Shown: piece after piece, positions 1-35,297 of the stretch
Layout of the letters: the number at the start of each line of letters is the position of its first letter
How positions within the stretch are numbered: the first letter of the stretch is position 1
Assembly: GCA_044343155.1 (NCBI GenBank)
Contig: JAVZSS010000003.1
Span: 1 to 35,297 of the forward strand
DNA from: Candidatus Aenigmatarchaeota archaeon
GTDB taxonomy: Archaea; Aenigmatarchaeota; Aenigmatarchaeia; CG10238-14; SpSt-28
Length of the DNA: 35,297 nucleotides
Direction: 5' to 3'
Translations under genes and position numbers: made by a program
The notes under the pieces: model-generated
What the model saw: only the letters and a program-made list of their open reading frames with translations
What the model was told of the DNA's origin: nothing
Database searches by the model: none

Positions 1-53
1 ACCCTTTGGAGAAAATGAGCCAAAACTATTAGAAAAATTAGATTAATTTAAAT

Positions 54-374
54 TTAACCTATGAGCTTTATTTCAACATGAATATCTTGTGGTATACCAA
101 TTCTTAAAATTTGCTTTAAAGTTCTTTCATCAGCCTGTACATCAACTAATCTTTTATGTATTCTCATCTCAAATTTATCGTAAGTTGCATTTCCATGACC
201 AGTACCATCACCACAAGGTGTTTTTAGAGTAGTTATTCTTAGTTTTTTGGTTGGCAAGGGAATTGGTCCCCTATAGCTTACACCAAACCTTTTTGCCACT
301 TCAATAATTTCTCTAGCTATTTCATCTAACTTCTTTGGGTCCCTTCCAACTAGCTTTATTCTAGCAACCTGCAT
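54..374 (-). CDS. rpsJ: 30S ribosomal protein S10 (uS10)
   Basis: ARIKL..., GPIPLPTKKL and MRIHKRLVD motifs; 106 aa. Confidence 0.97.
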   Translation of the reverse strand: MQVARIKLVGRDPKKLDEIAREIIEVAKRFGVSYRGPIPLPTKKLRITTLKTPCGDGTGHGNATYDKFEMRIHKRLVDVQADERTLKQILRIGIPQDIHVEIKLIG

Positions 375-428
375 TCTCCTCTACCTATCAAATAATTCTA
401 TAATTGATTTTAAAAACTTAAAAATATT

Positions 429-1193
429 TTAAGAAAATTTTTCCTTTATATATTCAATATCTAATTTTTCAGAGAAAAACGCCCTTATAAATTCCTCACT
501 TGGTATAGAGTTATTTTTAATTATTAGAACTCTATCACAATACCAAATTTTTGGATTCCCTGAAAACCAAATATTATCATTATCGTTAGCTTCTTGAGTT
601 TCATTGAATATAACTTTTTTAATAATATTTATCTCACATATTCCATCAGATTGGATAAAGTATGAATATAAGTTTTGTAATATTGGCAAATCTCCAATTA
701 AGGTTAAATCATTATTAAAATATATTTGTGGTATTCCTGCAAACTTAAAATCTTTTCTTATATTGTTAATATACCAATCCATTGTTTTAGCTCCATCTTT
801 GCTTTTATAAACTTCATACTCTATTACTATTAACTCATTGTTAGGAATAAATCTATAGAAAAGATATGGATCTACCTTAGCACAGTGTGGACATCCTATT
901 CCAGTAAAGTATATTGCACAAGATTTTGGCTTTTTACAACTCGAATTTAATTCTATGTTAGTATCACAATATATTGGATTGTACAAAATTTTTCCATAAG
1001 TAGTATCTAAATAGTTCTTGAAACATATCTTTCCGTCATATTCACAAATTCCTAAATCTTTCCTACAAGAAAATTGAATATAGTTAGTAACAACATCCTT
1101 ATTTTCATTATATGGTAAAAATTCTATAACAAAAAACACCAACAAAAAAATTATAAAAACCAAAATTATGAATAAAAAATTTTTATTCTTCAT
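429..1193 (-). CDS. Membrane-anchored thioredoxin/glutaredoxin-fold protein
   Basis: N-terminal hydrophobic anchor, YFTGIGCPHC CxxC motif, GIP cis-Pro-like loop, extra Cys; adjacent to CcdA-like gene. Confidence 0.75.
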   Translation of the reverse strand: MKNKNFLFIILVFIIFLLVFFVIEFLPYNENKDVVTNYIQFSCRKDLGICEYDGKICFKNYLDTTYGKILYNPIYCDTNIELNSSCKKPKSCAIYFTGIGCPHCAKVDPYLFYRFIPNNELIVIEYEVYKSKDGAKTMDWYINNIRKDFKFAGIPQIYFNNDLTLIGDLPILQNLYSYFIQSDGICEINIIKKVIFNETQEANDNDNIWFSGNPKIWYCDRVLIIKNNSIPSEEFIRAFFSEKLDIEYIKEKFS

Positions 1194-1197
1194 CTAC

Positions 1198-2046
1198 TCA
1201 CCTCATGTATAACCAAATAAATAAAGCTAAAAATATCATTGCAATTCCACCTATAATTCTCATTTTATTTCTATGTTTTCTATAGATTTTTTCATAAATA
1301 TTTTTAGGTTCCGATCCTTTCATTAAAAGTAAAACTATTAAAATTTCTGGTAAAATAAAAATAGTGTTGTAATATCCTAGTATTAAAATTATTTCATACA
1401 ATTTAGCTTTCAAAGAATGTAAGAAACTTATAACTCCAACATAAAATAGACCTGTGCATGGAAATTCTACTAATGTTACAATAATTGCTAAAAATACTGT
1501 TGCTGTTACTGTTGTAAATCTTAACAATCTATCTATTGTTGGTTTAAACCTTTTTGGTATTGAAAAAATAGATTCCTTAGATAAAATTCCGTCTCTGATA
1601 TTTATTATCCCTGCTATAACTAATAATAAAACCAAGAAAATTTTGATAAAATTAAATAGATTGCTTGCAATTGCTGCTAAATAAATTAAAGATAGGCCAA
1701 AATACATAAGAAGACCTAAAATAAAATATGTAAAAAATATAGTAAGAGTAAAAATAATTGCTCTAATTATTATTTCTTTTCTCTCTATTTTCATAGATGC
1801 TAAAGTTGCTATCATTATCACTAATAAAGAAATTATACATGGGTTTATCGAATCGGCTAAAGAAAGGAATGTTAAAACAAATATGAATTTAAAAAATGAA
1901 AATTGAGTATCTATTTTCAACTCTTCTATTTTAACAATTTTAAGATTTGTTAAAAAAATGAATAGAAAAATTAACAAAATTATAAGTAAAATAAAAATGC
2001 TCTTTAGTTCTATTTTTATTTTGTTTTTTAATTTCAGCCCTATCAC
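1198..2046 (-). CDS. CcdA/DsbD-family transmembrane electron transporter
   Basis: Multi-TM protein with two Pro-Cys motifs, DSINPC and EFPCTG. Confidence 0.8.
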   Translation of the reverse strand: MIGLKLKNKIKIELKSIFILLIILLIFLFIFLTNLKIVKIEELKIDTQFSFFKFIFVLTFLSLADSINPCIISLLVIMIATLASMKIERKEIIIRAIIFTLTIFFTYFILGLLMYFGLSLIYLAAIASNLFNFIKIFLVLLLVIAGIINIRDGILSKESIFSIPKRFKPTIDRLLRFTTVTATVFLAIIVTLVEFPCTGLFYVGVISFLHSLKAKLYEIILILGYYNTIFILPEILIVLLLMKGSEPKNIYEKIYRKHRNKMRIIGGIAMIFLALFIWLYMR

Positions 2047-2765
2047 CTCAAATGCTTAATAATTAATTCAGATATATCTAAAACTTTTATTTTTTTAAAT
2101 TGTGAAAGAGTAGCTACACACATAGGACATGAACTAACCAAAATTTTTGCCTTAATATCCAATGCTTGCTTTATTCTATCTTTGGCTATTTCTTTTGAAA
2201 GCTGCGGATAATTAGCTCTTAAGCCTCCACCACCTCCACAACAAAGAGATCTATCTTTATTTTCTTCCATTTCGATAAGTTTGTAACCTAAATATTCAAT
2301 TAATTTTCTTGGCTCTTCATATATTCCTAAATACCTTCCCAAATAGCATGGATCATGATAAGTAACTATACCCCTACCATTTCTTCTTAAATTTAATCTT
2401 TTGCTTTCAACAGCATTCCAAATTGTTTGAACTAAATGCTCACACTCTATATTCCAATCTGCAAACAATTTAGGATACTCTCTTTTGAATACAAAACAAC
2501 AAGCTGGACAATTAAATAAGATTTTTCCAACATTGTATCTTTTCAAAATTTCATAATTTTTTCTGGCTAACACTTTGAATTGTTGAATATATCCAGCATT
2601 TTTTACAGGAGAACCGCAGCAAACTAATTCATCAATCTCTATAAATCTAATACCTATTTTTTTCATAATTTTCTCATAATTTTCTTTCAAATTATTATAA
2701 ACAAATTTAGTTAAACAGCCAGGATAATATAAAGTGTTTTTACCCAACAATTTTTCTAAAAACAT
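2043..2765 (-). CDS. CCG-domain Fe-S oxidoreductase (LutA/GlpC/HdrB-like)
   Basis: YYPGC, CCG, CPAC, YHDPCYLGR, CCGGGGG, SCPMC; start moved to ATG 2765 because GGTGA SD lies just upstream. Confidence 0.88.
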   Translation of the reverse strand: MFLEKLLGKNTLYYPGCLTKFVYNNLKENYEKIMKKIGIRFIEIDELVCCGSPVKNAGYIQQFKVLARKNYEILKRYNVGKILFNCPACCFVFKREYPKLFADWNIECEHLVQTIWNAVESKRLNLRRNGRGIVTYHDPCYLGRYLGIYEEPRKLIEYLGYKLIEMEENKDRSLCCGGGGGLRANYPQLSKEIAKDRIKQALDIKAKILVSSCPMCVATLSQFKKIKVLDISELIIKHLR

Positions 2766-2773
2766 ATAATCAC

Positions 2774-4048
2774 CTAGCAACAGTATAATTTTTCTGGTAA
2801 TATTTTTTTATCACCACTACTTCCAAAAGGATTTCCAAAAGCTTCTATATTTTCAATCATTTCCATGTTCGATTTTGTTTCAAGTCTATTTTTAACTGAA
2901 ATTTCTCTCAATCTTACTATTAAATTTGGTACATCTATTAAAAGAGGACATACATCTTTACAAGAAGAGCATGTTGTACAAAAATATAGGCCTGAATTAT
3001 AAGCTTGCCCTATTCCTTCTAAAACAAAAGTTTTACTTATTCCAATCCCACCAAAGTAATTTTTTCCATAATAATCAAAAATTTGTCTATAAACTGGGCA
3101 AGAATATAAACATGCCCCACAATTAATACAATACAATACTTCTTTTAAATCTGTTTTAGAAATCTTAAGCCTATTATTATCAACTAAAATTAAATAAACC
3201 TCTTTTGCACCATGCATTCCGTATACTAATTTTTTTTCTATATCTGCAGTTTTACTAGGAGATGAAATTACGTTTATATAAGAAACTGCAGATGTTCCAG
3301 TTCCGTATATTGCTAAAATTTTTGAAAAAAACATAGCTTCTTCTAGATTGTTTAATATTTTATCTACTGTAGAAACTATTACATGATATTTTGGAATTCT
3401 TGATAATAAAGAGATATTGCCCTCATTTTCAACTATTACTACACTACCGTCTGAAGTTATAAAATTAGCTCCAGTTAAACCATATTTAGAAGCTAATATT
3501 TTACTTCTTAGATATTTACTAACAAACTTAACTATATCTTCAGGTCTTTTTCTCAAATTTATTCCAAACTTTTTTCTTATAGCATTAACTATTTTATCTA
3601 TAGATAAATGCAAAGCTGGAGTTACAGGATGTGTAGCTTTTTCTCCACAAATTTGTAATACAAAATCTCCACAATCTGTTTCTATAATTTTATTTCTTTT
3701 TGAAAATGCTTCCTCAAATCCTATTTCCTTAATAACATTAGACTTACTTTTAACAATAACCTCTCCTTCTGGAATTATTTTCTTTAGAATTTTTATTGCG
3801 TCTTTTGAATTTTTAGCAAAAAACGTTTTTATTCCATTTTTTTCCAAATTTTCTAAGGTAATATCAACTAAATTATCCAAATTTTCAATACATTTTTCTT
3901 TTATTTTTCTAGCTCTCTCTTTTAGTTCTTTCAAATTTATATTTTTAAGAGCCTCACTTCTATTTAAATAATATCTTCTATAAGCAATTTTAAAAGCTTT
4001 TTTTGAATCAATAATTCTTTTTTCTTTAATTATTTTCTCAATTTCCAT
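2774..4048 (-). CDS. LUD-domain 4Fe-4S protein (LutB-like)
   Basis: KSKS, ETD, HPVTPALH, TGANF, ENEGN, SKTADIE motifs plus two CxxCxxCxxxCP ferredoxin motifs. Confidence 0.88.
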   Translation of the reverse strand: MEIEKIIKEKRIIDSKKAFKIAYRRYYLNRSEALKNINLKELKERARKIKEKCIENLDNLVDITLENLEKNGIKTFFAKNSKDAIKILKKIIPEGEVIVKSKSNVIKEIGFEEAFSKRNKIIETDCGDFVLQICGEKATHPVTPALHLSIDKIVNAIRKKFGINLRKRPEDIVKFVSKYLRSKILASKYGLTGANFITSDGSVVIVENEGNISLLSRIPKYHVIVSTVDKILNNLEEAMFFSKILAIYGTGTSAVSYINVISSPSKTADIEKKLVYGMHGAKEVYLILVDNNRLKISKTDLKEVLYCINCGACLYSCPVYRQIFDYYGKNYFGGIGISKTFVLEGIGQAYNSGLYFCTTCSSCKDVCPLLIDVPNLIVRLREISVKNRLETKSNMEMIENIEAFGNPFGSSGDKKILPEKLYCC

Positions 4049-4060
4049 AAAAGAAGTTGG

Positions 4061-4106
4061 TTGAAACCTTATTTAAACTTTGGTTACATTTTTTGAAACC
4101 TTATTT
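4061..4106. promoter_or_regulatory. Divergent promoter with putative operator
   Basis: TTGAAACCTTATTT at 4061-4074 and 4093-4106; GGTTACA-N5-TGAAACC at 4082-4100; minus-strand TTTAAATA starts 29 nt upstream of ATG 4048. Confidence 0.6.
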
Positions 4107-4125
4107 TTATAAAAAAAATTAATTT

Positions 4126-4578
4126 ATGGAAAGAAAAATAGTCGTAATATCTATAATAATAAGTCTTTTTGTATTTTCCGTATCTTTAGCTACATTATAT
4201 GCTCAAATAAGAATTATAGAAGCTAATGCTTATACTTGCCTATTTGCAGTTCCCGCATTAATTCCTTTATTTTCTTCTTTCGGTGTTTTAATAGGTTTAT
4301 TAGTTTATTACATATTAGCGCCAAAAATTGAAGGAATGGCAAAAAAGAAAATTTTTACAATTTTAGATCTTTTAGAACCAAAAGAAAGAGATGTTATAAA
4401 AATGATTATTGAAAATAATGGCGAAATTTCACAAGCGAAAATATCTTCTGTTCTAGGAAAGGTTGAAAGTCATAGAATTATTCAAAAATTAATTTTAAGG
4501 GGGGTTTTAGAAAAAAACAAAGAAGGAAAAACAAATAAAATCAAATTAAAAGAAAAATTTAAAGATATTATAAAATGA
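4126..4578 (+). CDS. Membrane-anchored winged-helix transcriptional regulator
   Basis: Two TM segments, then wHTH-like C-terminus (GEISQAKI...SHRIIQKL..RGVL...GKTNKIKL). Confidence 0.75.
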   Translation: MERKIVVISIIISLFVFSVSLATLYAQIRIIEANAYTCLFAVPALIPLFSSFGVLIGLLVYYILAPKIEGMAKKKIFTILDLLEPKERDVIKMIIENNGEISQAKISSVLGKVESHRIIQKLILRGVLEKNKEGKTNKIKLKEKFKDIIK

Positions 4579-4604
4579 AAAGAAAAGAAAAGTAGTTGAT
4601 ATTA

Positions 4605-5876
<1,272 letters not shown>

Positions 5877-5948
5877 CTTTCATCCCTCCTTCTTAAATTT
5901 TTGTTTTATTACTTAAATACTTAATATCATACTATAAATTTAAATTTT

Positions 5949-8900
5949 TTAAGCTGGTTCTGCTTCAGCTTTTGGAATATCTTCAGGTAAACCTTTCCTT
6001 TTTCTAATTGATTTAATTACTTGATCCCTTAGCTCATTTGGTAATTTTTCAAATACTATATCTATTAGGCTATAGAAACCTCTTCCGCTAGTTAAAGACT
6101 TTAATTTTGCGTCAAAACCGAAAAGCTCACTAACAGGTACCTTAGCTATTAATGCCATAGTGTCTCTTTCTTCATTCATTTCTAAAATATTTCCTCTTCT
6201 ATTTTCTATTTCTCTAGACACTATCCCCATATATTCGTTTGGTATATCAATTCTCAAAATTTGTTTTGGCTCTAACAAAGTTGCGTCTGAGAGCAACATA
6301 GCCTGCCTTATAGCATATCTGACTGCTGGCATTATCTGTCCTGGGCCTCTATGAACAGGATCTTCGTGTAGCTCAGCATCTACCAACTTAACTTTTAATT
6401 TAATACATGGCTCTCTAGCTAAAGGACCATCTTCCATAACCTCTTTAAATGCATCTTTAATCATTTCCATAACTTCTATCAAAAACTGAACTCCTTTGGT
6501 TAAATCTATGAAAACGTTTTTGTTATAGATTAGCTTAACATTATATGCGTCTTCGTGATTCATTCCAGCTTTTTCTAAAGCTTGGAATAGCTCGACGTTT
6601 TTCTTTTTAACTTCTATATTACTCGGTATAGTTCCTTCCCTCATTGCTTCATAAACACTATCTTCTAAAGGTTCAACAATAAAGTAAAGTTTATTGTGCT
6701 TATTTGGTGACTTTCCTTCAACCATAGGTGATGGTTTGAATATGGTTTCTCTATAAACTACTATTGGTGGTGACATTTCAACATCAATTCCCATATCTTT
6801 AAGCTTATGCTCAACTTTAATTTCTAAATGAAGTTCTCCCAAACCAGAAACTAAGTATTCTCCAGTTTCTTGATTGATTTTAACTAATAGTGTTGGATCT
6901 TCTTTTCCTATCTTTCTCAAAGCATCAACTAATTTTGGTAAATCCATCGGATTTTTTGGCTCTATTGCCTTTGTAACTACAGGATCAAACAAATGTTTAA
7001 TTTCGGCAAAAGGCTCTATAGGATATTCTGCATCACAAATTGTTTCTCCTGTAAATGCTTCTGGTATACCGACAATTGCAACAACATTACCTGCGGTTAC
7101 TTCCTCTACAGGAATTCTATTTATTCCTTTAAATATAGCTACTTGCTGGACTCTCTCCTTTCTTTTAGAATTAACAAGTAGAATTTCCTTACCTTTAAAT
7201 ATTTTTCCGGAAAATATTCTAGCTGTAGCTACAAAACCTACATGCTCATCTGGAATCATTTTAGTTACTATAGCAGCTAATTTACCATTAGAATCACAAG
7301 TCAGCATTTGTTTTCCAATCTCACTTTCTATATCTCCTCTCCAAATTTTTGGCACTCTGTATTTTTGGGCTTCTATTGGGGATGGTAAATGTCTTACAAT
7401 CATGTCCAAAACTACTCTATGCAAAGGTGCTTTTTTTGCTAATTCTTCTTCTCTACCTTCTAAAGTAAGTTGAATTACTTCTTTTAATGTAACACCACTT
7501 TTTTGTAAAAATGGTATCGATACTGCCCACCTTTTAAATGCACTTCCTATTGCAACACTACCATCTTTAACACTTACTAACCATTTATCCTTAAATTCTT
7601 CTGGGCAATGTTTCTGAATTAAAACATTAACTTCTTTAATAATTTTTTCAAATCTTTCCATCATTTGTTCTGGTGTTAATTTAAGCTCTTTAATCAATCT
7701 ATCGGTCTTATTAATAAAAAGAACAGGCTTAACATATTCTCTCAAAGCTTGTTTAAAAACTGTCTCTGTTTGTGGCATTATTCCTTCTACAGCATCAACC
7801 AAAACTATTGTTCCATCCGCCGCTCTCATTGCTTTAGTAACATCTCCACCAAAATCTACGTGTCCGGGGGTATCTAAAAGATTAATTAAATAATCTTTGC
7901 CTTCATATTCGTGAACCATGCTAACGTTTGCCCCATAAACTGTTAGTTGTCTTTTTCTTTCTTCAGGATCGAACCAAGTATACATAACTTTTCCTGCCAT
8001 TTCTTCTGCAAGCATTCCTGCCCCAGCCATTAAATTGTCAGTTAGAGTTGTATTATGAATAAAAATACCATTTGCAATAAAGTTATGAGTTTTTTCTACA
8101 GTAAAATCATAAACATATTCTTCATTCTTAACTTTTCTAATTTCTGAAATTTCTAAAGCAATTACAGGATTTTCTGAAATTTGAATAAAAGAATTTAAAT
8201 TAAAAATTTTACTAATACTTGCATTTTCATACAATTTTAACAAGCTTTTTTGTTTATATTCAACATCAAAGTTTATAAAATTCAAAAATTTTTCCAAATC
8301 TTTTCTTCCAGAAATACTTAGAGAATATTCTTTAAACACTTTTCCATTCAACCTAACATCTTTTTCTCTTATATAAGAAAGACAACCAAACCTTAATAAT
8401 AATAATTGAAGATTTCCTACTGCTTTTTCACTTGCAGATGAAATACTAACTTTTTGATGCACAAAACCATCTGTATCAAAATACCCTTTGATGAAATTCG
8501 AAACAAAACTCTTAGGTAAATTGAACAAAATCGTTGGAATTTTTAGATTTCTTGCTTTTGCCTTTAACGGATAATCGAATAATTTATTTAATAAAAACTT
8601 TAAAGTGAATCCACCATTTATATATACACGCGGACATTTATTTTTGTACTTTCTTAAAGAACATGTAATTCCTAACACTTTTTCAGAAATTTCTTTAACT
8701 CTATTAATTAAAAATTCGTTTTTGTTATCAAAAGTTAGATTAACACTTCCGTCTCCAAAAAGTAAACCCAACAAGTAAAAAAATTCTTTAAATTCACTTT
8801 CATTTTTCGGTAACTTAATTTTTTTTGAAGTCCTAGCTCCAAATCTCCTTAGGCCTTTCCTATAGGATAAATATGCTATGTTATTATAAACATCAGCAAG

Positions 8901-9614
8901 TTTTATTCCAAAAAGTTTAGCAATTTTTACTAAGTCTGCTAACCTATATCTATTTTTCCAAACACCATGGTAAAACGAAAGCATAGGAATTTTGGAATTT
9001 ATTTTCTCCCATACTTCTCTTCTACCATAATTAATTATTTTTTGATGTAAAGATTTTCCAAAATCTTCAAATAAATAAGCTAAAAAACTATAATCTTCTG
9101 ATAATCTTTCCAAGAATTTTTCTTTTATGGTATCTAAATCCATTGAGGAATTTGGTATGATTGCTGGAAGAACTAATTTATCACCAGTTCTCAAATTTCT
9201 TGCTTCAATCTCAACAATTTCACCATTTTTTAAAACAAGAAATTTATGTTCCGGGGTAACTTTAACTTTTCTACCATCTTTTACCTTTATTTCTAATAAG
9301 ATATCATCATTTTTTATTTTCCAAATGTGTGTTAATTTGCTTTTAGAAATAGAACCATTATTATAAGTTAAAGCATATAATTCATCTAAAATTTCATATA
9401 CTTCTTCGCTTTCTGTTTTTCTCACTAACTTACCAAAATTTTTTAACATATTGAATAAGTTTTCAGCAGTTACGGTTTCTTTTTCTAAAAATATTAAAGC
9501 ATCCCCACTAACACATTTTCCATGATGAACATGACTACTTGTAGCTACATTTCTAATTCTATTGGGATCTTTCATACATTCCATTACTCTATCAATCATC
9601 TTTTTTTCTGCCAT
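5949..9614 (-). CDS. fusA: Translation elongation factor EF-2, intein-containing (733 aa after splicing)
   Basis: DTPGHVDFGG, NKTD, GLGELHLE, HEDPVHRGPGQ diphthamide loop; 488-aa insertion in G1. Confidence 0.98.
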   Translation of the reverse strand: MAEKKMIDRVMECMKDPNRIRNVATSSHVHHGKCVSGDALIFLEKETVTAENLFNMLKNFGKLVRKTESEEVYEILDELYALTYNNGSISKSKLTHIWKIKNDDILLEIKVKDGRKVKVTPEHKFLVLKNGEIVEIEARNLRTGDKLVLPAIIPNSSMDLDTIKEKFLERLSEDYSFLAYLFEDFGKSLHQKIINYGRREVWEKINSKIPMLSFYHGVWKNRYRLADLVKIAKLFGIKLADVYNNIAYLSYRKGLRRFGARTSKKIKLPKNESEFKEFFYLLGLLFGDGSVNLTFDNKNEFLINRVKEISEKVLGITCSLRKYKNKCPRVYINGGFTLKFLLNKLFDYPLKAKARNLKIPTILFNLPKSFVSNFIKGYFDTDGFVHQKVSISSASEKAVGNLQLLLLRFGCLSYIREKDVRLNGKVFKEYSLSISGRKDLEKFLNFINFDVEYKQKSLLKLYENASISKIFNLNSFIQISENPVIALEISEIRKVKNEEYVYDFTVEKTHNFIANGIFIHNTTLTDNLMAGAGMLAEEMAGKVMYTWFDPEERKRQLTVYGANVSMVHEYEGKDYLINLLDTPGHVDFGGDVTKAMRAADGTIVLVDAVEGIMPQTETVFKQALREYVKPVLFINKTDRLIKELKLTPEQMMERFEKIIKEVNVLIQKHCPEEFKDKWLVSVKDGSVAIGSAFKRWAVSIPFLQKSGVTLKEVIQLTLEGREEELAKKAPLHRVVLDMIVRHLPSPIEAQKYRVPKIWRGDIESEIGKQMLTCDSNGKLAAIVTKMIPDEHVGFVATARIFSGKIFKGKEILLVNSKRKERVQQVAIFKGINRIPVEEVTAGNVVAIVGIPEAFTGETICDAEYPIEPFAEIKHLFDPVVTKAIEPKNPMDLPKLVDALRKIGKEDPTLLVKINQETGEYLVSGLGELHLEIKVEHKLKDMGIDVEMSPPIVVYRETIFKPSPMVEGKSPNKHNKLYFIVEPLEDSVYEAMREGTIPSNIEVKKKNVELFQALEKAGMNHEDAYNVKLIYNKNVFIDLTKGVQFLIEVMEMIKDAFKEVMEDGPLAREPCIKLKVKLVDAELHEDPVHRGPGQIMPAVRYAIRQAMLLSDATLLEPKQILRIDIPNEYMGIVSREIENRRGNILEMNEERDTMALIAKVPVSELFGFDAKLKSLTSGRGFYSLIDIVFEKLPNELRDQVIKSIRKRKGLPEDIPKAEAEPA
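8052..9515 (-). mobile_element. Intein with LAGLIDADG homing endonuclease in the EF-2 P-loop
   Basis: Starts CVSGD after HGK; block B VTPEHKF; LLGLLFGDG and FIKGYFDTDG; ends VYDFTVEKTHNFIANGIFIHN followed by Thr. Confidence 0.97.
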
Positions 9615-9691
9615 CTTTTCACCTAAAATTAATGGTATAGGTTAATTAATAATAAGAAATTTTTTATATTTAAAAAACACATATAACCTAC

Positions 9692-10294
9692 CTATCTAGC
9701 TCCTTCAGCTTCTTTTTCTATTCTTTCCTTTTCTCTTATGGCATCGCTTTTACTAGCATCGTTATTATAAGCAGCAATAATTTCATCAACTAAGGCATCA
9801 ACCATATTAGCTTTCTTACCAAATGCTTTCCTGTATGCAGCTTGAGCTATATGTCTTAAAGCTAAATCTACTCTTCTTTGTGGTGAAGTTATAACAGCTT
9901 TTCTAACTATTATTCCACCAACTTGATAAGCTGCTATTTCTTCTCTTAGGGCAGCATTTTCTAAAGCCCTAACAAAAACTTCAAGTGGATTTTTTCCTGT
10001 AATTTCATGAATTTTATCAAAAGCCTTTTCCACAATTTTATAAGTAGTTTGCCATCTGCCAACAACTCTTCCTGAAGTTAGAACATGTTTTTTTGATTTG
10101 TGACCTGGGACCATTAAATGAGTAATTAATCTTTCCACAATATTCATTTTTGACTTATGGAATTGGTATTTTGCATATCTCCCGCAAGATTTTGGAATTA
10201 TCTTTGGTGTTAAATTAATATATCTTTCTAAACCCGGATCTTCAACTTTAACATTATAATCCCATTTTCCAAATAATTTAATATTCTCTTCCAT
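9692..10294 (-). CDS. rpsG: 30S ribosomal protein S7 (uS7)
   Basis: KLFGKW, IVERL, NPLEVFVRALENA, SPQRRVDLAL; str-cluster position. Confidence 0.97.
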   Translation of the reverse strand: MEENIKLFGKWDYNVKVEDPGLERYINLTPKIIPKSCGRYAKYQFHKSKMNIVERLITHLMVPGHKSKKHVLTSGRVVGRWQTTYKIVEKAFDKIHEITGKNPLEVFVRALENAALREEIAAYQVGGIIVRKAVITSPQRRVDLALRHIAQAAYRKAFGKKANMVDALVDEIIAAYNNDASKSDAIREKERIEKEAEGAR

Positions 10295-10299
10295 AAAAT

Positions 10300-10722
10300 C
10301 TACCTAGCTGGCTTCTGTTTTTTACCTTTTAATATTTCACTAAGAGCAACTCCATTAACTGCTATTACTTTATACTTTATACCTACCATGCTTCCTTTAG
10401 ACCCTCCTTGGCCACCACCAACTTTAGCTATTATAACTTCATCATGCTCATTAATTTTATCAATAGCCCCAACACCAGGAACATGTGCAGTGACTTGTAA
10501 ATTGTTTTTAATAAGTTGAACCCTAACACATTTTGTTAGTCCAGAAGCTGGCTTTCTTTGCTCAACTGCTCTTTTTTCAATAACAATTCCCCTAGCCATT
10601 GGTGCCCCTTCTAATGGATCTTTTTTCCAAAGCTCCAAAGCTCTATACCTATAGCTAGAGCTGGACCATCTAAATTTTTTTCTATTTTGTCTCAACTTTC
10701 TACCAGCAAATTCTCCTGGCAT
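10300..10722 (-). CDS. rpsL: 30S ribosomal protein S12 (uS12), divergent
   Basis: [28 protein letters not shown]; str-cluster position. Confidence 0.96.
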
Positions 10723-11126
10723 TATCTAACCACCACATTATCAACACCGTAGTTCCTTTTCAAAATTTTTCTTAGAGCATTTATATTTCTTCCATTCTTA
10801 CCTATAACTTTACTTTTATATAAATTATCAACACTTATTTCAACAATTTTTTTATCCTTCTCGTTTCTTATTTTAATCTCTCTAACATTTTTAATCGAAG
10901 ACTTTAAAAATTCTATGAGATTTGGATTATAATTAAATATAACTATCTTTTTTTTCATCATATTCTCCAAAGTTCTCAACACACCATTATTTTCAATTTT
11001 TTGATGACTATCAAGAAGAAAATAGATACAATCTTCAAAAATTAAACAATCTTTAACACTTAAATGTGTAATAGACTCAAATAAATGTATCATTCTTATC
11101 GTTTCTGTATCTAAGGTAATTTCCAT
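10722..11126 (-). CDS. nusA: Archaeal NusA-like KH-domain protein
   Basis: LFESIT...VKDC N-terminus, [11 protein letters not shown] motif; between L30e and S12. Confidence 0.9.
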
Positions 11127-11136
11127 TTTTACACCT

Positions 11137-11388
11137 CTAAGCTTTTATTGCTATTACTGAAATAGGATATGGCTTTCCACATATAGTTCCCATTTTTTTA
11201 CTTCCTTCTTCAAAAATTTCAACCTTAATATTACTGTTCAAAATAGTTTTTTTTATTTTTTCTGGAGCATTATTTGCAAGAATAACTAATTCTACATTAT
11301 TATTTCTTATAAATTTTAAAACTTCCCTATACCCATAAACTATTTTATTCTCCTTCATCGCTTCTTTTATCTTCTCCACTAGACTCAT
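11137..11388 (-). CDS. rpl30e: 50S ribosomal protein L30e
   Basis: VILANNAP, MGTICGKPYPISV; conserved position after rpoA2. Confidence 0.9.
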   Translation of the reverse strand: MSLVEKIKEAMKENKIVYGYREVLKFIRNNNVELVILANNAPEKIKKTILNSNIKVEIFEEGSKKMGTICGKPYPISVIAIKA

Positions 11389-12478
11389 ATTTGCGTCCCC
11401 TCACAATTAATTCAAACATTCCTGTACCTGTTGGAACGACTTTTCCAATCATTACATTTTCAAACATTCCTTTAAGTTCATCTACTTCTCCTTTAATAGC
11501 TGCTCTAGCTAAATGTTTTATTGTTTCTTCAAAAGCTGCTCTAGCTAGAACTGAATGTTTAGCTCCAGCAACTCCATATCTTCCGATTGACATAATTTCT
11601 CCACTCCATGTCATTACATCAGCCACTATATATAAATATCTCATATTAACATCTAAACCTTGTTCTTGCATGGTTTTATATGCTTCTTTAATTATTAAAT
11701 TTCTCGCAGCCTCTATTCCAAATAACTTATAAACTTCATAAATATCATTAGAATAAGTTCTTGTTTCATCTACTTCTTCATGAGTTAAAATTTTTTCTAA
11801 ATTACTACCGAGAGTTTGAATTATCCAATTGTTTCCTTCATTTCTAACAACAGCAGCAGTTATTCCTTCTATACCCTCAACAACTATATTCAAAATATCA
11901 TCTTTCAATTTTTGTAACTCTATTACACCAATCCCCTCTCTATTTTTTAACTCAACTATAATTTCTTCATCTTTAATCTTAACCTTTACATTCTTTATTT
12001 TTTCTTCAATAATTCTAGAAACCTTTTCACTTTTTCTTTTATCTTTTAGTTCTATGTTAATTGAATAATTAAACAAATCCAAAGAAACTTTTTTTGATAA
12101 ATCATAAATCTTTCTTTCTATAATCTTATTTGCAAATTCCTCTGCTTTCTCTTTACTATTCCATTCCTTTTTTAAGTATATTGTCATCATTGGGGTTTCT
12201 ATTTTTTTCTTTGCATCAAATATTTCAATAAGTCTTGGTAATCCTAATGTAACCTTTATTCCTAAACTACCCGCTACATGATAAGTTCTCATTGTTAATT
12301 GAGTTGCTGGTTCCGCAATAGTTTGAGCAGTTAATATACCTATACTTTCACCTGGCTCAAACCTACATTTCATATATTCTTTTTTCACTTCTTCAATTAG
12401 CTTTTTTCTTTGATTCTCATTTAAATTAAACTCTTGACAAACTTTTTCTATTTCTTCCAAAATTTTCTTAGGCAACAT
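11345..12478 (-). CDS. rpoA2: RNA polymerase subunit A'' (Rpo1C)
   Basis: EPGESIG..AQTIAEPATQLTMRTYH, TLGLPRLIE, SVLARAAFE, ENVMIG...GTG. Confidence 0.97.
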   Translation of the reverse strand: MLPKKILEEIEKVCQEFNLNENQRKKLIEEVKKEYMKCRFEPGESIGILTAQTIAEPATQLTMRTYHVAGSLGIKVTLGLPRLIEIFDAKKKIETPMMTIYLKKEWNSKEKAEEFANKIIERKIYDLSKKVSLDLFNYSINIELKDKRKSEKVSRIIEEKIKNVKVKIKDEEIIVELKNREGIGVIELQKLKDDILNIVVEGIEGITAAVVRNEGNNWIIQTLGSNLEKILTHEEVDETRTYSNDIYEVYKLFGIEAARNLIIKEAYKTMQEQGLDVNMRYLYIVADVMTWSGEIMSIGRYGVAGAKHSVLARAAFEETIKHLARAAIKGEVDELKGMFENVMIGKVVPTGTGMFELIVRGRKYESSGEDKRSDEGE

Positions 12479-15400
12479 TTAAAATCCTCCTCGCTATTTC
12501 TCTTACATTAATTTCTCCTCTAGATACTTTAGAAGGATCTAAACCATCTTCACCAGGAATAAATTGAATTATTCTATTAGCAGAATCTCTAACAGTACCA
12601 TCATAAGCTACTTTAAGATCTTGTAATGCTCCAACTAGTCTTCTTTCCATATATCCAGAATGTCTTGTTTTGAGACTTTTATCCATTAAGCTTTCTCTAG
12701 AGTTCATATTATCAAAAAAGAACTCAAAAACATTTAATCCATCTTTGTAGCCTCTTGCAACAAAACCCTTAGCAGCTAGACTCTTATCATCTAACTTAAA
12801 GTGTGGAAAAGTTCTTCTATAATATCCTCTCTCTATTCTTTTACCCATTATCATTTCTTGACCAATCAATGCACACATTTGTAGTAAGTTAACCATTCCT
12901 CCTCTTGCTCCACATTTTATCATATCTAAAACTTGAGACGGCTTTACCGCTTTTTCAAAGACAGAAGTAACTTCATTTACACAACTTGCAATTCTTTCTT
13001 TAACCATATTTTCTAAGAATTCTTCACCAGCTTTTCCAATCAAGATTGTTAATTCTCCCTTTTTAAACTTTTCAATTATCTCATTCACATCATTCTCAGC
13101 TTTTTCTATAATTTTTTTAATCTCCATTTTTACATTATGCTCAATATCAAGTTCATCTATACCAAAAGTAAGGCCAAACAAATCTAAATAGTTAATTGCC
13201 AGTATCGCTGCTTTATATATAAAATCTTTAGTAAATTTTTTTCCATAATCTTTTTCCATTTTATCAATAATCTTTCCTCCGTCAGCACTAATTCCACTTT
13301 TTTCAATCTCACCTTCTATAAGTTGACCGTTAACAATTTTAACCATTCCTGTTTTTCCTTTATATTCAATAGAAAAATCTTTAGGTAAAAGTAAACTAAA
13401 AACTTCTTTTCCAGTAAACCATTCTTTATTTGGGATTTCTATATTTTGATCAACACTCCTTATAAGCTTTACAACATCTTCTCTTCTTAATCTAACTCCA
13501 TCTTTTGTTAACAAATATAAACCTGTGATTTCGTCTCTAATTAAACCAATAATAGCTGACGAATATCTAGGACTTCTTATATTTTTTTCTACAGAAGCCA
13601 AAATTTCTATCTCTGCTCTAGCTTCTGCTGTTTGAGGAATATGTAAGTTCATTTCATCTCCATCAAAATCTGCATTATACGGTGTACAAACTGCAACATT
13701 TAATCTAAATGTTTGATATGGCATTACTCTCACTTTATGGCTCATCATACTCATTCTATGTAAACTAGGTTGCCTATTAAAAATTGCTATATCTCCATCA
13801 ATCAAATGTCTTTCAACAACATAACCTATATCCAACTCCTTAGCAATTTCTTCCTTATTACTTTCCATAATCTTTTTTCTTCTTCCATCTGGCTTTATAA
13901 CATAATTTGCACCCGGCCAAATATTTGGTCCATTCAATACATATTTTCTTAATTCCTCTATATTTTCTGCAGTAACTTTTACAGGAACTGTTAGCTCTTT
14001 TGCTATAACTAAAGGTACGCCAACTTCATCCACTCCAATTCTAGGATCTGGTGAAATAACTGTTCTTGCAGAAAAATTAACTCTTTTTCCTAAAAGATTA
14101 CCCCTAAATCTTCCTTCTTTAGTTTTAAGTCTTTGAGTTAAAGCTTTTAAAACTCTTCCAGATCTATGTCTTGCTGGTGGTACACCAGTTAGTTCATTAT
14201 CTATATAAGTAGCTACATGATATTGTAAAAGTTCCCATAAATCGTTTAACAAAAATTCTGGAGCACCCAATTCTAAATTTTCTCTAAATCTATCATTAAT
14301 CCTAACTATTTCAACCAATTTATGTGTTAAATCATCTTCACTTCTTTCTCCAGTTTCTAATGTTATAGAAGGTCTAACCGTTACTGGAGGTATAGGTAGA
14401 ATAGTTATAACTAACCATTCGGGCCTACTTTTTATTCCAAGGATTTCTAAATCTTCATTTGTAATTTTTTCTAATCTTTCTCTAATTTCAATAGGATTTA
14501 GTACTTTATTTCCTTCAACAAAAGTATAGGGTTTTATAAAATCAATATTTTTTTGCTCCGTTTTACAATATGGACATTTTTTTGATATATACTTATTTAT
14601 TTCACTCCAAGAAATTTTCTTTTTCTTTAATTCTTCCAATTTTTCTTTTTCTATAAGTAACCTACTACATTTTCTACATATTATTTGAAGTAAAAAGTGA
14701 ATAAACTTGGAATAGTGCGGATGTATTACAGGCTTTACTAACTCCAAATGACCAAAATGACCTGGACACTCCCCAATATTTCCTCCACATACTCTACATC
14801 TTATTGATGGCTCTATAGTTCCTAATCTCGGATCCATTATTCCTCCTTCAATTGGATAACCTTCTTCATCATAAATATCTATTTTTGTTATTTTTGCAAA
14901 AGACATCTTCATTATAGTTTCAGGATCTAGTATTCTAAACTCTATTTTTGTTATTTCTCCTTCTTCATCAACAACTAACTTCGGATAAATTAACATACTT
15001 TTTAACTCATCTAACATTAGTTTAAAAGCATAACTCATTTCAACAACAACTATTTCTGCTTTATCTCCATCAATAGGACAAAAATATCTGTTTTTTATTT
15101 TATCATGAACTGCAACCATACCACATTCTCTACAAATAGGTAAAGCAATTTTATCAGAATCAAATCTTTCTTTTAGTGTTAATACAGCACCATGAGCTAA
15201 TAAACAATCTTTTTCCATTTCACCCAATCTTAAACCACCTTCTTTACTTCTTCCTTCTGTTGGTTGTCGTGTTAAAAGTGTAACTGGTCCGCGTGCTCTT
15301 GCTTGAATTTTATTTGAAACTAAATGGTCAAGTTTCATATAATAGGAGCAACCAATAAATATCTCAACAAGAAACTTTCTTCCCGTCTTCCCATCATACA

Positions 15401-16766
15401 TAACTTCTTTTCCACTCTCTTTAAAACCTAGTCTTTTAAGCGTTTCCCTAAGTTCTTCTTCTCTAGTTGGATTAAAGGCGGGAGCATCTATGAATCTAGC
15501 AGATATTGCACCCACTTTTCCGCCTAATATTTCTAAAAGTTGACCAACAGTCATTCTACTTGGTAGTCCGTGGGGATTGAAAATTATATCAGGAATTATT
15601 CCACTCTCTGTAAATGGCATATCTGCAGGATCAGCAACTAATCCAATAACTCCCTTTTGACCATGTCTAGATGCAAACTTATCACCAATTTCTGGTTTTT
15701 TAAGGTCTCTAACAACAACTTTAACTAATTTTGTACCGTCTGCTGTTTGTGTTATATAAACTCGATCTACAAAACCTTTTTCTGCATGCCTCATCCTAAT
15801 AGAGGATTCCCTTAAATTTTCAGCTCCAATTAAAAATTTCTCACTTTTACCTAAAAATCTTAATGGAGAAGTTCTCCCAATTAAAACTTGATCAGAAGAA
15901 ACATAAGTTTCAGGATTTACTATCCCATCTTCTGGTAAATGTTTATATTCTTCTTCACCAGCATAACCCCTTATACCAGGTTGTGGAATACCAATAACAT
16001 CTTGCTGTCCTCCCATGTAAATTTTTTCTTCAGCTTCATATGTTCTAAACATATAACTCCAAAACATTCCCCTTTCAAGGGAAGCTCTATTTATTACAAT
16101 AGCATCTTCTATGTTATATCCTTCAAAAGTAGCTATAGCAACAACAACATTAATACCATGGGCATATTCATCTGAATTAGAAATTTTGTTTATATATGTT
16201 TGAACTATAGGTTTTTGAGGATATACCAAAATGTTCGACTTACTATCTACTCTACTTAAAAAGTTGTGAGCAAAAACACCAATAGCTTGATCGTTCATCT
16301 TAGAGCCATAATTAACTCTATCTCCTCTATTAAATCCTGGATATGGAACAAAAGACGCAGAAAAACCAAAAATTACAGCAGGATCTATCTCCAAATGAGT
16401 ATGTTCTTTTGTAACTTCATTTGGATTGACAGCTATATATGTATTTTCTTCTTCTTCCGTATCAAGAAATTCAATTATTCCGTTTTTAACTAAATCAAAG
16501 AATGTTAATTCTCCTTTTTTCACTTTTTCTAAAATTTCGGGTGTTAATTTTGGTTCACCATTTTCAACTATAATCAATGGTCTAATAACTCTTCCTGCAG
16601 AAGATAGTATTCTTACTTCATCCAAATCTTTATGATAAGCAATATTTACCGTATACGGAATTTTCCCCTCCCTTCTCAATTTCCTGAATTCTTTTACAAA
16701 ATCCTCAGGATTCTCTATTCTTCCTAAATATTTTCCGTTTAAAAACAAATCAGCCACTTTTTTCAC
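12468..16766 (-). CDS. Fused RNA polymerase subunits B' (Rpo2C) and A' (Rpo1N)
   Basis: Residues 1-599 contain GYNIEDA, GDKFASRHGQKG and GLRLGEMEKD. Residues ~605-1432 contain CPGHFGH, GKRVNFSARTVI, NRQPSLH and YNADFDGDEMN. Single open frame. Confidence 0.93.
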   Translation of the reverse strand: MKKVADLFLNGKYLGRIENPEDFVKEFRKLRREGKIPYTVNIAYHKDLDEVRILSSAGRVIRPLIIVENGEPKLTPEILEKVKKGELTFFDLVKNGIIEFLDTEEEENTYIAVNPNEVTKEHTHLEIDPAVIFGFSASFVPYPGFNRGDRVNYGSKMNDQAIGVFAHNFLSRVDSKSNILVYPQKPIVQTYINKISNSDEYAHGINVVVAIATFEGYNIEDAIVINRASLERGMFWSYMFRTYEAEEKIYMGGQQDVIGIPQPGIRGYAGEEEYKHLPEDGIVNPETYVSSDQVLIGRTSPLRFLGKSEKFLIGAENLRESSIRMRHAEKGFVDRVYITQTADGTKLVKVVVRDLKKPEIGDKFASRHGQKGVIGLVADPADMPFTESGIIPDIIFNPHGLPSRMTVGQLLEILGGKVGAISARFIDAPAFNPTREEELRETLKRLGFKESGKEVMYDGKTGRKFLVEIFIGCSYYMKLDHLVSNKIQARARGPVTLLTRQPTEGRSKEGGLRLGEMEKDCLLAHGAVLTLKERFDSDKIALPICRECGMVAVHDKIKNRYFCPIDGDKAEIVVVEMSYAFKLMLDELKSMLIYPKLVVDEEGEITKIEFRILDPETIMKMSFAKITKIDIYDEEGYPIEGGIMDPRLGTIEPSIRCRVCGGNIGECPGHFGHLELVKPVIHPHYSKFIHFLLQIICRKCSRLLIEKEKLEELKKKKISWSEINKYISKKCPYCKTEQKNIDFIKPYTFVEGNKVLNPIEIRERLEKITNEDLEILGIKSRPEWLVITILPIPPVTVRPSITLETGERSEDDLTHKLVEIVRINDRFRENLELGAPEFLLNDLWELLQYHVATYIDNELTGVPPARHRSGRVLKALTQRLKTKEGRFRGNLLGKRVNFSARTVISPDPRIGVDEVGVPLVIAKELTVPVKVTAENIEELRKYVLNGPNIWPGANYVIKPDGRRKKIMESNKEEIAKELDIGYVVERHLIDGDIAIFNRQPSLHRMSMMSHKVRVMPYQTFRLNVAVCTPYNADFDGDEMNLHIPQTAEARAEIEILASVEKNIRSPRYSSAIIGLIRDEITGLYLLTKDGVRLRREDVVKLIRSVDQNIEIPNKEWFTGKEVFSLLLPKDFSIEYKGKTGMVKIVNGQLIEGEIEKSGISADGGKIIDKMEKDYGKKFTKDFIYKAAILAINYLDLFGLTFGIDELDIEHNVKMEIKKIIEKAENDVNEIIEKFKKGELTILIGKAGEEFLENMVKERIASCVNEVTSVFEKAVKPSQVLDMIKCGARGGMVNLLQMCALIGQEMIMGKRIERGYYRRTFPHFKLDDKSLAAKGFVARGYKDGLNVFEFFFDNMNSRESLMDKSLKTRHSGYMERRLVGALQDLKVAYDGTVRDSANRIIQFIPGEDGLDPSKVSRGEINVREIARRILNVA

Positions 16767-18240
16767 CTCTCATTAAATTTTTTATTATTGGCATTAACTG
16801 TTTTTCTTCAACTTCTGTAGTTATAGATGCAGAAATTGCCAAATATTTTCTTAACCCAATATTAGCACCTTCTGGAGTTTGAGTCGCACAAAGTTTACCA
16901 AAATGAGTGGGATGTAATTCTCTTGCTTCAAAATGTTCTTGAGCTGAAGAAAGCGGAGAAACTACACTTCTCATATGAGTAATTGTTTTTGTCCAACTAC
17001 TTCTTTCTAACCTTTGAGTAACTCCAGTTCTACCTCCAATCCAAGTTCCAACTGCCATAGCAGAGACTATTTGATTTGTTAATATCGTACTTTCAACAAC
17101 AGATTGTAATGGTGGTAACTTACCTTTTTTAGTTAATTTTTGGTAATTGTAATTCATCCTAACAACTAAACCCCACTTCCCTAAAAGAATTGACCTTAAT
17201 AATAATTCTAGCAAATCTCCGGACATTTTAATTCTTTTGTTTGAATAATGATCGACATCATCTTCTTCAATTAATCCAAAATGTAGTCTAATCATTTTTT
17301 CTATAGCTTTAGCTAAGAAAAATGCTTTTGTTAACCTATTTTCTGGCTCTTGTCCTAAATGAGGTAATAAATATTTGTCAATCATCTTTACTGCTTGTTT
17401 CCTTCTAACACTCTTTTGTGGTATCTTTAAAAATTTTCCAAGCTCATCTAAAGCTTCGTTTGAATCTTTGATAGGATATTCAAACACATTAACTAAAAAC
17501 GCTTCTTGAATTCTTTCATCTAGAGAAATAGCTTCAATTAAATCTTTATCCCTTTCTAAACCAAGAGCTTTTAATATTATTACAATTGGTATTCTTAAAA
17601 CATTTGCAAAAGTTATATAAATTTCTCCAGTTCTTTTTCTTTCAAGCAAATGTTTCTGAATAAATCCTTCTTTTTCTGAATGAATTCTCGCTTTTTCTGT
17701 AATTGAACCTTCGCTTGATTTTTCAACAATTATTCTATCAGTAGCTATTTCTTCAACTAGCATTAAAATCCTTTCAGTTCCATTAATAATAAAATAACCA
17801 CCAGGATCATTAGGATCTTCTCCAGCTTCGATTAACTCTTTTTCACTCATTTTAGAAAGAAAACAATATTTTGATTTTACCATAATTGGTAAATCTCCTA
17901 TTTCAACCATAATTGGTTTATTTTCAATTCCATTTAAAATTTGAGTCATTTCTACGTACATAGGTGCAGCATAAGTTAAATTTCTTATTCTTGCTTCAGA
18001 TGGTAAAATAGCTCTAACAGAACCATCTGCTTCCTTAACCCTAGGATAACCCAACTCAAATTTTCCTAATTTTATTTCAAGTTCGCCAACTTCTGGCAAT
18101 TCAGGCCTAATTTTTCCTATACTTTTAATTATTTTTGGTATTCTTCTTTCTACAAAATCATTAAAAGATTCTATCTGAAAATTAACTAAACCTTTTTCTT
18201 GTAAATAGGATTTCATTAATATTGGAAATGCTTCATTCAT
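16750..18240 (-). CDS. rpoB2: RNA polymerase subunit B'' (Rpo2N)
   Basis: QIESFNDF, EARIRNLTYAAP, DPGGYFIINGTE, TPEGANIGL. Confidence 0.97.
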   Translation of the reverse strand: MNEAFPILMKSYLQEKGLVNFQIESFNDFVERRIPKIIKSIGKIRPELPEVGELEIKLGKFELGYPRVKEADGSVRAILPSEARIRNLTYAAPMYVEMTQILNGIENKPIMVEIGDLPIMVKSKYCFLSKMSEKELIEAGEDPNDPGGYFIINGTERILMLVEEIATDRIIVEKSSEGSITEKARIHSEKEGFIQKHLLERKRTGEIYITFANVLRIPIVIILKALGLERDKDLIEAISLDERIQEAFLVNVFEYPIKDSNEALDELGKFLKIPQKSVRRKQAVKMIDKYLLPHLGQEPENRLTKAFFLAKAIEKMIRLHFGLIEEDDVDHYSNKRIKMSGDLLELLLRSILLGKWGLVVRMNYNYQKLTKKGKLPPLQSVVESTILTNQIVSAMAVGTWIGGRTGVTQRLERSSWTKTITHMRSVVSPLSSAQEHFEARELHPTHFGKLCATQTPEGANIGLRKYLAISASITTEVEEKQLMPIIKNLMRGEKSG

Positions 18241-18483
18241 CTAATCTCCCCTTTCAATAACAACTCTATAATAAACTGTTTCTCCACTAATTTCACTCTT
18301 TCTTATAATTTTTATAACATCTCCGGGCTTTGCTCCTAACAACTTTACTTGTGGATCATTAGAAAATATCCTAGGAAAATTCTTTAAAGAGCCGTATGTT
18401 TCAATTAACTTCTTTTTCTCTTCTTCACTAACAATTTCATGCTTAGGAACTAAGAAATGCTTAGAAACATCTATTTTTTTCAT
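18241..18483 (-). CDS. rpoH: RNA polymerase subunit H (Rpo5)
   Basis: HFLVPKHE, PRI..NDP, GDVIKIIRKS, YYRVV; ATG 18483 preferred. Confidence 0.96.
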   Translation of the reverse strand: MKKIDVSKHFLVPKHEIVSEEEKKKLIETYGSLKNFPRIFSNDPQVKLLGAKPGDVIKIIRKSEISGETVYYRVVIERGD

Positions 18484-18547
18484 TTCCCCACCCAATTTAA
18501 TATTTAGCAGCTAAAATTTTAAATGATTTAAATATTTATAAATTTAT

Positions 18548-19570
18548 CTATAGCCCATATTTATAAAGAGTAGATTCTTCAGGCTTAACAATCCATCTAT
18601 CAACTTTTCTATTTATATTTTTAAGTATGACTATTCTTGCACTCTCATCTTCATCCATATATTCAAACTCTTCTAGATTTTCTTTCAATTTATTCATCCA
18701 TTTTTTTATTTCCTCTAAAGTTACCATATTTTCTTCTTTTAGCTTAGATTTAGAATATCCAACGTGCATATAAGATTTAATTTCAACAAAATGTGGATTT
18801 GCTTTTTTTATTAATTCTGCAAAACCTTTTATTTCTTCAAAATTATCGTTTATTCCTTTAATTAATGTAATTCTAATAACCGTTCTAGTTGATATTCTAG
18901 AAATTAATTCTAGACTTTTATTAAATCTTTCCCAAGAATCTTTAAGAAGAGGTACGTTTACTTTTTTAAAAGTTTCATAATTTCCAGCATTCATCGAAAG
19001 ATAGAGTTGGGTTGGGAGAGAATTTTCTTTTTCCAATCTTTCCAACATTTCTGGCTCTTGACCATTAGTAACTAAGAATATAGATTTTGTTAAACGTAAA
19101 GATTTTAAATATCTAATCATTTCCGGCAATTTTGGATAAAGTGTTGGCTCACCCATTAAAGAAATTGCAAAATGTGTTGGTGTTTTTGATTCTTCATACA
19201 ATTCTCTAATAACTTTTTCATTTCCTCCAAAACCAGTAAGCAACTGATTTCTTATTTTTAGTAAATTCTCAATTATTTCCTTAGGATCATCTACTTCATC
19301 TTCTCCCATTTTTATTGTTTCATAAAATTCTGTTGGCCTCCAACAATATACGCATCTATTATGACAATACAAACCTGCCGGAGAAAACTCCATACATCTA
19401 TGCGTCTCTACCCCAAAAAATTTTCTTTTGTAACAAACTTTTTCTCCTTTTAGAGACTTTTTAGTATAATGGCATATATCAACTACAGAATGACCAAAAA
19501 CTCCATACTGGGCTTTTTTTAATTTTTTCTTAAATTCTTCTCCAATTCTTAATTTTTCCTTTCCTTCCAT
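18548..19570 (-). CDS. taw1: 4-demethylwyosine synthase (TYW1/Taw1 radical SAM)
   Basis: CYKRKFFG..HRC, CHNRCVYCWR, HFAISLMGEPTLY, EIKSYMHVG. Confidence 0.94.
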   Translation of the reverse strand: MEGKEKLRIGEEFKKKLKKAQYGVFGHSVVDICHYTKKSLKGEKVCYKRKFFGVETHRCMEFSPAGLYCHNRCVYCWRPTEFYETIKMGEDEVDDPKEIIENLLKIRNQLLTGFGGNEKVIRELYEESKTPTHFAISLMGEPTLYPKLPEMIRYLKSLRLTKSIFLVTNGQEPEMLERLEKENSLPTQLYLSMNAGNYETFKKVNVPLLKDSWERFNKSLELISRISTRTVIRITLIKGINDNFEEIKGFAELIKKANPHFVEIKSYMHVGYSKSKLKEENMVTLEEIKKWMNKLKENLEEFEYMDEDESARIVILKNINRKVDRWIVKPEESTLYKYGL

Positions 19571-19605
19571 AATCTATATAATATTCAAAAAAATTAACAT
19601 ATATA

Positions 19606-19881
19606 ATGGAAGTTATTAGAGTTATTGTTCATGGTAAAGTCCAAGGAATTGGGTATAGAAACTTTGTAAAATCTTACGCAAAAATGTTGGGTTTAAAGGG
19701 ATATGTTAGAAATCTACCGAAAGATAAAGTAGAAGCTGTATTTGCTGGAAAAAAGGAAGATATAGAAAAAATAATAGAAATAATGACAACTTCTCACCCT
19801 TTAGCAAAAATCACAAAAATTGAAAAAGAAAGACTAGATGTTCAAGAAATAAACTTTAAAGATTTTGAAATTCTTTTTTAA
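19606..19881 (+). CDS. acyP: Acylphosphatase
   Basis: GKVQGIGYR and GYVRNL motifs. Confidence 0.94.
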   Translation: MEVIRVIVHGKVQGIGYRNFVKSYAKMLGLKGYVRNLPKDKVEAVFAGKKEDIEKIIEIMTTSHPLAKITKIEKERLDVQEINFKDFEILF

Positions 19882-19890
19882 TTATAGGAT

Positions 19891-19980
19891 GCTCCCCTCG
19901 TCTAGCCCGGTCAAGGACACAGCCCTCTCGAGGCTGTAACGCGGGTTCAAAAGCTTATGCTGAAAATCCCGCGGGGAGCA
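19891..19980 (+). tRNA. tRNA-Glu(CTC) with a 15-nt intron at 59/60 (19952-19966)
   Basis: Acceptor GCTCCCC/GGGGAGC; anticodon arm CAGCC-CTCTCGA-GGCTG; T stem GCGGG/CCCGC; removing the intron restores TTCAAAT. Confidence 0.93.
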
Positions 19981-20025
19981 TCCACTAATTATCCTATGCC
20001 CATACGTGGAGCATCCTTATCTATT

Positions 20026-20052
20026 TTACAAAAAAGAAAAAGAAAGAAAAAA
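20026..20052 (-). terminator. Oligo-T archaeal terminator-like tract
   Basis: TTTTTTCTTTCTTTTTCTTTTTTG on the minus strand directly after the stop of 20053..20340. Confidence 0.5.
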
Positions 20053-20340
20053 TTATTTTTCAATGAAAGCTTCATAGACTACAAACAGTGTTCCTACTAA
20101 TGCAAATATCCATCCTAAGATTTCAAAGAGCTGAGCTAATCCTGTCCAAACTTGAATTCCTAAATAACCAGATAATGAAGTTGCTACTGGAAACGTTCCT
20201 GCGAATAAGAATAGTATTCCAGCTAATGTTAACCAATTGAACCCTTTTTTAGCTATATTCCTGAACTTTAGATATTCTGCAAATACTGTAGCTAAGAGAA
20301 AGGCAATTCCTAGATCAATTAAACCACCAAAGATTGCCAT
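20053..20340 (-). CDS. Small membrane protein (about 3 TM), unknown function
   Basis: 95-aa hydrophobic ORF, GGTGA SD upstream, T-rich tract downstream. Confidence 0.8.
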   Translation of the reverse strand: MAIFGGLIDLGIAFLLATVFAEYLKFRNIAKKGFNWLTLAGILFLFAGTFPVATSLSGYLGIQVWTGLAQLFEILGWIFALVGTLFVVYEAFIEK

Positions 20341-20446
20341 TGTCTCACCAATTTAAAGTTAACTATACAATTTAAAAATCAAAAAGAAACCAATTACCAC
20401 AAAAAAATAGTAAAAAGGGGAAGAAAAAAACATGTTTAGTTTAGTT

Positions 20447-20539
20447 TTATTCTTCTTCCCATTCTTCTTCTGTTTCTTCGTCCCAGTCTTCTTCTTCCCA
20501 GTCCTCTATTTCTTCTTCTTCATCCCATTCTTCTTCCAT
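20447..20539 (-). CDS. 30-aa hyper-acidic Trp-containing peptide MEEEWDEEEEIEDWEEEDWDEETEEEWEEE
   Basis: Below ORF-track cutoff; AGGTGA SD just upstream of ATG, TATA-like elements upstream, T-tracts downstream. Confidence 0.75.
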   Translation of the reverse strand: MEEEWDEEEEIEDWEEEDWDEETEEEWEEE

Positions 20540-29937: not shown

Positions 29938-30255
29938 ATGAAAAGAGTTAATAGGAAAAAACCTCTATGGCAAAGAAAAATTGCAAAAGAAAGAATAGAA
30001 ATTTTACTAAAATTGGCAGAAAAGGAAATAAAAAATAATCAAGAAAGAAGTAGGAGATATGTTGAATTAGCTAGAATAATTGGAAAAAGATATAACATTA
30101 GATTGACTAAGGAACAAAAATCAAAATTTTGTAAAAAATGTAACACAATTTTAATTCCTGGCTTTACAATGAAAACTTGGTTAGATCCAAAAACAAAAAC
30201 AAAAGTCGTTAAATGCCTATTCTGTAAATATTTATATAGAACACCTTACAAATAA
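29938..30255 (+). CDS. rnp4: RNase P protein component Rpp21
   Basis: IAKERIEIL, RRYVELA, FCKKC...IPG...KCLFC....R.PY. Confidence 0.93.
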   Translation: MKRVNRKKPLWQRKIAKERIEILLKLAEKEIKNNQERSRRYVELARIIGKRYNIRLTKEQKSKFCKKCNTILIPGFTMKTWLDPKTKTKVVKCLFCKYLYRTPYK

Positions 30256-30259
30256 AATT

Positions 30260-30490
30260 ATGAGAGTAACAACGATTTTGGCTTTTTTAATAATGTTTTT
30301 TTCAATATTCGGACTTTTCTTTATAATAGATTCTTTAAATAAGCTTGCAGAGGACTGCCAAAAAGGTTTAGTTTCTCCAGCAATTTGTAAAAGTTTTACA
30401 GGATTTGGAATGAATATACTCTTAGTTTTACTGATTATAGGAGGTTTTATTTTAATACTATCTTCCACGATTTTTATCATTATCAGGTAG
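30260..30490 (+). CDS. Small 2-TM hypothetical protein with a Cys pair in the loop
   Basis: 76 aa, starts 4 nt after the rnp4 stop, co-oriented. Confidence 0.6.
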   Translation: MRVTTILAFLIMFFSIFGLFFIIDSLNKLAEDCQKGLVSPAICKSFTGFGMNILLVLLIIGGFILILSSTIFIIIR

Positions 30491-30525
30491 AAAACCTTTT
30501 AAATCTTTAACATCTAAACAAATAT

Positions 30526-31335
30526 ATGTCTCTTGCATCTCAAAAAGTAATGGATGCTCTAAAAACTATTGGACTTAATCTCTATGAAAGAAATATTTGG
30601 ATTGCTCTACTTACTAAAGGAGTAGCTTCGGTTGGGGAGCTAGCAGATTTGTCAGGAGTTCCGAGAAGTAGGGCATATGACATTTTAGAAAGTTTAGCAA
30701 ACAAAGGATTTATCGTTTTACAACCAACAAAACCATTAAAAGCAATTGCCCTTCCTCCAGAAGAAGCTTTAGAAAGAGTAAAGAAGAAAATGGAGGAGAA
30801 TTTAAAAACACAAATAGAAAGAATTGAAGAGTTAAAAGAAAGTCAAGTAATGAAAGAGTTGGTTTCATTATATAAATCTGGAATTAAAACAGTTTCTCCA
30901 GAAGAAATTGTAGGAACACTAAAAGGGGAATCCGTATTTCAACAACTTGAGAGTATGCTAAAAGTAGCAAACAAAAAAATAAGCATACTTACAACTCAAG
31001 AAGGTCTAGAAGTTATTGCTAAAAACCAATTTGAGTTGTTAAAGAAAGCAAAAGAAAGGGGTGTTGACATAAAAATTATAACAACATCTTCGAGCAATAA
31101 AATTAAAGATGAAATAAAAAATTTGTGTGAAATAGCAAAAATTAGAGTAATAAACGAAAAAGAAACGCCAATAAAAGGAGAGTTTGCAATTGTAGATGGA
31201 AAAGAATTTTTAATGAATATATCAAATCCACAAGAAATTTCTTCAAAAATTGCAATATGGACAAAAAGTGATCATGCTGCAAACTTTTTTGAACCAATAT
31301 TTAATTTAATGTGGGAAAAGAGTAAAGAAATTTAA
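30526..31335 (+). CDS. TrmB-family transcriptional regulator
   Basis: GLNLYE, SGVPRSRAYDILESL..KG HTH, coiled coil, C-terminal RGVDIKII/AIVDGKE domain. Confidence 0.92.
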   Translation: MSLASQKVMDALKTIGLNLYERNIWIALLTKGVASVGELADLSGVPRSRAYDILESLANKGFIVLQPTKPLKAIALPPEEALERVKKKMEENLKTQIERIEELKESQVMKELVSLYKSGIKTVSPEEIVGTLKGESVFQQLESMLKVANKKISILTTQEGLEVIAKNQFELLKKAKERGVDIKIITTSSSNKIKDEIKNLCEIAKIRVINEKETPIKGEFAIVDGKEFLMNISNPQEISSKIAIWTKSDHAANFFEPIFNLMWEKSKEI

Positions 31336-33143
31336 AACTTAGGGAGTTTAGAAAGCTCTAGTGGCAAAGAAATTTCTAGTTTTGGATAACCTTCCGTTTT
31401 TTCTTCAATTTCTTTTATTAATTCTTCTATTTTCATTTCTCTAATTTCTTTTCCCCTCTCTCTAACAGAAACAACATTTTTTCTGATTTCTTTTTCTCCA
31501 ATAACAACTATATAGTTTATCCAATTTATTTCGGCATCCCTAATCTTTTTTTCTAAAGTTTCATTCCTATCATCAACTTGAACTCTAATTCTATTATTTT
31601 TAAGTAAAGTTCCTATCTTCAATGCCTCATCTAAAAACTTATTAGAAATTGGTAAAACTCTAACTTGGATAGGAGAAAGCCAAAGAGGAAAACTTTTTTC
31701 TTTGACAGCATTATCTAACAATACATACAAAAATCTTTCAAGACTTCCTAAAATAGCTGAATGTAAAATTATAGGATATTTTATTTTCCCATTTTCATCT
31801 ATATATTTAATTCCGAATCTTTCTGCATTTCCAGTATCAATTTGTACAGTCCCTATTTCTCTTGCTCTACCTAATTCATCAATGATGTGATATTCTATAT
31901 TTAAAGTCCAGTAATATTTAATGCCTGAAGGATAAACACACATTAATATTGGTCCATTTTCTCTTTCCAAGAGTTTATTGAAAAACTCTTTATTATTTTC
32001 ATAAAAATCAAAAGAAGAAAGGTTATACAAAGAAACATATTTTCTACCCAACTTTTCCATTTCTCTATGAATTATATCATGCAAAAGTAAAAACATTTGT
32101 TTAGCTTCTTCCATATCTTTACAAAAAACATGCAAATCTGGCATCCAGAATTTTCTCATTCTAAAACAAAGCAAAGTTTCTCCAGATTGCTCAAATCTAT
32201 AACTATCGGCTATTTCAAACATTCCAAATGGTAAGTTTTTATAGCTAATTTGCCAGTCTTTTGCAATTGAAAATTGTTGAAAACATGCTGCATATCTCAT
32301 AACAAGCTTTCTATCTTCAGCTTCGACCATGTACATTCTTTGACCGAAAAGAGAAGCGTGCTCAGCAATGGCTTTTTGCTTTAAATCAAACATATTAGTT
32401 CCTTTAACAAAATATACTGGAAATGGTAATTTTTTAACTATACTAGAAACATATTCTGCTAATAAGTCCATAATAAAAGAAGCATAAGGTCCATATCTCA
32501 TATGTCCTATATCCGAAAATTCCTCCCACTCTATTCCAATTCTTTTTCCTATTTCCAAATAACTTGGTTTAGGATTTTCTTTTCCTTTAATGTCAAAAGC
32601 CTCTTGCTCAACAAGTATTTTAAATTCTTTTTCATTTTCCTTAAAATTATAATCTTTAACATCTAAAAGTTTGCCCTCCTTAGTTAAAACAAAATATTTC
32701 TTTTCTATCTTTTTTTCTTCAACTTTTTCTTTAATTTTTTTAATATCTTTAAGTTGCTCTGCTAAAGAATGTCCTTTGATAGAAAAAGATAATTTTTTGG
32801 TCCAACCAAATGGAGCTCTATAAACCTCTATTCCTCTCTCTTTCCCAAATTCCTCCATCTTTTTTAAAATTTGTAAAGAAGAAACAGGATCCGCTAAATC
32901 TTTTGATAGATGTGCATATGGATATATTAAAATTTTTTTTAATCCAAGTGCATCTAAACTCTTACATATTTCCTCTATTGCGAATTTTGCTACACTTATA
33001 TCATCTCCTTTTTCTACTGATGTCAAAAGAACTAAAATGTTTTCAAATCTATTTTTTTCTTTCTTTGTTTCTTCTGCTAAACCTATTTCTTCTTTAACTG
33101 GCTCATATTCTATCCAATCTACGTGTAATTGAAGGATTTTCAT
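31332..33143 (-). CDS. thrS: Threonyl-tRNA synthetase with archaeal N-terminal editing domain
   Basis: MKILQLH, YPYAHLS, RAPFGW editing domain; RYAAC, MPDLH and ILH Zn ligands; PLWLSPIQVRV. Confidence 0.97.
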   Translation of the reverse strand: MKILQLHVDWIEYEPVKEEIGLAEETKKEKNRFENILVLLTSVEKGDDISVAKFAIEEICKSLDALGLKKILIYPYAHLSKDLADPVSSLQILKKMEEFGKERGIEVYRAPFGWTKKLSFSIKGHSLAEQLKDIKKIKEKVEEKKIEKKYFVLTKEGKLLDVKDYNFKENEKEFKILVEQEAFDIKGKENPKPSYLEIGKRIGIEWEEFSDIGHMRYGPYASFIMDLLAEYVSSIVKKLPFPVYFVKGTNMFDLKQKAIAEHASLFGQRMYMVEAEDRKLVMRYAACFQQFSIAKDWQISYKNLPFGMFEIADSYRFEQSGETLLCFRMRKFWMPDLHVFCKDMEEAKQMFLLLHDIIHREMEKLGRKYVSLYNLSSFDFYENNKEFFNKLLERENGPILMCVYPSGIKYYWTLNIEYHIIDELGRAREIGTVQIDTGNAERFGIKYIDENGKIKYPIILHSAILGSLERFLYVLLDNAVKEKSFPLWLSPIQVRVLPISNKFLDEALKIGTLLKNNRIRVQVDDRNETLEKKIRDAEINWINYIVVIGEKEIRKNVVSVRERGKEIREMKIEELIKEIEEKTEGYPKLEISLPLELSKLPKF

Positions 33144-33179
33144 ATAAACACCTCCTTAGAGAAAAGAATAAGAAAAAAT

Positions 33180-33209
33180 TTAAATGAATGTTTGTTGATC
33201 CCCTACCAT
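33180..33209 (-). other. Putative leaderless leader peptide MVGDQQTFI upstream of thrS
   Basis: ATG 29 nt after the start of AATATAAA (33238); Thr codon at position 7; AAACATT..TTTA can pair with TAAGGAGGTGTTT (33158-33146). Confidence 0.45.
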
Positions 33210-33382
33210 TATATTCTATTACTTTTTCTATTTATATTGTTTTTCTTAATTAAACTTTCTAAATATTTTATTTTTTCTTGCCAAAACCTAACTTCTTTTA
33301 AAGTCCTTGAAGAAAATAGAGCTTCTTTTGCGAATTCTAGTTCTTGATACAAATTATCCTTAATTAAGTCTTTACCCTTCAT
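33209..33382 (-). CDS. 57-aa hypothetical protein MKGKDLIKDNLYQELEFAKEALFSSRTLKEVRFWQEKIKYLESLIKKNNINRKSNRI
   Basis: Below ORF-track cutoff; AAAGC-TTATATA promoter starts 29 nt upstream of ATG; amphipathic helical pattern. Confidence 0.65.
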   Translation of the reverse strand: MKGKDLIKDNLYQELEFAKEALFSSRTLKEVRFWQEKIKYLESLIKKNNINRKSNRI

Positions 33383-33427
33383 AATTACTATTTAGTAATT
33401 ACACTATATAAGCTTTACTATCAAGTA
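33383..33427. promoter_or_regulatory. Two TACT-N4-AGTA palindromes flanking a TATA box
   Basis: TACTATTTAGTA 33386-33397 (inside perfect AATTACTA-TT-TAGTAATT) and TACTATCAAGTA 33416-33427. Confidence 0.55.
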
Positions 33428-33468
33428 GTGGTATATATGAATAATAATTTTTCTAGATAAAATAATAT

Positions 33469-34890
33469 ATGAAGCTACAAAAGCTTTTAAAAGAAATACT
33501 AAAAGAAATTTCACCATCTAAAAAAACTGAAATTTATTTAAAATCTTTAGCTAAAAAAACTTTGAAAATTGCTAAGACTATTGCAAAAAAATATAATGCT
33601 GAGGCTATGTTAGTTGGAAGTATAGTTAGAAATACTTGGCTTCCCGATAAAAAAGAATTTGATGTTTTTATTTTATTTCCAGAAAATCTCAGTGCAAACC
33701 AATTAGAAGAATATGGATTAAAGATTGGGAAAGAAATAGTTAAGAAACTAAATGGAGAATTTTTTTTAAAATACGCACAACATCCCTATGTTTCTGCAAG
33801 AGTTAATGATGTAGAAATAGATATAGTTCCTTGTTATAAAATAAAAGATCCTAAAAATCTAAAAAGTGCAGTTGATAGAACACCATTTCATGTAAAATAC
33901 CTAAACAAAAAAATAAATAAAAAACTTGCTGGTGAAGTTAGACTCTTAAAAAAATTCTTAAGAGAACATTCTTTATATGGTGCTGATGCAAAAACAGAAG
34001 GTTTTTCTGGCTATCTTTGTGAACTTCTTATAATAAAATATAAATCTTTTCTAAATCTTTTAAAAGAATGTCAAAAATGGAAATTGGGAGAAATAATTGA
34101 TTTAGAAAATTACTACAAAAAAGAAGATTATTTAGTTTTAAGAAAAATTTTTTTCAAACAGCCTTTAATTGTTATTGACCCCACTGATAAAAATAGAAAT
34201 GTTGCTGCTGCTTTGACTTTGGAAAATTTTTTCAAATTTAAAAAAATTGCAAAAGAATTTTTACTAAATCCTTCAAAAGAAACATTCTATGGAGAAAAAA
34301 ACAAATATTTAACAGATATAGAACTTTCTAGACTGAAATTCTCTAGAGAAACTGAATTTATAGCAATCAAATTTATTCCACCAAAAATATCATCAGACAT
34401 TCTTTGGCCTCAGCTAAGAAAATTTGCAGAAAGAATAAAAAATATTTTAGAAGAAAGAAAATATGAGTTTAAAGTATTTGGATATTGCGTTTATACAGAT
34501 GAAAAAGATTTGGCTTTAGTTTTTCTTGAAATGGAAATATACAATCTTCCCAAAATTCAAAAGCTAATTGGACCTTATGTTTTTGATGAGGAAAATTCAA
34601 AAAGATTTTTAGAAGCGCATAAAGAATGTTTAAATGGTCCATATATAGAAAATGAAAGGTGGGTTGTTGAAGTTGAAAGAAAGTTTAAAAACGCGAGAGA
34701 AAAAATAATTGATAGTTTAAGTAAAAGTGTAGAAATACTAAAAGCAAAAGGTATACCAAATTATATAGCAGAAGCATTATCAAAAGGTTTTGAAGTTTTA
34801 GATTCTAAAAACATAGAAAAGCTTTTAATTGAAAGAAGAGATGTTGGCGAGGCTTTATACAAATATTTCTATAAACAAAAACTAGTATAA
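33469..34890 (+). CDS. cca: Archaeal class I CCA-adding enzyme
   Basis: VGS..RNTWL...EFDVF, YAQHPYV, DIVPC, SAVDRTPFH, GFSGYLCELL, DPTD..RNVAAA. Confidence 0.97.
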   Translation: MKLQKLLKEILKEISPSKKTEIYLKSLAKKTLKIAKTIAKKYNAEAMLVGSIVRNTWLPDKKEFDVFILFPENLSANQLEEYGLKIGKEIVKKLNGEFFLKYAQHPYVSARVNDVEIDIVPCYKIKDPKNLKSAVDRTPFHVKYLNKKINKKLAGEVRLLKKFLREHSLYGADAKTEGFSGYLCELLIIKYKSFLNLLKECQKWKLGEIIDLENYYKKEDYLVLRKIFFKQPLIVIDPTDKNRNVAAALTLENFFKFKKIAKEFLLNPSKETFYGEKNKYLTDIELSRLKFSRETEFIAIKFIPPKISSDILWPQLRKFAERIKNILEERKYEFKVFGYCVYTDEKDLALVFLEMEIYNLPKIQKLIGPYVFDEENSKRFLEAHKECLNGPYIENERWVVEVERKFKNAREKIIDSLSKSVEILKAKGIPNYIAEALSKGFEVLDSKNIEKLLIERRDVGEALYKYFYKQKLV

Positions 34891-34893
34891 GTT

Positions 34894-35297
34894 ATGATAG
34901 TTTTATATTTTTTAGGAACTGTTTCTGGAATACCGTCAAAAGATAGGAATCATCCAGCTATTGCTTTAGAATATCATTACTATAGAAAGGAAACACTTTT
35001 ATTTGATTGTGGAGAAAACACTCAAAAACAACTCATGATTTCTAAAATAAGTTTCATGGATATAGATAAAATTTTTATAACTCATTGGCATGCAGACCAT
35101 TTTGCTGGACTAATTCCTCTTCTTCAAACCATGAATATTGAAAAAAGAAAAAAAGAGTTGAAAATATTTGCTCCTGAAGCTACAAGGTTCGTTAAAAATA
35201 TATTAAGTTTGGGATATTTTGGTTTACGTTTTCCTATAACTCCAATAGATGTTCCTTTTGAAGGTAATCAAATAACAAAAATATTTGAAACAAAAGA
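34894..35297 (+). CDS. rnz: Ribonuclease Z (partial, runs off the window end)
   Basis: MIVLYFLGTVSGIPSKDRNHPA, LFDCGENTQ, IFITHWHADHFAGL. Confidence 0.92.
   Translation, partial: MIVLYFLGTVSGIPSKDRNHPAIALEYHYYRKETLLFDCGENTQKQLMISKISFMDIDKIFITHWHADHFAGLIPLLQTMNIEKRKKELKIFAPEATRFVKNILSLGYFGLRFPITPIDVPFEGNQITKIFETK

Follow-up and report, generated by a model that had tools for sequence, protein, structure and literature searches.

An inherited fusion of RNA polymerase subunits B' and A' in Aenigmatarchaeota, at a border that has repeatedly changed state

The RNA polymerase subunits B' and A' are encoded by one uninterrupted reading frame in the window, i.e., the whole 35,297-nucleotide stretch of DNA analysed here (Candidatus Aenigmatarchaeota archaeon, contig JAVZSS010000003.1), and this B'-A' fusion is a genuine and inherited layout. 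The reading that we favor, with a probability of about 0.8, is that the inherited fusion is made as a single chain of approximately 163 kDa, and that its junction flips between the joined and the parted state through small mutations that are close to neutral.

The fused frame and its authenticity

The features of this conserved gene cluster are the following, all on the minus strand.

18241..18495, minus: rpoH (Rpo5), opening the cluster (Pfam RNA_pol_Rpb5_C, E 8e-27)
16750..18240, minus: rpoB'' (N-terminal half of Rpo2), a separate gene (Rpb2_1, Rpb2_2, Rpb2_3)
16763..16769, minus: GAGGTGA, Shine-Dalgarno-like, 5 nt before GTG 16757
12468..16766, minus: fused rpoB'-rpoA' frame, 1432 codons from GTG 16766 or 1429 from GTG 16757
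14970..16766, minus: B' part, residues 1-599, Rpb2 domains 4-7 (Pfam), GQKG at 15651-15662
14955..14969, minus: joint D-E-E-G-E, residues 600-604, without in-frame ATG, GTG or TTG
12468..14954, minus: A' part, residues 605-1432, with Rpb1 domains 1-5 (domain 5 only in its first part; Pfam), NADFDGD at 13656-13676, TAA at 12470-12468
12485..12491, minus: AGGAGGA, strongly Shine-Dalgarno-like, 6 nt before the A'' ATG
11345..12478, minus: rpoA'' (C-terminal part of Rpo1), a separate gene (Rpb1_5 profile positions 67-265, E 1e-46)
11137..11388, minus: L30e, in the remainder of the conserved cluster (9692..11388)
10722..11126, minus: NusA-like KH protein, same cluster
10300..10722, minus: S12, same cluster
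9692..10294, minus: S7, same cluster

The frame at 12468..16766, for which an earlier note on this DNA had given no strand, is a single open reading frame with a GTG start, in which B' is followed by A'. Its translation reads ...SMLIYPKLVV-DEEGE-ITKIEFRILDPE... at the junction, free of any stop, and the Pfam domains agree with the proposal of that note that the frame leads from the C-terminal strand of Rpo2 into the N-terminal strand of Rpo1. Domains Rpb2_4, 5, 6 and 7 follow one another in this order over residues 8-598, each scoring above its curated cut-off (Rpb2_6, E 7e-127), and the hybrid-binding domain 6 carries GQKG, as is characteristic of B'. On the A' side, Rpb1_1, 2, 3 and 4, followed by the beginning of Rpb1_5, occupy residues 604-1413 (Rpb1_1, E 2e-85), together with the metal-binding motif NADFDGD and the zinc motifs. 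Both catalytic double-psi barrel motifs, GQKG (residues 369-372) and NADFDGD (residues 1031-1037), are in the same frame, as had been claimed. The Cys/His zinc motifs CRVCGG, CRKC and CPYC belong to the A' clamp core (residues 657-734), and their Cys and His columns are invariant across 54 sequences. A single chain of about 163 kDa would thereby carry the two double-psi barrel motifs of the active center along with the two parts of the clamp core.

Judged from the sequence, GTG 16757 (residue 4), the second GTG in frame, is the likelier start of the B'A' gene, since it is 5 nt past GAGGTGA, overlaps the B'' stop and yields a protein of 1429 aa. GAGGTGA is taken by us to be Shine-Dalgarno-like from the consensus. 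The TGA stop of rpoB'' (16752-16750) overlaps the start of the B'A' gene, and the nearest database relatives of the fused protein are also 1429 aa long.

The B''/B' and A'/A'' splits are both kept, as previously noted: an open reading frame with Rpb2_1-3 is found upstream, and one with the remainder of Rpb1_5 is found downstream, where rpoA'' overlaps B'A' by 11 nt. The order rpoH-rpoB-rpoA'-rpoA'', with neighbors such as those listed above, is canonical in archaea. In gene order and domains, the window matches the ordinary archaeal operon with split B''/B', of the methanogen and halophile type, and both have L30e, NusA, S12, S7, EF-2 and EF-1alpha as neighbors. The window differs from this operon by the absence of one stop/start pair.

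As the joint is A-rich and the window genome is a fragmented metagenome bin (34 contigs, 86% complete), an artefact of assembly, binning or sequencing has to be considered, e.g., a base lost in an A-rich run that would mask a stop or a frameshift. This explanation is effectively refuted. Contigs of four out of four runs, from four studies, cross 14955-14969 without indel or stop, in agreement with the earlier view that so clean a joint argues against a sequencing slip; one of these bridging contigs carries a GAA-to-GAT change (E to D) at 14955. The joined frame is moreover present in 62 genomes and in at least 120 database protein clusters (90% identity; NCBI, JGI, ENA, Logan), and the joints of fused genes are 12, 15, 18, 21 or 24 nt long, each length being divisible by three. 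A genome of nearly the same strain (25 differences over 7296 nt) is also fused. Only one match to the fused protein is found in the window genome, with no separate copy of B' or A' in this 86% complete assembly.

The joint and its predicted structure

In unfused relatives, B' ends with ...IYPK-x-x-[VL]-x-E-[ED]* and A' opens with M-x-[VI]-x-[KR]-I-E-F. By comparison with these ends, the DEE of the joint is the former tail of B', and Gly603 alone occupies the site of the lost stop and Met. As the B' ends and A' beginnings of unfused relatives already cover the rest, DEEGE does not represent an added spacer. The sequence and position of the 5-residue linker described in the earlier note are correct, with the amendment that its residues are mostly native B' tail. 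The absence of an in-frame Met at the joint, also claimed there, extends to GTG and TTG, and the first in-frame Met downstream is beyond the N-terminal strand of A'. A joint of 15 nt, of the form [VI]-[DN]-[ED]-E-G-[EKR], is present in 9/9 genomes of the genus. The codon of its Gly varies between GGA, GGT and GGC, indicating that this residue is conserved through synonymous change.

AlphaFold2 predicts a strand (residues 593-599), a loop (600-604) and a second strand (605-612) at the joint with a pLDDT of about 90, in a model of a fragment out of context, based on an alignment that comprised fused sequences alone, with a mean pLDDT of 70 and a poor region at residues 44-109. The hairpin turn suggested previously is therefore supported as a prediction only. 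The top fold match of this model is 3QQC_A (E 8.5e-24), with 285 aligned columns versus approximately 222 for A' chains alone, and 3QQC is also the top sequence match among solved structures (E 3.6e-51), in an alignment that runs across the joint. According to excerpts of the corresponding article, 3QQC is the Pyrococcus furiosus rClamp, in which residues 1053-1115 of B are joined to residues 3-318 of A' via a short Gly/Ala/Ser linker, and which is a soluble, folded protein that crystallised and that binds Spt4/5 (Martinez-Rucobo et al., 2011; PMC3094117). This man-made single chain is joined at exactly the same site as the window protein, in line with the earlier statement that the two termini are adjacent at the clamp. 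It is, however, a clamp fragment to which A'' residues are also fused, and not a working polymerase subunit, and the alignment gives the natural protein a joint shorter by one residue than that of 3QQC.

Distribution and changes of state within the phylum

A match spanning the joint in one frame was found in 106 of the 370 genomes of our phylum sample (NCBI label Candidatus Aenigmatarchaeota). The frame is free of stops in 62 of the 370 genomes, 44 from the order of the window and 18 from other orders, and it contains one or several stops between B' and A' in 44 others; in the remaining genomes with a match, B' and A' are out of frame. Genomes G027, G033, G015, G009, G012 and G016, with one stop, were considered as in-frame unfused cases and rejected, as in each of them this stop marks the end of the fused gene. 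Two loci, L095 (G107) and L098 (G043), were left out of the classification because the end of B' is not detectable. G078 (locus L094) was scored as out of frame, and both G078 and G107 show odd open reading frames of 1390-1395 aa.

Within the genus of the window, the fused state is fixed (9/9), with members down to 78% identical in the fused protein, so that the case foreseen as refuting, in which close relatives would all have separate subunits, does not occur. Some other genera are mixed, with 2/11 genomes fused in g15 and 2/9 in g17, and sister genomes are of similar sizes whether or not they carry the fusion.

On trees built from B' and A' with the joint excluded, the fused state changed at least 16-18 times within the gene tree of the phylum sample: 18 changes were counted with FastTree (112 rows), 16 of them forced by starred branches, and 17 with a quick IQ-TREE run (110 rows), 16 of them forced. 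The fused label is nevertheless strongly clustered on the tree (0/500 shuffles as low). When other orders are used as outgroup, Fitch parsimony does not decide between fused and split at the root of the order.

These changes of state could result from the way in which the two genes meet. In the phylum, rpoB' and rpoA' lie end to end or share a few bases, and the codons that close B' (K-E-E, AAGGAGGA...) also serve A' as its ribosome-binding site. As the junction is short and A-rich with dual-use codons, a point change in an in-frame stop or an indel of 1-4 bases suffices to join or part the frames. The joined protein would work since the strand that closes B' and the strand that opens A' are already adjacent in the clamp, where a turn of a few residues connects them. 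The fusion is probably near neutral, which could explain why its state flipped many times. Near-neutrality is here read from the flips, and selection differing between lineages would give the same pattern.

The fusion was also searched outside the phylum. A phmmer search with a 160-aa joint query against 1.84 billion cluster representatives gave 352 matches with E <= 1e-10, and among the 150 matches listed, only three span the joint: P0010, of 1428 aa; P0125, a 153-aa fragment resembling those of family f8; and P0144, a 141-aa singleton annotated as "hypothetical protein" and carried by a 2.2-kb contig, with 42% identity and a longer, Ser-rich joint. This result is a weak indication that the fusion is absent elsewhere, since known fused forms of 1911 aa are not among the representatives and fused members may hide under unfused ones. 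In the ESM Atlas, the nearest clusters with Rpb2_7 and Rpb1_1 are Campylobacterota fragments with scores of 0.86 and 0.84, which fall short of the 0.9 level and make these clusters no more than leads.

Translation, selection and related fusions

The start signals of A' differ between fused and unfused loci, a contrast that is descriptive, and overstated by its Fisher p, as related genomes are not independent. GGAG or GAGG is found within 24 nt before the A' start in 41/62 unfused and 12/55 fused loci (background 0.11), GGAGG in 14/62 and 0/55, respectively, and an ATG stands at the old A' start in 60/62 unfused loci versus 12/55 fused ones, with 0/9 in the genus of the window. The two split sites that this operon retains provide an internal control: GAGGTGA with GTG and AGGAGGA with ATG are still in place there. 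Fused loci have mostly lost the ATG of A' and its ribosome-binding motif, which fits translation as a single chain. With the fusion fixed in the genus and these signals gone, the enzyme would have to contain the fused chain. The sequencing runs listed as containing the window sequence include no RNA run.

Alternatively, the single frame could still give two proteins, A' being produced by internal non-canonical initiation near a relic AGGAG or by cleavage at the acidic linker, and the enzyme would then retain its usual set of subunits. The joint of the window does still have AGGAG (GAAGGAGAA), without a start codon after it but followed by ATA codons, and the ATG that 12/55 fused loci keep in frame at the old A' start, all in other genera, would also fit. 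We nevertheless regard this possibility as very improbable: ATG, GTG and TTG are all absent from the joint in the 9 members of the genus, the SD-like motif has not been conserved there either (lost in 5/9 members, 4-mer test), the first in-frame Met comes after the N-terminal strand, and the hairpin is predicted to be compact and not a disordered, cleavable spacer.

Tethering B' to A' could be adaptive, by imposing a 1:1 stoichiometry and by making the assembly of the clamp and active center faster or more stable, with a benefit in a tiny host-dependent cell with few chaperones, or at hot-spring temperature. Fixation across a genus as divergent as this one, conservation of the linker despite synonymous changes, clustering of the fused label on the tree and the "hot springs metagenome" label of the runs containing the window sequence all point in this direction. 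At least 16-18 changes among 110-112 close relatives, the mixed genera g15 and g17 and the similar genome sizes of fused and unfused sisters point the other way. Helicobacter pylori remains viable when its beta and beta' genes are separated, which also counts against an adaptive fusion. We therefore consider an adaptive role rather unlikely and, if real, a supplement to the near-neutral, flipping fusion and not a replacement for it.

A bolder reading appears to us a long shot. The B'/A' border would be a toggle with three positions (out of frame, in-frame stop, fused), and the two-barrel chain with separate B'' and A'' would be a living intermediate between a single-chain two-barrel enzyme and the multisubunit ones. 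Readthrough in the 44 genomes with in-frame stops might then mix fused and unfused enzyme, covalency being regulated and not fixed.

One of the known systems closest to the B'-A' fusion is the rpoB-rpoC (beta-beta') fusion of Helicobacteraceae and Wolbachia, a precedent named in the earlier note and stated in a passage of PMC7483510 (citing Zakharova et al., 1999; Lane and Darst, 2010). In both cases, the C-terminus of the second-largest subunit continues in an uninterrupted frame into the N-terminus of the largest, at the homologous clamp site, and the fusion derives from genes that were adjacent or overlapping and is passed on within a lineage (here 9/9 in the genus and 62/370 in the phylum sample). 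The bacterial fusion joins two whole subunits, whereas both partners in the archaeal window are pieces of already split subunits, so that the polypeptide borders (B''/B'A'/A'') do not match the subunit borders. The state is also highly unstable among relatives, unlike that of the Helicobacteraceae and Wolbachia fusion. Unfused relatives within the same order, family and genus speak against common descent with the bacterial fusion and, together with the 16-18 changes of state, indicate local and repeated origins: the fusion works like beta-beta' but is of separate descent. No description of an archaeal B'-A' fusion was found in PMC open-access papers and bioRxiv preprints (main texts).

Archaeal RNA polymerase subunit borders have been used as rare phylogenetic markers, and a part of Da Cunha et al. 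(2017; PMC5484517) reports a secondary A'-A'' re-fusion in Pacearchaeota and calls such events "rare". That case is likewise a change of a large-subunit border in DPANN, but at the A'/A'' border, which stays split in the window, where B'/A' is changed. The B'/A' border has been erased and restored at least 16-18 times in one phylum, which makes characters of this kind unsafe markers in fast-evolving DPANN lineages.

Annotation pipelines mask the fusion, the protein being named just "subunit A'". Archaeal RNA polymerase serves as the model of eukaryotic Pol II. The fusion provides studies of structure and assembly with a natural single-chain module of clamp and active center, and matched fused and unfused sister genomes make it possible to ask if a covalent link between the large subunits is of consequence.

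Finally, fusions of a whole B with A' are found in other orders of Aenigmatarchaeota (G136, G121, G118, G170, G129, G123, G127, G128 and G194), as open reading frames of 1916-1941 aa that are free of stops at the joint, and database proteins of 1909-1924 aa carry Rpb2_1-7 and Rpb1_1-5. Their joint is as in the window, but B is unsplit, whereas B'' is a separate gene in the window; they are the direct archaeal counterpart of beta-beta'.

The fused B'A' frame and its joint

The RNA polymerase genes of the window are arranged as B''/B'A'/A'', with B' and A' in one stop-free frame, as the earlier note had claimed; the layout is borne out by translation, by the Pfam series and by the separate B'' and A'' ORFs:

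16750-18240, minus strand: B'' ORF, adjoining upstream (Pfam Rpb2_1-3)
12468..16766, minus strand: fused rpoB'-rpoA' frame (ORF listing: 1432 aa, GTG start)
11345-12478, minus strand: A'' ORF, adjoining downstream (Pfam: rest of Rpb1_5)

Across the joint the translation reads ...LKSMLIYPKLVV DEEGE ITKIEFRILDPETIMKMS..., without a stop. Rpb2 domains 4, 5, 6 and 7 cover residues 8-598, and Rpb1 domains 1, 2, 3 and 4, followed by the first 67 profile positions of domain 5, cover residues 604-1413, all far over the curated Pfam cut-offs. The catalytic barrel motifs GQKG (369-372) and NADFDGD (1031-1037) are thus both held within one frame. The start of B'A' is corrected from GTG 16766 to GTG 16757, which is the likelier of the two: the B'' stop TGA occupies 16752-16750, GAGGTGA lies at 16769-16763 and the second in-frame GTG, at 16757, follows 5 nt on. 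Counted from this codon, the protein has 1429 aa, as have its nearest database relatives, and the ESM Atlas entry of the fused protein begins at the residue that this codon encodes.

The cluster neighbours (rpoH, L30e, a NusA-like KH protein, S12, S7, EF-2 and EF-1alpha) form the usual archaeal cluster. The EF-2 gene (5949-9614, minus strand, 1221 aa) is interrupted at the start of its GTP-binding domain by an intein of about 445 aa, with an Intein_splicing domain and a LAGLIDADG_3 homing-endonuclease domain at residues 370-447. On the upstream side of rpoH are a radical-SAM wyosine-formation (TYW1/Taw1-like) gene (18548-19570, minus strand) and, on the opposite strand, an acylphosphatase gene (19606-19881, plus strand).

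An assembly artefact is ruled out, as Logan contigs from four runs and four studies, placed on 14500-15450, bridge the joint (14955-14969) without an indel in each of the four runs, one of which may be the window's own source; the earlier note had proposed read mapping here, and these contigs come out in its favour. All runs carry the label hot springs metagenome, and none shows an insertion or deletion over 14500-15450:

X1 and X6: 14850-15236, 0 differences from the window
X7: 14909-15138, 0 differences
X9: 14904-15264, 2 substitutions, of which one, at 14955, changes GAA to GAT (E to D)

The window's genome comprises 0.61 Mb in 34 contigs and is 86% complete; the fused protein has a single match in it, so that neither B' nor A' was found there as a gene of its own.

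In unfused relatives, B' ends in ...IYPK-x-x-[VL]-x-E-[ED]-stop and A' begins with M-x-[VI]-x-[KR]-I-E-F, either 0-10 nt past B' or overlapping it (GAATGA). By these termini, V-V-D-E-E of the window is the native B' tail and E-I-T-K-I-E-F is A' minus its Met. DEEGE had been taken as a five-residue linker; these residues do stand at the joint, with no stop, but they are not an inserted spacer, DEE belonging to the B' tail. Judged from the same termini, Gly603 alone occupies the place of the former stop and start. All nine genomes of the window's genus have a common 15-nt joint, [VI]-[DN]-[ED]-E-G-[EKR], in which the codon of the Gly varies (GGA/GGT/GGC), so that the residue has been kept through synonymous change.

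The joint is confidently predicted to be a beta-hairpin, in agreement with the turn the earlier note had inferred. AlphaFold2, given residues 429-800 and an alignment of 54 fused sequences (mean pLDDT 70, pTM 0.64), places a strand at 593-599 (IYPKLVV), a loop at 600-604 (DEEGE) and a strand at 605-612 (ITKIEFRI), with a block pLDDT of 89-92; residues 44-109 of the model are poor, this part being out of context. The best PDB match, in sequence (E 3.6e-51) as in fold (E 8.5e-24, TM 0.59, 285 columns versus about 222 for A' chains alone), is 3QQC chain A, whose sequence alignment passes without interruption from B' into A', save for one gap of a single residue at the joint. In PMC3094117, this engineered P. 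furiosus clamp is described as B 1053-1115, A' 3-318 and A'' 334-371 with short Gly/Ala/Ser linkers between them, and as soluble, correctly folded, Spt4/5-binding and crystallised; on that account it is an experimental precedent for exactly the B'-A' joint.

Distribution and changes of state

The B'-A' fusion in archaeal RNA polymerase is real, inherited and evolutionarily unstable. When 40 related genomes were searched and the junctions of the 39 with a match were fetched and read in frame, 26 proved to carry B' and A' in a single frame that no stop interrupts at the joint, and 13 to carry separate genes in different frames. Rows marked "1 stop" in this search were considered as in-frame unfused genes and rejected, the stop being the terminal one of a fused gene. 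Split genes in all close relatives would have spoken against the fusion; within the window's genus, it is present in all nine genomes. One of the relatives, G003, differs from the window at 25 of 7296 bases across the locus and is hence no independent witness. It is classed as a different species from the window's genome (loci L002 and L001); its bin has a completeness of 58% and consists of about 130 contigs, and both bins may stem from one population.

The order comprises 117 genomes, 112 with a match. Class and phylum are the same 370 genomes, of which 343 match a 160-aa joint piece at E <= 1e-10; E <= 1e-45 leaves joint-spanning one-frame matches only, in 106. By row count of the listing, the frame is stop-free in 62 (44 of the own order and 18 of other orders), and in the other 44 in-frame B' and A' are split by one or two stop codons. 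These 44 are a single point mutation away from fusion; TAA, TAG and TGA are all seen (for instance in loci L044-L046, L056, L062-L064, L110-L115 and L119).

Of 119 fetched loci, two without a B' end were left unclassified; the remaining 117 comprise 55 fused, 14 with an in-frame stop and 48 out of frame (44, 7 and 46 among the 97 of the own order), counts that are not frequencies, as the loci were picked from listings. Trees were built from B' residues 1-590 and A' residues 616-1425, the joint being excluded and five rows dropped for short matches (L038, L039, L096, L106, L116). On the FastTree tree (112 rows), the fused label requires 18 changes (16 forced by starred branches), versus a mean of 37.4 under label shuffling (0/500 as low as 18); IQ-TREE quick (LG+G4; 110 rows, the long rows L105 and L037 being also excluded) gives 17, 16 forced. 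Several genera are mixed (g15, 2/11 fused; g17, 2/9; g18, 1/3), and the window's genus is a clade fused throughout (support 100). As the root state of the order is ambiguous by parsimony, overall gains and losses are not separable. In the RNA polymerase gene trees, the window's genus is separate from g2 and g3, with which it shares a family, and forms a clade on a long stem closer to families f2, f3 and f6; this could be either a tree artefact or an rpo cluster history differing from taxonomy.

Junction DNA and start signals

Unfused junctions resemble ...AAG GAG GAG TAA A ATG... or ...GAA GAATGA AAG..., and GGAGG-like motifs lie within the last K/E/E codons of B', just 5' of the A' ATG. Three routes to fusion can be read from the DNA. 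A stop is lost between genes already in frame, as seen on comparing L056 (...GAA TAG AAA ATG) with fused neighbours. Small indels occur in the A-rich overlap, as in out-of-frame GAAGAATGA versus fused, Met-retaining GAAGAAATGAA in L018, L020, L059 and L061. In the window's genus, a single Gly codon has replaced stop and start, the joint being 15 nt long versus 19-20 nt in unfused relatives.

Start signals at the A' start (scan of the preceding 24 nt; 62 unfused and 55 fused loci; related genomes are not independent, so the contrast is descriptive)
GGAG or GAGG: unfused 41/62, fused 12/55, random windows 0.11
GGAGG: unfused 14/62, fused 0/55
ATG at the old A' start: unfused 60/62, fused 12/55

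This ATG is found in 0/9 genomes of the window's genus. The retained split sites of the window's operon have strong signals (GAGGTGA with GTG, AGGAGGA with ATG); at the joint there is a relic AGGAG with no start codon after it, which is not conserved in the genus. The loss of A' start signals provides indirect evidence that the fused frame may be translated as one chain.

Known fusions and database records

The closest natural analogue is the fused rpoB-rpoC of Helicobacteraceae and Wolbachia, a fusion stated in PMC7483510 with reference to Zakharova 1999 and Lane & Darst 2010, and the archaeal fusion works alike. It does not descend from the bacterial one, since unfused relatives exist within the same genera. 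A further difference is that each archaeal partner is itself only a fragment of a split subunit; the chain borders of B''/B'A'/A'' do not match subunit borders. The direct archaeal counterpart of beta-beta' is the unsplit B + A' chain of other orders in the phylum, seen as open frames of 1916-1941 aa in nine fused genomes (G136, G121, G118, G170, G129, G123, G127, G128 and G194; loci L100-L104 and L109) and as database proteins P0097-P0124 (1909-1924 aa, Rpb2_1-7 and Rpb1_1-5). A 2291-aa open frame around the joint in G227 (C18:8047-8526, minus strand), with one in-frame TAG, may be a longer joined arrangement that also takes in A''. The secondary fusion in Pacearchaeota, reported by Da Cunha et al. 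2017 (PMC5484517), lies at the A'/A'' border, unlike the present one, and such events are termed rare there. No description of an archaeal B'-A' fusion was found by full-text searches of PMC open-access papers and bioRxiv.

The fusion is probably nearly neutral. Its instability makes subunit borders risky as phylogenetic markers, and in it a clamp and active-centre module is naturally available as a single chain. The fusion also reveals an annotation blind spot: among 522 candidates in public databases, 190 proteins match the joint region at E <= 1e-20, and the best 120 of them, as far as read, all have both PF04560 and PF04997, while their source names are merely "DNA-directed RNA polymerase subunit A'" or "subunit B". 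For the proteins listed, the organism is given as Candidatus Aenigmatarchaeota/Aenigmarchaeota archaeon, apart from one Woesearchaeota and one plain "archaeon". A wider search of 1.84 billion cluster representatives gave only three joint-spanning proteins among the 150 matches listed, one of them (P0144) of poor quality and from a record giving no lineage; outside the phylum the fusion was simply not found elsewhere with these searches, as fused members can hide behind unfused representatives. In P0225 (1025 aa, from an ENA metagenome contig), B' runs on past ...IYPKLVLGEK, in place of A', into about 420 aa of unrelated Lys-rich sequence that contains CxxC motifs.

What the first reader, a model, noticed from the sequence alone, without database searches (positions are those of the whole stretch)
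33141..33244. Parallel leader architecture upstream of thrS, with Thr at codon 7
Seen in sequence (minus strand): AAAAAC-AATATAAA is followed 29 nt later by ATG GTA GGG GAT CAA CAA ACA TTC ATT TAA (MVGDQQTFI*). Like the serS leader it reads M-V-x-x-x-Q(CAA)-cognate residue, then a U-rich spacer containing TTTTCTTA, then a full AGGAGGTG SD. AAACAUU, which includes the Thr codon, can pair with GGUGUUU, and UUUA with UAAG, covering the SD. Two unlinked synthetase genes sharing spacing, codon position and anti-SD logic is the main argument against chance. The function is inference. The U-tract could also allow transcriptional attenuation.
Basis: partly seen in the sequence, partly recalled or inferred. 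Interest (0 to 1): 0.82.

Follow-up and report, generated by a model that had tools for sequence, protein, structure and literature searches.

The report
Cognate-codon frameshift leader before thrS
A tiny conserved reading frame ahead of the threonyl-tRNA synthetase gene of this DPANN archaeon carries one threonine codon at a fixed place, and sister versions with Ser, Ile, Val, Phe and Asn codons precede the matching genes, so it looks like a ribosome-read amino-acid sensor that probably works by reading-frame slippage.

Summary
The 9-codon micro-ORF (33209-33180, minus strand, MVGDQQTFI*) sits where a leaderless start is predicted. It is conserved upstream of thrS in 28 of 72 relatives examined in this Aenigmatarchaeota order and in 8 of 29 Micrarchaeota loci, always with ACA. 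The same scaffold (M-x-G-[E/D/G]-x-[CAA/GAA/CGG/UGG]-X) precedes serS, ileS and valS. An unbiased pattern search found it before thrS, ileS, valS, pheS and an AsnRS-like gene, and X matched the gene in 22 of 22 cases.

New here: the +1 frame runs open from the sensor codon to a stop at the main start codon (thrS 20 of 20 distinct leaders, ileS 19 of 19, valS 13 of 13; shuffles expect about 40%), or it is fused in frame to the enzyme.

With the SD-like GGUGR four bases upstream of an XYY P-site codon, this resembles the RF2-type autoregulatory frameshift. My best reading is that a hungry cognate codon makes the ribosome slip, translate through the leader and start the synthetase. That step is inferred, and no transcript or protein data exist.

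Interest is high: I found no description in print.

The parts
33231..33244 (-). Promoter-like element: A-rich BRE-like AAAAAC plus TATA-like AATATAAA, 21 nt upstream of the micro-ORF ATG
   Evidence: A position weight matrix built from 183 SD-less genes of this genome (TATA at -28..-23, A at -10/-9, T at -1) scores best within 200 nt upstream of thrS at -67. That is 1 nt from the micro-ORF ATG at -66 (score 6.5, above 99.7% of all ATGs). Inferred, no transcript data.
33180..33209 (-). Zero-frame micro-ORF MVGDQQTFI* (predicted leaderless)
   Evidence: Conserved as M-x-G-[D/E/G]-x-[Q/E/R]-T upstream of thrS in 28 of 72 regions. ATG in frame 0 in 25 of 28 plus GTG in 3, and none in frames +1/+2. 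In-frame stop a median of 2 codons after the Thr codon, against 21.5 and 8 in the other frames.
33199..33204 (-). SD-like purine block AGGGGA (GGUGR in most relatives), 4 nt upstream of the P-site codon
   Evidence: Complementary to the 16S rRNA 3' end ...GGAUCACCUCCUUAA found in contig C29. A role as frameshift stimulator is inferred by analogy with RF2 (passages of PMC5009743).
33192..33194 (-). Codon 6, CAA: the P-site codon when the sensor is in the A site; XYY type (CAA/GAA/CGG/UGG in relatives)
   Evidence: CGG is 0.4% of Arg codons in this genome yet invariant in 19 of 19 ileS cassettes.
33189..33191 (-). Sensor codon ACA (Thr), codon 7
   Evidence: ACA in 28 of 28 and 8 of 8 thrS cassettes. 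The codon at this position matches the downstream gene in 22 of 22 cassettes found by pattern search.
33140..33190 (-). +1 frame open stretch HSFKFFLILFSKEVFI* with no start codon before the SD; its UGA overlaps the thrS AUG (AUGA)
   Evidence: Translate; coordinates. The same arrangement holds in 20 of 20 distinct thrS leaders (first +1-frame stop at -15..+1 of the main start), against 7.4 expected from shuffles.
33159..33179 (-). U/C-rich spacer ATTTTTTCTTATTCTTTTCTC carrying the recurrent TTCTTATTC-like motif
   Evidence: Related motifs occur in valS/ileS leaders (TTATTTAC) and in Micrarchaeota (CTCTTTTTATT). Function unexplained: stop-free +1 frame, oligo-U terminator or an internal TATA box.
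33149..33156 (-). Shine-Dalgarno AGGAGGTG of thrS
   Evidence: Only 10 of 698 crude gene calls have this full SD with an ATG start.
31332..33143 (-). thrS, archaeal-type threonyl-tRNA synthetase (603 aa)
   Evidence: Pfam tRNA-Thr_ED 1.8e-40, tRNA-synt_2b 2.7e-23, HGTP_anticodon 8.3e-22.
22938..22961 (+). Sister cassette of serS: MVFQRQS*, sensor TCC at 22956-22958. The -1/+2 frame is open from 22955 to a TAA at 23021-23023, 3 nt before the serS ATG (23027)

Best explanation
The micro-ORF is the zero-frame part of a ribosome-read sensor of threonyl-tRNA(Thr) that feeds back on thrS. Proposed chain: a transcript starts at or next to the micro-ORF's AUG (leaderless). A ribosome translates M-V-G-D-Q-Q and reaches the single Thr codon ACA with CAA in the P site, while the SD-like AGGGGA/GGUGR four bases upstream can pair with the 16S 3' end. 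If Thr-tRNA is plentiful, ACA is decoded and the ribosome stops two codons later, 36 nt short of thrS. If Thr-tRNA is scarce, the A site stays empty and the P-site tRNA slips +1 (CAA-A to AAA). The ribosome then reads the +1 frame, which is free of stops, through the U/C-rich spacer and the SD. It terminates on the UGA that overlaps the thrS AUG (AUGA), and re-initiation or SD unmasking raises ThrRS synthesis. Shown here: the conserved micro-ORF, the cognate-codon rule across six amino acids, the fixed SD-like/P-site/sensor geometry, the open +1 frame ending at the main start or fused to the enzyme, and tandem cassettes. Inferred: transcription start, translation, slippage, direction of regulation.
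For: (1) Conservation. Cassette upstream of thrS in 28 of 72 regions of the order, plus five family-f5 leaders lying more than 300 nt upstream (L256, L258-L261), plus 8 of 29 Micrarchaeota loci.

(2) ORF character. In-frame start codon in 28 of 28 core motifs, against 1 of 8 core motifs genome-wide, that one being the thrS site. Indels between start and sensor come in threes. GTG-start variants carry an AGGTG SD 6 nt upstream (L070, L071, L073, L254). The in-frame stop is close.

(3) Cognate rule. serS has CAA-TCC in 9 of 30 loci. ileS has CGG-AT[T/C/A] in 19 of 30. valS has [C/T]GG-GT[A/C] in 14 of 30. The pattern ATGNNNGGTGRNNNNCGG over 117 genomes gave 35 hits against 16 for the reversed control. 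Among the 30 loci fetched, the codon after CGG matched the downstream gene in 22 of 22 with an identified synthetase-type gene: ThrRS 5, IleRS 4, ValRS 9, PheRS-alpha 3, class-II AsnRS-like core 1. An Ile cassette also precedes a LeuA/CimA-family gene.

(4) Frame evidence. The first +1-frame stop after the sensor lies within -20..+15 of the main start, or the frame runs on into the enzyme, in thrS 20 of 20 distinct leaders (shuffle expectation 7.4), ileS 19 of 19 (8.1) and valS 13 of 13 (5.6). The other non-zero frame gives 1, 5 and 7. In valS of genus g1 (L229, L230, L232), ileS of g17 (L277, L280, L281), the LeuA/CimA-like gene (L270), the AsnRS-like gene (L285) and a tRNA_edit gene (L282), the +1 frame is the enzyme's own frame.

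(5) After a GTA sensor the next base is always C or T, 11 of 11, which keeps UAA/UAG out of the +1 frame.

(6) Family f5 has a second cassette (Q-G-E/G-C/R-Q/K-T) exactly in the +1 frame of the first, and the next +1 step enters the operon's first ORF.

(7) P-site codons are XYY. G000 encodes tRNA-Arg(UCG), for which CGG-A to GGA improves the wobble pair.

(8) Precedent. RF2 autoregulatory +1 frameshifting with a 5' SD stimulator, and hungry-codon frameshifting (passages of PMC5009743). ATGA/TGATG coupling in archaea (PMC6728339, abstract in the listing).

(9) The promoter matrix places the predicted start at the micro-ORF ATG for thrS, serS and ileS.
Against: There is no transcript, ribosome or peptide evidence.

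In this window alone the +1 frame is open for only 16 codons in a U/C-rich spacer, and shuffles keep it open in roughly 4 of 10 trials. The case therefore rests on the comparative set, whose members are related and not independent.

Re-pairing after +1 always loses the first codon position, and it is poor for CGG-U (pheS).

serS and the Micrarchaeota thrS need the other frame (-1 or +2), with a mid-codon mismatch (C-CAA to CCA). The Micrarchaeota result is weak (8 of 8 against 5.0 expected).

In most cassettes GGUGR puts a GUG in the +1 frame at bases 8-10, so that frame could be entered by initiation instead of slippage. This is not so in this window (GGG) nor in L002/L003 and L005 (GCG).

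The thrS SD is the strongest type in the genome, so independent initiation is likely. TATA-like sequences between micro-ORF and SD could give a second promoter.

There is one sensor codon only. ARAGORN found only 23 tRNA genes and no tRNA-Thr(UGU) in this 86%-complete assembly.
Confidence: 0.55

Rival explanations
1. Classical translational attenuation without frameshifting. A ribosome stalled at ACA covers or remodels RNA that otherwise sequesters the thrS SD, or it shields the 5' end from 5'-3' decay.
For: The cognate-codon micro-ORF and its predicted 5'-terminal position fit equally well. In this window's leader, masking a footprint at codon 7 raises the SD-window unpaired probability from 0.18 to 0.54. 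In genus g17 an anti-SD helix GAUUACCA/UGGUGAUU is conserved. Precedent: abstract of 10.1101/834739.
Against: Over 21 leaders the SD opening is absent (0.33 to 0.36). There is no consensus structure in the genus. The 12 nt 5' of the sensor are not more complementary to the downstream leader than shuffles are (mean z -0.18, -0.28, +0.60, -0.25). The fold of this leader has z -0.52. The model does not explain the open +1 frame ending at the start codon, the in-frame fusions, the XYY codons, GTA-Y, or the tandem +1 cassettes.
Confidence: 0.2
2. Two overlapping reading frames with separate starts. The AUG micro-ORF is a decoy or gate, and the +1 frame is entered by initiation at the GUG inside GGUGR (bases 8-10), which then couples to, or simply is, the synthetase ORF.
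For: A GUG sits in the +1 frame in most cassettes. It opens the long ORF in L270, L277, L280, L281, L282, L285 and the f5 operons, and in f5 the micro-ORF stop overlaps a GUG (GUGA).
Against: This window has GGG at that place, L002/L003 and L005 have GCG, and ileS of genus g1 has no start there. A ribosome stalled at the sensor would cover that GUG, so starvation would switch the gene off, which is the wrong sign for homeostasis. The model gives no reason for the XYY codon or for a cognate sensor.
Confidence: 0.12
3. An untranslated RNA or DNA element: a T-box-like leader that pairs its codon with the tRNA anticodon, a ThrRS-binding tRNA mimic as in E. coli thrS, or a transcription-factor site.
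For: The codon-swap logic resembles T-box specifier codons. ACA, TCC and CGG are fixed at the third base beyond what codon usage predicts. Micrarchaeota leaders hold a covarying hairpin around the micro-ORF stop and a strongly conserved downstream block.
Against: No Rfam family matches at gathering or E-value thresholds. There is no conserved fold. The leaders are only 59-135 nt. Start codon, frame-preserving indels, nearby in-frame stop, synonymous Ile (ATT/ATC/ATA) and Val (GTA/GTC) sensors and GGN variation all point to decoding. No NGU anticodon-like loop is conserved. A DNA site cannot explain matching codons in six systems.
Confidence: 0.06

Closest known systems
Bacterial release factor 2 (RF2) autoregulatory +1 programmed frameshift
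   Same: A short zero-frame ORF. An A-site codon whose decoding speed depends on the product of the regulated gene. An internal Shine-Dalgarno stimulator just 5' of the shift codon. The productive frame is +1. In some lineages here the enzyme is itself in the +1 frame (passages of PMC5009743).
   Different: The sensor is a sense codon read by the synthetase's product (aminoacyl-tRNA), not a stop codon. The shift codon is CAA/GAA/CGG/UGG rather than CUU_U. In this window the +1 frame does not encode the enzyme but ends on its start codon (AUGA). The system is archaeal, predicted leaderless and modular across at least six amino acids. It is untested.
Hungry-codon frameshifting (Gallant) and the yeast Ty1 site CUU_AGG_C
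   Same: [quoted passage not shown]
   Different: Those cases are adventitious or serve retroelement expression. Here the site would be a conserved regulatory device on synthetase genes.
Leader-peptide attenuation, including mycobacterial leaderless polycysteine short ORFs
   Same: A short 5' ORF, here predicted leaderless, whose translation reports the supply of one amino acid to downstream genes (abstract of 10.1101/834739).
   Different: There is a single sensor codon in a fixed scaffold, not a run of codons. No conserved terminator/antiterminator or SD-sequestering switch was found. An open alternative frame links sensor and gene.
T-box riboswitches of bacterial aminoacyl-tRNA synthetase genes
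   Same: One leader scaffold re-used for many synthetase and amino-acid genes, with specificity set by one swappable codon.
   Different: T-boxes are about 200-nt structured RNAs that bind uncharged tRNA without a ribosome. Here there is no Rfam match and no conserved structure, the leader is 59-135 nt, and the codon lies in frame in an ORF.
Translational coupling by termination-reinitiation at ATGA/TGATG overlaps
   Same: The +1 frame ends in AUGA (12 of 21 thrS leaders) or UGAUG (4 of 21) at the main start. Such overlaps couple translation in archaea and bacteria (PMC6728339, abstract in the listing).
   Different: The upstream 'gene' here has no start codon of its own in this window and would be reached only by frameshifting.

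Membership tests
RF2-type autoregulatory +1 frameshift cassette | Short zero-frame ORF that ends soon after the shift site | tested here: met
   In-frame stop a median of 2 codons after the sensor in 28 thrS cassettes; within 4 codons in 18 of 21 ileS and 9 of 10 serS motif hits.
RF2-type autoregulatory +1 frameshift cassette | Slow-to-decode A-site codon whose decoding depends on the regulated gene's product | tested here: met
   The sensor codon is cognate to the downstream synthetase in 22 of 22 pattern-found cassettes and in the thrS, serS, ileS and valS sets. That it is slow under starvation is inferred.
RF2-type autoregulatory +1 frameshift cassette | Internal SD-like stimulator at a fixed short distance 5' of the shift codon | tested here: met
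   GGUGR (AGGGGA in this window) lies exactly 4 nt before the P-site codon in the thrS, valS, pheS and Asn cassettes. It is complementary to the 16S 3' end in C29. It is weak or absent in ileS of genus g1.
RF2-type autoregulatory +1 frameshift cassette | P-site codon able to re-pair in the +1 frame | tested here: inconclusive
   Codons are XYY (CAA, GAA, CGG, UGG), so two of three positions can re-pair for Z = A or G. Re-pairing is poor for CGG-U (pheS) and CAA-U (serS, which uses the other frame). tRNA modifications are unknown.
RF2-type autoregulatory +1 frameshift cassette | New frame open and leading to the functional product | tested here: met
   The +1 frame is open to the main start, or fused, in 20 of 20 thrS, 19 of 19 ileS and 13 of 13 valS leaders, against 7.4, 8.1 and 5.6 expected.
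RF2-type autoregulatory +1 frameshift cassette | Trans-frame product or frameshift efficiency shown experimentally | not testable with these tools
   No RNA or protein data; the three metatranscriptome runs laid gave no reads.
Leader-peptide attenuator | Translated short ORF in the 5' leader carrying codons for the regulating amino acid | tested here: met
   Translation itself is inferred.
Leader-peptide attenuator | Mutually exclusive RNA structures (terminator/antiterminator or SD sequestering) selected by ribosome position | tested here: not met
   No consensus structure in the genus. No general SD opening. No excess complementarity. A lineage-specific anti-SD helix exists in g17 only.
T-box riboswitch | Stem I with specifier loop plus T-box/antiterminator; match to the Rfam model | tested here: not met
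   No T-box hit at gathering threshold in the window, nor at E up to 10 in 33100-33300.
E. coli-type thrS operator (tRNA-Thr anticodon-arm mimic bound by ThrRS) | Hairpin loop displaying an NGU anticodon-like triplet next to the SD | tested here: not met
   The only GGU-like element (codon 3) varies as GGG/GGC/GGT. No conserved hairpin.
Leaderless mRNA | Transcript 5' end at the start codon | tested here: inconclusive
   The promoter matrix predicts a start 0-2 nt from the micro-ORF ATG for thrS, serS and ileS. No 5'-end data.

The most novel reading that the evidence does not exclude
DPANN archaea (Aenigmatarchaeota and at least one Micrarchaeota lineage) use a modular, T-box-like 'specifier codon' system that is executed by the ribosome itself. 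A 6-7 codon leaderless cassette (SD-like block, slippery XYY codon, one cognate sensor codon) senses the charging of a single tRNA species. By programmed frameshifting it autoregulates at least thrS, ileS, valS, pheS and serS, plus Asn- and Ile-pathway genes. In some lineages the synthetase can only be made as a trans-frame fusion. This would be the first regulatory frameshift and the first synthetase control circuit described in Archaea.
Probability: 0.45. Interest if true: 0.95.

Novelty: new variant of a known kind. Interest (0 to 1): 0.9.

Why it matters
As far as my searches show, nothing is known about how archaea match aminoacyl-tRNA synthetase levels to demand, and archaea lack T-boxes. 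A 2021 review records only one programmed frameshift in Archaea, fucA1 (PMC8211752, abstract and passages).

This leader family gives a directly testable answer: a roughly 20-nt cassette whose specificity is set by one codon.

It has practical consequences too. Synthetase genes fused in the +1 frame (valS, ileS and others) will be mis-started or called broken by annotation pipelines. The cassettes can be used to predict the amino-acid specificity of neighbouring genes of unknown role, such as the tRNA_edit protein behind a Val cassette or the AsnRS-like core behind an Asn cassette. They are also very compact candidate amino-acid sensors for synthetic biology.

Tried and rejected
1. It is not conserved, and the fold is not better than shuffles.

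2. Stall-opens-SD model. Partition-function folding of 21 thrS leaders free, with a footprint at the sensor, and with a footprint at the stop gave mean SD-window unpaired probabilities of 0.33, 0.36 and 0.47. There is no general effect.

3. Three-segment switch (micro-ORF purines / pyrimidine tract / SD). Duplex energies against shuffled controls gave mean z -0.18 (thrS), -0.28 (Micrarchaeota thrS), +0.60 (serS) and -0.25 (ileS). It was seen only in some lineages (g17, L122, g15).

4. Consensus structure. alifold gave 0.0 for genus g1 thrS leaders and weak values elsewhere.

5. Rfam. Only the archaeal SRP RNA at gathering threshold. In the leader, only chance matches with E above 5.

6. Oligo-U transcription attenuation. 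It could not be tested. T-runs after the micro-ORF are frequent but not universal.

7. Expression. No RNA holder was listed. Three metatranscriptome runs of the same study were offered and laid on window:32650-33650; 0 reads were laid in each. That is no test either way.

8. Control gene. Micro-ORFs before the SD-led EF-1alpha gene are not conserved in 14 family loci (MILSI*, none, MFKTTI*, MVKLSI*...) and overlap a TATA-like box.

9. tRNA complement. ARAGORN found 23 genes only in this 86%-complete assembly, so no conclusion on isoacceptors.

10. Literature. Seven full-text searches found no paper describing leader ORFs or frameshifting on archaeal synthetase genes. Subscription journals are not covered.

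Rows dropped before counts:
- L010, L026-L030: thrS N-terminus missing or split.
- L231: my start call fell inside the cassette.
- L121 and L127: CGGATA hits without a start codon, counted among the 21 motif hits but not among the 19 ileS cassettes.
- Leaders longer than 170 nt (g43 and L038) were left out of the frame statistics.
- Identical leaders were counted once.


Full report
WHAT THE WINDOW IS. The window is contig C23 of a 608,795-bp, 34-contig, 28% G+C assembly that is 86% complete. It encodes an archaeal SRP RNA. Its closest named relatives are MAGs titled Candidatus Aenigmatarchaeota. The gene at 33143-31332 (minus strand) is an archaeal-type threonyl-tRNA synthetase. serS lies at 23027-24310. 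In a crude gene call, 446 of 698 genes have no SD-like sequence and only 10 carry the full GGAGGTG-type SD with an ATG; thrS and serS are among those 10. For 183 SD-less genes with at least 45 nt of upstream spacer, the upstream profile shows a TATA signal at -28..-23, A at -10/-9 and T at -1. Most genes are therefore predicted leaderless.

THE OBSERVATION. The promoter matrix built from the leaderless genes gives its best score within 200 nt upstream of thrS at -67, serS at -91 (and -89), and ileS at -67/-66. The three micro-ORF ATGs lie at -66, -89 and -66. The micro-ORFs thus sit where leaderless start codons sit.

CONSERVATION. ThrRS was found in 75 of 117 genomes of the order. I read 72 upstream regions.
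- 28 carry [ATG/GTG]-(0-1 codon)-GGN-GNN-NNN-[CAA/GAA/CGG]-ACA. They span families f1, f2, f5 and f6 and follow different upstream neighbours: the 57-aa ORF in this genus, tRNA genes elsewhere.
- All 28 core motifs have an in-frame start. In the whole G000 genome the core occurs 8 times, and only the thrS copy has a start.
- ATG occurs 9-27 nt upstream of the sensor in frame 0 in 25 of 28 (GTG in the other 3) and never in frames +1 or +2.
- The in-frame stop follows the Thr codon by a median of 2 codons, against 21.5 and 8 in the other frames.
- GTG-start versions have an AGGTG SD 6 nt upstream.
- A Micrarchaeota lineage has M-x-x-G-R-x-F-Q(CAA)-T(ACA)-A-C-x-* in 8 of 29 loci; one of them has a TAA at codon 6.
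- One member of this genus (G008) lacks the thrS, serS and ileS cassettes and has leaderless genes instead.

THE COGNATE-CODON RULE.
- serS: 9 of 30 loci have ATG-G[T/C]G-N9-CAA-TCC. TCC is only 5.5% of Ser codons here.
- ileS (identified by TIGR00392): 19 of 30 loci have a short ORF with CGG-AT[T/C/A]. CGG is 0.4% of Arg codons.
- valS: 14 of 30 loci have M-x-G-[E/D/G]-x-[CGG/TGG]-GT[A/C]. G000's own valS is leaderless.
- Unbiased test. I searched the order for ATGNNNGGTGRNNNNCGG and found 35 hits against 16 for the reversed pattern. For the 30 loci returned I compared the codon after CGG with the downstream gene: ACA with ThrRS 5 times, ATC with IleRS 4, GTA/GTC with ValRS 9, TTC with PheRS-alpha 3, and AAT with a 319-aa class-II core (PF00152 only) once. 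That is 22 of 22.
- Of the remaining 8 loci, L256 is a thrS-operon leader cut by a TnpB-like ORF. L270 is an Ile cassette before a LeuA/CimA-family gene, with ileS about 1.6 kb further on. L282 is a Val cassette before a tRNA_edit-domain protein. Five lie inside long ORFs or before nothing recognisable, which is the chance level indicated by the control.
- The micro-ORFs before the EF-1alpha gene, used as a control, are not conserved.

WHAT DOES NOT HOLD. The genus has no consensus fold, and the window's leader folds no better than shuffles. A ribosome footprint at the sensor does not open the SD in general. The segment under that footprint is not unusually complementary to the downstream leader. 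No Rfam family matches.

THE NEW FEATURE. Leader lengths differ widely (66 to 135 nt) yet are multiples of three in 16 of 21 thrS and 14 of 19 ileS leaders.
- In every one of the 21 thrS leaders the +1 frame has no stop from the sensor until a stop at +1 (the UGA of AUGA/GUGA, 12 leaders), -2 (UGAUG, 4), -3 to -7 (4) or -15 (1) relative to the main start. Frame 0 stops at the micro-ORF stop, and frame +2 stops are scattered.
- ileS gives 19 of 19 within -20..+14. valS gives 10 within -14..+8 plus 3 in which the +1 frame is ValRS's own frame and the main ATG has no SD.
- Shuffling the spacer predicts 7.4 of 20, 8.1 of 19 and 5.6 of 13.
- In the pattern-found set, the +1 frame runs straight into IleRS (L277, L280, L281), the LeuA/CimA-like gene, the tRNA_edit gene and the AsnRS-like gene.
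- After a GTA sensor the next base is C or T in 11 of 11, which avoids UAA/UAG in the +1 frame.
- Family f5 leaders carry a second cassette (Q-G-E/G-C/R-Q/K-T-x3-F-*) exactly in the +1 frame of the first. One further +1 step enters the first ORF of the thrS operon.
- serS (7 of 9) and the Micrarchaeota thrS (8 of 8) use the other frame. These have C before CAA. The one serS leader with A before CAA (L084) uses +1.
- In this window the +1 frame reads HSFKFFLILFSKEVFI* and ends on the UGA overlapping the thrS AUG. It contains no start codon before the SD.

MECHANISM. The constant parts all lie 5' of or at the sensor: an SD-like GGUGR (AGGGGA here), complementary to the 16S 3' end found in C29; four bases; an XYY codon; and the sensor. 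Everything 3' varies except that one frame stays open. This is the anatomy of an A-site-dependent shift site.
- RF2 genes use a short zero-frame ORF, a 5' SD stimulator, a shift codon and an A-site codon read by the gene's own product (passages of PMC5009743).
- Hungry codons promote +1 slippage and one-tRNA -1 slippage.
- ATGA/TGATG overlaps couple translation in archaea (PMC6728339, abstract in the listing).

I therefore propose that low Thr-tRNA leaves ACA unread, the CAA-bound tRNA slips to AAA, and the shifted ribosome crosses the leader and hands over at the thrS start. With ample Thr-tRNA the ribosome stops two codons later. This gives the homeostatic sign, which the overlapping-start alternative does not. 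It remains an inference. The weak points are listed in the Against line: imperfect re-pairing, the other frame used in serS, a GUG in the +1 frame in most cassettes, a strong thrS SD, a possible internal promoter, the modest significance of any single leader, and related sequences.

COMPARISON AND NOVELTY. In logic it works like a T-box (one scaffold, swappable specifier codon). In mechanics it works like RF2 or antizyme (frameshifting as both sensor and effector). In placement it works like the mycobacterial leaderless sensory ORFs (abstract of 10.1101/834739). It fails the defining tests for T-boxes and for structure-switch attenuators. It meets five of six testable features of an RF2-type cassette; re-pairing is inconclusive. 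Seven literature searches found no description. A 2021 review lists a single programmed frameshift in Archaea. I rate it a new variant of a known kind with high interest. The conserved cognate-codon cassette is near certain. Sensing by the ribosome is likely. Frameshifting is the best-supported effector step, at about even odds.

Noticed in passing
L258-L261 and L256 (family f5 thrS operons): Two Thr cassettes in tandem, the second in the +1 frame of the first. The micro-ORF's UGA also overlaps a GUG (GUGA) that opens a roughly 90-aa ORF (weak DUF1699 hit, E 7e-4), which precedes thrS.
   Followed up: partly
L035-L039, L048, L050 (genus g43 and L038): The thrS cassette lies about 276 nt upstream, ahead of a 57-aa ORF ending ...GRPNLIERLIK that overlaps the thrS start (ATGA). 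The small protein's function is unknown.
   Followed up: partly
L270 (G038:C2, about 462980-464496): The Ile cassette MTGEYRIGLDKSTSL* is fused in the +1 frame to a 504-aa HMGL-like/LeuA_dimer enzyme (LeuA/CimA family), with ileS about 1.6 kb downstream. So the cassette is also used on an amino-acid pathway gene.
   Followed up: partly
L282 (G116:C34) and L285 (G061:C54): A Val cassette precedes a free-standing tRNA_edit (PF04073) protein. An Asn cassette (MKGEYRN*) precedes a 319-aa class-II synthetase core lacking an anticodon-binding domain (AsnRS/AsnA-like).
   Followed up: partly
L269, L272, L273 (genus g15 pheS): The Phe cassettes (MTGERRF...) are separated from pheS by unrelated +1-frame ORFs of 56, 160 and 115 aa. 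One has a DGNHR motif, which I recall as ParB-like. They look like insertions riding in the shifted frame.
   Followed up: no
window 33209-33382 (-): A 57-aa ORF with no Pfam hit, conserved in the genus (..FWQEKI..). Its TAA overlaps the micro-ORF ATG (TAATG) here but not in relatives. The predicted micro-ORF promoter lies in its last codons.
   Followed up: partly
window 33159-33179 (-) and leaders of relatives: A recurrent T/C-rich motif follows the cassettes: TTCTTATTC in thrS, TTATTTAC...CCTAAATT in valS/ileS, CTCTTTTTATT..TTCCAATAGTAGC in Micrarchaeota. It could be a stop-free spacer, an oligo-T terminator or a second TATA box. Unexplained.
   Followed up: partly
L182-L189 (Micrarchaeota thrS leaders): The micro-ORF stop codon sits in the loop of a hairpin whose stem covaries (CGCUCC/GGAGCG, GCGCC/GGCGC, GGCG/CGCC). 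L185 has a TAA at codon 6 of the micro-ORF.
   Followed up: partly
G000 contig C16:3644-6052 (-): An 802-aa S-layer-type protein (TIGR01564) with a strong SD and a leader containing a perfect 11-bp hairpin (GCCTTGTACGC...GCGTACAAGGC) and a 22-codon ORF. Not a synthetase gene.
   Followed up: no
table (genera g2, g15, g10 and others): In several relatives ThrRS is split into a separate editing-domain gene (about 135-170 aa) and a catalytic gene, sometimes far apart.
   Followed up: no
window 20608-20881 (+); 33469-34890 (+); 34894-35295 (+); 29938-30255 (+): Archaeal SRP RNA; a CCA-adding enzyme divergent from the 57-aa ORF/thrS unit; an ORF whose HWHADH motif I recall as the metallo-beta-lactamase type of RNase Z (not scanned against any family library) running off the window; an RNase P Rpr2/Rpp21 subunit. 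The neighbourhood is rich in tRNA-related genes.
   Followed up: no
G000 ileS leader, contig C32 (upstream of 14277, minus strand): Besides the cassette promoter, the promoter matrix gives a second, weaker hit (4.3) that would start a transcript 2 nt before the ileS ATG. This suggests a basal leaderless transcript in parallel with the cassette transcript.
   Followed up: no
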